From an uncultured Gammaproteobacteria bacterium (lineage in GTDB: Bacteria; Pseudomonadota; Gammaproteobacteria; JACCXJ01), in assembly GCA_963764725.1 (NCBI GenBank), contig CAVXTM010000001.1:320001-384000 (forward strand): a DNA stretch of 64,000 bases. Reading direction: 5' to 3'. The notes under the pieces are model-generated. The model searched no databases. It saw only the letters and a list, made by a program, of their open reading frames with translations, and was not told the origin of the DNA. A program made the translations under genes and the position numbers. Of this stretch, positions 1 to 64,000 are shown in pieces. Numbering within the stretch: the stretch's first letter is position 1; every line of letters starts with the position of its first letter.

Positions 1-1099
1 AATTTGGGCTAGCCTTATCAAGAGTTACCAGATCTTTGTCTGCCTTGTTGCGGATGACCGTCGGGCGCTCGAGCGCCTTGTAATCGATCTCGGCGACGGG
101 TTTAGATTTATTCAGGACCAACGGTTCCACGAGCGAGCGCGGCTCGTTGCCGATACCCGTGGCGACGACGGTCACGCGCACCTCATCGGTCATGGCCGCA
201 TCGATCACGGTTCCCACCACCACCGTTGCGCTGTCGGATGCAAAGCCTTTAATGGTATTTCCAACTTCCTCGAACTCGCCCATCGTGAGCTCCGGTCCCG
301 AGGTAATGTTTACTAAAATGCCCTTGGCGCCGGAGAGATTAACGTCTTCCAGCAGGGGACTCGCTATCGCAGATTCCGCCGCAACACGGGCGCGGTCGGG
401 TCCCGTAGCCACGCCCGATCCCATCATCGCCATCCCCATCTCCGACATCACCGTGCGCACATCAGCGAAATCAACGTTAATGAGACCCGGGCAGGTGATC
501 AGCTCGGCGATCCCTTGAACGGCCCCCAGTAATATGTCGTTAGCGCATCTAAAGGCGTTCAGCAAACTGATCTCCCTGCCGAGCACGGCGATTAGCTTCT
601 CGTTCGGGATGGTGATCAGCGAATCGACGTATTGACTGAGGTGCCGGATCCCATCGGCGGCAATTTCGGCGCGCTTTTTACCTTCAAACACGAACGGTTT
701 CGTCACCACGGCCACAGTGAGGATGCTCATCTCCTTGGCTACCTGCGCCGCGATTGGCGCCGCGCCCGTCCCGGTCCCGCCACCCATTCCGGTAGTGATG
801 AACACCATGTCCGCGCCGTCCAAGACATCCATGAATCGATCGCGGTCCTCAAGCGCGGCTTGCCGTCCTTTCTCCGGATCGGCGCCCGCGCCGAGGCCCT
901 TGGTGATATTGCTACCGAACTGGATGATGGTCTTGGCCGAGCAGTTTTTCAACGCCTGAGCATCCGTATTTGCACAGACAAATTCCACCCCGTCGATTTT
1001 GGCGCCCAGCATGTGCTGAACCGCGTTGCCGCCACCCCCGCCGATCCCCAACACCTTAATTACCGCACTCTGAGTATAGGTATCCATTAATTCAAACAT
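1..1099 (-). CDS. ftsZ: Cell division protein FtsZ (3' end runs off the window)
   Basis: Manual translation from ATG at 1099 gives [27 protein letters not shown] and the tubulin motif GMGGGTGTG. It follows ftsA. The ORF track misses it because no stop codon is in the window. Confidence 0.97.
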
Positions 1100-1149
1100 T
1101 GCCTGACCTCCGCTCGTTGTAGTACCTGCATGCCATCCCGCCGTTAAAG

Positions 1150-2382
1150 CTAGAAATGTCCCTGAAACCAAATTTTCATCCGCTCCCAAACCCCGGAAAA
1201 ACCGCCCTCAACGCGCGAGGGCCTAGAACCGCTTTGTGCGCTATCGCGTCCAAACAACAACAGACCCACGCCTGTCGAATAAACAGGGTTTCTAACCACG
1301 TCCACCAATCCGGTCACATTCTGAGGCACGCCCAAACGCACCTGCCGGTGAAATACTTCTTCGGCCAACTCGATGGCCCCTTCCATCTTCGAGCTACCGC
1401 CGGTAAGCACGATGCCCGCGGCCATCATCTCTTCGTAACCGCTGCGCTTGAGCTCCGCTTGTATCAGCGAAAACAGCTCTTCAAAGCGAGGCTCAACGAC
1501 CTCCGCCAGCGTTTGCCGCATAAGCCGCCTGGGAGCCCGATCGCCGACGCTTGGAACCTCTATGGTCTCTTCGGGGCTCGCAAGCTGCGTCAGTGCGCAC
1601 GCGTATTTGATCTTAATCTCTTCCGCATTATGGGTAGGCGTCCTCAGGGCCACGGCGATGTCATTGGTCACCTGATCGCCCGCGATAGGAATGACCGCCG
1701 TATGCTGAATGGCACCATCGATGTAGACGGCGATATCGGTCGTTCCACCTCCGATATCGCCCACGCACACCCCGAGGTCCTTTTCATCTTCGGTCAGCAC
1801 GGCTTGGGCTGAAGCGAGCTGTTGCAGAATCATGTCATCGACTTCCAACCCGCACCGCTTCACACATTTGATGATGTTCTGGGCGGCGCTTACCGCACCG
1901 GTCACCACGTGCACCTTAGCCTCCAGCCGCACCCCCGACATGCCGATGGGTTCACGGATCCCTTCCTGACTGTCGATGACGAATTCTTGGGGCAAGACGT
2001 GAAGGATTTTCTGATCGGCGGGAATGGCGACCGCACGCGCCGCATCGATAACGCGCTCGACATCGCTATGCGTCACTTCGCTATCCCGGATCGCGACGAT
2101 GCCGTGCGAGTTCAAACTGCGTATGTGACTACCCGCAATACCGGCATACACCGACCGAATCTCGCACCCGGCCATTAACTCGGCTTCTTCGATGGCTCGC
2201 TGTATCGACTGAACAGTGGATTCAATGTTGACGACCACGCCCTTCTTTAGCCCACGGGACGGATTCGAGCCGACACCGATGACTTCCACGGTTCCGTCCA
2301 AGGCTATTTCACCGACGATCGCAACCACCTTTGAGGTGCCAATATCGAGCCCCACGATTAGGCTCTTGTCAGACCTTTTCAC
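1150..2382 (-). CDS. ftsA: Cell division protein FtsA
   Basis: GLDIGTSKV and DIGGGTTD actin-fold motifs, C-terminal amphipathic WF helix, dcw position. Confidence 0.97.
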
Positions 2383-3151
2383 CTAGCGACTCCCTTAAAC
2401 CGGCGCCTTTGCCCATGCGTACGGCGAAGCCATTCGTGTAACGTAGATCGACCCGCGCCACAGCTACGCTCGCGCCGCCAATCGCCTTTGGATAGTATTC
2501 GATGAAACGGCTGACCCGCCGATCGAACTCGGACTTGCCCACGATTACGAGTGGACCGCCCCGCACTTCGAAGCTCCAGGAGCGCCGCGGGCTTAGCTTT
2601 AAGCTCACCACCTCGAGCCCGATCTCAATCATACAACGCTGTAGATTGCGGAACTTGGTGAGCACTTGAACTTCCGTGGCGTTGGGGCCCATGAGCTTAG
2701 GAAGCCCGAGCGGATGGGTATGTTGAGGCGGATGAAACAAAACGCCGTCGTTACTCAGCAGACCCTTATCTCCCCAACGAGCGACAGGCCGCTGCTCACG
2801 CACGGTGACCTTGAGACCATCGGGCCAGACCCGCCCCACCGATACGCCTTTGATCCACGGATTACGGCTGAGATCATCTTGTATTTCCTTGACACCTACC
2901 GTAAAGAAACCAGCGTACACTTCCTGAGCGATTAGCGCTCGGAGATCGCCTGGTTTGATGTGACGAAACTCGCCTTCGATAAACACCTCGCGAATGGGCA
3001 TCGCGGCCGGATCGGTGATCCGCGTCACCGCCCATGCCACCAGCGCGGTCAGATCCACGACCACAAAAACGGTGACCAATACTATCCAACGATAGTTGTT
3101 GCAGCAAACCGGGGTTCTTGCAATACGCCGATTTCGCCGCTGCCGCTTCAT
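2369..3151 (-). CDS. ftsQ: Cell division protein FtsQ
   Basis: Single TM, POTRA-like region (PWIKGVSVGRVWPD), C-terminal DLRYTNGFAV, between ddl and ftsA. Confidence 0.92.
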   Translation of the reverse strand: MKRQRRNRRIARTPVCCNNYRWIVLVTVFVVVDLTALVAWAVTRITDPAAMPIREVFIEGEFRHIKPGDLRALIAQEVYAGFFTVGVKEIQDDLSRNPWIKGVSVGRVWPDGLKVTVREQRPVARWGDKGLLSNDGVLFHPPQHTHPLGLPKLMGPNATEVQVLTKFRNLQRCMIEIGLEVVSLKLSPRRSWSFEVRGGPLVIVGKSEFDRRVSRFIEYYPKAIGGASVAVARVDLRYTNGFAVRMGKGAGLRESLGEKV

Positions 3152-4095
3152 GCCACAACCCCGTTTTTGGGATCCTTGGCGATCCGCGTTAAGCGCGCCG
3201 TTTGCAGTATCTTCATCACCAGCTCGTCAAATGATATGCCGGCCGACTTCGCGGCCATCGGGACCAGGCTATGGCTCGTCATCCCGGGCACCGTGTTCAC
3301 TTCGATAAGCCACGGCCGGTCCGCACGATCAACCAGCATGTCAACGCGCCCCCAGCCGCGTGCACCCAAGGTCTGAAAGGCATGCACCGCCAACGCTTGA
3401 TACTCGCGCTCCCGCTCCACGGGAAGCTCCGCCGGGCAAATATAGCGGGTGCGATCGTCGTGATACTTCGCCTCGTAATCGTAGAATAACCTCGGCGTCT
3501 CCAACCGAATCATCGGCAGGGCTTCTTCGTGCAGCACGGCAACGGTATATTCGCACCCCGTGATCCAGCGCTCCGCGATGATGCTCTCATCAAACTGGGC
3601 GGCGGATTTCCAAGCCGCGCTTAGGCCTTCCGGATCGTCCACCTTGCTCGCGCCGATACTCGAACCCTCGCACGCGGGTTTCACCATGATGGGCAATCCC
3701 AACGCGGAGACGACAGCCTGCGCATCAGGATCCTCTTTCATCTCGACGAAAGGCGGCGTCGGCAAACCGCCGCCGATCCACACCCGTTTGGCTTTGACCT
3801 TGTCCATCGCCAACGCCGAGCCCAACACGCCGCTTCCCGTGTATGGGATCCGCAAGGTCTCGAGGGCGCCTTGGATCTGTCCGTCCTCGCCACCCCGGCC
3901 ATGCAGGGCGATAAAAGCGCAGTCATAGCCGCCGCTTCGCAATCGCTCCAACACTTGCGTGTCGAGATCAACAGGCGCCGCATTCACCCCCTTGCGCTTG
4001 AGTGCCGCGAGGACCGCATTACCGCTCTCGAGCGAAATCACACGCTCCGCCGACTGACCGCCCATGAGCACCGCCACGTTCGTGAACTTACTCAT
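3148..4095 (-). CDS. ddlB: D-alanine--D-alanine ligase
   Basis: GGQSAERVISL, LHGRGGEDG, EVNTVPGMT motifs. Confidence 0.96.
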   Translation of the reverse strand: MSKFTNVAVLMGGQSAERVISLESGNAVLAALKRKGVNAAPVDLDTQVLERLRSGGYDCAFIALHGRGGEDGQIQGALETLRIPYTGSGVLGSALAMDKVKAKRVWIGGGLPTPPFVEMKEDPDAQAVVSALGLPIMVKPACEGSSIGASKVDDPEGLSAAWKSAAQFDESIIAERWITGCEYTVAVLHEEALPMIRLETPRLFYDYEAKYHDDRTRYICPAELPVEREREYQALAVHAFQTLGARGWGRVDMLVDRADRPWLIEVNTVPGMTSHSLVPMAAKSAGISFDELVMKILQTARLTRIAKDPKNGVVA

Positions 4096-5051
4096 GCGCC
4101 CTCGCTACAGGCGGACCGCGTAGGTTCGCCCACGATCTTGACCTCCGGCGCCAGCCGTACGGCATGCACCGACTCCACCGTCGCTTGAATCTTCTCAATC
4201 AGGGCTTCGATGTCGGTGGCGGTTGCCTTCCCGAGGTTTACTATGAAATTAGCATGCTTTTCCGAGACACGGGCCTCGCCCACGGACAAGCCTTTCAGTC
4301 CGCTTGCTTCGATCAGGCGAGCCGCGTGATCCCCGGGGGGATTGCTAAATACCGAACCGCAACTGCGCTCGTGGATCGGCTGCGCAGCCGCCCGCCGCAT
4401 CATGAGGGACTTGATGCGTTGCATACCGCGACGCTCTGGATCCGGCATCAGAGCCAGTTCGGCGCCTAGGAACCATTCATCTTCTTGTAGACCGCCAAGG
4501 TGGCGGTAACCCGGAACGAACTCCTGCCGTTCGCGCGTCCGTCGGACGCCTTCACGGTCCACGGTTTCAACGCTTCCTACGAGATCCCACGTCTGTCCGC
4601 CGTAGGCGCCGGCATTCATCGCGAGAGCCCCCCCCAGGGTTCCGGGAACACCCGCTAAAAACTCCCCGCCCCTGCAACCGGCTCTAGCGGCAAAGCGAGC
4701 CACCTTCGCGCACGCGACTCCACATCCGGCCCATAAGGTATGTTCACGGATTATTTCTAGTTTGTCGAAAACGCCCACTGTACAAATCACAGTGCCGCGG
4801 ATCCCGCCCTCGCGCACCAGCACGTTACTTCCGAGACCCACCCACAAGACCTGTTCTGCCCGCGGGAGCCGGCGGATAAAGGCTACGAGATCGTCAACAT
4901 CGGCGGGAACGTAGAACCGATCCGCGGGTCCACCGACGCGCCACGAGGTATGATCGGACATGGGCTCCGCATAGCGTAGTTCGCCTCGCAAGGGCGGGTG
5001 ACATTCCCCTTTCGAGATCCCCAGGGAAGGCGCGTGCGGTTGCGTTAACAT
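4092..5051 (-). CDS. murB: UDP-N-acetylenolpyruvoylglucosamine reductase
   Basis: GLGSNVLV, PGTLGGALAMNAGAYG, SCGSVF, HANFIVN. Start trimmed to the ATG at 5051, which overlaps the murC stop. Confidence 0.94.
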   Translation of the reverse strand: MLTQPHAPSLGISKGECHPPLRGELRYAEPMSDHTSWRVGGPADRFYVPADVDDLVAFIRRLPRAEQVLWVGLGSNVLVREGGIRGTVICTVGVFDKLEIIREHTLWAGCGVACAKVARFAARAGCRGGEFLAGVPGTLGGALAMNAGAYGGQTWDLVGSVETVDREGVRRTRERQEFVPGYRHLGGLQEDEWFLGAELALMPDPERRGMQRIKSLMMRRAAAQPIHERSCGSVFSNPPGDHAARLIEASGLKGLSVGEARVSEKHANFIVNLGKATATDIEALIEKIQATVESVHAVRLAPEVKIVGEPTRSACSEGA

Positions 5052-6478
5052 ACGGCCGCCAATTCTTGCCCGGCGCCGTAAAAACGCCATAGTTGTGGCG
5101 CAGTGGCACCGACATTGCCGGCGCCGAGTATTAGCAGGATGCAGCCGTCGCTGACCATCCGGGGTAACTCGGCGGCTAGTTCCGAGGGTTGACCGAGCAA
5201 CAGAGCATCGGGGCCGCCGCGGCGCTGTATGGCGAGACACAGGGCGCGGCTGTCGGCGCTTGCGACGTAGGTTTCACCTGCCGCATAGGTCTCGAACAAG
5301 ACTAACGTATCCGCGGACGATAGAACCTCGACGAAATCCTGGAACAAGTCCTCGGTACGCGTGTAGCGATGGGGCTGGAAAGCGACGACCAGTCTCCGAT
5401 CGGGCCAGCCCGCCCGCACCGCCGCCAAGGTCGCGGCGATCTCGCGTGGATGATGACCGTAGTCATCGATCAAAAGCACGCGCGCCGCTCCGATCCGGAT
5501 CTCACCGAACAATTGCGAACGCCGGGCAATGCCCTCAAAGCGCTCCAGGCCTGCTTTGATCACCTCATCAGCGATGTTGAGCTCGCGCGCGACAGCGATC
5601 GCCGCGAGCGCGTTCAGGACATTATGTGCTCCCGGTAAATTGAGCGTGACGTCCATCGAGTTACCCTCCAAAGAGGTGACTCGAAAGCGCGTGGTGCCGC
5701 GTTCTTGCCACAGCACCTCCGCGCGTATATCCGCTTGCGTGTCGATCCCGTAGGTCAGCAATGGCCGCGACACGCACCCTAGAATGTCCCGAATGACCGG
5801 GTCGTCCATGCATACGACGGCCAACCCGTAGAAGGGCAGGTGATGCAAGAACTCTAAAAAGGCCTCGCGCAGACGGGAAAAATCATTGTGATAGCTGCCC
5901 AGGTGATCGGCGTCGATATTGGTCAGGACCGCGATCACGGGTTTGAGATACAGAAACGAGGTGTCGCTCTCATCGGCTTCGGCGACGAGGTATTTACCGC
6001 TCCCGAGCCGTGCGTGGCTCGCCACGCTATTCAGCCGCCCGCCGATCACGAAAGTGGGATCGAGACTGGCCCTCGCCAATAGACTCGCGATGAGGCTCGT
6101 GGTTGTCGTTTTTCCGTGGGTGCCCGCGACCGCGATCCCGTAACGAAAACGCATGAGCTCAGCCAGCATCTCCGCGCGCGGCACGACCGGTATTCTACTT
6201 TCCCGCGCCGCGAGGACCTCGACGTTATCGGCGCCGACGGCGCTCGATACGACCAGGACGTCCGCCTCCGCCATACTTTCCGCGCGGTGCCCCAAGACGA
6301 TACGGATACCCAGCCGTTTCAGGCGTTCGGTGCTGGCGTTATCGTGGAGATCGGAACCGGAAACGCGGTAGCCGAGGTTGTGGAGAACCTCGGCGATCCC
6401 GCTCATGCCGGCCCCGCCGATGCCTACAAAGTGAATCGTCTTTACCCGGCGCATCGTCGAGGTTTCGCTTTCAACCAC
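5045..6478 (-). CDS. murC: UDP-N-acetylmuramate--L-alanine ligase
   Basis: HFVGIGGAGMSG, GTHGKTTTT, EADESD, DDYGHHP. Start is GTG 6478 or ATG 6454. Confidence 0.96.
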   Translation of the reverse strand: MVESETSTMRRVKTIHFVGIGGAGMSGIAEVLHNLGYRVSGSDLHDNASTERLKRLGIRIVLGHRAESMAEADVLVVSSAVGADNVEVLAARESRIPVVPRAEMLAELMRFRYGIAVAGTHGKTTTTSLIASLLARASLDPTFVIGGRLNSVASHARLGSGKYLVAEADESDTSFLYLKPVIAVLTNIDADHLGSYHNDFSRLREAFLEFLHHLPFYGLAVVCMDDPVIRDILGCVSRPLLTYGIDTQADIRAEVLWQERGTTRFRVTSLEGNSMDVTLNLPGAHNVLNALAAIAVARELNIADEVIKAGLERFEGIARRSQLFGEIRIGAARVLLIDDYGHHPREIAATLAAVRAGWPDRRLVVAFQPHRYTRTEDLFQDFVEVLSSADTLVLFETYAAGETYVASADSRALCLAIQRRGGPDALLLGQPSELAAELPRMVSDGCILLILGAGNVGATAPQLWRFYGAGQELAAVC

Positions 6479-7538
6479 GCGCCACCTCCACACACACGCC
6501 AACGATCCGCGCGGTGGCATTTAACGCGGCGATTTCGTGCACCCGATCCGCCATGATTTGCAAGCGTTCAGGGGCTTCTTCCAGTGTCCTCAACGTTTCC
6601 GCCAAGCACCCTTCATTGAATTGCGGCTGTGGTATGAGTATTGCCGCGCCGCGATCGGCCAAGAAACGCGCGTTCGCGGTTTGGTGATCGTCCACGGCCG
6701 ATGGATAAGGAACCAAAATCGCCGGGACGGACGCGGCGGCAAGCTCGAACAGCGTGGAGGCGCCGGCACGGCAAATCGCGATGTCCGTCCATCCATAGGC
6801 TGCGGCCATGTCGTCAATGAATACATCGACTTTGGCCCGCACCCCGAGGGCCGTGTAGCGCTGCCCCGTGGCGCCCTGATCGGAGGCCCCAACCTGATGC
6901 CATATCCGTACGGCCGAGGATCCCAGACGCGCGACGGCCTCGGGTACGACGCGGTTGAAAACCAAGGCGCCCTGACTACCGCCGAGGATCAAAATCCGCA
7001 ATTCCGTCTGAGCGTGCGCCACGCGGCTAACGCTCAATACCTCGCGGCGCACCGGATTGCCCGTATGAACCGCGGCTCTGACGCGCGCGAAGGTGCCGGG
7101 GAAAGACTCCAGGACTCGGGTAGCCAAGGGCGACAATAAGCGGTTCGTGAGGCCCGCCACCGCGTTCTGCTCATGGATGATCAGCGGGATCCGCAAAAGC
7201 CAGGCGGCGATGCCTCCGGGCCCGCTTGTGAATCCGCCCATACCCACGACAGCCGCGGGCCGCCGGCGTACCAAGAGCACGAGACACTGGAGCAGCGCGA
7301 ACGCGATCTGCAACGGTGCGATGAGCTGCTTGATGAGCGCCTTGCCCCGGAACCCGGATACGGCGATGGTAATGAGATCGAAACCCGCCTTAGGCACAAT
7401 GGTCGCTTCCAGCCCGCCTCGGGTCCCAAGCCAGATCAGGGGCACGCCCAACTCGCGCAGCCGTTCGGCGACCGCGAGGGCGGGGAAAATATGTCCGCCC
7501 GTACCGCCGGCCATCATCAGCACCGGTCTACCCGCCAT
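6471..7538 (-). CDS. murG: Undecaprenyl-PP-MurNAc-pentapeptide GlcNAc transferase
   Basis: GGTGGHIFPA, HEQNAVAG, GGSQGA, DDHQTANA. Confidence 0.96.
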   Translation of the reverse strand: MAGRPVLMMAGGTGGHIFPALAVAERLRELGVPLIWLGTRGGLEATIVPKAGFDLITIAVSGFRGKALIKQLIAPLQIAFALLQCLVLLVRRRPAAVVGMGGFTSGPGGIAAWLLRIPLIIHEQNAVAGLTNRLLSPLATRVLESFPGTFARVRAAVHTGNPVRREVLSVSRVAHAQTELRILILGGSQGALVFNRVVPEAVARLGSSAVRIWHQVGASDQGATGQRYTALGVRAKVDVFIDDMAAAYGWTDIAICRAGASTLFELAAASVPAILVPYPSAVDDHQTANARFLADRGAAILIPQPQFNEGCLAETLRTLEEAPERLQIMADRVHEIAALNATARIVGVCVEVARG

Positions 7539-8697
7539 CACACCGACCCCTCGCTTCACGCTCGACCCGGAATAAGATCCCGAACGCGGCGCAGGTCACC
7601 ATCATGCTGTTACCCCCATAGCTCACCAAGGGCAGCGTCAGCCCCTTGGTCGGCAGCACCCCCATGTTCACTCCCATGTTAATAAACGCTTGGAGTCCGA
7701 TGAGTAAACCGATTCCGTAGGCGAGGTGCTCGGCGAACGGCTGACCCACGCATTGCGCCTGGCCGCCGATCACGACGGCGCGCCAGACCACCAGAGTATA
7801 AGCGGCGATCACGACCAGCGATCCGACCAGCCCCAATTCCTCCGCCATCACGGCAAATATGAAATCCGTATGGGCCTCGGGAAGATAAAATAACTTCTGA
7901 ATGCTACCCCCGAGTCCGACACCCCACCACTCACCGCGCCCGATCGCGATGAGCGCTTGGGTTAACTGGAATCCACGGTCATACGGGTCGGCCCACGGAT
8001 CCATGAAGGTCATCAAGCGGTCGAGGCGATAGGGCGCGAGCATCGCAAGCGCAACCAATGCGGCGACAGCCACCGCTCCCCACCCCAGAAAACGCGTTAG
8101 CGGGACTCCGCCGAGAAATAGCATGCCTAAGGCCGTCGCGAATAATACCGCGGTGGCACCATAATCGGGCTCTAAGAGCAGCAAACCGCCAATGAGCGTC
8201 AACACCAAGAACGGCTTCATAACTCCCGCGAAGGTCAACCGAACCCTGTGTTCGTGGCGAACGAGATAGCTCGCCAGATAGATGATGACGAAAAGCTTCG
8301 CCGGTTCTGAGGCCTGAAACGATACCGGCCCCAGACGGATCCAGCGCATACTGCCGTTGACGACGCGCCCCAAGCCCGGCACCAGTACCGCAATCAAAAG
8401 CAGCAAGGCCATAAAAAGCGATATCGCGCCTAAGCGCTCCAACGCGGCTAACGGCGTGCGCACGGCCAGGACGCAGCCGCTAAGCCCGATCATCGCCGCC
8501 GCTATCTGCCGCCACAAAAAGTAAAAGGGATCGTGATGATCGCGATCGGCGATGGTCACAGAGGCGGAGGCGACCATGACCAGTCCTAGTGCTAATAACA
8601 GCACGAAACAGCCGGCTAGCCAGGGATCGTAGTCCGCCCGCGGCCGGGAGCTCCTGGGTAATATCCGAGGCAATGCTTGCGGCGCGGCTTGGTTCAC
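7528..8697 (-). CDS. ftsW: SEDS peptidoglycan glycosyltransferase FtsW
   Basis: QASEPAK, LPEAHTDFIF, LPLVSYGG. GTG start at 8697 overlaps the murD stop. Confidence 0.95.
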   Translation of the reverse strand: MNQAAPQALPRILPRSSRPRADYDPWLAGCFVLLLALGLVMVASASVTIADRDHHDPFYFLWRQIAAAMIGLSGCVLAVRTPLAALERLGAISLFMALLLLIAVLVPGLGRVVNGSMRWIRLGPVSFQASEPAKLFVIIYLASYLVRHEHRVRLTFAGVMKPFLVLTLIGGLLLLEPDYGATAVLFATALGMLFLGGVPLTRFLGWGAVAVAALVALAMLAPYRLDRLMTFMDPWADPYDRGFQLTQALIAIGRGEWWGVGLGGSIQKLFYLPEAHTDFIFAVMAEELGLVGSLVVIAAYTLVVWRAVVIGGQAQCVGQPFAEHLAYGIGLLIGLQAFINMGVNMGVLPTKGLTLPLVSYGGNSMMVTCAAFGILFRVEREARGRCDGG

Positions 8698-10049
8698 TGT
8701 GCTACCAACCCGTTTACGGCGCGCATAAACACATCCCCCCGCTCCGCGTAGTTGCGAAACATGTCGAAGCTTGCGCACGCGGGCGACAACAGGACTGCAT
8801 CGCCCGGAATCGCGAGTTGCTCCGCCTGGAACACCGCCTCCTGCATATCCTTGGCTTCCAGCAGTGGCACCGCCTCGGCAAGCGCGGACTTAATGCGCGG
8901 GGCATCGCGCCCCATGACCACTATCGCCCGCACGTGTGCGGATACCGCATCCGAGAGCGGGCGAAAGTCCGCGCCTTTGCCATCGCCCCCTGCGATCAGC
9001 ACCAAGGGCCGCGTGGCGCCCAACCCGCGAATCGCGGCACAAGTGGCACCCACGTTGGTGCCCTTGGAGTCGTTATACCAATCGATATCGCGCAAGCACG
9101 CCACCCACTCGCACCGGTGCGGTAAACCGCGAAACTCCCGCAGCGCATTGAGCATGGCCTGCCTCTGCAAGCTTATCGCGGTCCCTAGCGCCAACGCCGC
9201 GAGTGCATTTGCAATATTATGCCGCCCGCCGATCCTCAGCGCGGAAACCGGCAACAACTCATCGCCACCTTGCGCCAACCAATGCTCACCCCGGCACTCC
9301 CGGACCCCGAACCCGTCCCCGCGCGGGATCCCGAGTCTGAAACCGATCATGGCCCGATCCACCTCCGTCATCGCGGCGACGCGTTCATCATCTTCATTGA
9401 TGACCATCACGCCCGTGCCGCCGTAGATACGTTGCTTCGCACCGGCGTAGTCATCCAACGAAGCGTAACGATCCATGTGGTCGGGTGTCACGTTGAGCAC
9501 GACGGCGGCCTCGGCGGTGAGCGACTCGGTCGTCTCCAGTTGAAAACTCGAAAGCTCGAGCACATAGACATCAAGCTCCGTATCGTCGATCAATGCCAAT
9601 GCCGGCGTTCCGAGGTTGCCTCCCGCGCGCGCCTTCAATCCGCTCTCCTCGATCATCGTGGCGACCAGCGAGGTTACCGTGCTCTTACCATTGGTGCCGG
9701 TGATCGCGACGATTGGGGCGCGCCTATGGCGCGCAAACAATTCGATATCACCGGCAACCCCGATGCCGCACTCGCGGGCTGTTTGGATAATCGGCTCGCT
9801 CAGCGCCACGCCTGGACTCACCAACAACCGCCGCGCTTGTTTGCACAGGTTCTCGTCAAACCGGCCAAGAGCAAGCGGTGCGTGCGGGAATTCGCTTTTA
9901 AACGTGCTCAACTCGGGCGGGTTTTCACGGTTGTCAGTAACGGCAAACGGCACGCCGCGGTTAGCGAGAAAACGTGCTATGGACAAACCCGTCACCCCCA
10001 GACCCACGATGACGGTGTCGGCGGCCTGCGTTAGTTCGTGAGTCGCCAT
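8694..10049 (-). CDS. murD: UDP-MurNAc-L-Ala--D-glutamate ligase
   Basis: GTNGKSTVT, ELSSFQLE, NDSKGTN, SPACASFDMF. Confidence 0.96.
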   Translation of the reverse strand: MATHELTQAADTVIVGLGVTGLSIARFLANRGVPFAVTDNRENPPELSTFKSEFPHAPLALGRFDENLCKQARRLLVSPGVALSEPIIQTARECGIGVAGDIELFARHRRAPIVAITGTNGKSTVTSLVATMIEESGLKARAGGNLGTPALALIDDTELDVYVLELSSFQLETTESLTAEAAVVLNVTPDHMDRYASLDDYAGAKQRIYGGTGVMVINEDDERVAAMTEVDRAMIGFRLGIPRGDGFGVRECRGEHWLAQGGDELLPVSALRIGGRHNIANALAALALGTAISLQRQAMLNALREFRGLPHRCEWVACLRDIDWYNDSKGTNVGATCAAIRGLGATRPLVLIAGGDGKGADFRPLSDAVSAHVRAIVVMGRDAPRIKSALAEAVPLLEAKDMQEAVFQAEQLAIPGDAVLLSPACASFDMFRNYAERGDVFMRAVNGLVAQ

Positions 10050-10062
10050 TGAGACTCCATGA

Positions 10063-11145
10063 CTAGCGGATCTTGAGGCTAGAGAGCCCCACCAGCACCA
10101 GGATCACGGTTATGATCCAGAAGCGTACGATAACCCTCGGTTCGGGCCACCCTTTAAGCTCGAAGTGATGGTGCAACGGAGCCATGTTGAATATGCGTTT
10201 ACCGGTAAGCTTAAAAGACGCCACCTGAAGGATCACCGAGACGGTCTCCATCACGAATACCCCGCCCATGATCAACAATACCAGTTCTTGCCTCACCAGC
10301 ACGGCGACGATACCCAACGCGGCTCCTAACGCCAGCGCCCCGATATCACCCATGAATACCTGGGCCGGATAGGTGTTAAACCAGAGAAACCCAAGGCCGG
10401 CGCCCGTGATCGCGCCGCAGAAAATGCTGAGCTCTCCCGCACCGGGCACGTAGGGCACGCCCAGGTAAGTGGAAATTTTCACGTTCCCGGCAACGTATGC
10501 GAATATCGCCAGGGCACTGGCTAGCATTACCGTAGGGAGTATCGCTAAACCATCCAGGCCATCGGTAAGATTCACGGCATTGCTGGTTCCCACGATGACG
10601 AAATAACTGAACAGCACGAAGAACCAGCCGAGATCGATCACCACGGCCTTGACGAACGGCACGATTAGCTGTGTTTCTGTGGGGGAGGCCGCGGTAAGAT
10701 AGAGAAATAGCGCGGCACCGAGACCCGCGCACGATTGCCAGAGATATTTTTCTCGCGCCGAGAGACCCTTCGATTTACGTTTTACCACCTTGCGGTAGTC
10801 ATCCACCCAGCCGATGGTTCCGAACAATATGGTCACGATGAGAGCAACCCACATAAACCGATTATCCAAATTCGACCATAATAAAGTGCTGGCCACGATG
10901 GAGGTCAAAATGAGTAATCCGCCCATCGTGGGTGTGCCAGATTTCGCCAGATGGCTTTGCGGGCCATCGTCACGCACGCTTTGGCCGATCTGGTGGTGCG
11001 TCAAACGCCTGATCATGAACGGCCCGACCACCAGCGAGATCACGAGCGCGGTCAGAACACCGAGGATAGTGCGCAAGGTGAGGTATTGGAAAACGCGGAA
11101 CCCACTATTGAGTTCCGCCAGAAATTCGCTGAGATAGAGGAGCAC
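10063..11145 (-). CDS. mraY: Phospho-MurNAc-pentapeptide transferase
   Basis: [27 protein letters not shown]. Confidence 0.97.
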
Positions 11146-11147
11146 GC

Positions 11148-12503
11148 CTATTCCCCTTCCTGCTGCAGGAAGCCCACCACCCGTTCCATGCGCATCGACC
11201 GCGAACCCTTCACGAGTACTGTGACCCGCGGATGGAGATCGCCGTCCAGGGATTCAACGAGCGTATCGACAGTCGCGAAATACCGCCCGCCCGTCCCGAA
11301 TCCGTCCACGCTCGCGCGCGCCAGATCGCCGGTCGCGTATAAGCGCCGTATCCCGAGGTGGCGCGCCAATACGCCCGCCTGGTGATGGTAATCCGCGGCC
11401 TCGGGGCCGAGCTCTCCCATATCACCGAGCACTAGCCACGGCTCCCCCGGGCAGCTCGCCAAGAACTCAAGGGCCGCTTTGAGCGAGCCCGGATTGGCGT
11501 TGTAACTATCGTCGAAAACCCGCGTTCCACGGCGGCCGGAGCGCGGCTGCAATCGACCTTGCACGGCGCGCATCGACTGCAAGCCCGCGGCGATGTCCCC
11601 GAGCTCGATTCCTAGAGCCAACGCGCTCGCGGCCGCCGCCAAGGCGTTGCTGATATTATGGCGCCCCAATAGGTGGATATGGACGTCAATAGATCCGGCC
11701 GGGGTATGCAGGCGGACGTTGCTTCCGTCCAGCACACTGGCGGTATCAACCACGGTGGCCGTGACATCCGCCGAGGCTTCGAAACCGAAGCTCAGTTGTC
11801 GGCAGCCACCCGCGAGCGTGCGCCATAGCCCGGCATAGGGATCGTCGGCGTTAATGACAGCCGTATTGCGGGGTCCCAGTTGGGTAAAGATTTCTCCCTT
11901 CGCGCGCGCCACGCCTTCTATCGACTTGAACCCTTTCAGATGGGCCGGGCTACACTGGGTAACTACCGCCACCGCGGGCTTCGCGAGCTCGCATAACGCG
12001 GCGATCTCACCGGGGTGGTTGGCGCCCATTTCGATCACGGCGTACTCGTATCGCTCATCAAGGTTGAACAGCGTTAAGGGCACGCCGATATCGTTATTCA
12101 GATTGCCCTGCGTCCCGAGCACCTGAGCGCAACGCGAGAGGATCGCCACCAACATCTCTTTCACCGTGGTTTTGCCGTTGCTACCGGTCACGGCAACGAG
12201 CGGGAGCCGAAATCGCCGGCGCCAATGCGCCGCGATTAGCCCGAGCGCCCGGCGCGCGTCGGGGACCACCAAACTGGGCCGCTCCCCGCCGATCGGATGC
12301 TCGAGCACAGCCGCGGCCGCTCCCCGCTCAAAAACCGCGTCCACGAAGTCGTGACCGTCGAAGTGAGGCCCGCGCAACGCAACGAATAAGGCCTCGGGAG
12401 ATAGGTTCCGAGAGTCCGTCGTACAACCGCTGAACTCGATGTCCCTCCCGTGGCGCTCCGCGCCCAAAACACCCGTCAAATCGGAGAGGCGCATACGAAT
12501 CAC
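11148..12503 (-). CDS. murF: UDP-MurNAc-tripeptide--D-Ala-D-Ala ligase
   Basis: [30 protein letters not shown]. Confidence 0.96.
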
Positions 12504-14017
12504 GGTTTGGGCCTGCGCAGAAGTTGCTCTACCACCTGGCGGTCGCTATACGGCCTGCGCACCCCGCCCTGGTCTTGATAGTCTTCATGGCCTTTGCCGG
12601 CAATCAATACCGTATCGTTTTCAGTCGCTTGGTCAATGGTAGACGCGATCGCTAGCGCCCGGTCCGGCTCGCTGCGCGCCCGCGCCGGATCACTCATACC
12701 GCTCAGGATATCCTTAACGATTGCAGCCGGATCTTCGCGCCGCGCGTTGTCGGTCGTCAGAATCACGCGATCGGCCAGAGCTTCGGCGATTCTCCCCATG
12801 AGCGGCCGTTTTCCGGCATCCCGTTCCCCTCCACAGCCGAAGATACAAAAAAGCTTTCCGGATCGAATTTGGCGCAGGGCGATCAGCGCTTGCTCTAAAG
12901 CATCCGGTGTATGGGCGTAGTCGACAACAACGAGGGGCGATCCACCTCCGGCGGGGAAGCGCTCCATTCGCCCGGGAACTGGTCCCACCGATGCGAGCCC
13001 CTCGACCGCCCGCTTCAGCGCTACACCGGCAGCCAACAACGCGCCGAGGGAGGCGAGTAGGTTGTAGGCGTTTAGCCGTCCTAAAAGCGGGCTCTCGATC
13101 TCGACGGTTTGTCTTCCTACCCCGATGCGAAGCGACAAGCCCCGATCGTGCAGCCTGAGAGCGCTACCCACGATACACTCGTTCACCGGCAATTGCGCAT
13201 CATTCAAGGTATAACCGAACACACGAACGTCAGGAGCCAGGACCGCGGAAATCGCCTGGCAATAGGAATCATCGAGATTCAGCACCGCGGCCCGCAACCG
13301 CGGCCATTGAAAGAGCAACTTCTTCACCTCGCCGTATGCAGCCATGTCACCGTGGTAATCAAGGTGATCGCGACTGAGGTTAGTAAACACCGCAATGGCA
13401 AATTCGACGCCCACGACCCGCCCTTGATCTAAACCGTGCGAGGACACTTCCAAGACAACCGAGCGCGCTCGCCGAGCGCGCAGATCGGCGAGCTGACGCT
13501 GGATCGTAACCGCATCCGGTGTGGTGTAGCTCGCGGGTGTGAGATCGTCCACCCGGCCCCAACCCAAGGTGCCCACGACACCGCACGGGCCGAGATTCCC
13601 AGCGCTATCGAGCACGCGGGCAATCGTGTGTGTCACGGAGGATTTGCCGTTCGTGCCCGTCACCCCGATCGCCAAGAGATGCCGAGAGGGATGAGCGTAG
13701 AAACGCGCGGCAATCTCCCCGACCGATGACCGTAGCCGCGGCACCCGGAGGATTGGAATCGGCTCGGCGGACAGCATAGGGCGATCGTAGGCGGCATCCA
13801 AGGCGATGGCGACTGCCCCCGCGCGTATCGCCTCCCGCATATGATCACCGCCATGCCGATTAACGCCGGGATAGGCTAAAAACAAGTCGCCCCCGCGTGC
13901 TAAGCGGCTATCCGTACACAATCCCCGAATAAGCCGATCCTTCGGCGGGGCTACCTGGCTAAAGCCATCCAGGAGGCAACTGAGAACTTGGCCGGGTTGT
14001 TCCGCGATGGCGTTCAT
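12500..14017 (-). CDS. murE: UDP-MurNAc-dipeptide--diaminopimelate ligase
   Basis: GTNGKSS, EVSSHG, DYAHTPDAL, AGKGHE. Confidence 0.96.
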   Translation of the reverse strand: MNAIAEQPGQVLSCLLDGFSQVAPPKDRLIRGLCTDSRLARGGDLFLAYPGVNRHGGDHMREAIRAGAVAIALDAAYDRPMLSAEPIPILRVPRLRSSVGEIAARFYAHPSRHLLAIGVTGTNGKSSVTHTIARVLDSAGNLGPCGVVGTLGWGRVDDLTPASYTTPDAVTIQRQLADLRARRARSVVLEVSSHGLDQGRVVGVEFAIAVFTNLSRDHLDYHGDMAAYGEVKKLLFQWPRLRAAVLNLDDSYCQAISAVLAPDVRVFGYTLNDAQLPVNECIVGSALRLHDRGLSLRIGVGRQTVEIESPLLGRLNAYNLLASLGALLAAGVALKRAVEGLASVGPVPGRMERFPAGGGSPLVVVDYAHTPDALEQALIALRQIRSGKLFCIFGCGGERDAGKRPLMGRIAEALADRVILTTDNARREDPAAIVKDILSGMSDPARARSEPDRALAIASTIDQATENDTVLIAGKGHEDYQDQGGVRRPYSDRQVVEQLLRRPKP

Positions 14018-15756
14018 GGACGGATCACGGGCGGTAAACCCGCCTTATGAACGCGGGTGAGAAACTGCTCATTCTGTGGAAGCAAGGTGGCAATGTCATC
14101 GGGCGGTATGTCGAGCAAGCGGGTCGCATCACGCATCACCCTTGCAAATACCGGCGCGGCGACTTGTCCGCCGAAGTGCTCTCCTCGGGCCGGTTCATCG
14201 ATCATTATGACCGCTATCAGTCGCGGCTGGCTGGCCGGCATCATTCCCGCAAACAGGGATACATATCGGTCCTCGGCATAACCTCCCCCATGGGCCGTTT
14301 TGTGCACGGTCCCGGTTTTGCCCGCGACGCGGTAGCCGGTGACGCGCGCTAACGCACCTGTGCCTTGGCGCACGGCCACCTCCAGCATGCCGCGCACCGT
14401 TTGCGCGCTTAAAGGACTCATCACACGCCGTCGCGTGTGCTGCTGGGGCCACCGCACCAGGCTTACCGGTAGCACCATCCCGTCATTCGCAAAGGCCAGG
14501 TAGGCGTTTGCTAGTTGTAGTGCCGTGACCGAGAGGCCGTACCCGAATGCTACCGTTGCGTGATCGATCGTGCGCCATGAATCATAATGTTGTAGGCGCC
14601 CGGCTGACTCCCCCGGGAAACCGGAGCCCGTCGCGGCGCCGAATCCCAGCTGCGCGAGCATCCCCCAAAGCTGCCCGGGTTCTAACGATATCGCGATTTT
14701 GGTGATGCCCACATTGCTTGATTTTCTAATGATGCCCGTCGCATCGAGCAGACCGTAATCGTGCAAATCGCGTACGGTATGCCGCCCAACCCGCAGGTAT
14801 CCCGGACGGGTATCGATCATGGTCTTGACGCCGATCGCCCCCGCCTCTAAAGCGGAAGCAATGGTGAAGGGCTTGATCGTCGAGCCGGGTTCGAAGGTGT
14901 CCGTGAGCGCCCGGTTGCGAAAATAACTGGCCCGTAACTGCTTCCGGTTATTCGGGTTGTACGAGGGTTGATTGACCGCGGCGAGCACTTCCCCGGTTTG
15001 GGTATCCAGCACCACGATCGAACCCGCCCGGGCTTGGTGCTCGCGCACGGCGGCCTTGAGCTCGCGGTAGGCCACGTATTGAATGCGCTTATCGATGCTC
15101 AGCGCCAGATCGTGGCCCGGTTGCGGCGCACGCACGCTTTCCACGTTTTCGACGACATGCCCGGTCAAGTCCTGGATCACGCGCTTCGAACCGGAGACGC
15201 CCCGCAAGTGTGCGTCGTAGGCAAGCTCGATACCTTCCTGCCCCTTATCATCGATATCGGTAAACCCGACACAGTGTGCCGTCACCTCACCCGTCGGATA
15301 ATACCGGTGTACTTCTTGACGGAGCTCCACCCCGTCGATATCAAGCCGCATCACCTTCTCGGCGAGCTCGGGGGGAACGTGCCTTCTGAGTAAAACGAAG
15401 CGGCGTTCCAGCCGCGATTGTACGAACGCCGACAACTCTTGACCTGAAATCCCGAGCGCCCGTGCGAGTGCGGGCCAGCGGCCGCGCACTTGCGTGAGTT
15501 TGGAAGGAATAACGCCAACGGAGTTGATCGGGGTACTAACTGCCAGGGGCTCGTTATGCCGATCGGTAATCGTCCCCCGATGCGCCGGTAATTCAACGGT
15601 TCTAAGATAGCGATCGGCCCCGTGTCCCTGAAGCACATCGGTTTCGGTGAGTTGAAGATAGACTGCTCGCCAAACGAGGAGCGCCGCTCCCACCACGAAT
15701 ACGCTGACGACAAATCGCCGTCGACCATCGAAAAACAGCTGCTTGCGCCGGATCAT
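14014..15756 (-). CDS. ftsI: Penicillin-binding protein 3 / FtsI
   Basis: PGSTIK (SxxK), KSSN, GKTGT. Start trimmed to ATG 15756, which is coupled to the ftsL stop. Confidence 0.95.
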   Translation of the reverse strand: MIRRKQLFFDGRRRFVVSVFVVGAALLVWRAVYLQLTETDVLQGHGADRYLRTVELPAHRGTITDRHNEPLAVSTPINSVGVIPSKLTQVRGRWPALARALGISGQELSAFVQSRLERRFVLLRRHVPPELAEKVMRLDIDGVELRQEVHRYYPTGEVTAHCVGFTDIDDKGQEGIELAYDAHLRGVSGSKRVIQDLTGHVVENVESVRAPQPGHDLALSIDKRIQYVAYRELKAAVREHQARAGSIVVLDTQTGEVLAAVNQPSYNPNNRKQLRASYFRNRALTDTFEPGSTIKPFTIASALEAGAIGVKTMIDTRPGYLRVGRHTVRDLHDYGLLDATGIIRKSSNVGITKIAISLEPGQLWGMLAQLGFGAATGSGFPGESAGRLQHYDSWRTIDHATVAFGYGLSVTALQLANAYLAFANDGMVLPVSLVRWPQQHTRRRVMSPLSAQTVRGMLEVAVRQGTGALARVTGYRVAGKTGTVHKTAHGGGYAEDRYVSLFAGMMPASQPRLIAVIMIDEPARGEHFGGQVAAPVFARVMRDATRLLDIPPDDIATLLPQNEQFLTRVHKAGLPPVIRP

Positions 15757-16019
15757 CAGTCGGTCACGATGATCACGTCCGCGACGGACGGCATCGTCAT
15801 GTTCAGCGCGCTTCGCGCGCGCTCTTCGATGCGCCCGTGCGTCCCCAAGGTGGCCTGCTCCAATTGCAACCGCCCCCATTCATCATTCATGGCGTCATGC
15901 TCCTGCTCGAGCGCTTGCAATTCGACAAACAACTTTCTGCTTTGATGCCGGGTCATGATGATTGCAAGGGAGGTGATAACGACCAAACCCACAAGCAAAG
16001 GGCACAGGATCCGCGTCAT
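15756..16019 (-). CDS. ftsL: Cell division protein FtsL
   Basis: TM plus coiled coil (RKLFVELQAL...EWGRLQLEQ), between rsmH and ftsI. Confidence 0.92.
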   Translation of the reverse strand: MTRILCPLLVGLVVITSLAIIMTRHQSRKLFVELQALEQEHDAMNDEWGRLQLEQATLGTHGRIEERARSALNMTMPSVADVIIVTD

Positions 16020-16954
16020 AGGAGCTTCTCCGCTACCCGCAAGGTCGCGCTCCGCGTCCGCGGATTGCGGGCGATCTCGCCGACTGTAGGTTTCATTGGA
16101 CCACACACCCGTTTTAGGGTCAGGCCTTCCGCGGCGACACGCGGCGGTAAGTTTCGCGGGGTGGACCGTCCCTGCGATTCGTCACGTATAAATCGCTTTA
16201 CGAGACGGTCTTCCAACGAATGGAAACTTATTACTGCGAGACGTCCGCCGCTACGCAGAACCTTTACCGCCTGCCGAAGGCCGAGCTTAAGCTCATCTAG
16301 CTCGTCATTGATAGCAATCCGTAGCGCTTGAAAGCAGCGTGTGGCCGGATGCAGATTTTTTTCCCACACCGGTTTCGCGCGGGCGACGATTTCCGCCAGA
16401 CGCTTAGTCGTCGTGATTGGCGCAAGGGCTTGCTCTCTAACGATGGCACGCGCGATTCTAGTTGCAAACCGTTCTTCGCCATATGCACGAATAACCGCCG
16501 CCAGCTCCCGAGTGGACACCGCCGCGATCCATTGCGCGGCTGTAAAACCGGATTCATTGTCCATGCGCATGTCGAGTGGACCATCCCGGGTGAAGCTAAA
16601 ACCGCGTTGGGAATCATCTAATTGCGGCGAAGAGACACCGAGGTCAAACAGAATTCCATCGACCTGCCCGGCGATCGCCGCAGCGTGCGCGAGTTGCTCC
16701 AGTAGCCCAAACGAGCTTCTTGCCACCTGCACTCGATGATCCTCGCCCGCGAGCTGTTTCGCCGCCAATACGGCCGCCGGATCGCGATCGATCACGACCA
16801 GGCGTCCTCGCTGCCCCAAGCGCTGCAAAATTGCGCGTGCATGTCCACCTCGCCCGAACGTACAGTCAATATACAAGCCCGCGTCGTGGAGAACGAGGAG
16901 CTCCACAACCTCGTTCACCAATACCGGGGTATGGGAGCCTCCGGTACCCTGCAC
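16016..16954 (-). CDS. rsmH: 16S rRNA m4C1402 methyltransferase
   Basis: DCTFGRGGHA, DLGVSSPQLD, ISFHSLEDR. Confidence 0.97.
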   Translation of the reverse strand: MQGTGGSHTPVLVNEVVELLVLHDAGLYIDCTFGRGGHARAILQRLGQRGRLVVIDRDPAAVLAAKQLAGEDHRVQVARSSFGLLEQLAHAAAIAGQVDGILFDLGVSSPQLDDSQRGFSFTRDGPLDMRMDNESGFTAAQWIAAVSTRELAAVIRAYGEERFATRIARAIVREQALAPITTTKRLAEIVARAKPVWEKNLHPATRCFQALRIAINDELDELKLGLRQAVKVLRSGGRLAVISFHSLEDRLVKRFIRDESQGRSTPRNLPPRVAAEGLTLKRVCGPMKPTVGEIARNPRTRSATLRVAEKLL

Positions 16955-16958
16955 GTGC

Positions 16959-17429
16959 CTACAACGCTAAATCGCGCAACGCCTCCGACGCCGTTCCGAC
17001 ACCGCGCCCAATGTCGGTTCGCCATTCATCGCGCTGTTCTACCCAGGTGTTGGCATCCCATAGCTCGAAGCGATTGCCTTGACCTAAAAACGTAATATAT
17101 TTCGCAAGGTTTGCGAACTCCCGCAGCGACTCGGGAATGCGGATCCTGCCTTGCACATCGAGTGCACAGGAGCTTGCATAACCTCGCATCATTTGCTTCG
17201 TGCGTCTGCTTTGCTTATCAGAATCAGAAAGTTGCTGCAGTTTTGCGTCGATGGCTTCCCATTCCGTCACGGGATATAGCCATAAGCAGGGATCATAGGG
17301 GCTCAGCGTAAGCACCAGCGCGTTACCACACGCCGCCGCTACTTGTTCCCGGTAACTGCTTGGAATCGCTAGACGCCCCTTGGCATCGAGGTTCAGCGCA
17401 TTGATCCCCTGAAACGATACCTTGCCCAT
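16959..17429 (-). CDS. mraZ: Transcriptional regulator MraZ
   Basis: DAKGRL and DVQGRI repeats, first gene of the dcw cluster. Confidence 0.95.
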   Translation of the reverse strand: MGKVSFQGINALNLDAKGRLAIPSSYREQVAAACGNALVLTLSPYDPCLWLYPVTEWEAIDAKLQQLSDSDKQSRRTKQMMRGYASSCALDVQGRIRIPESLREFANLAKYITFLGQGNRFELWDANTWVEQRDEWRTDIGRGVGTASEALRDLAL

Positions 17430-17442
17430 GAATAGTTAGGAT

Positions 17443-17467
17443 CCACATTTCCCCACGTTTCCCCACA
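17443..17467 (-). promoter_or_regulatory. MraZ operator (dcw box)
   Basis: Minus strand reads TGTGGGGaaacGTGGGGaaatGTGG. This is three GTGG(G) direct repeats at 10-bp period just upstream of mraZ, matching the known MraZ site architecture. Confidence 0.85.
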
Positions 17468-17472
17468 GACAA

Positions 17473-17501
17473 ACTATAAGAACCCGGCCGCGAGATGTCA
17501 A
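17473..17501 (-). promoter_or_regulatory. Sigma70 promoter of the dcw operon
   Basis: TTGACA (17501-17496), 17-bp spacer, TATAGT (17478-17473). Confidence 0.85.
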
Positions 17502-17739
17502 GAAAACATTCACGACCAGCGTCTGAAAGTCGCTTCTTGAACAGGAACTTATATTTTCGAGGCGCAACGCCGGAACGGCCAGTCTTACGGCGCGTAGAGA
17601 TGTTTCCAAATGCTGCGATTTGCTTAGATAATTTGTCTAGATAATTAATATCGGTGTTAGATTACCGTGTGGGCACTAAAGTAGGCATCAGCAACGCCAT
17701 GCCCGTAAGACGCTCTGGACACAAGGGATTGAGAAAGCA

Positions 17740-18150
17740 GGAGTCAACCTGTAAGCCGGGTTCTGTCCGCCGCGGCACAAAAGGGCCTCAGCGGGGCAGT
17801 CATTTATCTTGGATGCATGTCACCATGCACCTCTAGCGACCTACCCGGGAGCCCACGCGGGCCACGTGTCGTCACCCCTCGTGGGGGGCTCGCTCCCCTA
17901 TTTGGCCTTGCTCCAGGTGGGGTTTACCCTGCCACCGGCGTTAGCCGGCGCGGTGCGCTCTTACCGCACCTTTTCACCCTTGCCGCCCCGGCCGGCCGGA
18001 CCGTTACCGGCTGCCCGCCGGGGGTTGGCGGTCTTTTCTCTGTGGCACTTTCCGTGAGTTCGCACTCCCCAGGCGTTACCTGGCACCTTGCCCTTGAAGC
18101 CCGGACTTTCCTCTGCATCACATCGACACAGCGACTACCCGGTTGACTCC
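17740..18150 (-). ncRNA. rnpB: RNase P RNA, class A
   Basis: Minus strand has GAGGAAAGTCCGGGCT and ACAGAACCCGGCTTA. P1 is closed by GGAGTCAACC/GGTTGACTCC. Canonical position between rsmI and mraZ. Confidence 0.97.
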
Positions 18151-18157
18151 TTGCGCC

Positions 18158-19066
18158 TTAGTTTGTTGAGATCTCGCCCGAGTTGCAAGATCCCGCGCTT
18201 TCTTCCGGCTTCCCGCGCTCCGCAACACGGTGAGATGAAATCTCTAGCATGAGCCGGTAGACCTGATTCTTATTCGCTCCGGAAATCTCGGTCGCGGCCG
18301 CTACCGCTTGCCTCGCCGGCAGGTATTTCAACAGGGTCGCGACCGAATGCCGCAATTGCTCATGGTCATCGGCATTCCCCGCCGCACCCGCGACTACGAT
18401 AACAATCTCGCCCTGGACACGCTCCTTCTGTTGCAACCATTCGGACAGGCCGCGCAAGGTTCCGGCAAACGTTTCCTCGTAAATTTTCGTCAACTCTCGC
18501 GCCAGCGTCACGCGCCGATCCGCTCCGAAAAGTTCATTCATGTCGGTAACACAATCCCGCACGCGGTGCGGAACTTCGTACACCACGAGGGTCCTCTGTT
18601 CATGGCACAGCACCGACAAGCGATCCCGGCGCGCGGGTCGCCGTGGGGGCAGGAATCCCTCAAAGACAAACCGATCGGTGGGTAGGCCGGCCACTGAAAG
18701 ACTCGCGACGATCGCGCAAGGCCCCGGAATCGAGCATAATTTGTAACCGGCGGCGCGTACCGCTTGCACTAAATGATAACCCGGGTCGCTTATCAAAGGT
18801 GTGCCGGCATCGCAAATTAGAGCAACACTCTGTGCGGCCGCCAAACGCCGCACCACCGCAGGACACAGACGTCTTTCATTATGCTGATGAAATGGTAGCA
18901 GCGGCGTCGCGATCCCAAAATGGTTTAATAGACGCGCGCTCACACGGGTATCTTCCGCAAGCACCACATCGACGCTGCCGAGCACTTGCCGCGCGCGCGG
19001 ACTAATATCCTGAAGATTTCCGATAGGCGTCGCTACGACGTAAAGAACTCCCTGCTCAATTGACAC
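18158..19066 (-). CDS. rsmI: 16S rRNA Cm1402 methyltransferase
   Basis: LYVVATPIGNL, AEDTR, DAGTPLISDPG, RELTK. Start is approximate (GTG 19066). Confidence 0.95.
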   Translation of the reverse strand: MSIEQGVLYVVATPIGNLQDISPRARQVLGSVDVVLAEDTRVSARLLNHFGIATPLLPFHQHNERRLCPAVVRRLAAAQSVALICDAGTPLISDPGYHLVQAVRAAGYKLCSIPGPCAIVASLSVAGLPTDRFVFEGFLPPRRPARRDRLSVLCHEQRTLVVYEVPHRVRDCVTDMNELFGADRRVTLARELTKIYEETFAGTLRGLSEWLQQKERVQGEIVIVVAGAAGNADDHEQLRHSVATLLKYLPARQAVAAATEISGANKNQVYRLMLEISSHRVAERGKPEESAGSCNSGEISTN

Positions 19067-19097
19067 GGCCACAAGCCCTTCCGATACTGTTCTGACA

Positions 19098-20930
19098 ATG
19101 CCCTTATTATTAAACAACACCCTGCGCCGGTTTGCTTTACTGCTATTCGCAGTGGCAGCAGGGTGTGCGCACGTTGCATCACCCAAGCCCCAGGTCAAGT
19201 CTTACTCCGACCAACAGGCTATGCGTTTGTTGCAGTCCGGAAAGCTAGAGGCGGCGGCCGCCGAGTTCAAACGCTTGCAGACAATCTCCTCGGCCCCCGA
19301 ATCCTACCTGTTCGGCCTGCGCGCGGCGGATACGTTGTTGAAAGCGAGACGCTTGGGAGAGGCCCGCCAGGTCTTGGACGGGATCAAGGTTCCGGCGCGC
19401 GAGCACTACTTGAAAGTATGGCACACCCTCTTATCGGCGCAAACGTCGTTGCTGAGCCGCAACGCCGCGGAAGCGCTGGCCGCGCTGAAGGGTATCGAAG
19501 GCGATCGGGTTCCCGATGCATTACGCCCCCGCTATCACCGGGTTCTTGCCGACGCCTATCAAGGCAAGAGTGAATTTTTATCGGCGGCGCGGGAGCAGGT
19601 TGCGCTAGACCCCTATCTCGCCGATGAAGAACTGAAACGCGCCAATCGCTTGGCTATATGGGACGCACTCCATCAGGCAACGCGTTCTGATCTCACCCAA
19701 GAACTATCCGTCGGCTCGCCCTTGCTGCGCGGCTGGATTGATCTGGTGCTTATCGCGAGATCAGACAATGACCCCTCGTTCGAAGCGCTCCTCGCCACTT
19801 GGGAGAAGCAATACCCTCATCACCCGGCGCGCCAAGAAGCCTTGCCGCGAGTCCGGGAGCAACGGGCCCTTCTGAACCTTGATCCCCTGCACGTCGCGCT
19901 GCTTCTACCTCTGTTCGGTCAATATGCCGAAGCCGCGACCGCAATCAAAGACGGTTTTATTGCTGCCTGGTACAGCGATAGCGCGAACAGCGCGCGGCGC
20001 GCCCTATCGATCCATGACACCAATGCGGCCAACGCCCCCGCGGTCTATCGGAGTGCGTTAGAGGAGGGTGCTGAGTTCATCGTCGGTCCCTTGGACAAGC
20101 AGGCCCTGAAGGTACTGGTTGCATCCAACGTGATAACGGTCCCGACGCTGGCGTTGAATTGGGTCGAGGGCTTGGATCACCGCGCCGATGTTCGCAATTT
20201 GTATCAGTTCGGCCTGCCGCCGGAGGACGAGGCCGGGCAGATCGCCGAGCGCGCCTGGTTGGACGGGCGCTTGAGGGCACTAGTCTTAACACCCGCCAGT
20301 CCCTGGGGCGAACGCCTGTTGCGTGCGTTCAAAAAACGCTGGCAAGATCTGGGCGGCGCGATTGTGGTCCAACAAACCTATCACCGTGATGCTAGTGATA
20401 TCGAAACCGCGGTTGCGGAGCTGATGCGCGCTAGCGTTCGCCCTTCAGCGCCGCCGACACCGCTAAGCGAGGCCTACGCAGCGAGCCCCGCAGCGGACTT
20501 CATTTTCATGGCGGCTTCCCCCCGTGAGGCTCGCTTGATACTTCAGCGGATCAGCTCGCTCGGAAGTGATCGCCTACCGATCTACGCGACATCCCACGTC
20601 TACTCCTCCGCGCCTACCCCGGAAGCCGATAGAGCCCTCGATGGAGTGACATTCGGTGACATGCCGTGGGTGCTCGATCCTTACCGCAGCGATCTTAGCG
20701 CGAGCACGAGACATTATTGGCCTAAGAGATTTGAGACCCATGCGCGGCTGTTTGCCTTTGGCGTCGATGCCTACCGCCTAATGGCTCGCATCGGAGCGCT
20801 TCAAAGCGATCCCTCGGCCCGCCTGGAGGGTGCCACCGGGATCCTGCGTATGGATGAACACAAACGCATTCGTCGACAGCTAGCGTGGGCTCAATTCCTG
20901 AATGGCGTGCCTGCGTTGCTGCACGAATAA
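19098..20930 (+). CDS. lpoA: Penicillin-binding protein activator LpoA (lipoprotein)
   Basis: Lipobox AAGC, VALLLPL, IVGPLDK, RLFAFGVDAY, divergent from rsmI. Confidence 0.9.
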   Translation: MPLLLNNTLRRFALLLFAVAAGCAHVASPKPQVKSYSDQQAMRLLQSGKLEAAAAEFKRLQTISSAPESYLFGLRAADTLLKARRLGEARQVLDGIKVPAREHYLKVWHTLLSAQTSLLSRNAAEALAALKGIEGDRVPDALRPRYHRVLADAYQGKSEFLSAAREQVALDPYLADEELKRANRLAIWDALHQATRSDLTQELSVGSPLLRGWIDLVLIARSDNDPSFEALLATWEKQYPHHPARQEALPRVREQRALLNLDPLHVALLLPLFGQYAEAATAIKDGFIAAWYSDSANSARRALSIHDTNAANAPAVYRSALEEGAEFIVGPLDKQALKVLVASNVITVPTLALNWVEGLDHRADVRNLYQFGLPPEDEAGQIAERAWLDGRLRALVLTPASPWGERLLRAFKKRWQDLGGAIVVQQTYHRDASDIETAVAELMRASVRPSAPPTPLSEAYAASPAADFIFMAASPREARLILQRISSLGSDRLPIYATSHVYSSAPTPEADRALDGVTFGDMPWVLDPYRSDLSASTRHYWPKRFETHARLFAFGVDAYRLMARIGALQSDPSARLEGATGILRMDEHKRIRRQLAWAQFLNGVPALLHE

Positions 20931-20936
20931 ACCGGC

Positions 20937-22255
<1,319 letters not shown>

Positions 22256-22298
22256 CAGGGAGCGCTTCCGCGGCGCCGGACAGGCATGCTTCGACTTG

Positions 22299-22670
22299 TT
22301 ATTTGATCAGCTTGAGGACGGGTTTCCGCGGCGCAGGGCGGTTCGCCGTATCCGGTTCGGGCGCAAACACCATGCCCTTGCCGTTTTCCTTTGAATAGAT
22401 GGCTTCGACTGCGGTGAGCGGAACGAGGATCCCGTAAGCCGTTCCGCCAAACCGTCCGCTGAATTCAATAGAGCCATTGTCGATTTTCAAACCGTGTACG
22501 GCGGCAGGCGATATATTTAGTATGATTCTGCCATTCTTCACATACTGCGGAGGAACCACCACTCCGGAGCGGGTCGTATCTACGATCAGATGCGGCGTAA
22601 GCTGGTTATCAATGATCCAAGCGTAGAATGCGCGCAGCAGATACGGACGCGTAGAACTTAGTTTCTCCAT
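22299..22670 (-). CDS. sspB: ClpXP specificity-enhancing factor SspB
   Basis: RPYLLRAFYAWIIDN, ILNISP, C-terminal LKLIK. Confidence 0.95.
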   Translation of the reverse strand: MEKLSSTRPYLLRAFYAWIIDNQLTPHLIVDTTRSGVVVPPQYVKNGRIILNISPAAVHGLKIDNGSIEFSGRFGGTAYGILVPLTAVEAIYSKENGKGMVFAPEPDTANRPAPRKPVLKLIK

Positions 22671-22821
22671 TTCTAATAGCCCTCCTACGAAGTCATCGGA
22701 AACCAGTCCGGCTTCCGTCCGCGACTCCATTTCTGGTGCGTGGCGCTAAACAGGGTAATCGGTAACACAATATCTTAAACCCAGTGCTTTGTATCTCTCT
22801 GAATGCAGATCAAAAACGCTC

Positions 22822-23451
22822 TTATTGTTCCCACATGTCTTTTTCAAGTTCCGACAGGCTGAATTTGAACGACGATCGAGCGAATAGGCGTTCCGCGTAC
22901 TTTAGAAGCGGCTTTGCTTGATTCGGCAGTTTGATGCCGTAGTAGTGCAACCGCCAAAGCAAGGGCGCTATCGAACAATCCACCAGCGAATAATCGGCTG
23001 ACATGAAATACTGACACTGCACGAAACTCGGCGCTATCACCGTCAGGTTATCGCGCAAAGCCTTGCGTGCATTGGATGCCGCGATCTCATTCTTCCCGGT
23101 AACGCTGTCGATCCAGTGGTAAAGATCACGAAACACCCGATACCGAAATTGACGGTTATTGGCGCGCGCCACCGGATCTACCGGTAACAGGGGAGGGTGC
23201 GGAAAGCGCTCGTCCAAATATTCCATCATGATCTGAGCATCGTATAGCACAAGATCGCGATCGATGAGCGTCAGCACCGTGCCGTAAGGGTTAAGTTCGT
23301 TGAGATCTTCAGGCCGGTTATCCAGCCCGACATAGTTGATGTCGACGCTCACGTCTTTTTCCGCTAACACAATCCGAGCACAGTGCCCGATGGGATCCTT
23401 CGGCTCGCAATAGAGAGTCATAACAGAGCGTCTGCCGGTGAGCACAGCCAT
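22822..23451 (-). CDS. sspA: Stringent starvation protein A
   Basis: LNPYG, MEYLDERFPHPPL, APLLWRL. Confidence 0.94.
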   Translation of the reverse strand: MAVLTGRRSVMTLYCEPKDPIGHCARIVLAEKDVSVDINYVGLDNRPEDLNELNPYGTVLTLIDRDLVLYDAQIMMEYLDERFPHPPLLPVDPVARANNRQFRYRVFRDLYHWIDSVTGKNEIAASNARKALRDNLTVIAPSFVQCQYFMSADYSLVDCSIAPLLWRLHYYGIKLPNQAKPLLKYAERLFARSSFKFSLSELEKDMWEQ

Positions 23452-23515
23452 CGGCTTACACCAACGAGCGGATATAATGAGCGAGAGTTTTGATCGGCAG
23501 CATGGCTAGGATGAC

Positions 23516-24241
23516 TTATATATCTTTCCAGTACTCTTGTTTGAGCAAATACGCAATGGCCAAAAATACGGCGAGATATAACAACACGCCAATGCCTATG
23601 TTCTGTCGCAAGGGTTTAACAGGTTCCGCAAGATACGCAAGGAAACTGACTAGGTCTCGGACCATGGTCCTGTATTCACTGTCGGGCAAGCGGCCCGCGA
23701 TGGCCATCTCCAGGCTCAGACTATCACCTCGCTCTGCATTCTCGACCTGCTGAGCGAGCCGCTGCCACCCCTGATATTCCCATAATACATGCGGCATCGC
23801 GGTACCCCTGAACTCGAGGTTGTTAACGCCCGTCGGCCGGCTCGGGTCGAGATAGAACGAGGTTAGAAACGCAAACAACCAATCCGGGCTCCGCGACCGG
23901 GCGATTACAGATAAATCGGGCGGAACGACTCCAAACCATGCTTCCGCGTCCTCGGCCCGCATCGCGATCTCCATCGTATTTCCCATCTTATCAGTTACAA
24001 ACATCAGATTTTCAACCATCAGCGGCTCGGGAATACCCAGGTCGGGGGCAATTCTGGAAAAGCGCATATACGACGCGGAATGGCAACTCAGGCAATAATT
24101 CACGAATACTTTTGCCCCGCGTTGCAGGGATGCTTTATCGCGTATATCAATTTCAATCGGCTCCAAAGGCCGGGCCGCTTCGGCGAGGCTACACAAACCG
24201 AGTAGCGAAACACCGATGAACCCTAGAGCCGCTGTTCGCAC
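23516..24241 (-). CDS. petC: Cytochrome c1
   Basis: CLSCH heme motif, PPDLS, C-terminal TM and EYWKDI. Confidence 0.95.
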   Translation of the reverse strand: MRTAALGFIGVSLLGLCSLAEAARPLEPIEIDIRDKASLQRGAKVFVNYCLSCHSASYMRFSRIAPDLGIPEPLMVENLMFVTDKMGNTMEIAMRAEDAEAWFGVVPPDLSVIARSRSPDWLFAFLTSFYLDPSRPTGVNNLEFRGTAMPHVLWEYQGWQRLAQQVENAERGDSLSLEMAIAGRLPDSEYRTMVRDLVSFLAYLAEPVKPLRQNIGIGVLLYLAVFLAIAYLLKQEYWKDI

Positions 24242-24251
24242 TTCGCGGGCC

Positions 24252-25481
24252 TCAGCTCAAGCGATCTGGCACGGGCTTCGATTTATCCCACTTGGTATAA
24301 AACGGCATGAGCAGGAAAAATAGGAAGTACAACGTCGAGAAGATCCTGGCGAGCAAGGTATAAAGACCCGTTGGGTTTTGCGTCCCCAGATAACCCAGCC
24401 CGATAAAGCTGATCGTGAAGAGGGTCAAGGCCGTCTTGTATAAGGGGCCGCGGTAACGGATCGACTTGACTGGGCTTTTATCCAACCATGGGAGTAAGAA
24501 CAGGACTACGATAGCCAGTGTCATGGCGAGGACACCGAGAAGCTTATCCGGAATAGCGCGTAAGATCGAGTAAAAAGGTGTGAGATACCACAGCGGAGCA
24601 ATGTGCTCCGGCGTCACGAGCGGATTGGCCGGCTCGAAATTACTACTCTCCAAGAACCAGCCGCCCATCTCCGGTATGAAGAATACCACCAGCGCAAACA
24701 AGATCAGGAACACGACGATTCCGACGAGGTCTTTTACCGTGTAATAAGGGTGAAACGGGACGCCATCGAGCAGGATGCCTTTTGAATCCTTCCGGTACTT
24801 TATCTCGACGCCATCGGGATTATTAGACCCGACCTCGTGCAGGGCCAGGAGGTGAGCCACCACCATGCCGATCAGGACCAGGGGAACCGCAATGATATGA
24901 AACGAGTAGAATCGGTTCAGCGTAACGTCGGAAACTTCGTAGTCGCCCCGAATCCACAAAGCGATATCTTCGCCGATCACGGGAATGGCGCCGAATAGCG
25001 AGGTGATGACCTTGGCGCCCCAATAAGACATTTGCCCCCAGGGCAGGAGGTAACCGAAGAAGGCCTCGGCCATGAGCAATAAATAGAGTGTCATGCCGAT
25101 CAACCACAGAAGCTCGCGCGGCTGTTTATACGAGCCGTATAACAGTGCCCTGAACATATGCAGATAAATCACGATGAAGAACGCCGAGGCTCCGGTCGAA
25201 TGCATGTAGCGAATGAGCCAGCCCCACTCGACATCGCGCATGATGTATTCGATCGAAGCAAATGCCTGGCCGGCATCGGGTTTGTAGTACATCGCCAACC
25301 AGATCCCCGTGACAATCTGGATGAAGAGAACGAACAGCGCGAGCGAACCGAAGTAATACCAGAAGTTAAAATTCTTTGGCGCATAGTACTTCGCCGCGTG
25401 CTCGTTCCAGAGTTTGCTCAGCGGAAAGCGCGCGTCGATCCAATCGAGCAATCGCGACCGGCGCGTGCTACGGCTACTCAT
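24252..25481 (-). CDS. petB: Cytochrome b
   Basis: IMRDVEWGW, LPWGQMSYWG, PEHIAPLWY. Confidence 0.96.
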   Translation of the reverse strand: MSSRSTRRSRLLDWIDARFPLSKLWNEHAAKYYAPKNFNFWYYFGSLALFVLFIQIVTGIWLAMYYKPDAGQAFASIEYIMRDVEWGWLIRYMHSTGASAFFIVIYLHMFRALLYGSYKQPRELLWLIGMTLYLLLMAEAFFGYLLPWGQMSYWGAKVITSLFGAIPVIGEDIALWIRGDYEVSDVTLNRFYSFHIIAVPLVLIGMVVAHLLALHEVGSNNPDGVEIKYRKDSKGILLDGVPFHPYYTVKDLVGIVVFLILFALVVFFIPEMGGWFLESSNFEPANPLVTPEHIAPLWYLTPFYSILRAIPDKLLGVLAMTLAIVVLFLLPWLDKSPVKSIRYRGPLYKTALTLFTISFIGLGYLGTQNPTGLYTLLARIFSTLYFLFFLLMPFYTKWDKSKPVPDRLS

Positions 25482-26086
25482 GCCACGCCTTTCTCATCCG
25501 CCCCGATCACTAAGCGAATCGCACTTAGATATCGGTGGGGAGGCACGACAAGATTACTCGGGGCAGGGAACCCTTTCTCCACACGCCCGGCGAGGTCGAA
25601 CCGCGAACCGTGGCAAGGACAGAAGAAACCGCCTGGCCAATTCGCCCCGAGCTGCGATGATAACTCCGACGATTCCCCCGCGGGAACATAGGCCGGCGAG
25701 CACCCGAGGTGAGTACAGATTCCGATGAGCACCAGATATTCGGGCTTTATCGACCGGTGGTTGTTCGCCGCATAAGCGGGCTGTTGCGGCTCCTCGGAGG
25801 TAGGATCAACCAGTTCTTCCTGGTGTCCGCTGAGGGTCGCCAACTGCTCTTCTGAGCGACGCAGCACCCACACGGGCTTACCTCGCCATAGGGCCCGCAT
25901 CAACTGACCGGGTTTGAGATGGCTGATATCCACTTCGATGGGCGCGCCTTCGGCCAGCGTCTTGGCGCTCGGCTGCAAGGAAGCCACGAAAGGCGTTGCG
26001 GCCAATGCCACGCCCGTGCCGCCCACGACCGACGCCGCCGTGGTAAGAAATCGGCGTCGCTTGCAATCTACCTCGTCATCGCTCAC
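25478..26086 (-). CDS. petA: Rieske iron-sulfur subunit of bc1
   Basis: Tat motif RRRFL, CTHLGC and CPCHGS. Confidence 0.96.
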   Translation of the reverse strand: MSDDEVDCKRRRFLTTAASVVGGTGVALAATPFVASLQPSAKTLAEGAPIEVDISHLKPGQLMRALWRGKPVWVLRRSEEQLATLSGHQEELVDPTSEEPQQPAYAANNHRSIKPEYLVLIGICTHLGCSPAYVPAGESSELSSQLGANWPGGFFCPCHGSRFDLAGRVEKGFPAPSNLVVPPHRYLSAIRLVIGADEKGVA

Positions 26087-26173
26087 ATGCCATCTCCAAA
26101 TGCCTGGAAACCGTCGTTTAGATGAGACGAATTATACATAACCAACGCTGTTGTGGGGTTTCACAAACTAGGT

Positions 26174-27289
26174 TTATTCGCAGAGGTGCATTGTCAACAC
26201 CGCACAAAACGCCTCGTTTTCCTCATGCCGGCCGACCGTCACCCGTAGACAGTCCCCGAGGAGCGGATGCTGACCATTTAAATTTCTTACAAGTATGTTC
26301 TCGTGTCTAAGCCCATTGAATATCCGATCGGCCCGGCCGGGTATGCGTAGGAGCAGGAAATTCGTGCGGCTGGGCCACACCTGTAGGCCTCGCATCCCAG
26401 TGAGCGCTTGATAGAGCGCCTGACGTTCCGAACATATCTGCGCGATCTGGGCTGCGAACACCTCGGCGTGTGTGAGCATGAACGCGCCGCTCGCTTGTGA
26501 TAGAGAATTCATGTTGTACGGCAACCGGGTTTTACTGATCTCGGCAAGCCATTCGGGCGCTCCGATCAACATGCCGATGCGTAGGCCCGCCAGTCCGATC
26601 TTGGAAAGGGTACGGAGAATCAGTACTCGCGGGTGACGCGATAGCTCATCAAGGCAGGTTTCGCCAGCGAAACTAAAGTAGGCCTCATCGATCAAGACTA
26701 TACCGGGGCTTGCGGCAATGATCTCCGCGATGAGACCGCGATCAAAAAGATTTCCGGTGGGGTTGTTGGGATAGCTCAAAGCGACCACGGCCGGCTGCCG
26801 ACCTTGGATCGCGCTGAGCATCGCCGCGCCATCGAGATCAAAATTCGGGCTTCTCAAAGGCACTCCGACATACTCGAGGCCCGTGATCTTCGCGATCAGG
26901 CGATACATGGCAAACGTGGGTTCGGGCGCTACCAAGCACCGGCCCGGCCCTCCCACGGTTAACCCAACCATTTGGATAAGCTCATCGGAACCGTTACCGA
27001 GCAGCAGATCCAATCCCGAGGGCAGTTCCAGATAGGTCGTAAGGCGATCCTTCAAAGCGCGGGCTTCGCCGTCGGGATAGCGGTTCAGCAGGACATGGCG
27101 GAGAACCTCCAGCCACGCGCTGGTGAACTCCTCGGGCCAGGAGTAAGGGTTCTCCATGGCATCGAGCTTGATGCATCCGTGGGCCTGGGGGACGGTATAG
27201 GCTGCAAGCTCCCGCACTTCGGGGCGGACCCAATCGTCGATCCGCGCCGGCTTCATCGCCCCCGACGCTTGCTCGGTGCAGCGCTTCAT
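26174..27289 (-). CDS. hisC: Histidinol-phosphate aminotransferase
   Basis: KLDAMENP, GNGSDE, PNNPTG, RTLSK. ATG at 27289 is coupled to the hisD stop. Confidence 0.95.
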   Translation of the reverse strand: MKRCTEQASGAMKPARIDDWVRPEVRELAAYTVPQAHGCIKLDAMENPYSWPEEFTSAWLEVLRHVLLNRYPDGEARALKDRLTTYLELPSGLDLLLGNGSDELIQMVGLTVGGPGRCLVAPEPTFAMYRLIAKITGLEYVGVPLRSPNFDLDGAAMLSAIQGRQPAVVALSYPNNPTGNLFDRGLIAEIIAASPGIVLIDEAYFSFAGETCLDELSRHPRVLILRTLSKIGLAGLRIGMLIGAPEWLAEISKTRLPYNMNSLSQASGAFMLTHAEVFAAQIAQICSERQALYQALTGMRGLQVWPSRTNFLLLRIPGRADRIFNGLRHENILVRNLNGQHPLLGDCLRVTVGRHEENEAFCAVLTMHLCE

Positions 27290-28593
27290 CAGCGCTCGGG
27301 CAGGATGCGGTATTCGGCCGAACGGGCGTGCGCCGTAAGCCCTTCGGCACGCGCTAAAACGGCGGCCGTGCGGCCTAGCTTGCTTGCCGCCGCCGCCGGG
27401 CAAATGATCAACGAGGACCACTTCTGAAAATCGTAGACGCCCAGCGGCGATGAGAAGCGCGCCGTGCGGCCGGTCGGCAACACGTGGTTGGGGCCCGCGC
27501 AGTAGTCCCCGAGCGCCTCCGCCGCGTAGGGTCCGACGAAAATCGCACCCGCGTGCTTGATCTTCGGTACCCATTGCTCCGCATCCGTCAACGCCAGTTC
27601 AAGATGTTCCGGCGCGATACGGTTGGCGAGATCAATCGCTTCCTCGATGTCCCGCACCTTGATCAAAGCCCCTCGGGAGGACAAGGCCGCCTTGATAATC
27701 GAAGCGCGCTCCATCGCTGGGAGCTCACGCTCGATGCTCGCCGCGACCGCTTGTAAATACGACACATCGGGAGAGAGCAACAATGCCTGGGCTTGTTCGT
27801 CATGTTCGGCCTGCGCGAAAAGGTCCATCGCTATCCACTCGGGGGGCGCCGCGCCGTCGGCGACGATGAGCACCTCCGAGGGCCCGGCGATCATGTCGAT
27901 CCCAACCTTTCCGAACACCACCGCCTTTGCCGCGGCGACATAACTATTCCCCGGCCCGACGATCTTATCGACACGTGGGATGGTCTCGGTCCCATAGGCG
28001 AGCGCCGCGATCGCCTGCGCCCCGCCCACCGTGAACACCCGATCGACCCCCGCAATGGCTGCCGCCGCGAGTACGATCGGTTCGAGCTTGCCCTCGGGCG
28101 CGGGCACTACCATGACGATTTCGTTTACGCCCGCGATTTTGGCGGGAATGACGTTCATCAGAACCGACGAAGGATAGGCCGCCTTGCCGCCCGGCACGTA
28201 AACGCCGGCCCGATCCATCGCTGTCAGTCGCTGCCCCAGCACTGTTCCATCGCCCTCCCGATAGCTCCAGGAAGCCTGTTGTTGATTTTCATGGTAGCGG
28301 CGAATGCGGTCGGCCGCCGTCTCCAGGGCATCCCGTACGCGCGGCTCACAGGAAGCCAGCGCGTTGCGGAGCCGCTCGTTGGAGAGCGCGAGATCGCTCG
28401 GGCCAGCCACCGGGCGGCGGTCGAACTTAACAGTGTATTCGATGAGCGCGGCATCGCCACGCCGGCGCACATCGTCGACGATCGCGCGCACCCCCTCGCC
28501 GATCTCGCGGTCGGCTGAAGTATCGTGGCCTAAGAGAGCGCTAAGCTCATCATCAAACTGCGGGTCTGCCGTGTCTAGGCGTCGGATATTCAT
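27289..28593 (-). CDS. hisD: Histidinol dehydrogenase
   Basis: [35 protein letters not shown]. Confidence 0.97.
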
Positions 28594-28616
28594 AAGCAAA
28601 ACTCGTTAACGCTCAC

Positions 28617-29333
28617 TCATACGGCCAGCTTGCGATCCGTCGCGGTCTTATCCACCGCCTCCGAAAGCTCCGCGACGAGCGCCTTCACCGCGGTGTGTTT
28701 CACCTTCATCGCAGCTTTGTTGATTATCAGCCGCGCACTGATCTCCGCAATCGTCTCCAGCACCACCAATCCGTTTGCCTTGAGCGTGTTGCCGGTATCT
28801 ATTAAGTCCACGATGCAGTCAGCCAATCCAACCAAGGGCGCGAGCTCCATCGATCCATAGAGATGTATAACCTCGACCTGGTCCCCTTTCTGCGCGAAAT
28901 GCCGGCGCGTCGTCTGCACGTATTTCGTCGCGACGCGCAGCCGGCCGGCGCGCGGCAGAGGTTCGGCCTTCCCCGCGACCACGAGCTTGCAGCGTGCGAT
29001 ATCGAGGTCCAGCGGCTCATAGAATCCCTCGCTCCGGTATTCCAGCAACACGTCCTTTCCGGCGACACCGAGATCGGCGCCGCCGTAATTGACGTACGTG
29101 GGCACATCCGCGGCGCGCACGATCACTAGGCGTAGCCCTCGATCCTTGAGCGGGATCACGAGACTGCGCGAGGTCTCCGGGTCCTCTGCGGATTTGATCC
29201 CCATGCGATCGAGGAGGTTGCGGAACTCCGAGAGAATACGGCCCTTCGACACCGCGATGGCCAACGTCGATCCGCGATCGACGCCCCGAACGGGTCCCGC
29301 TTGACCCCTCAGTTCGATCATTGGATGTGCCAC
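28617..29333 (-). CDS. hisG: ATP phosphoribosyltransferase, short form (needs HisZ)
   Basis: [17 protein letters not shown]. Lacks the C-terminal regulatory domain. Confidence 0.94.
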
Positions 29334-29339
29334 CCCTTC

Positions 29340-30632
<1,293 letters not shown>

Positions 30633-30682
30633 TCATCGTGACGTCCCCATTCAACCGAGACGGCAGGGTGAGACGCCCGACG

Positions 30683-30925
30683 CTACCGCGGCCTCGAGGC
30701 TGCCCACTCCTCGGGTGTGTAAGTGCGCATCGATAATGCGTGGATCTCGGTTTCCATTTTGGTCCCGAGACCGGCATACACCAAGCGGTGGCGTTGCAGC
30801 GCCGCGAGGCCTCCGAAGGCTGGACTGATGATGCACGCCTGAAAGTGCCGACCGTCACCGTCCACGATCGCTTGCGCGTGAGGGATCGCCGACTCGATAA
30901 GCGTTTTGATTTGTTGTGGCGTCAC
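30683..30925 (-). CDS. ibaG: BolA/IbaG family protein
   Basis: GDGRHF, RHRLVY, EIHALS, upstream of murA. Confidence 0.92.
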   Translation of the reverse strand: MTPQQIKTLIESAIPHAQAIVDGDGRHFQACIISPAFGGLAALQRHRLVYAGLGTKMETEIHALSMRTYTPEEWAASRPR

Positions 30926-31302
30926 GTTGCAACTACGCGTACGCTGTCCCGACCGCGTACTTCGGCCTCAGAGAACGCCTCGGCGGGCAATACCTTGTCC
31001 ACCCCGCAGATCTTGGCGATCGCCAGCATGCGCGCCGGGATGTTTTGAAATCGAACCGCCACCTTGTGCCGGCGGCCCTCCCGGGCCCAATTTACTAACA
31101 GCGCAAGCCCGACGCTGTCGATCCTTGCCACCGCTCTTAAGTCCACAACAACCGAAGAATCGGTGAACATCCCGGCGCCTCGATCGAGGATGCTTGGAAC
31201 CGTCCCGATGTCAACGTCTCCCGCCAGGGACCAACTTCCGTTAGCCTCGTGTGCGAGCGCTATCCCATCGCTGGAGTTACTTTTTTTCGTTCTTCGTTTC
31301 AA
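30922..31302 (-). CDS. mlaB: STAS domain protein MlaB
   Basis: VDLRAVARIDSVGLALL, follows mlaC. Start uncertain. Confidence 0.85.
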   Translation of the reverse strand: MKRRTKKSNSSDGIALAHEANGSWSLAGDVDIGTVPSILDRGAGMFTDSSVVVDLRAVARIDSVGLALLVNWAREGRRHKVAVRFQNIPARMLAIAKICGVDKVLPAEAFSEAEVRGRDSVRVVAT

Positions 31303-31882
31303 GACTCTTGATGAGGCTATCGATCCCCGATTTACGGATCTCGGAGGCGAACGATGCGCGATAGGTCGCCACCAAGCTTACCCCGTCCACCGAAACGTCG
31401 AATACTTTCCAGGCGTTGTCTTTGACATGCATGCGGTAATTAATGGGAACTACGGCGCTGCCAGGCTGTTCTATTTCAGTGCGCACGGTAACCAGGGTGG
31501 CATCCGATTCCGCCCGCACCGGGAAATAGCGTGTTTCACGATCGGCATACTCGAGGAGCGCCGTCGCATAGGTTTTCACCAGCAATTTGCGAAATTCCTC
31601 TATGAAACGTGACCGCTGCGCCGCATCGGCGCTGCGCCAATACTTGCCCAGCACCCACTGGGACATACGCGAAAAGTCAAAGTGCGGAATAATCAGTTCA
31701 TCGACAAGCTGGTGCAATCGCACCGAATCCTTGCGCAATACGGCACGTTCGCTTTTTACCCGCGCCGTGACCTGGTCTGCCGTGCGTTTCACTAGCTCTT
31801 CAGCGTCTTTTGCGACGGCCGCGAGCGCTAACGCGCACCACGCGAAACAGATAAAAGAGACAACAAGTCGGATACGCTTCAT
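31277..31882 (-). CDS. mlaC: Phospholipid-binding protein MlaC/Ttg2D
   Basis: Signal peptide, PHFDF, WKVFDVSVDGVSLVATYRASF. Confidence 0.93.
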   Translation of the reverse strand: MKRIRLVVSFICFAWCALALAAVAKDAEELVKRTADQVTARVKSERAVLRKDSVRLHQLVDELIIPHFDFSRMSQWVLGKYWRSADAAQRSRFIEEFRKLLVKTYATALLEYADRETRYFPVRAESDATLVTVRTEIEQPGSAVVPINYRMHVKDNAWKVFDVSVDGVSLVATYRASFASEIRKSGIDSLIKSLETKNEKK

Positions 31883-32407
31883 TGATGCCTAATCTCCAGC
31901 CTTACCGGTTTCCCGAGTCAGTGGCGTTCTATTCGTTCGTACCAAATCCTAGTCGACCTATCCCACAGGATCCGTTACCGCCGTTTATAAAATAGGCGCC
32001 CCCCCGTGTACGTGCAACCAATGGCCCGGGACCGGGGCTCCCGCGGTCGTTTAATGGCCACCTTCCGTGCGAACGTCGCGACGGATGCATGTAACACGGC
32101 CGGCGTTTTAACTCTTTCCTCTAGTTCGATTATGAATTTGAGATTGTACAGCAATCGATCCCGCTAAACCTCATACGTCCGCTTAACCCCGATAGCCTAA
32201 AGCGGGCTACAGTGAGCGCGCACTTTCAGTGACAAGTCGGCGTTCACAAGTCCGTGCGCAAGGTCGCGCGGCGCCACATCGAGGCTCAGAACCCCGTGGC
32301 TGCCGCGGCGCACAAGATGCGTCTCGACCGGCCACATTCCCTCTAACCGCGACGGTGGCCTACGCCGAACCACCTAGGATGCGAACTACCGCAGCTAAGC
32401 GTAGCGC

Positions 32408-32941
32408 CTAGGGCACTGACGGCGTATTCGGTTCGTTCGGAGCCGCGCCGCGAATGAGTTCTTTCGCTTGCTCCAATTTCATACGGTCCCAGGCTGAGAT
32501 GATGTCTTTCAAGCGCCCTACTGTACCGGCATCCATCTCCGTGAGATCACCCGACGCCGATTTTTGTGCAACGGTATCCTGTTCTGAACTCCGAGCCTCG
32601 GCGGCAGTTGAATAGGCCGCCGCGGTCTCGGCCTCTTCCTCAGCCGAAACCTCAAGGGCAGTCGTGGCGGCGCGCCTAGACTCTGCCGCTTGAAATGCTT
32701 GGCTTCGAAGCTCATCCCGTGTACTTTCCGGCACAACGACGGCAGTGTCGTCGATGGTCTTGCCTCTCTCAAAGACGAGTACGCGCGGCCCACCCTGCGG
32801 ACTCCGATACCAGGTGGGGGGGTTCCCGGAAAGTTGCGTGTTCCCAGAGCTTGGGTTGATCCATTGATACATACGCGCCTGCGCGGGTATGACGACGCAT
32901 AGTACGCCGGACAAAACAACGCATGCTGTTCGACTCTTCAT
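32408..32941 (-). CDS. Secreted DUF4124-like protein
   Basis: Signal peptide ending AQA, then MYQWINPSSGNTQLSGNPP resembling DUF4124. Start trimmed to ATG 32941. Confidence 0.65.
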   Translation of the reverse strand: MKSRTACVVLSGVLCVVIPAQARMYQWINPSSGNTQLSGNPPTWYRSPQGGPRVLVFERGKTIDDTAVVVPESTRDELRSQAFQAAESRRAATTALEVSAEEEAETAAAYSTAAEARSSEQDTVAQKSASGDLTEMDAGTVGRLKDIISAWDRMKLEQAKELIRGAAPNEPNTPSVP

Positions 32942-33123
32942 GTTCTCGACCCTGACCGCGGTTACCGCCAAGTATAGCACCAGTTTGCAATTTGCCCTTA
33001 TAAGTCCAGGCGTTGTTAACACAATGCCTTGACAGTGACCGATATCGATCTCAGGCCCATCGCCGCCGCTGAGGCAGCTGTCCCGCGTAAGCTCGTGATA
33101 GTATATACGCATGGCGGCCTACC

Positions 33124-33873
33124 ATGTCAGACTCGGCGTGGCACCTCGAGTTTAAGCAGCGCTTGATCGAGTGCCGGCGCTGTCCGCGCCTCGTCGCCTA
33201 CCGCGAACGGATCGCGCGCACCAAAGTCAAGCGCTTCCAAACAAGCGATTACTGGGGCCGGCCGGTACCGAGCTTCGGTGATCCTGACGCGCGCCTCTTG
33301 GTCATTGGACTCGCCCCTGCCGCACACGGTGGTAATAGGACTGGACGCATGTTCACCGGCGATCGCAGCGGCGATTGGCTTTATGACGCGCTTTACGGTG
33401 CGGGCTTCTCCAATCGGCCGACCTCAACGCACGCCAACGACGGCCTCGCGCTGCGCGACTGTTACATCACGGCCGCTATTCACTGCGCGCCGCCCGCAAA
33501 CAAACCCTTGGGCGAAGAATCCACTGCCTGCCGGCAGTACTTGTTGCAAGAGTTGCAACGTCTAGAAGAAGTACGCGCGGTCATCGTTCTCGGCCGCAGC
33601 GCGCTCAACGCTTATCTTAGCGCGCGCCGAGCGCTCGGGCTTCCGGTACCGTCACCCGTGCCGACGTTCGGCCATGCTCGCTACCACGGCATCGACGGCT
33701 TGACGCTCTTATGCTCCTACCACCCGAGCCAGCGAAACACTTTCACTGGGCGTCTCACCCGCGAGATGTTTCACCAAGTATTCCAGCGCGCACGCGCCGT
33801 GCTGGAAGTAGCGCCGCCGATCGGAAAAAGGGCGGGGCAAAACCCCGCCAAACACTCAACGCTGGGGGCTTAA
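33124..33873 (+). CDS. Uracil-DNA glycosylase family 5 (UdgB-like, Fe-S)
   Basis: CRRCPRL, GLAPAAHGGNRTGRMFTGD, CAPPANKP, YHPS. Confidence 0.92.
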   Translation: MSDSAWHLEFKQRLIECRRCPRLVAYRERIARTKVKRFQTSDYWGRPVPSFGDPDARLLVIGLAPAAHGGNRTGRMFTGDRSGDWLYDALYGAGFSNRPTSTHANDGLALRDCYITAAIHCAPPANKPLGEESTACRQYLLQELQRLEEVRAVIVLGRSALNAYLSARRALGLPVPSPVPTFGHARYHGIDGLTLLCSYHPSQRNTFTGRLTREMFHQVFQRARAVLEVAPPIGKRAGQNPAKHSTLGA

Positions 33874-34319
33874 CCCTGCACGGCGATTTTGCGCGGTTGC
33901 GCGCGTTCGTGCTTCGGGATCACGATTTCAATAACACCATGCCGGCCGGTCGCTTCGATGTGCTCCGCATCCACGGTATCCGGCAGGCTAAAGCGGCGGT
34001 AGAACGTCCCGCAGGCTCGCTCCACACGCTTGTAACCCGCGCGCACCTCCTCATTGTCCAATGTGCGCTGACCTTTTACCGCCAGCACCCCATTGTCCAT
34101 CGTGATTTCGATGTCTTTCGGATCAATCCCCGGCAGATCGGCGGAGAGTACGAACCGCGTATCCTCTTCCTTGATATCCACGCCCGGCATCCAGGTATTG
34201 GTGACTGCATTCGAGTTGTCGGCGTTGTGGCCAGCGCCGAAACGCGACGTGAGCATGCGATTCATCTCATTTTGAACTTGTTTCAATACGCTCCAAGGCT
34301 CATAGCGTGTCACTAACAT
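33870..34319 (-). CDS. Hsp20/alpha-crystallin small heat shock protein
   Basis: VDIKE, ADLPG, FYRRFSLPD, C-terminal IAV (IxI-like) motif. Confidence 0.94.
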   Translation of the reverse strand: MLVTRYEPWSVLKQVQNEMNRMLTSRFGAGHNADNSNAVTNTWMPGVDIKEEDTRFVLSADLPGIDPKDIEITMDNGVLAVKGQRTLDNEEVRAGYKRVERACGTFYRRFSLPDTVDAEHIEATGRHGVIEIVIPKHERAQPRKIAVQG

Positions 34320-34369
34320 AGTCTTTCTCCATCAAGCTTTCTTACCCGTCTTATGACGGCTTGGCGGAG

Positions 34370-34397
34370 ATATATAGCCGCTCTTGGGTATTTCAAG
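34370..34397 (-). promoter_or_regulatory. Possible sigma32 promoter of hsp20
   Basis: CTTGAAA-N13-CTATATAT on the minus strand, against consensus CTTGAAA-N13/14-CCCCATNT. The -35 is exact and the -10 is partial. Confidence 0.5.
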
Positions 34398-34471
34398 GGC
34401 GACGCTCCCTGCTTTTCTCGATGAAGCGGGCGCGTCCGGCGCAGCCCAACGCAGAAGAATCCTGCGCTGGT

Positions 34472-35116
34472 TTAGAGCCAATAGGCCGTGGTGGTCATCA
34501 CTTTCGAGACGGCCGTCATGAGCATTTTGATGACTTCAGGCAGATCCGCGGCGCCGGTCTCGATGGCGACCGTGGCATGGTGTGCTTCATCCCTTTTCAT
34601 CCGCTGCAGGATCGCGCGGCTGCGGATGTCGGCTGGCGGTAACTTGTGTAGGTGCTCGTCCAAGTGCCGAACGACCTGGCGCTCGGTCTCGGCGATGAAT
34701 CCGAGGCTCCACCGGTCACCCGCGATACCGGCGATGGCACCGATCATAAACGACCCAAAATACCAAAACGGATTCAAAAAGCTCGTGCGTCCCCCAAGCT
34801 CACGCAGGCGATCTTCGCACCAATAGAGGTGATCGTTTTCTTCGCTGGCCGATTTCGCCATCGTCTCCCGTACTAGCGGATCGCGGGCAGCAAGCGACTG
34901 GCCATGGTACAAGGCCTGTGCAGCCACCTCGCCCGCGTGGTTTATGCGCATGAGTCCTTCCGAGCGGAGGCGGTGTTCTTTCGAGGAATCGATCTCGCGG
35001 AGGTCGGTGCATGGCACCGGCGCCCCCGAGCTATCCTGAGCGCTGAAGACGGTTCTAATCCCCTTATCGAGATTGATCAGGACGCTATCGAGGGAAGAGT
35101 ATATGCGGCCTTCCAT
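34472..35116 (-). CDS. coq7: Demethoxyubiquinone hydroxylase Coq7
   Basis: MRINHAGEVAAQALY, ENDH, ETERQVVRHL, DEAHH di-iron ligands. Confidence 0.95.
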   Translation of the reverse strand: MEGRIYSSLDSVLINLDKGIRTVFSAQDSSGAPVPCTDLREIDSSKEHRLRSEGLMRINHAGEVAAQALYHGQSLAARDPLVRETMAKSASEENDHLYWCEDRLRELGGRTSFLNPFWYFGSFMIGAIAGIAGDRWSLGFIAETERQVVRHLDEHLHKLPPADIRSRAILQRMKRDEAHHATVAIETGAADLPEVIKMLMTAVSKVMTTTAYWL

Positions 35117-35190
35117 TATTATCGAGAGCGGATGAGGCTCGCGGGGATTCTAACATAGACATCTCACGGTCTGGCATTCCGCGATTGATG

Positions 35191-35512
35191 AAAAACCCTT
35201 GACGCGTCGGCCGGGCAAGAGACGTTGCCCGAATCCGATGTATTGCAGCCGCATCAAGGGTCAGGAGGAAAGTTTAGGACGCGTTGACATTCGTGTGCGA
35301 GAACAACGACGCAGGAGGTAAAGCGCGAAGCAAGCGACAAAACCACGCGTGCCTATTCCCCCCCACCGATCGCAAGGCATTCAACGAACCTTTACCCTTG
35401 CGGGGCGTGCCCCCTGTGACCTCAACGGGGCTGCTAAACGGCGCCTCTCCATTGCCACTTGCTTCGCATAACCATCGCTGTTCGACCAACACGACTAAAT
35501 GAATGTCAACGC
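35191..35512 (-). ncRNA. Putative novel structured non-coding RNA
   Basis: 12-bp perfect closing helix, nested helices whose mismatches become G.U only on the minus strand, TAGTCT -10 ending 7 nt upstream, and a 3' hairpin plus U5. See findings. Confidence 0.6.
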
Positions 35513-35642
35513 AAGGTAAGACTACGCGCGGCCGGTTACTAAAGTCTGTCGGTGGGAGTTCGAATTTCGCGTAGGTCAACGTATGGTAGGGGTCCGCGTT
35601 TGTCCTACGCCGCGCCCTTAATACGAAACCAAGGAAACACAG

Positions 35643-36275
35643 CTACGCGACCAAGCCGTGCTTCACGCAATAATAAGTTAACTCGGCGCTGGTCCGTAGA
35701 TGCAGTTTTTCAAGAATGCGCGCCCGGTAAGTGCTGACGGTCTTGACGCTGAGATGCATCAGTTCCGCGATCTCGCTTACGGTATTTCCAGCGGCGATCA
35801 GGCACATAACCCGGTACTCCTGTTGCGACAAGCGCTCGTGGGGCGCTGCTTCAACACCACCGGAGATCTGGGTAACAAGCCGTTCCGCCAAAGATTGCGT
35901 GACATAGCGGCCCCCAGCGAGAACCCGCTTAACTGCCGTCACCAACTCCTCGGGAGCCCGATCTTTGGTGAGATAGCCCGCGGCGCCGGCTTTGAGCGCG
36001 CGCACCGCAAACTGCTCCTCGGCGTGCATGCTGAGCACAAACACCGGGACCGCCGGGAGCGCCCGCTTGACCCGCACCAGGGTTTCCAATCCGTCACCTC
36101 CCGGCATGGATACGTCGAGCAGCACCAGATCCCAGAGCCCGGTTCGCACGAGCTGTTCGACCTCCAGGCCGGTGGCGGCCTCCCCAACATCTAAATCCGG
36201 GAACGCCTCCCGCAGCAGGTCACGGATCCCGCGACGCATCAAAGGATGGTCATCGGCGATCAGAAACTTTAGCAT
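35643..36275 (-). CDS. NarL/UvrY-family response regulator (REC + LuxR HTH)
   Basis: IADDH, LLDVSMP, YLTK, LSVKTVSTYRARILEK. Confidence 0.94.
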   Translation of the reverse strand: MLKFLIADDHPLMRRGIRDLLREAFPDLDVGEAATGLEVEQLVRTGLWDLVLLDVSMPGGDGLETLVRVKRALPAVPVFVLSMHAEEQFAVRALKAGAAGYLTKDRAPEELVTAVKRVLAGGRYVTQSLAERLVTQISGGVEAAPHERLSQQEYRVMCLIAAGNTVSEIAELMHLSVKTVSTYRARILEKLHLRTSAELTYYCVKHGLVA

Positions 36276-36373
36276 CGCTGCTCATCCCAAGCACGGTGCG
36301 CCGGCCGCGGGCTGTGGGCGTGGCGTTGGCGGATTAATAAAGGGGGCTAGCATTCGTTTGAAGGCCGCTGCCG

Positions 36374-37735
36374 CTAAGGCGAGGGTCTAATTGGAAAGGT
36401 AACGGTTAATGTCGTCCCTGGCGGACCGCCGATGGTTAGCATCCCGCCGAGCTCCCGGGCCCGCTCCTCGATCCCGAGCAGCCCGAGTGAGCCCCGGGGC
36501 TCGCGTTCAGAGGGTTCAATCCCGCGCCCGTCGTCCCGGACCTCGAGTCGCGCAATGCCCTGTGAGTGGTCCATCTGCAGCCAGACGCCTCGCGCCTGGG
36601 CATGGCGGGCGACGTTGGTTAGGGCTTCCTGGGCAATGCGATAGAGCGCGGTGGCTTGGGCGGGAGTCAAATCGACCGACGCATCCAAGCTCGGCTCGAC
36701 GCCGATCCCCGTGCGTTCGTTGAACTGCCGGAGCAGGAGATCGAGGGCCGGAACTAGGCCGAGGTTATCGAGCACCGCCGGTCGCAGCTCGGTGGCGACG
36801 CGGCGCACCAGGCTCACGGTCGCGGCGACGTGCCGGGACATGGCGTTGAGACGTTCCGCTATCCGTTGGTCACTGGCCTCGTGATCGTCGACCCGGCGCT
36901 GTATCCAGGCGATGTCCATCTTGATCCCGGTCAGCGACTGTCCAAGCTGGTCGTGGAGTTCGCGCGCGATTTGAGTACGTTCTTCCTCGCGGCTGAGATT
37001 GAGATACTGCACGAGCTTGCGCAGTTGCGCCCGAGATGCGGCGAGCGTCCGCTGGGTGCGCCGCCGCTCGACGATATCGAGGGCGATGCATACCGCGCCC
37101 TGCAGGCTGCCGTCGCGAGCGCGCAAGGGAGCAGCCGAGAACAATACCGGGATGCGTTGTCCATCTCGGCGATAATAATAGGTCTCCTGTTCGGTTTCGC
37201 CGGTAAACAGAAACTCCAGTGTGAGCGCGGTATCGTTTAAGCCCAGGACGCGCTGAATCGAAGAGCCCGTCAAATCGCGCTCCGGATAGCCCAAGAGCGA
37301 GCAGCTTGCGGGATTGACCGTTTCGATGATGCCCGTGGGCGAGACTACGATCAGCGACTCGGGCAGGGAGCGGATCACATTTTCGAGATAAGTCCGGGAG
37401 AGGGTGTTGCGTTCGAGAACCTCGGCCATCTGATTAAACGCGATAGCCAACCGCCCGAGCTCGTCGTCGGACTCCGGTAGGACCCGTCGTGACAAGTCGC
37501 CGGCTGCCAGCGCCTGCATCGCGGCGAGGAGCGAGCGTACCGGCCGGGTCACGCCGCGCAGGGTCAGGAATACAACGGCAACGCCGGCCAGCAACGCGCA
37601 GAGGTGCAGGCCCGAACCCAGCGCGTTGAACTCACGGGCGCGCCAGTAGACGATAAGGTCGCTCATCAGGAATAGGGCGATGATGGCGCCCATTCCGAGC
37701 GCCAGTCTTCTTACGATGGTCCAACGCATCGTCAT
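36374..37735 (-). CDS. Sensor histidine kinase (2 TM, HAMP, PAS, HisKA_3, HATPase)
   Basis: DELGRLAIAFNQM (HAMP), IARELHDQLGQ, QEALTNVARHA, DDGRG. Confidence 0.93.
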   Translation of the reverse strand: MTMRWTIVRRLALGMGAIIALFLMSDLIVYWRAREFNALGSGLHLCALLAGVAVVFLTLRGVTRPVRSLLAAMQALAAGDLSRRVLPESDDELGRLAIAFNQMAEVLERNTLSRTYLENVIRSLPESLIVVSPTGIIETVNPASCSLLGYPERDLTGSSIQRVLGLNDTALTLEFLFTGETEQETYYYRRDGQRIPVLFSAAPLRARDGSLQGAVCIALDIVERRRTQRTLAASRAQLRKLVQYLNLSREEERTQIARELHDQLGQSLTGIKMDIAWIQRRVDDHEASDQRIAERLNAMSRHVAATVSLVRRVATELRPAVLDNLGLVPALDLLLRQFNERTGIGVEPSLDASVDLTPAQATALYRIAQEALTNVARHAQARGVWLQMDHSQGIARLEVRDDGRGIEPSEREPRGSLGLLGIEERARELGGMLTIGGPPGTTLTVTFPIRPSP

Positions 37736-37789
37736 GCCCGTTGCAGCCTGCCCGTTCTTGTCCTCTCGACTATCGCAAGCTCATTGTTA

Positions 37790-37818
37790 TTGACAGCAAC
37801 AAAAGCAAAAACTACGAT
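37790..37818 (+). promoter_or_regulatory. Sigma70 promoter of rplM-rpsI
   Basis: TTGACA (37790-37795), 17-bp spacer, TACGAT (37813-37818). Confidence 0.75.
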
Positions 37819-37844
37819 TGATTTCTTTTGAAAGCAATAAACTT

Positions 37845-38273
37845 ATGAAGACCTTTAGCGCTACGCCTTCGGACATAGAACGCAATTGGTACGTCGTCGA
37901 CGCCCAGGGCAAGGTGTTGGGGCGTCTTGCAAGCGAGATTGCCAAACGGCTGCGAGGTAAGCATAAACCCATATTCACACCGCACATGGACACCGGCGAC
38001 TACATCATTTTAGTCAATGCCGAAAAGATACAGGTCACGAGAAACAAACCCCAGGCAAAGATCTACTACAACCATTCCGGTTACACCGGTGGTCTCAAGT
38101 CGACGAGCTTCGACAAGCTCCTCCGGCTGGCACCGCACCGTGTCATTGAGCGCGCGGTCAAGGGCATGCTCCCGAAGGGCCCGCTCGGACGCGAGATGTT
38201 TCGCAAACTGAAAGTGTACCCGGGTCCGAAGCACAAGCACAGCGCTCAGCAACCTCTAATCTTGGAACTATAG
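37845..38273 (+). CDS. rplM: 50S ribosomal protein L13
   Basis: MKTFSA, WYVVDA, LRGKHKP, GMLPK. 142 aa from ATG 37845. Confidence 0.98.
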
Positions 38274-38275
38274 CG

Positions 38276-38668
38276 ATGTCAGCTCAGATGTATCGCGGCA
38301 CCGGCCGCCGCAAAAGCGCGACCGCGCGAGTATTCGTTAAGCCCGGCGACGGGCAGATTACAATCAACAAGCGTAGCTTGGACAATTATTTTGGGCGCGA
38401 AACGTCGCGCATGATCGTCCGCCAACCGTTGCAAACGGCGAAGTTGGACGGGAAATTCGACCTCTTCATTACCGTGAAAGGCGGCGGCTCGTCGGGGCAA
38501 GCAGGGGCGATTCGCCATGGCATCACACGAGCGCTCATCGAATACGACGATAACCTCAAGAGTCCCCTGCGCCGTGCTGGTTTCGTCACCCGCGATGCGC
38601 GCGAGGTCGAGCGCAAAAAGGTTGGGCTGCATAAGGCGCGTAAACGGCCGCAGTACTCGAAGCGTTAA
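38276..38668 (+). CDS. rpsI: 30S ribosomal protein S9
   Basis: [16 protein letters not shown]-terminal QYSKR. Confidence 0.98.
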
Positions 38669-38685
38669 GCTCCGGGGCTCCCCCC

Positions 38686-38759
38686 TGGGGGATCGTCTAG
38701 CGGTAGGACTACGGACTCTGACTCCGTCAACCTAGGTTCGAATCCTAGTCCCCCAGCCA
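38686..38759 (+). tRNA. tRNA-Gln (anticodon CTG)
   Basis: Cloverleaf TGGGGGA...TCCCCCA GCCA, anticodon loop CT CTG AC, T-arm GGTTCGAATCC, encoded CCA. Confidence 0.96.
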
Positions 38760-38817
38760 AACATTCTGACGGCGAATCCAAGCGACCTTCGCGGCGAACA
38801 GTTGCGCGAGCACTGAT

Positions 38818-38847
38818 AAAAACACCCTCGCATCCCTTCGAGGGTGT
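38818..38847 (-). terminator. Hairpin with U-tract on the minus strand
   Basis: ACACCCTCG/CGAGGGTGT 9-bp stem with a 5-T run on the minus strand. It could also act bidirectionally after tRNA-Gln. Confidence 0.5.
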
Positions 38848-39022
38848 ACAGTGCCGGATCGCGGGGAGGGGGGATCGGACCCGGCGCCTGCCCGAGATGT
38901 ATCGGCAGAATGCGGTGGACATTTACTGCTGCGCCATAGCCAACCGCGGCGTTGCTGAAAATCGCTAGCCGATGAGGTACAGTTGCGCCCTCATTGCGTC
39001 AAGTGGTGATAGGAAACCAGCA

Positions 39023-39700
39023 TTGCCCGAGTATTTCATTGCGCCGTCCATCCTCGCCGCGGACTTAGCTCGACTCGGAGAGGAGACTGTCCGCATCATT
39101 GATGCCGGCGCCGATCTTATTCATTTCGACGTGATGGATAATCACTTCGTACCCAATCTAAGCTTCGGGCCGTCCGTCTGTAAAGCCCTTCGAGGCTACG
39201 GCATTAGCGCACCTATCGACGTCCATCTCATGGTTAGCCCCGTGGACAGCATCGTCCCCGCCTTCGCAAAGGCCGGCGCGAACTATATCACCTTCCATCC
39301 CGAAGCGAGCGAGGATGTGCAGCGCACGTTACACCTGATACATAAAGTCGGTTGCAAAGCCGGAGTTGTACTCAATCCCGCGACCCCCCTTGCTGTCCTC
39401 GCGCCGGTTCTCGATAACATCGAAATGGTACTGCTGATGTCCGTTAATCCGGGCTTCGGCGGACAGAAGTTTATCGAAGCAATCTATGCCAAAATCAGCG
39501 CGGCGCGTTCCGTTATCAATGCGTGTGGTCGGCCGATCCGTCTCGAGGTGGACGGCGGGATTAAGGTTTCGAATATCGGAAAAATCGCGGCCGCCGGCGC
39601 CGATACCTTCGTCGCGGGAACCGCCATATTCGGGAGCAATGACTATAGCACCACGATACAGACCATGCGCGCGGAGCTGGCGATGACGGCTCAGGTGTAG
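39023..39700 (+). CDS. rpe: Ribulose-phosphate 3-epimerase
   Basis: [31 protein letters not shown]. Probable TTG start. Confidence 0.96.
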
Positions 39701-39705
39701 TGCGG

Positions 39706-40374
39706 ATGTCTTTGCCCAAACCAGAACTGGTGGTGCTGGATCTCGACGGTACGCTGGTCGATAGCGCCCCCGACCTCGCTTACAGCATCGACACGATGCT
39801 GATCCAGTTGGGACTGCGGCCGCAAGGCGAGGATCGGGTAAGGACCTGGATCGGGAGCGGGGCGGAACGCTTGGTTAAACGCGCTCTCACGGAAGATCTC
39901 TATGCCGAACCCGAGGAAGCACTTTTCGAAACTGCTGTTGCGCTCTTCTCGGATATTTATGGTCAGAACACATGCCGGCGAAGCCACCTGTACCCAGGCG
40001 TCCGCGAAGGGCTCGATTATCTCCTCGCAACGAATCGCAAGCTTGGCTGTGTCACCAATAAACGCGAGCGGTTCACACGACCACTTCTGAAATCATTGGG
40101 GATCTTCGAGAAGTTCGCGGTCGTGGTTGCCGGCGACAACTTGGCCGCCAAGAAACCCGACCCACTGCCCCTTTTACACGTCGCGAGCGCAACCGGGGTC
40201 GTCGCGGAAAGAAGTCTAATGGTCGGGGATTCGGTCAACGACGTAACAGCCGCCCGTGCCGCCGGGTTTTCGGTGGTCTGCGTGCGCTACGGATACAATA
40301 ACGGCGAAGACATTGCGGACACTCGACCCGATGCCATCGTTGAGTCGCTGGCCGAGCTCGTAACTTTGATCTAA
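39706..40374 (+). CDS. gph: Phosphoglycolate phosphatase
   Basis: DLDGTLVDS, KPDP, VGDS HAD motifs, rpe-gph-trpE synteny. Confidence 0.93.
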   Translation: MSLPKPELVVLDLDGTLVDSAPDLAYSIDTMLIQLGLRPQGEDRVRTWIGSGAERLVKRALTEDLYAEPEEALFETAVALFSDIYGQNTCRRSHLYPGVREGLDYLLATNRKLGCVTNKRERFTRPLLKSLGIFEKFAVVVAGDNLAAKKPDPLPLLHVASATGVVAERSLMVGDSVNDVTAARAAGFSVVCVRYGYNNGEDIADTRPDAIVESLAELVTLI

Positions 40375-40392
40375 CGGCGCTCGCGAAGGACG

Positions 40393-41889
40393 ATGGATCC
40401 CAACGATTTTATCCGTTTAGCAAAGGACGGCTATACGCGGATCCCCGTCATGCGAGAGATCCTCGCGGATCTGGATACCCCGCTCAGCGCTTACTTTAAG
40501 CTCGGAGATAGACCGCATTCCTATCTATTTGAATCCGTGCAAGGCGGCGAACAATGGGGCCGTTACTCCTTCATCGGGCTGCAGGCGCGGACGGTAGTGC
40601 GCGTGAATGGCCATGGAGTGAAGGTGGAAACGGACGGCGAAGTAGTCGAGCAGACGATCACTGCAGACCCCCTGGGATGGATTGACCGATTTCGCGCGCG
40701 CTTTCGCGTTCCGCGAGTCCATGGCCTACCGCGATTCAGCGGCGGGCTTGTCGGCTACTTCGGCTATGACACCGTCCGTTATGTCGAGCAGCGCATCGGT
40801 AACACGCGCAACCCCGATCCGCTCGATTGCCCGGATGTATTCTTGATGGTATCCGAGGAGATTTTAGTTTTTGATAACCTGCGCGGCAAACTCTCTCTGA
40901 TCGTTCATGCCGATCCATCGCAACCGCTCGCCCTCGAACGCGCGCAAGAACGCATCGATGAACTCGTCCGCGGTTTAAACGGTAGACACATGATTTCGAG
41001 CCTTCCAGCAGCGCCAAGAACCGTGCTCGAAGGGGATTTTCTTTCAAGCTTTGAACGCGATAAATTTGAGGCCGCTGTCCATCGCATCAAGGACTATATC
41101 CTCGAAGGTGACGTGATGCAGGTGGTCTTGTCTCAGCGCCTGTCGGTGCCTTTTCACGCCCGCGCCACTGATCTCTACCGCGCACTGCGGTGCCTCAATC
41201 CTTCTCCCTACCTCTATTATTTGAACCTGGGCGATTTCTTTATTGTCGGATCCTCGCCAGAGATCCTTGTGCGCTTAGATGAGGATATCGTTACGGTCCG
41301 GCCGATTGCCGGGACCCGGCGCCGCGGCCGCGATTCAGAGGAAGATCTCGCGCTCGAGCAGGAGCTCTTGCGCGATCCCAAGGAGCTTGCGGAGCACCTC
41401 ATGCTCATCGACCTCGGGCGCAATGATATCGGACGAGTGGCGCGGATCGGGACCGTGCAGGTCACGGATCGAATGCTAATCGAACGCTACTCGCACGTCA
41501 TGCATATCGTATCAAACGTCACGGGCCGGCTTGACAACCACGAAAGCCCCATTGACGTACTGCGGGCGACCTTTCCTGCCGGCACCGTGAGCGGCGCACC
41601 CAAGGTACGGGCGATGGAAATCATCGACGAGCTAGAACCGGTAAAGCGCGGGGTCTATGCGGGGGCCGTCGGCTACCTATCCTGGAGCGGTAACATGGAT
41701 CTAGCGATCGCGATACGTACAGCATTAATCAAAAACGGCATGTTGCACGTCCAGGCCGGTGCTGGAATTGTCGCTGATTCGCAACCGGCCCTGGAATGGA
41801 AGGAAACCCTCAATAAAGGCCGCGCCATTTTTCGCGCGGTGGCGATGGCGGAAGCGGGCCTCAACGGAACAAGAACTGGGAAATCATGA
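40393..41889 (+). CDS. trpE: Anthranilate synthase component I
   Basis: [33 protein letters not shown]. Confidence 0.96.
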
Positions 41890-41914
41890 GGTGGGGGTCG
41901 TTCGGGCAACGACC

Positions 41915-41949
41915 AAAAAAATCGGGAGACCGGTTGCCCGGCCTCCCGA
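41915..41949 (-). terminator. Intrinsic terminator on the minus strand with no minus-strand gene upstream
   Basis: UCGGGAGGCCGG-GCAA-CCGGUCUCCCGA-U7. 12-bp stem with one G.U pair and a GNRA tetraloop. Confidence 0.85.
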
Positions 41950-41980
41950 CACAGGAGATATTCAAAACTACGAGGCTGGG
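41915..41980 (-). ncRNA. Putative small RNA divergent from the OmpR-type pair
   Basis: TATTAT -10 at 41992-41987, short single-stranded region with AUCUCCU, then the orphan terminator. Confidence 0.6.
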
Positions 41981-42159
41981 AACAAGATAATACGCCCGCC
42001 CTTTCCTTTAGATTAACGATTGATTAAATTTTTGTAATCTTGCCCCCGGACCTAACGCATTCTCGCCAAAAGGTTGGCAACCTACATCAACACCATGCAT
42101 TAGCGCCCTTAACTAACGGGCTTCGCAATCATACAACCAAACGCCGAGCTATTCTTGCT

Positions 42160-42837
42160 ATGCGTATTCTCCTCATCGAAGACGATCGCGACACCGCGGC
42201 GTACCTGACGAAAGGCTTACGCGAAGGCGGCTATACCATCGAACACGCATCCGAGGGGCGCGACGGACTGTTCTTGGCGACGAGCGAAGACTTCGATTTG
42301 CTGATTGTCGACCGTATGCTCCCGGGTTTAAACGGTCTCGCGGTAATTGAAGCACTGCGGGCACAAGGAAATAAGGTGCCCGTCCTCATCCTCAGCGCGC
42401 TAGCGCAGATCGATGACCGTGTGCGCGGCTTGCGGGCGGGCGGGGATGATTACATGACCAAACCGTATGCGTTTTCGGAATTGCTCGCGCGCATCGAGGC
42501 GCTGCTAAGGCGCGGTCACTCCGCGGCACCTACGACCAAGCTGGGATTCGCGAACTTGGAAATGGATTTGCTGACGCGCACCGTCACGCGCGCTGGTCGC
42601 AGGATCGATCTACAAGCGCGGGAATTTCGCCTCCTCGAGTATTTGCTGCGTCACGCGGGTCAGGTCGTGACACGAACGATGCTCTTGGATGGCGTCTGGG
42701 ACTACCACTTCGATCCGCAAACAAACGTGATTGACGTGCATATCAGCCGCCTGCGCCAAAAAATAGATAAAGGCTTCGCGACACCGCTGTTGCACACGAT
42801 CCGGGGCGCGGGTTATTCCTTGCGTGAAGACACTTAG
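42160..42837 (+). CDS. OmpR-family response regulator
   Basis: LIEDD, VDRMLP, DDYMTKP, WDYHFDPQTNVIDVHISRLR, TIRGAGY. Confidence 0.95.
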   Translation: MRILLIEDDRDTAAYLTKGLREGGYTIEHASEGRDGLFLATSEDFDLLIVDRMLPGLNGLAVIEALRAQGNKVPVLILSALAQIDDRVRGLRAGGDDYMTKPYAFSELLARIEALLRRGHSAAPTTKLGFANLEMDLLTRTVTRAGRRIDLQAREFRLLEYLLRHAGQVVTRTMLLDGVWDYHFDPQTNVIDVHISRLRQKIDKGFATPLLHTIRGAGYSLREDT

Positions 42838-44206
42838 GCTACTCCAGACCACACTGTTCCGGCTGTCGGTCGTCAACATGGCCGCCTTCGCGGCATCGGC
42901 CAGCGTGCTGCTCCTGTTCATTCATGATGCGACCGTAGCGTTCATCGATCGAGAAACAAACGCCACGATCGAGGCGGATTACCGGGGGCTGGCGGAGCAG
43001 TACGCGCAGCTAGGACTTAGTGGATTGGCACGCGTCATCACCGAACGCTTGAACGGCCATACCCGAACTGGGGAGCTGTATCTGCTTATCGACCTTTACC
43101 ATCGGCCCGTGGCGGGGAATCTCGCCCTCTGGCCCACGGTTGACTCCAACGCGGGCGAATGGATCCAGTTTGGCGTGGAGATCCCGGAAGCGTCGGGTCC
43201 CGTAATGCATGCGGCGCAGGCGAAGATCTTCGATCTAGCCGACAACCATCGCTTGCTCGTCGGCCGAGATATCGAAGCTCGGGTCGATTTTCGAGGTACC
43301 TTTACGGTATTCCTCGTCGCCTCGCTCGCGATATTCGTTGTCCTTAGCGGCATCGGGGGTATCCTTACCGGTCGCAATATTCTCGGGCGTGTCAACGCGA
43401 TCGCCCGTACCACCCATAGCATCATTCGAGGCGATCTGAGCCAGCGCTTACCGATACAAGGGATCGGCGATGAATTCGATCGTGTAGCGGAAAGTGTCAA
43501 TCTAATGCTCAATCAGATCGAGCACTTGAGCAAGGGAATGCGAACGGTCATCGACAGCGTGGCGCATGATCTGCGGGGGCCCATCACGCGCCTTCGCAGC
43601 CACGTCGAACTGACCTTCAGCAAGCCTCCTAGCATCGAATCCTATCGGCAGGCTCTCGACACGGCCTTGACGGAAACCGAGCGGCTGCATAACACCGTGA
43701 ACACTTTGCTGCATATTGCCCAGGCTGAGGCGGGCACGCTTGCAATCGAAATGGAGCGGGTCGATCTGTCTGCCGTCGTCCGTGACGTTACGGACTTATA
43801 TCAGCCTCTGGCGGAAGAGCGAGAGCTACGCTTATCCATGGATGCCACGGCAGATGTCCATATCTTAGGACACCGCGAGTTACTCTCCCATGCCGTCGCT
43901 AATCTCATCGACAACGCGATTAAGTATACGCCGCAAGGCGGCGCTATCGGCCTGACAGTTTCGGCCGTGGGGCTACGCGCCACTGTCACCGTAGCGGACA
44001 CTGGGCCAGGCATCTTCCCCGAGGATCGTGAGCGCGTTCTACAGCGTTTCGTACGCCTCGAAGCCAGCCGAACGACCCCTGGCAGCGGCTTAGGTTTGAG
44101 TCTCGTAGCGGCGGTCGCACAGCTGCACGAGGCGGAACTGAGGCTCAGCGATAACGCGCCGGGCCTGCGCGTCGACGTGATTTTCCGCACGGCCGCCGAA
44201 GTCTGA
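42824..44206 (+). CDS. Sensor histidine kinase (periplasmic sensor, HAMP, HisKA)
   Basis: Two TMs, VAHDLRGP, NLIDNAIKY, DTGPG, GSGLGL. Confidence 0.94.
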   Translation: MKTLRLLQTTLFRLSVVNMAAFAASASVLLLFIHDATVAFIDRETNATIEADYRGLAEQYAQLGLSGLARVITERLNGHTRTGELYLLIDLYHRPVAGNLALWPTVDSNAGEWIQFGVEIPEASGPVMHAAQAKIFDLADNHRLLVGRDIEARVDFRGTFTVFLVASLAIFVVLSGIGGILTGRNILGRVNAIARTTHSIIRGDLSQRLPIQGIGDEFDRVAESVNLMLNQIEHLSKGMRTVIDSVAHDLRGPITRLRSHVELTFSKPPSIESYRQALDTALTETERLHNTVNTLLHIAQAEAGTLAIEMERVDLSAVVRDVTDLYQPLAEERELRLSMDATADVHILGHRELLSHAVANLIDNAIKYTPQGGAIGLTVSAVGLRATVTVADTGPGIFPEDRERVLQRFVRLEASRTTPGSGLGLSLVAAVAQLHEAELRLSDNAPGLRVDVIFRTAAEV

Positions 44207-44237
44207 AAGGTGCTTTCAGACGGCCAATCAGAATAAC

Positions 44238-45686
44238 ATGAGATCCTTCCTCGCAAAGTTCACCGTATTGGGCGGCGCTGCCCCGGAGCTATGGGTTATC
44301 TTCGCAAGCAAGGTGCTGGCAATCCTCGCCTACAGCGTGATGAACATGACCTTGGTGCTCTGGCTCTCGGCGGACCTAGGCTATAGTGATACGGAGGCAG
44401 GCTTTCTCATCGCGGCCTGGTCGTCGCTCATGACGCTTTTCACCGTGCTGGTTGGATCCTTTGTCGATGCCGTCGGTCTGCGCCGCGCCCTGCTGCTTGG
44501 TTTCGCCATTAGCATGCTCTCACGAACGATCATGACGTCTACCACGGTAGGTTGGCTCGCGCTCTCGCTCGGGCTCATGCCGCTAGCACTGGGTGAGGCC
44601 TTATTGACACCGGTCATGGTCGCCGCGGTCAAGCGCTTCTCCACGACGCGCCAGCGCTCGATGGCCTTTTCGATATTCTATACGGCGATGAACGTTGGGT
44701 TCGCGGGCGCCGGCTGGATCTTCGACGCGGTACGCGAGCAACTCGGCGAATACGGCAACTACAAACTCCCACTGATCGAGGCCACGCTGAGCACCTATCG
44801 CACGCTGTTCCTCGTAAGCGTGGTCTTGTCCGGCATCGGCTTAATCGCGGTATATCTTAGTCTTCGGGATGAGGTCGAGGTCACCGATGCGGGCGCCGGG
44901 AGGAACGATCTTGAGACTCGCCCCGTCTTCGCCTACCGCGGCGCGCTACCACGAGCAATGCGCCTATTTACCGGGCTCTGGCAGCAACCCGCGTTCTATC
45001 GTTTTCTGGTCTTTTTAACGCTGGTCGTGGGCGTGCGCCTCATCTTCTACCACATGTACTACACCTTTCCCAAATTCGGCATCCGCGAGCTCGGTGCGGG
45101 CGCCCCGATCGGACAGTTATTCGGGGTTCTGAACGCCGTGATGATCATCGCCCTCGTGCCGGTGGTCGGGGCGCTCACGCAGGGGATACCGGCCTACCGC
45201 ATGGTCAGCTTCGGCAGCCTCATCGCGGCGCTTTCGGTATTTTTCATCGCCGTACCGCCCGCGATCTTCGAGCCGCTCGCCACCAGCCGGGTGGGCGATC
45301 TCATCGTTCACACCTGGCTGAAGATCCCAGGAATCGTGGATCCCCTCTACATGGGTATTTTCCTGTTCGTCTGTTTTCTCTCCCTCGGGGAAGCGCTGTG
45401 GTCACCGAAGCTCTACGAGTATACGGCCGCGATCGCTCCGCAAGGCCAAGAGGCCTCCTACATGTCGCTCTCCTTCCTGCCGTTTTTCATCGCAAAGTTC
45501 TTCGTCGGGATGCTCTCCGGCTTTCTGCTCGGGAACTATTGTCCCGAGACAGGCCCGCGCGATTGCGAAACGTTATGGTTGCTCGTCGGACTCATGGCGC
45601 TCATCACGCCCCTCGGTCTGTTCGCGTTGCGGCGATATCTTCAGGGCGACGAGCCGGAACGCGTCGGCATTAGGCCCACCGCTTGA
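44238..45686 (+). CDS. MFS transporter (POT/peptide transporter-like)
   Basis: About 12 hydrophobic segments, GSFVDAVGLRR motif A, AFSIFYTAMNVG, LGEALWSP. Confidence 0.8.
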   Translation: MRSFLAKFTVLGGAAPELWVIFASKVLAILAYSVMNMTLVLWLSADLGYSDTEAGFLIAAWSSLMTLFTVLVGSFVDAVGLRRALLLGFAISMLSRTIMTSTTVGWLALSLGLMPLALGEALLTPVMVAAVKRFSTTRQRSMAFSIFYTAMNVGFAGAGWIFDAVREQLGEYGNYKLPLIEATLSTYRTLFLVSVVLSGIGLIAVYLSLRDEVEVTDAGAGRNDLETRPVFAYRGALPRAMRLFTGLWQQPAFYRFLVFLTLVVGVRLIFYHMYYTFPKFGIRELGAGAPIGQLFGVLNAVMIIALVPVVGALTQGIPAYRMVSFGSLIAALSVFFIAVPPAIFEPLATSRVGDLIVHTWLKIPGIVDPLYMGIFLFVCFLSLGEALWSPKLYEYTAAIAPQGQEASYMSLSFLPFFIAKFFVGMLSGFLLGNYCPETGPRDCETLWLLVGLMALITPLGLFALRRYLQGDEPERVGIRPTA

Positions 45687-45829
45687 TGCCTCGAGCGTAC
45701 GACACGCACGGGCGGTTCATCGGCGCACTGTTGGGGGGTGGTTCGGTTGAATTAATCAATTCCTTCGCCGATAACACGGCAAAATCTGAGCTCCCCACGG
45801 CGTTTTTTGACCCAAGAAAGTCTTCCTCG

Positions 45830-47137
45830 ATGCCAAGCTTCTTGATTGTCTCCGATACGGAGGATTTCCGCGTGCTGCTCGCGCAGCTGCTCGCAATTGA
45901 GTGGCCAGACGTGGAGGTAGAGGATTGGGAGCTTAGCTCGGGGGACAATACCCCCACACCTTGGCCGAGGGTCGACCTCCTGCTGCTCGACTGTGGCGCG
46001 AGCCATTGCGAGAGTTTGGAATGGTTCCGTGGAGCACCTGGCGATCCCGAGCGGCCGCCGACCATTGCCCTGACCGACCCCGAGGACAGCGAAGCGGCGG
46101 CAGAGGCCACGGCCCTCGGCGCCGTGGCGTGCCTGTCGCGGAGGGACATATCCAGGGTGCGACTAACCGCGGCGATTAACGCTGTGCTGCAGCGGCAAAT
46201 CGCGGGCGAAGCCTCAGCCGAAGCCGCCGTGGACTCGGAGAAAACCCTGCTGTTGTCCGAGCTTGGGGTCGAACCCATTCCAAGCGCGACGGTCGCGGAT
46301 CCACCCGGTTCCGGCGATCACGCGCGCATAAAGATCGATGGCTACCAGGTGATCAGGGAACTCTCTAAAGGCGGCATGTCCATCATCTTCCTGGCGAAGC
46401 ACTTGCGGGCCGGGACAACGGTGGCCTTGAAGGTACTGGACGACAAACTGCTTGAGGATGAACAGTTCATCACGCTGTTCATACGCGAGTATGGTCTGAT
46501 CGCCAGCATCCAAAGCCGTTACGTGGTCAAGATCTACGATCAGGGATTCACCGATTTGCACGCCTACATCGTGATGGAGTACTTCTGCCACGGCGCGCTT
46601 AAGGAGCGTCTCAAGAGCAGGGTGTTCGCGCGCCACGAGGCGATGGCCGTATTTTACGAGATCCTGATGTCCCTGCGGGACATACACGCACACGGTATCG
46701 TACACCACGATCTAAAACCCCAGAACATCATGTTCCGGAGCGACGGTGGCTTGGCGTTGATCGACTTTGGGATCTCCACACGGCTCGATACAGAACCCGA
46801 GCAAGCGGTTTTGGGCACGGAGACCCTACTCGGCACGCCCCACTACATGAGCCCCGAGCAATGCGAGGGGCGGCAGGGCGATCACCGCAGCGATCTCTAT
46901 AGCACGGGCGCCATCCTCTACGAAATGCTCACCGGCGCCAAGCCGTTCACTGCGCGGGATTGGGCCGCTTTGCTGCGCCAGCACATCAACGCGCCAATTC
47001 CGCGTTTACCGCCCCAACTATCGGCTTATCAAGCCTTAGTCGACCGCTTGCTCGCCAAGCGGCCCGAGGATCGCTATCAATCCGCCAGCGAAGTGATCGA
47101 GGCAGTCGATCGAAGCTTCGTGGCTCACGCAGCCTGA
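45830..47137 (+). CDS. Receiver domain-Ser/Thr (Hanks) protein kinase fusion
   Basis: N-terminal REC-like fold (FLIVSD...DLLLLD...IALTD). Kinase motifs VALK, HHDLKPQN, DFG, GTPHYMSPE. Start trimmed to ATG 45830. Confidence 0.85.
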   Translation: MPSFLIVSDTEDFRVLLAQLLAIEWPDVEVEDWELSSGDNTPTPWPRVDLLLLDCGASHCESLEWFRGAPGDPERPPTIALTDPEDSEAAAEATALGAVACLSRRDISRVRLTAAINAVLQRQIAGEASAEAAVDSEKTLLLSELGVEPIPSATVADPPGSGDHARIKIDGYQVIRELSKGGMSIIFLAKHLRAGTTVALKVLDDKLLEDEQFITLFIREYGLIASIQSRYVVKIYDQGFTDLHAYIVMEYFCHGALKERLKSRVFARHEAMAVFYEILMSLRDIHAHGIVHHDLKPQNIMFRSDGGLALIDFGISTRLDTEPEQAVLGTETLLGTPHYMSPEQCEGRQGDHRSDLYSTGAILYEMLTGAKPFTARDWAALLRQHINAPIPRLPPQLSAYQALVDRLLAKRPEDRYQSASEVIEAVDRSFVAHAA

Positions 47138-47171
47138 ACCGCGTGAACCGGCGCAGACTGGGTGCTCGCCG

Positions 47172-50100
47172 TCATGCCGCGGGACGCTGTACGAAACCGG
47201 CGATTTGGTCAAGTAACTGTTGCTCTACGTAGGGCTTTCCGAGGTAGGCATCTACCCCTAAACCCAAGGCGTGCCGGCGATGCTTTTCCGCCGCGCGCGA
47301 AGTGATCATGATGATCGGTACACGCGCCGTTCTTGGGTTCTGCTTGAGCTTGCGGGTGAGATCGAATCCGTCCATGCGCGGCATTTCTATGTCTAGCAGA
47401 ATCACATCGGGCAGCCTGACGGCCATTTGCTCCATGGCATCCATTCCATCGCGGGCGGTCGTGACCTCGTAACCGTGTCGTGACAGCAAGCGTTTCGTGA
47501 ACTTCCTGACGGTCAGAGAATCGTCCACGACCATAACCAGCGGCGCCACCTGTGCCCGGGCACTGGGGAAATCGGCCGCGCGCGGCGCCGCGATCGCCGC
47601 CTCGCCCCGATGCGCTAGCTGGACTGGATTTAGGATTAGAACGCTGCGCCCATCACCCAGCGCTGTCGCACCGAGAATCCCCGGGACCCCGCTGAGCTGC
47701 GGACCCACGCCCTTGATAATGACCTCGCGGTTGCCAATGACCTCATCGACTAAAACCGCGGCGCGCCCGCCGCCCTCGCGGAGCAGCAAGACCTTCTGTT
47801 GGCGTATGGCACTCACCACGCACGCCGAATCCCCGAGGAGTCGGGGCAGATAATAGACTTCTGGGTACTCGCGGCTAGCATGAACAAAAGGGCTGCGATG
47901 CTCATTCCCTTCCCGGTGCTCGACGTTCGCTTCAAGAATTAACTCGAACATGGCCGAGGGGATAGCGTAAAGGGCGCTCCCGGCACGCACAAGGACCGCA
48001 TGCACCATGCTGTGGGTGACCGGCAGAAACAAGGAAAAGCAGGCGCCGGCGCCTGCTTCAGAGCGTACCTCGATACGGCCTCCCGCGGCGGCGACGGCAT
48101 TCAGCACCGCATCCATGCCCACACCACGGCCGGCGAGCCCGGTCACCACTTCGGCGGTCGTAAACCCAGGAGAAAAGATGAGACGCATCGCTTCTTCATC
48201 GCTGAGCGGCGGGCCCTGTCCGATCAGACCCTTCTCCTCGGCCTTGGCGCGTAGGCGCGCCGGATCGACCCCTGCGCCATCATCGGCTACCGTGATAACG
48301 ATGCCAGGCGACGCCTGGCGAACGGTTAAAACCACCTTGCCGCGTTCTGGTTTGCCCGCCCCCACGCGGACAGCGGGGCTCTCAATGCCATGCACAACGG
48401 CGTTTCGCAAGAGGTGCTCGAGCGGTGCCACGAGCTGGTCTAAGACTGCGCGATCGAATTCAAGGTGCTCGCCATGGATCACAAGACCCACGTCCTTGCC
48501 GACCTCGCGGGCGGCTTGCCGCACGACCCGGTAGAGGCGGTCCGCCACGCTTCGCAATGCTAACGCGCGAACGCACATGAGGTCCTGATGGTGTTGCCGG
48601 GTGATGCGCCCTTGTTCGGCGAGGGCGGCGCCGATGCGTTCGATAGCCTGGTCTAGATGCTCGTGCAGAATGCGGCTGTCGCTGATGCTTTCGGCCATCA
48701 TGCGCGTGATCTCCTGGACGTGCGTATAGCGGTCCAGCTCCAACGGATCGAATCCATCGGTGCTCGCTTGGCGCTCGGGAAGGCGCGAATGAATCTGGCT
48801 TTCGGTTTGGATTTCAATGTCGTGCTGCTGTTCCCGTAAACGCGCAAAAACGCCCAAAAGGTCCTCAAGCCCGCGCTTGAGTTGCGCCATTTCGGCCTCG
48901 ACCAGCGAACGCCCGATGCTGATTTCGCCCGCCTGATTCAGCAATCGCTCAACCGTGTGTACGCGTACTCTCAATAGGGAATCACCGGAAGCGCTCGGCG
49001 GCGCCGTCCCGAGTAGGCTCGTGGCGTTCATTGGCGCGGCTGTCGGCGAGGCAACCGCATGCGCCGCGAGATCGCGCCGGCAGTCGAGATCGGCCCGACG
49101 ACGCTCGATGGCAACCGCCACCACATCGAAGAGATGCTCAAGATCGTCAAATTCGCTCGCCGACGGAGCACCCGTGCCGGTCAAGGCCTCCACTCGCCCC
49201 TCGAGGTGGTGGACGAGATCGCCGATGTCCGTGACACCGGCCGTATGTGCGCTGCCTTTGAAGTTGTGCAGGACGCGGAGTAGAGCCTGCGGAGCCTCGC
49301 GTTCCGACGGATCGGCTCTCCATGCGCGCAACCCGGCGCCTATGGCGGCAATGCATTCCCCGCCTTCCTCGACAAACACCGACAACATTTCTGCGTCCGC
49401 GCCCTCATTCTCATGCATTACCGCGACGAGCGATGCGACCGGTTGGGCCGGCATAAGCGGCGCTGGATCGGTTGTAGTGTCGCAGACCACCGAGTCTCCT
49501 GCCGCATTTCCGGTTGCGCTCTTGCCGGTCATTGCTTCTACCAAGGAAATGATTGCGCCGCTCACCACCGCACCCTGAGAAACGATTTCGCCGGAGGGCG
49601 CTTGCCGCTGCCGGAGCGCATCCAGGATGTCGCCAACCAGACCCAACGCCTTTTGCATGAGAACGCGGGCCGGTTCGTCGAGATGCTTCGATTGTCGGAT
49701 CAGCGCGTTCAGCCACTGCTCCAGTGCATGCGCCAGATCCCCGAGGTACGGTAGGCCGACGGCGCGGCTTATGCCTGCGAGGGTATGCGCGGGCCGTACG
49801 AAATCAGCTTCGAGCGCCGCCTCGGAGTGCTTGCTGAGTTTATCGACTTGGCCTATTAACCTGCTATGATGCTCCGCGGCCTCGCGTTGGAAAATTGCAA
49901 ATAGGGCCGCAGGAATGGCGGCGTTACCGATGACGATATCCGGCTCCACGATGTCCAAAACTATCGCCGGGATATCAGTTGCAGCCGCCAGCGCGCTGGC
50001 TTTTATACGCGCGGCGCCGGCCAGTAACTCCGCGTTGTCCGCATCAACGCAGCCATCCCGTTTGAGCGCCTGCGTCCACTTCTCGAACCGCCGCTGGGCC

Positions 50101-52001
50101 AGGACCAGGAGATCGAGCAGCGCCGGCGTTGCCGGTCTACGCAGTTCTAGCCACAAGTTCAGCAGATCCTCCAGGGCCCACGCCGATGCGCTTAGCGCAG
50201 TGAGCCCGATCATGTGGCTACTACCCTTGAGAGTGTGAAAGCTGCGCCGGATCTCGGTTAAGGCGGCATGATCGGATGAGTTCTGGAGGCAGCGCTCCAG
50301 GCGCTGGGAAAGCACCGTCACGATCTCGTCCGACTCCTCGATGAATACGGCCAAAAGATCGTCGGCCTCGTCCAATGCGGGTACGCTCGCCGTGGGTGGC
50401 ATTTGAGAGTCGCCTTCCGATGGCGCATTACCGAATGGAAGCTTCTTGAGCTTTGGGACGCCGGCGTCGGTGATTGACACCTCGGTGTCCCGTAAACCCA
50501 AGAGATCGAGCCGCTGGTAATCGGCATTGTCCCGTCGCTCCACGAGCGTTTGACAATAGAGTTCTAGGCTGCAGATAGCCTCCGCGACACGCCACGCCCG
50601 CTCCTCCGTTAGGGGGAGGTCGGGTTGCGCAAGCTCGGTAACCTGGCCGTGGATCTTGATCGCCAGATCCGCAGACCGGTCCAGTCCGAGCATGCTCAAA
50701 ACTGCGCTGCACGCGGAAAGTGACAGACCGAGAGCGTGAAGCTCACCGGCTCTCGATCGATCGACAAGAAACTCCGCCAGCACTTGCTCGGCATGCTCGA
50801 TCCGCGCGAGCACCTCATGTGCGGCTGGCGCCACCGAGTCCGCAAGCCAAAACATCGGGGAAAGCATGGTATCGGCCGCATGGGGTTCCGCGGACAGACG
50901 GGCCGTTAAAGCGTCGATCCCTGCGGCGATCGACGGGCCGATGCGAGAAAACACGCTTACGTTCTCCACCGCGAGCAACGCACCGGCGATCTCGACCGTC
51001 CATCCGGTCATGGCAGATGGCCGCGGGGTCGAGGCGCAGGCGCCGATGGCTCGCAAAAGCCCCTGCACGTTGCCGAGCGCGTGAGCGTTCTTCGCCGCCC
51101 GTGCAATCTGCTCACGGAACTCCGCGAGTATCTCGCTTCGACCTTCACACAACTGCTCCCAGGCGCTTTTTGCGGCCCGCAACGCCCCGCGAAGCTCACC
51201 TCTCCAGGGTTCCGGGATTACCCCATCGACAAGCTGGTCCGCGGTAATAGACAGCAGCGAACCTAGACCGAATGGAGCTATGGCCTCGCGTAGGGGGGCG
51301 CCGCCCGTTGGGGGCACCGCGATCAGGGCCAGAATATCGCAGAGCAACAGGGCGTCGCCCGCCAAAGACCCTGAGCGCAGGCGTCTTAGCTGCTGTTCAA
51401 TGCGTGCGCAAAGTTTCTTGGTGCTTGCGTGTCCCGGTATGATGCCCAGGCGCAGGCATTCAATGAAGATCGCCGCCAAGCCCCACAAGCTTCGATGGGG
51501 TGCAGGCCACAGGCGCGCGACACGGACGAGCCCCTGATGCATCGATTCGATGCCCGTGGACTCGTCGCGCAGCCAGCCTAGCAGCCCACGCTGATACGTC
51601 TCGTGGCCGCGCCTGAGCAATGTCTCGGCGTCGCTATCGGGCTGCTCCTCTTGGAACTCTTGCAGCAGCGGGTGCAGCGTGGTCGCGGTACCAGTTTCAA
51701 GCTCGCTGGCCACGGCACCGAGGCATCCCACTGCGACGGCTACGGCCTTCGCATCCGACGATGCACCGCTCACGGCAATCTCGGCGAGCTCTAGGAAAAA
51801 ACGCGCCTGCACCGGCGCCCCGACCATCTCAAGAACCCCGGCCACCCGGCGTAGCCTCATCCCCACTTGCCGCGACGCCGTGTCATCGGGCAAGCCGGTT
51901 GAACACCGTTCCATGACCTCCGTGGCCTGGGCGAATTCCGCGCTTAGCGTACTCGTCACAATTCCGAACCGCCCGGGTGCTAAAGAATCTGCACTGTTCA
52001 T
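47172..52001 (-). CDS. chpA: ChpA/PilL-like chemosensory histidine kinase (multi-Hpt, HATPase, CheW, REC)
   Basis: Hpt motifs HTLKG, HTLAG, HNFKG. Also FDPLELDRY, HLLRNAVVHG, GRGVGMD and a C-terminal REC (VVDDS, LDIEMP). Confidence 0.9.
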   Translation of the reverse strand: MNSADSLAPGRFGIVTSTLSAEFAQATEVMERCSTGLPDDTASRQVGMRLRRVAGVLEMVGAPVQARFFLELAEIAVSGASSDAKAVAVAVGCLGAVASELETGTATTLHPLLQEFQEEQPDSDAETLLRRGHETYQRGLLGWLRDESTGIESMHQGLVRVARLWPAPHRSLWGLAAIFIECLRLGIIPGHASTKKLCARIEQQLRRLRSGSLAGDALLLCDILALIAVPPTGGAPLREAIAPFGLGSLLSITADQLVDGVIPEPWRGELRGALRAAKSAWEQLCEGRSEILAEFREQIARAAKNAHALGNVQGLLRAIGACASTPRPSAMTGWTVEIAGALLAVENVSVFSRIGPSIAAGIDALTARLSAEPHAADTMLSPMFWLADSVAPAAHEVLARIEHAEQVLAEFLVDRSRAGELHALGLSLSACSAVLSMLGLDRSADLAIKIHGQVTELAQPDLPLTEERAWRVAEAICSLELYCQTLVERRDNADYQRLDLLGLRDTEVSITDAGVPKLKKLPFGNAPSEGDSQMPPTASVPALDEADDLLAVFIEESDEIVTVLSQRLERCLQNSSDHAALTEIRRSFHTLKGSSHMIGLTALSASAWALEDLLNLWLELRRPATPALLDLLVLAQRRFEKWTQALKRDGCVDADNAELLAGAARIKASALAAATDIPAIVLDIVEPDIVIGNAAIPAALFAIFQREAAEHHSRLIGQVDKLSKHSEAALEADFVRPAHTLAGISRAVGLPYLGDLAHALEQWLNALIRQSKHLDEPARVLMQKALGLVGDILDALRQRQAPSGEIVSQGAVVSGAIISLVEAMTGKSATGNAAGDSVVCDTTTDPAPLMPAQPVASLVAVMHENEGADAEMLSVFVEEGGECIAAIGAGLRAWRADPSEREAPQALLRVLHNFKGSAHTAGVTDIGDLVHHLEGRVEALTGTGAPSASEFDDLEHLFDVVAVAIERRRADLDCRRDLAAHAVASPTAAPMNATSLLGTAPPSASGDSLLRVRVHTVERLLNQAGEISIGRSLVEAEMAQLKRGLEDLLGVFARLREQQHDIEIQTESQIHSRLPERQASTDGFDPLELDRYTHVQEITRMMAESISDSRILHEHLDQAIERIGAALAEQGRITRQHHQDLMCVRALALRSVADRLYRVVRQAAREVGKDVGLVIHGEHLEFDRAVLDQLVAPLEHLLRNAVVHGIESPAVRVGAGKPERGKVVLTVRQASPGIVITVADDGAGVDPARLRAKAEEKGLIGQGPPLSDEEAMRLIFSPGFTTAEVVTGLAGRGVGMDAVLNAVAAAGGRIEVRSEAGAGACFSLFLPVTHSMVHAVLVRAGSALYAIPSAMFELILEANVEHREGNEHRSPFVHASREYPEVYYLPRLLGDSACVVSAIRQQKVLLLREGGGRAAVLVDEVIGNREVIIKGVGPQLSGVPGILGATALGDGRSVLILNPVQLAHRGEAAIAAPRAADFPSARAQVAPLVMVVDDSLTVRKFTKRLLSRHGYEVTTARDGMDAMEQMAVRLPDVILLDIEMPRMDGFDLTRKLKQNPRTARVPIIMITSRAAEKHRRHALGLGVDAYLGKPYVEQQLLDQIAGFVQRPAA

Positions 52002-52025
52002 CGGATTCGCCTCCGCGCCATCGAA

Positions 52026-54119
52026 CTACAGCCGGAATCTGGCCACCGATCCGCGTAGTGTGCGGGCCGTTTCCCCGACCTTGATGACAGAGGTTACGAT
52101 TTGCTCGGCGCCGGCCGTCGTTTTATCCGTAACCTCCAGGATCTGAGCCATACCGAATGAGACTTGTTCGGCGATTTCGGTCTGCTTTTGCGTGGCCACC
52201 GAGATCGACTGAACCAGGTTTGCGAGCCGCGGCGTAACGTTTTGGATATCTAAGAGTGCTTGATTGACGGCCGCGGATAGTTTGGTTCCTTCTACTACCT
52301 GCTTGGTGCTTTGTTCCATGGCAACCACCGCATCGGTGGTATCGGCCTGAATGCTCTTGACGCGTGCGGCGATCTCTTTGGTAGCTTTCGTAGAGCGCTC
52401 GGCCAGGCGTTGCACCTCTTCGGCCACGATCGTGAAGCCGCGGCCCGCTTCGCCCGCGGCCGCCGCCTGGATCGCCGCGTTCAAGGCGAGCACATTAGTT
52501 TGCTCGGTAATGTTATCGATAAGGGAGACGATGTCGCCGATCTCCTGCGAGCTCTCCCCGAGACGCTTGATGCGCTTGGCCGTCTCCTGGATCTGCGCGC
52601 GGATCTCATCCATGTTGGCGATGGTGGAACGCACGGCCTCGGCCCCGCCGTTGGCGGCGTTGAGCGACAGCATGGCCACGTCCGCGCAACGCGAGGCGTT
52701 TTCCGATATTTCCGTGATCGACTGAGCCATTGTCTGTACCGAGGCGGCGGTTTGTTTGATCTGCTCCGACTGATCCGTCGTGGAGACGGCTAGCACGTTG
52801 GCGATGGCACGGCCACGTTCCGTGGAGGCCTTGACTTGCGCCGATGCCTTGTCGATGCCCTGGACTAGGTCACGAAGCGCCTCAATCGTCACGTTGATGG
52901 AGTCCGCGATGGCGCCGGTGATCTCCGCGCTTACCGTGGCCCGCGCCGCCAAGTTGCCGCTGGCGACCTCACCGAGCTCATTCATGAGCAGCAGGATCGC
53001 CTGTTGGCTTCGCTTGTTTTCAAACGCCACGCGCTGCGCTTCCCGGTCGCGTTCCGCCGCGGCCCGTCGCTGAGCCCGGCTCAGCGCGCCCAAGGCCGCG
53101 ATCGCGGCAAAGCAAAACCCGGCAGCGAGCGCGAGCTGCGTCCACAGCGTCGCCCTGAGATCGGTCATTCTGGCAGCTAAGCTCTCGTTCAAGGCCGCGG
53201 CGGTCGCGCGTGCGAGCGCTAACAGACTATCCAGGGCCCCGACGATAGCGTCGCTCCGGCCGTCAGAATTGACGCTGGTTTCGTTCACCGCCCCAGCATG
53301 GCCCGGAAACACGGCGGCCGATCCGGAGATCGGAGGATCGATCGGCGCGAACGTTGCTAAATCGATGAGCGAGACATGGGCAGCCTTGGCCGTGGACCGG
53401 ACCGTATGCCGAAACGAACCATCGACGCCGGTTGCGCGTTTCACGCTGTCCTGCAATTGCTCGGCGAGCATCGCGATCACGCCCGAATTCCAAGCCTCCG
53501 TGATCCCACACACGACCGCCGGTATGTTTCGTGTCAAGATTTCCTGTAGATAATAAGTATCGGGGTCTGGGTCGATTGTCAGATGCGATCGGTCGGCCAC
53601 GTCGCGAATCAGCGCGGCGATCCGCTTCATAAGGGTGCCTGTCGCGACTTGGCGTTCGGCGGCGTCCATGCCGACAAGGCCGCTCATGATCCGGCGCCAG
53701 TCGGCCTCCGATTGTCTCCAAAGCTGTCCGATTCCCAGGATCGCTCCGAGACGCGTGTCGGCCGCGCTCGCCGCTTGGCGCGCTTCATCGATTGGTTTTG
53801 TAAGCTCACGGTCGGACTCACGTGTGCCACCGGGACCCGGGACGGCTATCCACGCACGATAGGCTTGCAAGCTCCGCTCAAGTTCGAGCAAAGGGACGAG
53901 GTAATCGACCCCCATCCTTTGTTTCCGGGCAAGGTCGATGCGCGCATTCAGATCGGTGCTGACGAGGTAGATCACGGCGCAAACGGGTAACACGAAAAGC
54001 ATCCCGGTGATCCAGTACGCTCGGTACAGACGGGTTCGCTGGAATTGGAAGCGCGATGCCTTTGAATCCTCGCATTTAGTCTCTGGCGGTAGACTTAGCG
54101 TACTCGCTTCAGCACTCAT
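52026..54119 (-). CDS. pilJ: PilJ-like methyl-accepting chemotaxis protein
   Basis: Two TMs, [36 protein letters not shown]. Confidence 0.88.
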
Positions 54120-54192
54120 AGTATTCGCCTGTACGAGACGGTCCTACAGGGCCGGGCAACGGTCGCTTGATCCTGTTTGTGGTGAAGCGCGA

Positions 54193-54723
54193 TCATGCGC
54201 GGTCGCTTCGGTTCGCCGCCTGATAGAAATCCGGATCGGCAGCCAAGCGGGTCATATCGATCCTTCGCCACACCGCCCCGGCTTCGTCAACACGCTCCCC
54301 CGCATGCCACGGAAACTGGTCGCCTTGGCCGGCGTCACGCGGGACCTCCCCGACCCGCCGCAGTCCAAGGACGCGGGAGACCAGCAGACCGAACGGTACA
54401 GTGAGCCGCGGACTGGCGAGGATGATGCGGCTTTCCAAAGTGAGCGGTGTAATGCTTGCCTGCGTGCGAAACGCGGCTAGATCCACAATGCTGTAAAAGG
54501 TACCGCGGACATGGGCAAGACCCCGAAACCAGGGTTTGGTGTGAGGGACGGCTACCAGCGCGGGCACCGGTAACACTTCGCTAATATCGAGTAAATCGCA
54601 CTCCCAACGTTCTTCGCCCGCCTGGATACCGAGCGCTGAGCGACCGGGCGTGGTCTTTACCGTGCCCTGTAAGCGCGCCGCAAGCCGCTTCTGGAATTCC
54701 ACTAACCTTATTCGCTCCAGCAT
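54193..54723 (-). CDS. pilI: CheW-like adaptor PilI
   Basis: VPHTKPWFRGLAHVRG, GLLVSRVLGLR, between pilH and pilJ. Confidence 0.88.
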   Translation of the reverse strand: MLERIRLVEFQKRLAARLQGTVKTTPGRSALGIQAGEERWECDLLDISEVLPVPALVAVPHTKPWFRGLAHVRGTFYSIVDLAAFRTQASITPLTLESRIILASPRLTVPFGLLVSRVLGLRRVGEVPRDAGQGDQFPWHAGERVDEAGAVWRRIDMTRLAADPDFYQAANRSDRA

Positions 54724-54727
54724 AGCT

Positions 54728-55093
54728 TTACGACAAAGCTTGGATCTTGCCGAGCAGTTCCGTGGCGTTGATCGGCTTGATCACATAGTCTCGCGCCCCC
54801 TGGCGCAATCCCCAAGTCTTATCGGTTTCCTGACCCTTGGTGGTGCAGATGATGATGGGGATATGCTGCGTTGCCTGATCCCTCACGATCGTGCGGGTGG
54901 CCTGGAAACCGTTGATTCCGGGCATCACGATGTCCATCAGGATCAAATCGGGCAGCAACTGCTTGGAACGGGCGATGGCTTCTTCCCCGCTCTTGGCCAT
55001 GAGGACGGCATAGTGATTCTTGGTCAGAATTTCCGCCAGAACCGCGCGGTCAGTGGGCGAATCGTCCACGACGAGAACATTTTTAATCGGCAT
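54728..55093 (-). CDS. pilH: Single-domain response regulator PilH
   Basis: VVDDSPT, MDIVMPGINGFQATR, QETDKTWGLRQGA. Confidence 0.92.
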   Translation of the reverse strand: MPIKNVLVVDDSPTDRAVLAEILTKNHYAVLMAKSGEEAIARSKQLLPDLILMDIVMPGINGFQATRTIVRDQATQHIPIIICTTKGQETDKTWGLRQGARDYVIKPINATELLGKIQALS

Positions 55094-55111
55094 GTCCGCC
55101 AAGCACTCAGA

Positions 55112-55510
55112 TCATGACGCGGCCCTACATGCGTACGTTGCCACCGCATTCAGCAGGGTGTCTCGGGTAAAGGGCTTGGTCAGATACTCATCGGCGCCTA
55201 AGAGCTTGGCGCGAGCGCGGTCAAAGACGTTGTCTTTGCTGGTCAGCATGATGACAGGTGTCGCTTTAAATCGGGGATGCTGTTTGACCACGGCGCAGAC
55301 CTGATAGCCGTCGAGTTTCGGCATCATCACATCCACGAAAATGAGATCGGGTTTAAACTCCGGTATCTTGGCGAGTGCATCGAAACCGTCTTCGCCGTAA
55401 ACTACTTCGCAACCCGCCTTGCGGAGGAAGATTTCGGCGCTGCGGCGGATCGTGTTGCTGTCGTCAGCCACCAGCACCTTGACCCCGCACAGGATTTTCT
55501 CAGTGCTCAT
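55112..55510 (-). CDS. pilG: Single-domain response regulator PilG
   Basis: DDSNTIRRSAEIFL, DVMMPKLDGYQ, SKDNVFDRAR. Confidence 0.92.
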   Translation of the reverse strand: MSTEKILCGVKVLVADDSNTIRRSAEIFLRKAGCEVVYGEDGFDALAKIPEFKPDLIFVDVMMPKLDGYQVCAVVKQHPRFKATPVIMLTSKDNVFDRARAKLLGADEYLTKPFTRDTLLNAVATYACRAAS

Positions 55511-55799
55511 TCGCGCCCTCTCATCCCTCGCTCAGATCCCACGTTTGGCACCTTATCGACCGTTGGACTGGTTGCTTTAAGTAGGGCCTGGGCACGGCGC
55601 ACGTCAATGACAGATCTGCGCTCGTTGGCGTTTGCGCGCAGTTACTTTCGCCCCACTCAAGACTCCCCCGATCGCGAGCGCAAGCTCATACAACGATTGA
55701 AGGTTCTTCGGAGACGTGACGGGCTCTACGCCGTCGCTTTCCATGGAACGTCGATAGTTTATAATCGTTGAATAAAATGCGACATAATCGGGTCGAACA

Positions 55800-57251
55800 A
55801 TGTTTCACCTCCCCGTCTATTACCAGGTCAAAGACCGCCCGTGTCTGGTCGTGGGCGGCGGTGAGGTGGCCGCGCGAAAGGCCGAGCTGTTACTTCGGCG
55901 CGCGGCGCGGGTGATCGTCGTCGCGCCGCGGATCAGCTTGCGTTTAAGGAGCTTGTCGGAGACGGCAGCGATTACGCTTATTGCGCGAGAATTCCGGCCG
56001 GACGACCTGCGGGAAGCATGGCTCGCGTTCGCCGCAACCGACGATCCGGAAATCAACGCAACGGTGGCTCGCCACGCGCGGCGCCTCGGAGTTCCGGTGA
56101 ATGTGGCCGATGATCCAGCGTGTTGCACGTTTATCATGCCATCGATCATTGAGCGTGCGCCGGTTCAGATCGCGGTCTCCACGGGCGGCGCCTCCCCGGT
56201 ACTTGCGCGCCTGCTCCGCGCTCGATTGGAAACGCTGATCCCCGCCGCATACGGGCGGCTCGCTGCATTAATGGCTGAGTTTCGTGATCGCGCCCGTTCG
56301 CGTTTCGACGACTCCACCGCGCGCCGGCGGTTTTGGGAACGGATCCTCCAGGGACCCATCGCGGAGATGCTATTCGCTGGACGTGAGCAAGCTGCGATAA
56401 CCGCGTTAGCACGGGAGTTTGATGCGAAACCGCCCGGCCCGAAACTGGTGGGCGAGGTCTACTTAGTGGGCGCCGGCCCGGGCGATCCGGACCTTTTGAC
56501 CTTCCGCGCCCTGCGATTGATGCAGCAAGCCGATGTTGTGCTCTATGACCGGCTTGTAGCCCCGGCCGTGCTTGATCTCGTGCGTAGGGATGCCGAGCGC
56601 ATCTATGTCGGGAAGGAAAGCAGCCGCCGTTCCGTATCGCAGCACGAGATCCACCGCAAGCTAGTCGAGCTCGCCCGCCAGGGCCGGCGAGTACTGAGAC
56701 TCAAGGGTGGCGATCCGTTCATCTTCGGCCGCGGGGGAGAAGAGATCGACACGCTCTCAACGGAGGGCATCCCGTTTCAGGTGGTGCCCGGTATCACGGC
56801 GGCCGCCGGCTGCGCGTGCTACGCTGGCATCCCCTTGACACACCGGGATTACGCTCAGTCCTGTGTATTCGTCGCAGGGCACCTCAAGGAAGGCTCCTTG
56901 GACCTCAACTGGGATGCCTTGGTGCAACCACGGCAAACGATCGCCATCTATATGGGCCGGCAAGGGCTCGGCCTTCTTTGCCAGGGATTGCTATCGCACG
57001 GCATGGCTGCCGACACTCCCGTCGCGCTGATCCAGCAAGGCACCACCCCGTTGCAGCGGGTAATCATCGGAAACTTAAACAGCGTGCCGTCTCATGCCCA
57101 AAATGAGAATATACGCGCGCCTCTCATGGTCATCGTCGGCGAAGTCGTGCGGTTACACGAGAAGCTCGCGTGGTTTGATCCGCTCGGCCGTTCCGCCGAG
57201 ACTGGTTCGACGGGGACAGTGGATTGCACCAGCATCATCGAAAAGGTTTAG
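55800..57251 (+). CDS. cysG: Siroheme synthase
   Basis: VGGGEVAARK, STGGASP, VGAGPGDPDLLT, RLKGGDPFIFGRG. Confidence 0.96.
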   Translation: MFHLPVYYQVKDRPCLVVGGGEVAARKAELLLRRAARVIVVAPRISLRLRSLSETAAITLIAREFRPDDLREAWLAFAATDDPEINATVARHARRLGVPVNVADDPACCTFIMPSIIERAPVQIAVSTGGASPVLARLLRARLETLIPAAYGRLAALMAEFRDRARSRFDDSTARRRFWERILQGPIAEMLFAGREQAAITALAREFDAKPPGPKLVGEVYLVGAGPGDPDLLTFRALRLMQQADVVLYDRLVAPAVLDLVRRDAERIYVGKESSRRSVSQHEIHRKLVELARQGRRVLRLKGGDPFIFGRGGEEIDTLSTEGIPFQVVPGITAAAGCACYAGIPLTHRDYAQSCVFVAGHLKEGSLDLNWDALVQPRQTIAIYMGRQGLGLLCQGLLSHGMAADTPVALIQQGTTPLQRVIIGNLNSVPSHAQNENIRAPLMVIVGEVVRLHEKLAWFDPLGRSAETGSTGTVDCTSIIEKV

Positions 57252-57378
57252 CGTTGTTTGCCGATAACGGGTAACGAACATGGGGTGCGATTTGGTAGCT
57301 GTATAAACGCCATGTTGCGCACTGCTTGCGAAGGTAGTTTTCAAGGAATCTAACGATCAGGGGTTACCGAGGTTCCGT

Positions 57379-58401
57379 ATGCATAGAATTGCCAAACGTT
57401 GCCGCTTCGGGCCGGTGCGTGCCGGAGAATTGGCGCGCCTTCCATTGATTGTGGCGCTGATGGTAGTCGGGATAACGATCGCCCCGCCGCTGCAAGCCCA
57501 CCCACCTTACGCCTCGATCGTCGTCGATGCGCGCTCCGGTGCGGTAATACACGAATTCAATGCCGATCACCGCAGACAACCGGCTTCACTCACGAAGATG
57601 ATGACGCTGTATCTGGTCTTCGAAGCGCTCGAGCAGCAACAACTACGGCTCGATCAGCAACTGCGGGTCTCGGCCCACGCGTCTCGGATGCAGGCGACCC
57701 GGCTAGGCCTACGCCGCGGCCAAATGATTCGCGTCGGCGATGCCATCCTTGCCTTGATTACGCATTCGGCAAATGACGCAGCGGTGGTGCTCGCGGAAAC
57801 CCTTGGCGCCACCGAATCCAATTTCGCTCGTTTGATGACCCTGAAGGCCCGCTACCTCGGCATGCCCAACACTAGCTTTTACAACGCCTCCGGGTTGCCC
57901 GACCGCCGCCAGTACAGTTGCGCCCGCGATATGGTAACGCTAGGCCTGGCGTTATTGAACGACTTCCCGCGGCACTATCCACTGTTCGCGACGAAGCACT
58001 TCCGTTATAAAGGCCGCTCTTACCGTAACCACAACCACCTTCTCGGTGGATACACCGGGAGCGATGGCATTAAGACCGGGTATGTGCGCGCTTCGGGATT
58101 CAACCTGGTGGCCTCGGCCAGGCGCGGCGATCGCCGGTTGCTCGCGGCCGTATTGGGCGGCCAAAGCGCGCGTTCTCGCGACCGCCGAATGGTGGAATTG
58201 CTCGACGCCGGTTTCACGAGCTTGGCCGGCGTAGAAAAGATGGCATCGCTTGCCGGTCCACCGGCGCTCGCGGCGGCTCCAAAAAAGCGCGGCCGGTATC
58301 GGGCGCATGCGGTGCGCGAGCGATTGATCCCGGCAACTACGGCGTCCGCTAAGCAAGTTGAGCCGGCGCTGCCAAACGAGGCAAATGTTCTGGGGAGGTA
58401 G
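57379..58401 (+). CDS. D-alanyl-D-alanine carboxypeptidase (peptidase S11)
   Basis: PASLTKMMT (SxxK), SAND, IKTGY. Confidence 0.92.
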   Translation: MHRIAKRCRFGPVRAGELARLPLIVALMVVGITIAPPLQAHPPYASIVVDARSGAVIHEFNADHRRQPASLTKMMTLYLVFEALEQQQLRLDQQLRVSAHASRMQATRLGLRRGQMIRVGDAILALITHSANDAAVVLAETLGATESNFARLMTLKARYLGMPNTSFYNASGLPDRRQYSCARDMVTLGLALLNDFPRHYPLFATKHFRYKGRSYRNHNHLLGGYTGSDGIKTGYVRASGFNLVASARRGDRRLLAAVLGGQSARSRDRRMVELLDAGFTSLAGVEKMASLAGPPALAAAPKKRGRYRAHAVRERLIPATTASAKQVEPALPNEANVLGR

Positions 58402-58451
58402 CCGAATTGAACCTGCTCGATGGCAGCGCTCTCACGTTGTCAGGTCAACTC

Positions 58452-58589
58452 TCAACCAAGCAGCACCTTCGCCTTCTCCAAAGTCTTAAAGATCCCCCAG
58501 AGTAGGGGTATACCGACCAAGGTCCACGCGATGGCGACCAATAGCCAACTCAGTGGGCTCGGGTGTTCGTGGTTTCCGGTTTCGTTCAT
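58452..58589 (-). CDS. 45-aa single-TM protein, probable small partner of the OFA-family MFS
   Basis: Manual translation MNETGNHEHPSPLSWLLVAIAWTLVGIPLLWGIFKTLEKAKVLLG. Starts 12 nt after the MFS stop and is below the ORF-track cutoff. Confidence 0.8.
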   Translation of the reverse strand: MNETGNHEHPSPLSWLLVAIAWTLVGIPLLWGIFKTLEKAKVLLG

Positions 58590-58601
58590 AAGCACTCGCG
58601 A

Positions 58602-60125
58602 TTAGTTTCTGTTTTCCAACCCACCCTCGTGCGCAATACGGCGCTCGGTGGCTAATTCTTCGTCGCTCATGTAGTACTTCGGAGCCACAGGCCGCATCGC
58701 GAGGTTACAGAAAAACCCCATTACGAGTAAACCCGCCAAGACATACATCGTGGTGTTGTAGGCTTGCGCCACGGGTACCCCAAGCCCCACCTGGTATTCG
58801 CGCAGGTAGTTCACGAGGACCGGTCCTAGTACTCCCGCCGTTGACCAGGCCGTTAACAAGCGGCCGTGGATGGCGCCGACGAATTGCGTGCCGAATATAT
58901 CGGCCAGATAGGCCGGTATTGTGGCAAAGCCGCCGCCGTACATCGTCAGAATCAAGCAAAAGAGCCCGACAAACAGCGCGACGTTTTTGATCTCCCCGGC
59001 GAAAGGCGCCGATGCATACAGCGCCGCGCCCAAGGAAAAGAATAGGAAATAGGTACCCTTGCGCCCGATGTAATCGGATAGGGACGCCCAACCGATGCGG
59101 CCGGCGATATTAAAGAGACTCAGGAGACCGGTGAACGCCGCCGCAATTGTCGCAACCTGTGCGGCCTGCTCGACGGTCAGGTCCTTGAGCGGCATGTCCA
59201 ATCCGATGAGCTTACCGCCGAATACCTCTTGGAGCATGGGCGAGGCCACGCCGATCACGCCGATACCCGCGCTCACGTTCAGACACAGCACACCCCATAG
59301 GAGCCAAAAATGAGGCGTTTTATGCGCCATGTTGAGGTGCACATGTGCGGACGTGATCATGCGCTTGCGCTTAGGGTTCGGCTGCCAGCCCGACGGCGCC
59401 CATCCTAGCGGTGGCACGCGGTACCCGAAGGCCCCTCCCATCATGGCGACAAAATAAATCGCGCTCAAGGTTACGAAGGTTTCCCATACACCGACCGAAT
59501 CGGGCCCCGCGTAATACTTCATCAGTAGATCGGCGAGCGGCGCGCCGATCATCGCCCCGCCTCCGAAGCCCATGATCGCCATGCCCGTGGCCATGCCGCG
59601 GCGGTCCGGAAACCATTTGATCAACGTCGACACCGGCGAGATGTATCCCAGGCCCAAGCCGATCCCGCCGATCACCCCCGATCCGAGCCACAACAACCAG
59701 ATGTGATGCCAGTACACTCCTGCCGCGGAGATCAGGAACCCTCCGGCCCAGCAACAGGCCGCGTAGACGCCGGCCTTGCGCGGGCCTTCGCGTTCCAGCC
59801 AATGCCCGAAAACCGCGGCCGATGATCCAAGGAACACGAAAAACAGCGTATAGAGCCAACCGAGGGCGCTGCGTTGCCAATCGCAAGGCCCCGAGTCGTT
59901 GTAGCCCAGAATTCCACGCCAGGAGTCTATGACCCCATCGGCCGTATCCGTGTCACAGGGGACCGACTCGCTGATACCGACCGCATGTTCGAGCGGGATC
60001 CAGAACACGCTGAACCCATAGGCCATCCCGATGGACAGGTGGATCGCCAATGCGGCGGGCGGCACCAGCCAGCGATTGAAGTTCGGACGCGCAATAGTTC
60101 GTTGCTTGGATAACCAGTTTGCCAT
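58602..60125 (-). CDS. OFA (oxalate/formate antiporter) family MFS transporter
   Basis: FNRWLVPPAALAIHL, KWFPDRRG, AIHGRLLTAWS. Real start is ATG 60125. Confidence 0.9.
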   Translation of the reverse strand: MANWLSKQRTIARPNFNRWLVPPAALAIHLSIGMAYGFSVFWIPLEHAVGISESVPCDTDTADGVIDSWRGILGYNDSGPCDWQRSALGWLYTLFFVFLGSSAAVFGHWLEREGPRKAGVYAACCWAGGFLISAAGVYWHHIWLLWLGSGVIGGIGLGLGYISPVSTLIKWFPDRRGMATGMAIMGFGGGAMIGAPLADLLMKYYAGPDSVGVWETFVTLSAIYFVAMMGGAFGYRVPPLGWAPSGWQPNPKRKRMITSAHVHLNMAHKTPHFWLLWGVLCLNVSAGIGVIGVASPMLQEVFGGKLIGLDMPLKDLTVEQAAQVATIAAAFTGLLSLFNIAGRIGWASLSDYIGRKGTYFLFFSLGAALYASAPFAGEIKNVALFVGLFCLILTMYGGGFATIPAYLADIFGTQFVGAIHGRLLTAWSTAGVLGPVLVNYLREYQVGLGVPVAQAYNTTMYVLAGLLVMGFFCNLAMRPVAPKYYMSDEELATERRIAHEGGLENRN

Positions 60126-60181
60126 TTTGCCTAGCTTATGTTTGATGTTGTCGCTGCGATGATAGCGGCAGATGATCAGAA

Positions 60182-60490
60182 TTAGAACGTATGCGCGTTC
60201 CATGCGAAATGCACCCCTATGCTCGCGGCATACCCGAGCGCCACGGCCCACGCCCACTTGAGATGGGCAAGGAACGTATAGACTTCGCGCGCCTGTCCCA
60301 ATAAGCGTCACACCCGCCGCTGAACCGATCGACAATAACGGCCCGCCCACCACGGCGGTTAATGTGACGAGCAGCCACTGACCGAGCGACATCTCGGGTT
60401 CATCGTTAAGACCGCAAACATGACCGGAATATTGTCGATCACTGCGGAGGCCACCGATGCACAACATCACGCCGTAAAAAAATATCGTGA
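60182..60490 (-). pseudogene. nhaD: 3' remnant of Na+/H+ antiporter NhaD
   Basis: Frame-switching fragments FFYGVMLCIGGL / AVIDNIPVMFAVLTMNP / EMSLGQWLLVTLTAVVGGPLLSIGSAAGV / GQAREVYTFLAHLKWAWAVALGYAASI, ending at TAA 60182-60184. Confidence 0.85.
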
Positions 60491-60632
60491 CGATTAGCCT
60501 ATCGTTGCATTGCAGCGGTATGTAGTGCATAGTTCAAGGTATGTCTTAGATCCCTGATCTCGCGTCATTGACGCATGAGCAGAACGACGGGCTGATTCTG
60601 GCTCTCTATCACCGCCTAGCGCTGTAGCAATT

Positions 60633-61130
60633 ATGTTCCATCTCGCAATCGCCGCGCTGCTGCTGTACCTGTTCTGGATCCTGCTGTCGGGGTTCTTCAC
60701 GCCGTTCCTGCTCGGCGCGGGCGCGGCGGCAAGCGTTTTCGTCCTCTGGTTGGCGCACCGGATGGAGGTGGTGGACCGGGAGGGGCATCCGTATCACCTG
60801 AGCTGGGCGGCGGTGACTTACTGGCCGTGGCTCGTCAAGGAGATCCTGAAGTCAGCAATCGACGTGTCGCGCCGGATTCTCGACCCGAAGCTGCCGGTCA
60901 GCCCGACGGTGGTGCGCTTCGCCCCGCGTCAGAGGACGGTGGTGGGACTGGTGACGCACGCGAACTCGATCACGTTGACGCCCGGCACGCTTTCGGTCGA
61001 GGTCTCGCCGGATCGCTTCACGGTGCACGGGCTTTCGCGCGAGGACGCCGAGGCCTGCATCGACAGCGAGATGGACCGGCGCGTGGAGAGATTCGAAGGT
61101 AACGCGCAGGGCGCCGGGGGCCGCCCCTGA
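60633..61130 (+). CDS. mrpE: Mrp Na+/H+ antiporter subunit E
   Basis: FWILLSG, ANSITLTPGTL. Confidence 0.93.
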   Translation: MFHLAIAALLLYLFWILLSGFFTPFLLGAGAAASVFVLWLAHRMEVVDREGHPYHLSWAAVTYWPWLVKEILKSAIDVSRRILDPKLPVSPTVVRFAPRQRTVVGLVTHANSITLTPGTLSVEVSPDRFTVHGLSREDAEACIDSEMDRRVERFEGNAQGAGGRP

Positions 61131-61411
61131 TGTTCGCGGCAGTGGCACTGGCGCTGCTCGCCGCGCTCGGCCTCGCGCTCGTACGCGCGCTCGCCGGTCC
61201 CACGGTATTCGACCGCGCGCTGGCCGCGAACTCGATCGGCACGCTCGCCACGATGATGCTGGCGGTGCTGGGTTTCCTCACCGGCCGACCGGAGTTCCTC
61301 GACCTCGCGATCCTTTACGGGTTGCTGAACATTATCGGCACGATCGCGATGCTGAAGTTCTTCCGCTACGGCGATCTCGGCGACCCAGGCGAGCCGGAGG
61401 TGAAACGGTGA
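61130..61411 (+). CDS. mrpF: Mrp subunit F
   Basis: GPTVFDRALA, LDLAILY, three TMs. Confidence 0.93.
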   Translation: MFAAVALALLAALGLALVRALAGPTVFDRALAANSIGTLATMMLAVLGFLTGRPEFLDLAILYGLLNIIGTIAMLKFFRYGDLGDPGEPEVKR

Positions 61412-61731
61412 GCATGGCGCTCGACGTCCTGTCCTGGGCAGTGCTCGTCGCGGGCGGCGCCTTTTGCGTCATCGGCGGCCTGGGCCTGGTGCGCCTGCGC
61501 GGTTTTTTCCCACGCACGCATGCCGCGAGCGTCATCGATTCGGCGGGCGCCGGACTGATCCTCGCGGGCCTTCTGCTGCAGGCTGGCTGGACCCTGGTGG
61601 CGGTCAAGCTCGTCGTCATCGGCCTGCTCATCTTTTTCGCCTCGCCCACGGCGACGCACGCACTCGCCAACGCGGCGCTGGCGCGAGGCCTGAAGCTCGA
61701 AGAGCACGGGGAGGCACCATCGAGGCCCTGA
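61408..61731 (+). CDS. mrpG: Mrp subunit G
   Basis: RTHAAS, SPTATHALANAA. Confidence 0.92.
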   Translation: MSMALDVLSWAVLVAGGAFCVIGGLGLVRLRGFFPRTHAASVIDSAGAGLILAGLLLQAGWTLVAVKLVVIGLLIFFASPTATHALANAALARGLKLEEHGEAPSRP

Positions 61732-62261
61732 TCATCCAGGCGCTGCTCACCATGATGGCTGTGACGGTGATCGCCATCATCCTGCAGCGGAACCTCTTCT
61801 CGGTGGTGGTCCTCGCCAGCGTCTACAGCTTCCTCATGGCCACGGTGCTGGTGGCGCTCGATGCGGTGGACGTCGCCATGACGGAGGCCTCGGTCGGCGC
61901 GGGCATCTCCACGGTGCTCCTCCTCGGCGCGCTGTACCTGTGCGGTGGCGAGGAAGCCAAACCGATGGCCCGGCCCTGGCTGCCGCTCGCGGTGACGCTG
62001 GTGATCCTGGCCACCCTAGTCTACGGCACACTCGGCCTGCCGGCATTCTCCGATCCGCTGGCGCCCATCCATACGCACGTCGTGCCGCGCTACCTGTTGC
62101 AGGGACCGGTGGAAACGGGCGTGCCGAATGTCGTTACGGCCGTGCTCGCCAGCTACCGCGGTTACGACACGCTCGGCGAGACCGTGGTGGTGTTCACCGC
62201 AGGGATCGGCGTCATCGCGTTGCTGCGGCGCGTGCGCTGCGGCAACGGGGACAAGACGTGA
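61719..62261 (+). CDS. Mrp subunit B-like (DUF4040 plus MnhB N-terminal region)
   Basis: DAVDVAMTEASVGAGIST, NVVTAVLASYRGYDTLGE. Start is ATC 61719 or ATG 61752. Confidence 0.88.
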   Translation: MEALIIQALLTMMAVTVIAIILQRNLFSVVVLASVYSFLMATVLVALDAVDVAMTEASVGAGISTVLLLGALYLCGGEEAKPMARPWLPLAVTLVILATLVYGTLGLPAFSDPLAPIHTHVVPRYLLQGPVETGVPNVVTAVLASYRGYDTLGETVVVFTAGIGVIALLRRVRCGNGDKT

Positions 62262-62680
62262 AGCGCGAGCTGGTGCTGCGCGCGGTCGGGAAGCTCCTCA
62301 TCCCGTACATGCTCGTGTTCGCGCTGTACGTGCAGTTCCACGGCGACTTCGGGCCCGGCGGCGGCTTCCAGGCCGGCGTCATCGCCGCGGCCTCGATCAT
62401 CTTCTACGCGCTGATCTTCGGCCTGCGCGCGGCGCGACGCCTGGTGCCGGACGCCGTGGTGGAAACGATGGTCGCGCTGGGCGCGCTCCTCTACCTGGCC
62501 GTCGGCTTCGCCGGCCTCGCGCTGGGAGGCAATTACCTCGACTACTTCGTCCTCGACCGCGACCCGGTCGCCGGCCAACACCGCGGCATCTTCTGGGTCG
62601 AGTTCGGCGTGCTGATCACGGTGACCGGCGTGATGTTGAAGATTTTCTACGTGTTCGCCGGGCGCCGCCGCGAAAACTGA
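62258..62680 (+). CDS. mrpB: Mrp subunit B (MnhB domain)
   Basis: HGDFGPGGGFQAG. GTG start overlaps the upstream stop. Confidence 0.92.
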   Translation: MKRELVLRAVGKLLIPYMLVFALYVQFHGDFGPGGGFQAGVIAAASIIFYALIFGLRAARRLVPDAVVETMVALGALLYLAVGFAGLALGGNYLDYFVLDRDPVAGQHRGIFWVEFGVLITVTGVMLKIFYVFAGRRREN

Positions 62681-62683
62681 ACC

Positions 62684-63052
62684 ATGTCGGCGTTCGCGAG
62701 CCACTACACCTACTGGATCACCGTGCTGCTGATGGCCGCGGGGCTGTACATCATGATCGCGCGCGGTAACCTGGTAAAGAAGCTGATCGGACTGTCCATT
62801 TTCCAGACCTCGGTGTACCTGCTGTACATCGCGCCAGGGAAGCTCATCGGAGGCACCGCGCCTATCGTGTCGGGGGCGTTCAAGATCTATTCCAGCCCAC
62901 TGCCGCACGTGCTGATCCTCACGGCCATCGTGGTCGGCATCGCCACGCTGGCGCTCGGCCTGGCCATCGTGGTGCGCGTGCGCGAAGCCTACGGCAGCAT
63001 CGAGGAGGACGAGATCGTCGCAGCGGACGCGGGGCGCGGGGAAGGAGACTGA
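62684..63052 (+). CDS. mrpC: Mrp subunit C
   Basis: NLVKKLIGL, PLPHVLILTAIVVG. Confidence 0.94.
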   Translation: MSAFASHYTYWITVLLMAAGLYIMIARGNLVKKLIGLSIFQTSVYLLYIAPGKLIGGTAPIVSGAFKIYSSPLPHVLILTAIVVGIATLALGLAIVVRVREAYGSIEEDEIVAADAGRGEGD

Positions 63053-64000
63053 TCCGCGAGCACCTGCCGGCCTTGCTGGTGGTGGTGCCGCTCGCTGCGG
63101 CGCCGCTCATCGTGCTGCTGCGCCACGCCGCGCTGGGCTGGCTGCTGGCCTGCGCCGCGAGTCTGTTCGCCTTTGGCGCGAGCCTCGCGCTCGCCGCGGA
63201 GGTCGCGCGCGTGGGTGCCATCTCCTACGCCATGGGCAACTGGCCGCCGCCCTGGGGCATCGAGTACCGCATCGACGCGCTGTCTTCCGTCGTCCTGGTC
63301 TTGGTCTCGGCAATCGGCGCGCTGGTCGCGCCCTACGCCTGGCGCAGCGTGGCTGCGGAACTGCCGCGCGAGCAGCACTACCTTTACCACGCGGTGTACT
63401 GTCTGTGCCTCGCGGGACTGCTCGGCATGGCGGCGACCGGGGACGCGTTCAATCTCTTCGTGTTCATGGAAGTCGCGTCGCTCGCCATGTACGTGCTGAT
63501 CGCGCTGGGGCGCGACCGCCGTGCGCTGCTCGCCGCCTACCAGTACCTGATCCTCGGCACCATCGGCGCCACGTTCTACGTCATCGGCGTGGGGCTGCTT
63601 TACCTCGTCACCGGCACGCTCAATATCGCCGACATGGCGCAGCGCTTGCCGGAGGCGGGTAGCGCGCGCCCGGTGCTCGCAGCGCTCGCCTTCATCACGG
63701 TGGGCATTTCGCTCAAGCTCGCGCTGTTCCCGCTGCACCTGTGGCTGCCGAACGCTTACGCCTATGCGCCTTCGGCCGTCGCCGCGTTCCTCGCGGCGAC
63801 GGCGACCAAGGTCTCGGTATACGTGCTGCTACGCTACTACTTCAGCGTGTTCGGGCACGGCCTCGTGGTCGAGTCGCTACCGGTGCCCGGGATCCTGATC
63901 GGCCTTTCGGCCATCGCCATCGTCAGCGCTTCGCTGGTGGCGCTGTGGCAGGCGGACTTCAAGCGCGTGCTCGCCTACTCGAGTGTGGCGCAGATCGGCT
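63049..64000 (+). CDS. mrpD: Mrp subunit D (partial, runs off the window)
   Basis: Manual translation: EHLPALLVVVPL, GNWPPPWGIE, GDAFNLFVFMEV, KLALFPLHLWLPNAY, KRVLAYSSVAQIG. Confidence 0.92.
   Translation, partial: MIREHLPALLVVVPLAAAPLIVLLRHAALGWLLACAASLFAFGASLALAAEVARVGAISYAMGNWPPPWGIEYRIDALSSVVLVLVSAIGALVAPYAWRSVAAELPREQHYLYHAVYCLCLAGLLGMAATGDAFNLFVFMEVASLAMYVLIALGRDRRALLAAYQYLILGTIGATFYVIGVGLLYLVTGTLNIADMAQRLPEAGSARPVLAALAFITVGISLKLALFPLHLWLPNAYAYAPSAVAAFLAATATKVSVYVLLRYYFSVFGHGLVVESLPVPGILIGLSAIAIVSASLVALWQADFKRVLAYSSVAQIG

Follow-up and report, generated by a model that had tools for sequence, protein, structure and literature searches.

A previously undescribed, highly structured RNA beside a two-component system in a soil-bacterial genus related to atmospheric-methane oxidizers

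6S RNA is a rod with one large central bubble that binds RNA polymerase holoenzyme, and Ms1 is a longer 6S-like RNA of mycobacteria. The CsrB, RsmY and RsmZ sponges are under the control of the NarL-family regulators GacA and UvrY. In Pseudomonas, the sRNA genes for CrcZ and NrsZ immediately follow the two-component genes by which they are activated, cbrAB and ntrBC, respectively. Their promoters are sigma-54-dependent and the regulators are of the NtrC type; CrcZ contains repeated A-rich motifs, and NrsZ is built from repeated modules. Metagenomes and metatranscriptomes have also revealed large structured orphan RNAs such as IMES, GOLLD, HEARO, OLE and raiA. Uncultured bacteria of the USCg_Taylor type are credited with the oxidation of atmospheric methane in upland soils. 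Among the papers listed in a full-text literature search, none joined upland-soil-cluster or USC-gamma terms with terms for sRNA, ncRNA or 6S RNA. Here, we describe an RNA element of about 230–320 nt on the minus strand of a 64,000-nucleotide stretch of DNA (the window) from an uncultured gammaproteobacterium. The element lies between the gene of a NarL-type response regulator and coq7 (Table 1). The genome encodes at least two full-length genes of the PmoA/AmoA family and a third, split locus, and the relatives within its genus include genomes titled USCg_Taylor and Frasassi PCtopBin12. On balance, we favor the reading that the element is the gene of an independently transcribed, stable and highly structured ncRNA acting in trans, most likely as a protein binder.

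Table 1 Features of the RNA locus and its neighbors, with positions in the window
Feature	Position	Strand	Remarks
coq7	34472–35116	-	Pfam COQ7; downstream neighbor in the commonest arrangement
Terminator-like long hairpin and U-run	35191–35260	-	19 pairs, 2 changed on both sides
Motif 2, CUUUCCUCCUG	35262–35272	-	Linker between P1 and terminator; CCUCC kept in 7/12 homologues
Main domain	35281–35512	-	232 nt, closed by P1; part covered by RNA-library contigs
Motif 1, CUUUACCUCCUG	35312–35323	-	3' side of P2/P3 internal loop; CCUCC kept in 4/12 homologues
Branched core	35341–35451	-	GGAGAGG, P4, hairpins A and B, CCCC/GGGG helix
Hairpin B	35372–35395	-	9 pairs, 100% paired, one with a U-A to A-U exchange
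CCCC/GGGG helix	35402–35405 with 35359–35362	-	Predicted
Hairpin A	35409–35434	-	Predicted
P4	35442–35446 with 35345–35349	-	Predicted
GGAGAGG	35444–35450	-	In core; identical in 12/12 homologues
P3, 5' arm	35452–35468	-	Partner 35324–35340; 17 bp, 98% of cells paired
P2, 5' arm	35473–35483	-	Partner 35301–35311; 11 bp, 99.2% of cells paired
Small 5-bp hairpin	35486–35498	-	In P1/P2 internal loop; RNAalifold helix 2; 95% of cells paired
P1, 5' arm, GCGUUGACAUUC	35501–35512	-	Partner 35281–35292; 12 bp
Promoter-like site	35519–35547	-	-35 AGACTT/CAGACN at 35542–35547, 17–18 nt spacer, -10 TAGTCT at 35519–35524
Conserved upstream region, candidate activator sites	35543–35610	-	Block and inverted repeat
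Response regulator (receiver and GerE/LuxR-type DNA-binding)	35643–36275	-	Pfam; directly upstream of the RNA
Histidine kinase (HAMP-PAS-HisKA_3-HATPase)	36374–37735	-	Pfam; partner of the regulator

Neither in the window nor in four relatives did the element match any Rfam model at the gathering threshold or at E ≤ 10, the permissive search spanning positions 35050–35700; the RNA belongs to no described family, as the initial annotation had supposed. 6S RNA (RF00013) was rejected on the same search, and the canonical 6S RNA of the genome is encoded elsewhere (C18:165442-165626, 73.7 bits). The element resembles 6S RNA in being a long interrupted double-stranded rod with paired 5' and 3' ends that is detected in RNA libraries, and the closing helix also marks its apparent ends. 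However, a branched multiloop with three hairpins is predicted for its middle in place of one large bubble, and its domain measures 232 nt compared with about 185 nt. No tmRNA match was found on the element, and that candidate was rejected; ARAGORN found no tmRNA in the genome, and a standard tmRNA (229–232 bits) lies at another locus in six relatives within the genus (G001, G002, G003, G004, G006 and G008), all of which carry the element. SRP RNA was also considered and rejected. A bacterial Y RNA would call for a Ro/TROVE protein in the same genome, usually nearby; this candidate was rejected because no TROVE (PF05731) match was found in the genome, which is 96.9% complete.

CsrA is encoded in the genome, and the adjacent regulator belongs to the same NarL family (receiver and GerE) as GacA and UvrY. 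However, the kinase is not a GacS-type hybrid, no Rfam match was obtained, and the 322 nt of the minus strand contain three GGA triplets by eye, which is about the chance number; only AUGGA at 35448–35452 is conserved, giving one conserved A-N-GGA. A CsrB/Rsm-type CsrA sponge, whose hairpin loops would carry many GGA motifs, was rejected on this count. Like CrcZ and NrsZ, the element lies directly downstream of a histidine kinase–response regulator (HK-RR) pair in the same orientation, with promoter-like and terminator-like sites of its own, and this linkage survives rearrangement. It differs from them in its NarL/LuxR-type regulator, in its sigma-70-like promoter and in that no repeated motif was seen. 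With IMES, GOLLD, HEARO, OLE and raiA it shares strong structure, orphan status and prominence in environmental RNA data, but it matches none of their Rfam models, is confined to one genus among the genomes searched and is smaller than most of them.

The element is found in one place in the 4.2-Mb genome, and a MITE or other dispersed repeat was rejected because of this single copy; a covariance-model search likewise returned this locus only, on both strands. A 16-mer scan of genome contigs for more distant homologues returned 120 loci, of which 118 were chance matches and 2 were real, the word being too short. Eight of eight genus genomes carry the element, the copy in G004 being cut by a contig end. 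These relatives have at most one full copy each, together with partial copies in G003, G005 and G008. A pattern scan of metagenomes added five loci, four of them with new sequences. The covariance model R1 scored 236–296 bits on 15 full-length loci (262.3 bits for the window). The element was not found in six genomes of sibling genera (0/6) or in 150 class representatives (0/150), and a covariance-model search of the order (15 genomes) and 150 class genomes gave no match outside the genus. As far as these searches reach, the RNA is confined to a single genus.

Direct reading of the sequence confirmed every helix that had been listed for the locus. GCGTTGACATTC at 35281–35292 is the exact reverse complement of GAATGTCAACGC at 35501–35512. 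The inner helix GAACAACGA/TCGCTGTTC has a single mismatch and the inner helix GCGAAGCAAGCGACAA/TTGCCACTTGCTTCGC has two, all of which are A-C on the plus strand and hence G.U on the minus strand. The sub-hairpins CGCAAGG/CCTTGCG and GCCCC/GGGGC, the hairpin at 35196–35260 followed by U5 (35191–35195) on the minus strand and the two CUUU(A)CCUCCUG motifs are also present, and six bases separate TAGTCT from 35512. The whole element folds on the minus strand with a minimum free energy (MFE) of -139.9 kcal/mol (z -4.1; 1/100 shuffles as good), which is beyond chance, compared with -116.8 kcal/mol (z -2.9) on the plus strand. The domain closed by P1 reaches -100.5 kcal/mol (z -4.05; 0/200 shuffles as good). 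The MFE is lower on the minus strand in 12/12 homologues by a margin of 14–34 kcal/mol, and the alignment folds at -98.4 on the minus strand against -74.8 on the plus strand.

The predicted structure is an interrupted rod of 40 bp, P1-P2-P3, carrying a branched core of invariant sequence. Eleven of the 12 pairs of P1 never vary, and all cells with letters on both sides are paired (100%); in M151, a sequence from a metagenome, the 3' arm lacks 9 nt. The small hairpin in the P1/P2 loop shows G-C/G-U changes. In P2, three pairs vary on one side only, preserving G.U, G-C or U-A pairs. In P3, six pairs vary one-sidedly and one changes on both sides from A-U to G-C. An outer helix proposed by RNAalifold (35530–35540 with 35170–35185) was dropped, since it shows almost no covariation and its downstream block is better read as the promoter region of coq7.

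Over the alignment, 97.9% of 1057 stem cells are paired, compared with 37–48% in slid controls, although these counts lean towards the structure because it was predicted from the same alignment. Four of 89 pairs change on both sides, and the covariation score was reached by 0/500 shuffles; some of these two-sided changes are common to related sequences, so that the covariation is thin. Covariation across the genus is modest, and the genus is shallow. The direction of single changes points to the strand. Read on the minus strand, stem substitutions keep pairing in 27 cases and break it in 19, against 17 kept and 29 broken on the plus strand; for one-sided changes, 27 kept and 19 broken compare with an expected kept share of 0.34 (binomial p 4.6e-4). 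Together with the better fold in all homologues, this bias, which favors pairing only on the minus strand, bears out the proposed strand. Variable columns make up 45/174 of the paired and 79/181 of the unpaired positions. Identity of the RNA to the window is 0.77–0.96 among genus relatives, compared with 0.78–0.95 at third codon positions of flanking genes and 0.73–0.96 in other intergenic regions (those with valid coordinates, the HK-RR spacers of G005 and G008 being left out). Because the RNA does not exceed this synonymous and intergenic background, sequence conservation is uninformative on selection and was rejected as a sign of it. A small protein-coding gene was rejected as well: gap runs are not multiples of three in 93/113 cases, open frames differ between species, variable columns fall by codon phase as 19/25/29 with no codon periodicity, and the two ORFs in the element have no Pfam match.

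The RNA probably starts near 35512 from a weak sigma-70-like promoter (CAGACN, 17–18 nt, TAnnCT). TAnnCT is invariant in 12/12 homologues while its middle positions vary; the 7 nt between this hexamer and P1 vary too, and invariance begins exactly at the first base of P1. A consensus promoter scan did not call the site, the match being too weak, and such weakness suggests that an activator is needed. Upstream, the block AACTCCCACCGACAGAC (35544–35560) is identical in 11/12 homologues, G001 differing at two bases, and an 11-nt inverted repeat pairs 35569–35579 with 35600–35610. Sigma-32-like and sigma-E-like readings of the invariant block were unconvincing by eye, and no further occurrence of the upstream motifs was found in the genome within 3/18 or 7/48 mismatches. 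The upstream module is copied, together with RNA nucleotides 1 to about 35–42, before other genes in three relatives, where it fronts an RTX-repeat gene (G005 and G008) and a 134-aa ORF (G003). At the other end, the region 35186–35280, of which the terminator hairpin is the sole structure, folds at -37.2 kcal/mol (z -5.0; 0/200 shuffles as good), and the U-run is U4–U6 across 12 homologues. A simple terminator scan did not call this hairpin because its loop is too long for the rule of the scan. These predicted sites lend support to the proposal that the RNA has promoter-like and terminator-like ends of its own.

The regulator gene adjoins the full-length RNA in every locus examined, namely the window, eight genus relatives and five metagenome contigs. 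Searches of five genomes of sibling genera gave no match to the kinase at E ≤ 1e-30, and outside the genus only 30–46% identity, mostly partial, was found among 400 scored class genomes. In sibling genera coq7 is 57–61% identical, and no regulator lies beside it. The gene downstream of the RNA is coq7 in 10 distinct loci. In G005, G008 and L151, a contig from a metagenome, the RNA is intact, keeps its terminator and lies beside the regulator, and coq7 is not downstream; other genes intervene as a block (about 25 kb long in G008, where rfbB/rfbA follow the RNA) between the RNA and coq7. In both G005 and G008, only a remnant of the RNA, truncated at its 5' end, is left at coq7. Because the regulator stays adjacent while coq7 is separated in three lineages, the RNA is not an obligate leader of coq7.

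Contigs lying within 35234–35502 were present in 4/4 RNA-library runs examined, from four studies, at a depth of 3–30 (35283–35502, 35284–35478, 35317–35486 and 35234–35488), and three of them are 100% identical to the element. The RNA is thus found in soil, rhizosphere and sediment RNA libraries, in keeping with the proposed transcription; this evidence consists of unstranded assembled contigs that give no mapped ends or levels, and carry-over of DNA is possible. Among 20 listed runs, none contained at least half of the 451-nt query's words, which would follow from the presence of the domain alone. In two studies the contigs end at 35283/35284, which is the base of P1, without a loose end; this is a weak hint at the 3' end. 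Of the two ends predicted at the outset, the start agrees with the promoter-like site, and these stops make the 3' end at about 35191 uncertain; we infer the exact ends of the transcript from such features. In the four runs, no contig covered coq7, the promoter region or, at high identity, the regulator gene, and such missing cover is not evidence.

The initial annotation had suggested that the RNA pairs with ribosome-binding sites of target mRNAs through exposed CU-rich anti-Shine-Dalgarno motifs. The window does have two such motifs, in a predicted internal loop and a single-stranded linker, and at its 3' end the RNA has a terminator with a U-run, as Hfq-type sRNAs usually do. However, the motifs are among the least conserved parts: CCUCC is kept in 4/12 homologues at motif 1, in 7/12 at motif 2 and at both in only 3/12, several species reading CAGCGUG or UUGUCCUG instead. 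Invariance sits in the core junctions rather than in the motif loops, motif 2 falls outside X2 and X4, the only exact contigs to extend to the 3' side of the domain, and typical seed-pairing sRNAs are unlike such a large rod-like RNA. Exposed anti-Shine-Dalgarno motifs were therefore not confirmed as a general trait, and pairing through them is weakly supported and improbable. The strand, the structure, the promoter-like and terminator-like ends and the orphan status proposed at the outset are thus supported, and this mechanism is not. We give equally little weight to a cis-acting leader, which would work as a riboswitch-like sensor or attenuator and whose terminator would control read-through into coq7-hsp20 in most genomes and into rfbBA in G008. 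A terminator followed by genes in the same orientation is seen in the loci examined, a putative anti-terminator is offered by the core segment CCGCAAGGGU, which could base-pair with the terminator's 5' half, and prematurely terminated leaders also accumulate in RNA libraries. Such a leader is nevertheless at odds with the inconstant class of downstream gene, with the promoter-like site of coq7 past the terminator (an extended -10-like TGTTAGAAT at 35147–35155), with the lack of any Rfam aptamer match and the one-genus distribution, and with exact contigs that stop at the base of P1 and not at the terminator, a weak hint. In G005, moreover, the putative anti-terminator segment is changed and the terminator has no matching change.

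Slightly less probable still is an RNA derived from a 3' UTR, which would lack its own promoter and be part of the HK-RR operon transcript, from which RNases would cut the stable domain closed by P1. The stretch from the regulator stop codon to the RNA showed no terminator-like site, so that read-through and processing are possible; the 130-nt spacer is conserved, and the way contigs end on either side of P1 would agree with trimming down to a stable helix. Yet the -10 has the pattern of a working hexamer, with TAnnCT fixed and the middle free at the right distance from P1, and the spacer with the first 35–42 nt of the RNA is copied before other genes with only remnants of the regulator 3' end, as for a promoter module. 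An inverted repeat acting at the DNA level, either as a recombination or rearrangement site or as a decaying remnant with no RNA function, is very improbable. In three lineages a rearrangement has its breakpoint at the locus, partial copies occur in three genomes and identity does not rise above the neutral background, but the A-C mismatches of the arms become G.U on one strand only in 12/12 sequences, changes in the stems tend to preserve RNA pairing, the RNA libraries of four studies contain short contigs that are limited to the domain, and the breakpoints lie inside the RNA and not at the ends of the repeat.

For the independently transcribed ncRNA that we favor, transcription would run from about 35512 to the long terminator hairpin with its U-run (35260–35191), and the accumulating species would, by its appearance, be the 232-nt domain. 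The action of the RNA in trans would most likely depend on a protein bound to its invariant core junctions and not on seed pairing. We propose this protein-binding mode tentatively; a putative protein decoy, the alternative offered at the outset, fits better than pairing with ribosome-binding sites. The genus-specific HK and NarL-type regulator pair would control the promoter of the RNA, a reasonable possibility to which their adjacency points. A bolder and rather doubtful extension is that the phosphorylated regulator switches on a very abundant, nuclease-resistant RNA that sequesters a global protein, a functional analogue of 6S, Ms1 or CrcZ setting the slow-growth physiology of these uncultured oxidizers of atmospheric methane. 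The sequestered protein could then be RNA polymerase, a chaperone or a ribosomal component, and the exposed GGAGAGG would suit the last. If this extension is true, the promoter module copied before secreted-protein genes in relatives would define a regulon.

The element would be a new RNA family to characterize, with a 232-nt rod, a branched core and no Rfam relative, in a soil-bacterial genus related to atmospheric-methane oxidizers. Being specific to the genus, the RNA could serve as a sensitive marker of host activity in metatranscriptomes. If the neighboring two-component system has this RNA as its output, the RNA would offer an entry to the regulation of organisms that have not yet been grown.

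The element occupies a 526-bp gap separating two minus-strand genes, coq7 and a response regulator gene preceded by a histidine kinase gene, in broader surroundings of housekeeping genes (rplM-rpsI, rpe, trpE, murA, hisG and mlaC). Direct reading bears out all sequence statements of the initial annotation: a 12-nt perfect inverted repeat, two inner helices whose sole mismatches are A-C on the plus strand and hence G.U on the minus strand, two small hairpins, another long hairpin that runs into U5 on the minus strand, the hexamer TAGTCT upstream of 35512 at a distance of six bases, and both CUUU(A)CCUCCUG motifs. Comparison with shuffled sequences on both strands favours the minus strand, on which the entire element folds at -139.9 kcal/mol (z -4.1), against -116.8 (z -2.9) on the plus strand. 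The P1-closed domain (35281-35512) reaches -100.5 (z -4.05), which none of 200 shuffles equals, and the terminator hairpin fold in 35186-35280 reaches -37.2 (z -5.0). The minus-strand fold is better than the plus-strand fold by 14-34 kcal/mol in all 12 distinct homologues, and the alignment folds at -98.4 and -74.8 on the minus and plus strands, respectively. In the consensus, a three-helix rod closes a branched core, and a U4-U6 run comes directly after the terminator hairpin in 12/12 sequences.

Features of the element, its surroundings and related loci (window positions unless a contig is named; G000, the genome of the window)
Feature	Position	Strand	Remark
RNase P RNA class A	17736-18150	-	295.5 bits (Rfam gathering level)
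coq7	34472-35116	-	downstream of element; then hsp20
Extended -10-like site TGnTAGAAT, TGTTAGAAT	35147-35155	-	between RNA terminator and coq7
Linker (20 nt), then terminator hairpin	3' of P1	-	consensus structure
P1, 12 bp	35501-35512 with 35281-35292	-	consensus structure
P2, 11 bp	35473-35483 with 35301-35311	-	consensus structure
P3, 17 bp	35452-35468 with 35324-35340	-	consensus structure
Branched core: 4-bp junction helix, two hairpins, CCCC/GGGG helix		-	consensus structure
17-nt block	35544-35560	-	identical in 11/12; two-base difference in G001
11-nt inverted repeat GCGTAGGACAA ... TTGACCTACGC, 20 nt apart	35569-35579 with 35600-35610	-	upstream of candidate promoter
Response regulator, receiver and GerE/LuxR-type domains	35643-36275	-	upstream of element
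Histidine kinase, HAMP-PAS-HisKA_3-HATPase	36374-37735	-	precedes response regulator gene
tRNA gene	38686-38756	+	Rfam gathering level
Contig of run X2, 220 nt	35283-35502		100% identity
Contig of run X4, 195 nt	35284-35478		100% identity
Contig of run X5, 170 nt	35317-35486		100% identity
Contig of run X8, 305 nt	35234-35488		relative: 5 mismatches, 4 gap positions, sequencing adapters at both ends
PmoA/AmoA-family loci, G000	C18:234387-235094; C16:488849-489547; C3:34673-35361
Rearranged locus L006	G008:C8, about 8.6-9 kb
Rearranged locus L012	G008:C8, about 34 kb
Rearranged loci L003, L011	G005
Rearranged locus L151	metagenome contig

With a slightly refined structure of 89 pairs, standard pairs fill 97.9% of 1057 cells, compared with 37-48% in slid controls, and four pairs show changes on both sides among the 12 sequences. 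The covariation score and percentage paired are reached by none of 500 shuffles (two of 500 for the unrefined structure). Columns vary in 45 of 174 paired and 79 of 181 unpaired positions. Of 46 one-sided stem changes, 27 preserve pairing when read on the minus strand, where the substitution spectrum of unpaired columns predicts a fraction of 0.34 (p 4.6e-4); a plus-strand reading of these changes leaves 17 pairs kept and 29 broken. Because these tests share the alignment with structure prediction and the sequences are close kin, they lend the predicted structure moderate support.

BLAST searches and a covariance model of the main domain (R1) detect the element in 8/8 genomes of the same genus, one copy (G004) being cut by a contig end, in none of six genomes of two sibling genera, the rest of the order among the genomes searched, and in none of 150 genomes sampled across the class. 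Carriers include 'Chromatiales bacterium USCg_Taylor' and 'Chromatiales bacterium isolate Frasassi PCtopBin12'. Five further contigs came from a pattern scan of metagenomes; four of them contribute new sequences, which brings the alignment (A4) to 12 distinct full-length sequences. Since unpublished genomes (G001, G002, G005, G007 and G008) supply five of these 12 rows, the 8/8 count and every covariation count hinge on them; G005 and G008 are also the source of the rearrangement described below, and the statements of absence from sibling genera rest on unpublished G009, G010, G012 and G014. Identity to the window is 0.77-0.96 for the RNA domain, against 0.78-0.95 for third codon positions of flanking genes and 0.73-0.96 for other intergenic regions with valid coordinates; the genus is shallow, and conservation by itself therefore gives no argument for function. 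Nothing in five sibling-genus genomes matches the kinase at E<=1e-30, and outside the genus, among 400 scored class genomes, identity to it reaches only 30-46%, mostly over partial length. The regulator lies directly upstream of the full-length RNA at all loci examined (the window, eight genus relatives and five metagenome contigs). As the genomes are kin, a single genus-specific module of kinase, regulator and RNA is suggestive only. The hsp20 gene is absent in G006 (L004) and present only as fragments in G001 (L008). On metagenomic contigs L154 and L155 the response-regulator gene is matched in two frames (residues 1-33 and 31-210), suggesting a frameshift or assembly error; it is intact in G006, which has the same RNA core.

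That the element belongs to no known family agrees with an Rfam covariance check of the window and four relatives, which gave no match on it at gathering level or at E<=10; RNase P RNA and one tRNA gene are the only gathering-level matches in the window. In G007, sub-threshold matches to SorX (26.4 bits) and Bp1_781 (25.1 bits) downstream of hsp20 (L007 2207-2333, plus strand) are probably a terminator-like hairpin. 6S RNA and SRP RNA are encoded elsewhere in the genome, and the element is not tmRNA because six genus relatives with the RNA carry a standard tmRNA at another locus. A tmRNA scores above cut-off in seven of eight genus relatives (six full-length, 229-232 bits; partial in G007); neither ARAGORN nor RF00023 above cut-off finds one in the 96.9%-complete G000 assembly, probably owing to an assembly gap. 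The genome encodes no Ro/TROVE protein; it encodes CsrA, and the RNA has only three GGA triplets, counted by eye. A protein-coding origin is rejected: of 113 gap runs, 93 have lengths not divisible by three, codon periodicity is absent (variable columns by phase 19/25/29), and on neither strand do open frames keep their place from species to species. Two ORFs of the element have no Pfam match.

The candidate promoter keeps its -10 hexamer as T-A-n-n-C-T in 12/12 sequences with a varying middle (TAGTCT, TAATCT, TAGGCT, TACTCT). Variation is free over the seven bases separating it from P1, whose first base is exactly where invariance sets in. The -35 (CAGACN) is a poor match, and a consensus promoter scan did not call the candidate, which fits the expectation for an activator-dependent promoter. 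The 130 nt from the RNA up to the regulator stop codon are conserved and include the 17-nt block and the 11-nt inverted repeat. The latter may serve as a binding site of the regulator or form a hairpin ending the regulator mRNA; the hexamer GCGTAG recurs at the -10 and at the regulator stop codon. The 17-nt block and the inverted-repeat region occur nowhere else in the genome.

A search for RNA runs listed 20 from 12 studies (17 recorded as RNA) that contain 0.19-0.45 of the words sampled from 35150-35600; the fraction reaches half in none of those listed. Contigs from four of these, each from a different study, were compared with 34800-36000, and all lie inside the element; being assembled contigs, they carry no strand, true ends or level, and DNA in the libraries is a possible source. 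Those of two studies end at the base of P1 (35283/35284) with no loose end, a weak hint. Short, exact, domain-confined contigs from independent studies are the pattern expected of a stable, abundant small RNA, and suggest that the 232-nt domain accumulates, with longer forms extending into the terminator (X8).

In G005, G008 and contig L151, the intact RNA and its terminator adjoin the regulator without coq7 downstream. In G008, rfbB and rfbA come next after the RNA, with coq7 about 25 kb off on the same contig; the intervening block of about 25 kb begins with these genes and ends with an RTX-repeat protein gene. Its far junction carries an RNA copy truncated at the 5' end, together with a promoter piece in inverted orientation. 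In G005 and G008 only the 3' two-thirds of the RNA precede coq7, and P1-P3 cannot form. This remnant is fused to an inverted piece, facing the RTX-repeat gene, that comprises the final 34 codons of the regulator gene, the promoter region and about the first 35 nt of the RNA. The partial copy of G008 is almost identical to the full copy, which we read as gene conversion or recent duplication; that of G005 resembles another lineage. In G003, a second promoter module with RNA nt 1 to about 42 (L013 1501-1641; G003:C223) fronts an ORF of 134 aa, whose N-terminus is hydrophobic and which has no Pfam match. Judging by the copies before the RTX-repeat gene and this ORF, the region upstream of the RNA behaves like a promoter module that is portable. 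The extended -10-like site is also kept before coq7 in the rearranged genomes.

As these loci show, the RNA is no obligate leader of coq7. Action in cis, as a leader or attenuator, is unlikely, given intact RNA without coq7 at three loci and coq7's own -10-like site. The initial annotation proposed pairing with ribosome-binding sites through the anti-Shine-Dalgarno motifs. CCUCC is retained in 4/12 sequences at motif 1 (35312-35323), in 7/12 at motif 2 (35262-35272) and in both in only 3/12, whereas the purine-rich GGAGAGG of the core junction (35444-35450) is identical in 12/12. Because the motifs are poorly kept while GGAGAGG is invariant, such pairing is weakly supported, and a base-pairing sRNA seems improbable. 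A processed RNA derived from a 3'-UTR is rather improbable as well. A DNA-level repeat without RNA function is very improbable. The element is single-copy in its own genome, which speaks against a MITE.

We consider the element probably an independent, trans-acting, stable ncRNA gene. The adjacent NarL-type regulator may control its weak promoter, a tentative proposal based on the persistence of this adjacency through rearrangement, on conservation of the upstream module and on precedent in Pseudomonas, where sRNA genes stand right behind their activating two-component genes, CrcZ after CbrAB and NrsZ after NtrBC. Somewhat more tentatively, the RNA might act by binding a protein through its invariant core, because invariance sits in the core and there is no conserved seed. 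The genome has at least two full-length PmoA/AmoA-family genes and a third locus that is split and matched in two pieces, consistent with a methane or ammonia oxidiser and fitting its kinship to USC-gamma MAGs. The part of the literature covered by our search yielded nothing pairing upland-soil-cluster or USC-gamma with sRNA, ncRNA or 6S. In our view the element represents an RNA family that is new, though its general kind is known.
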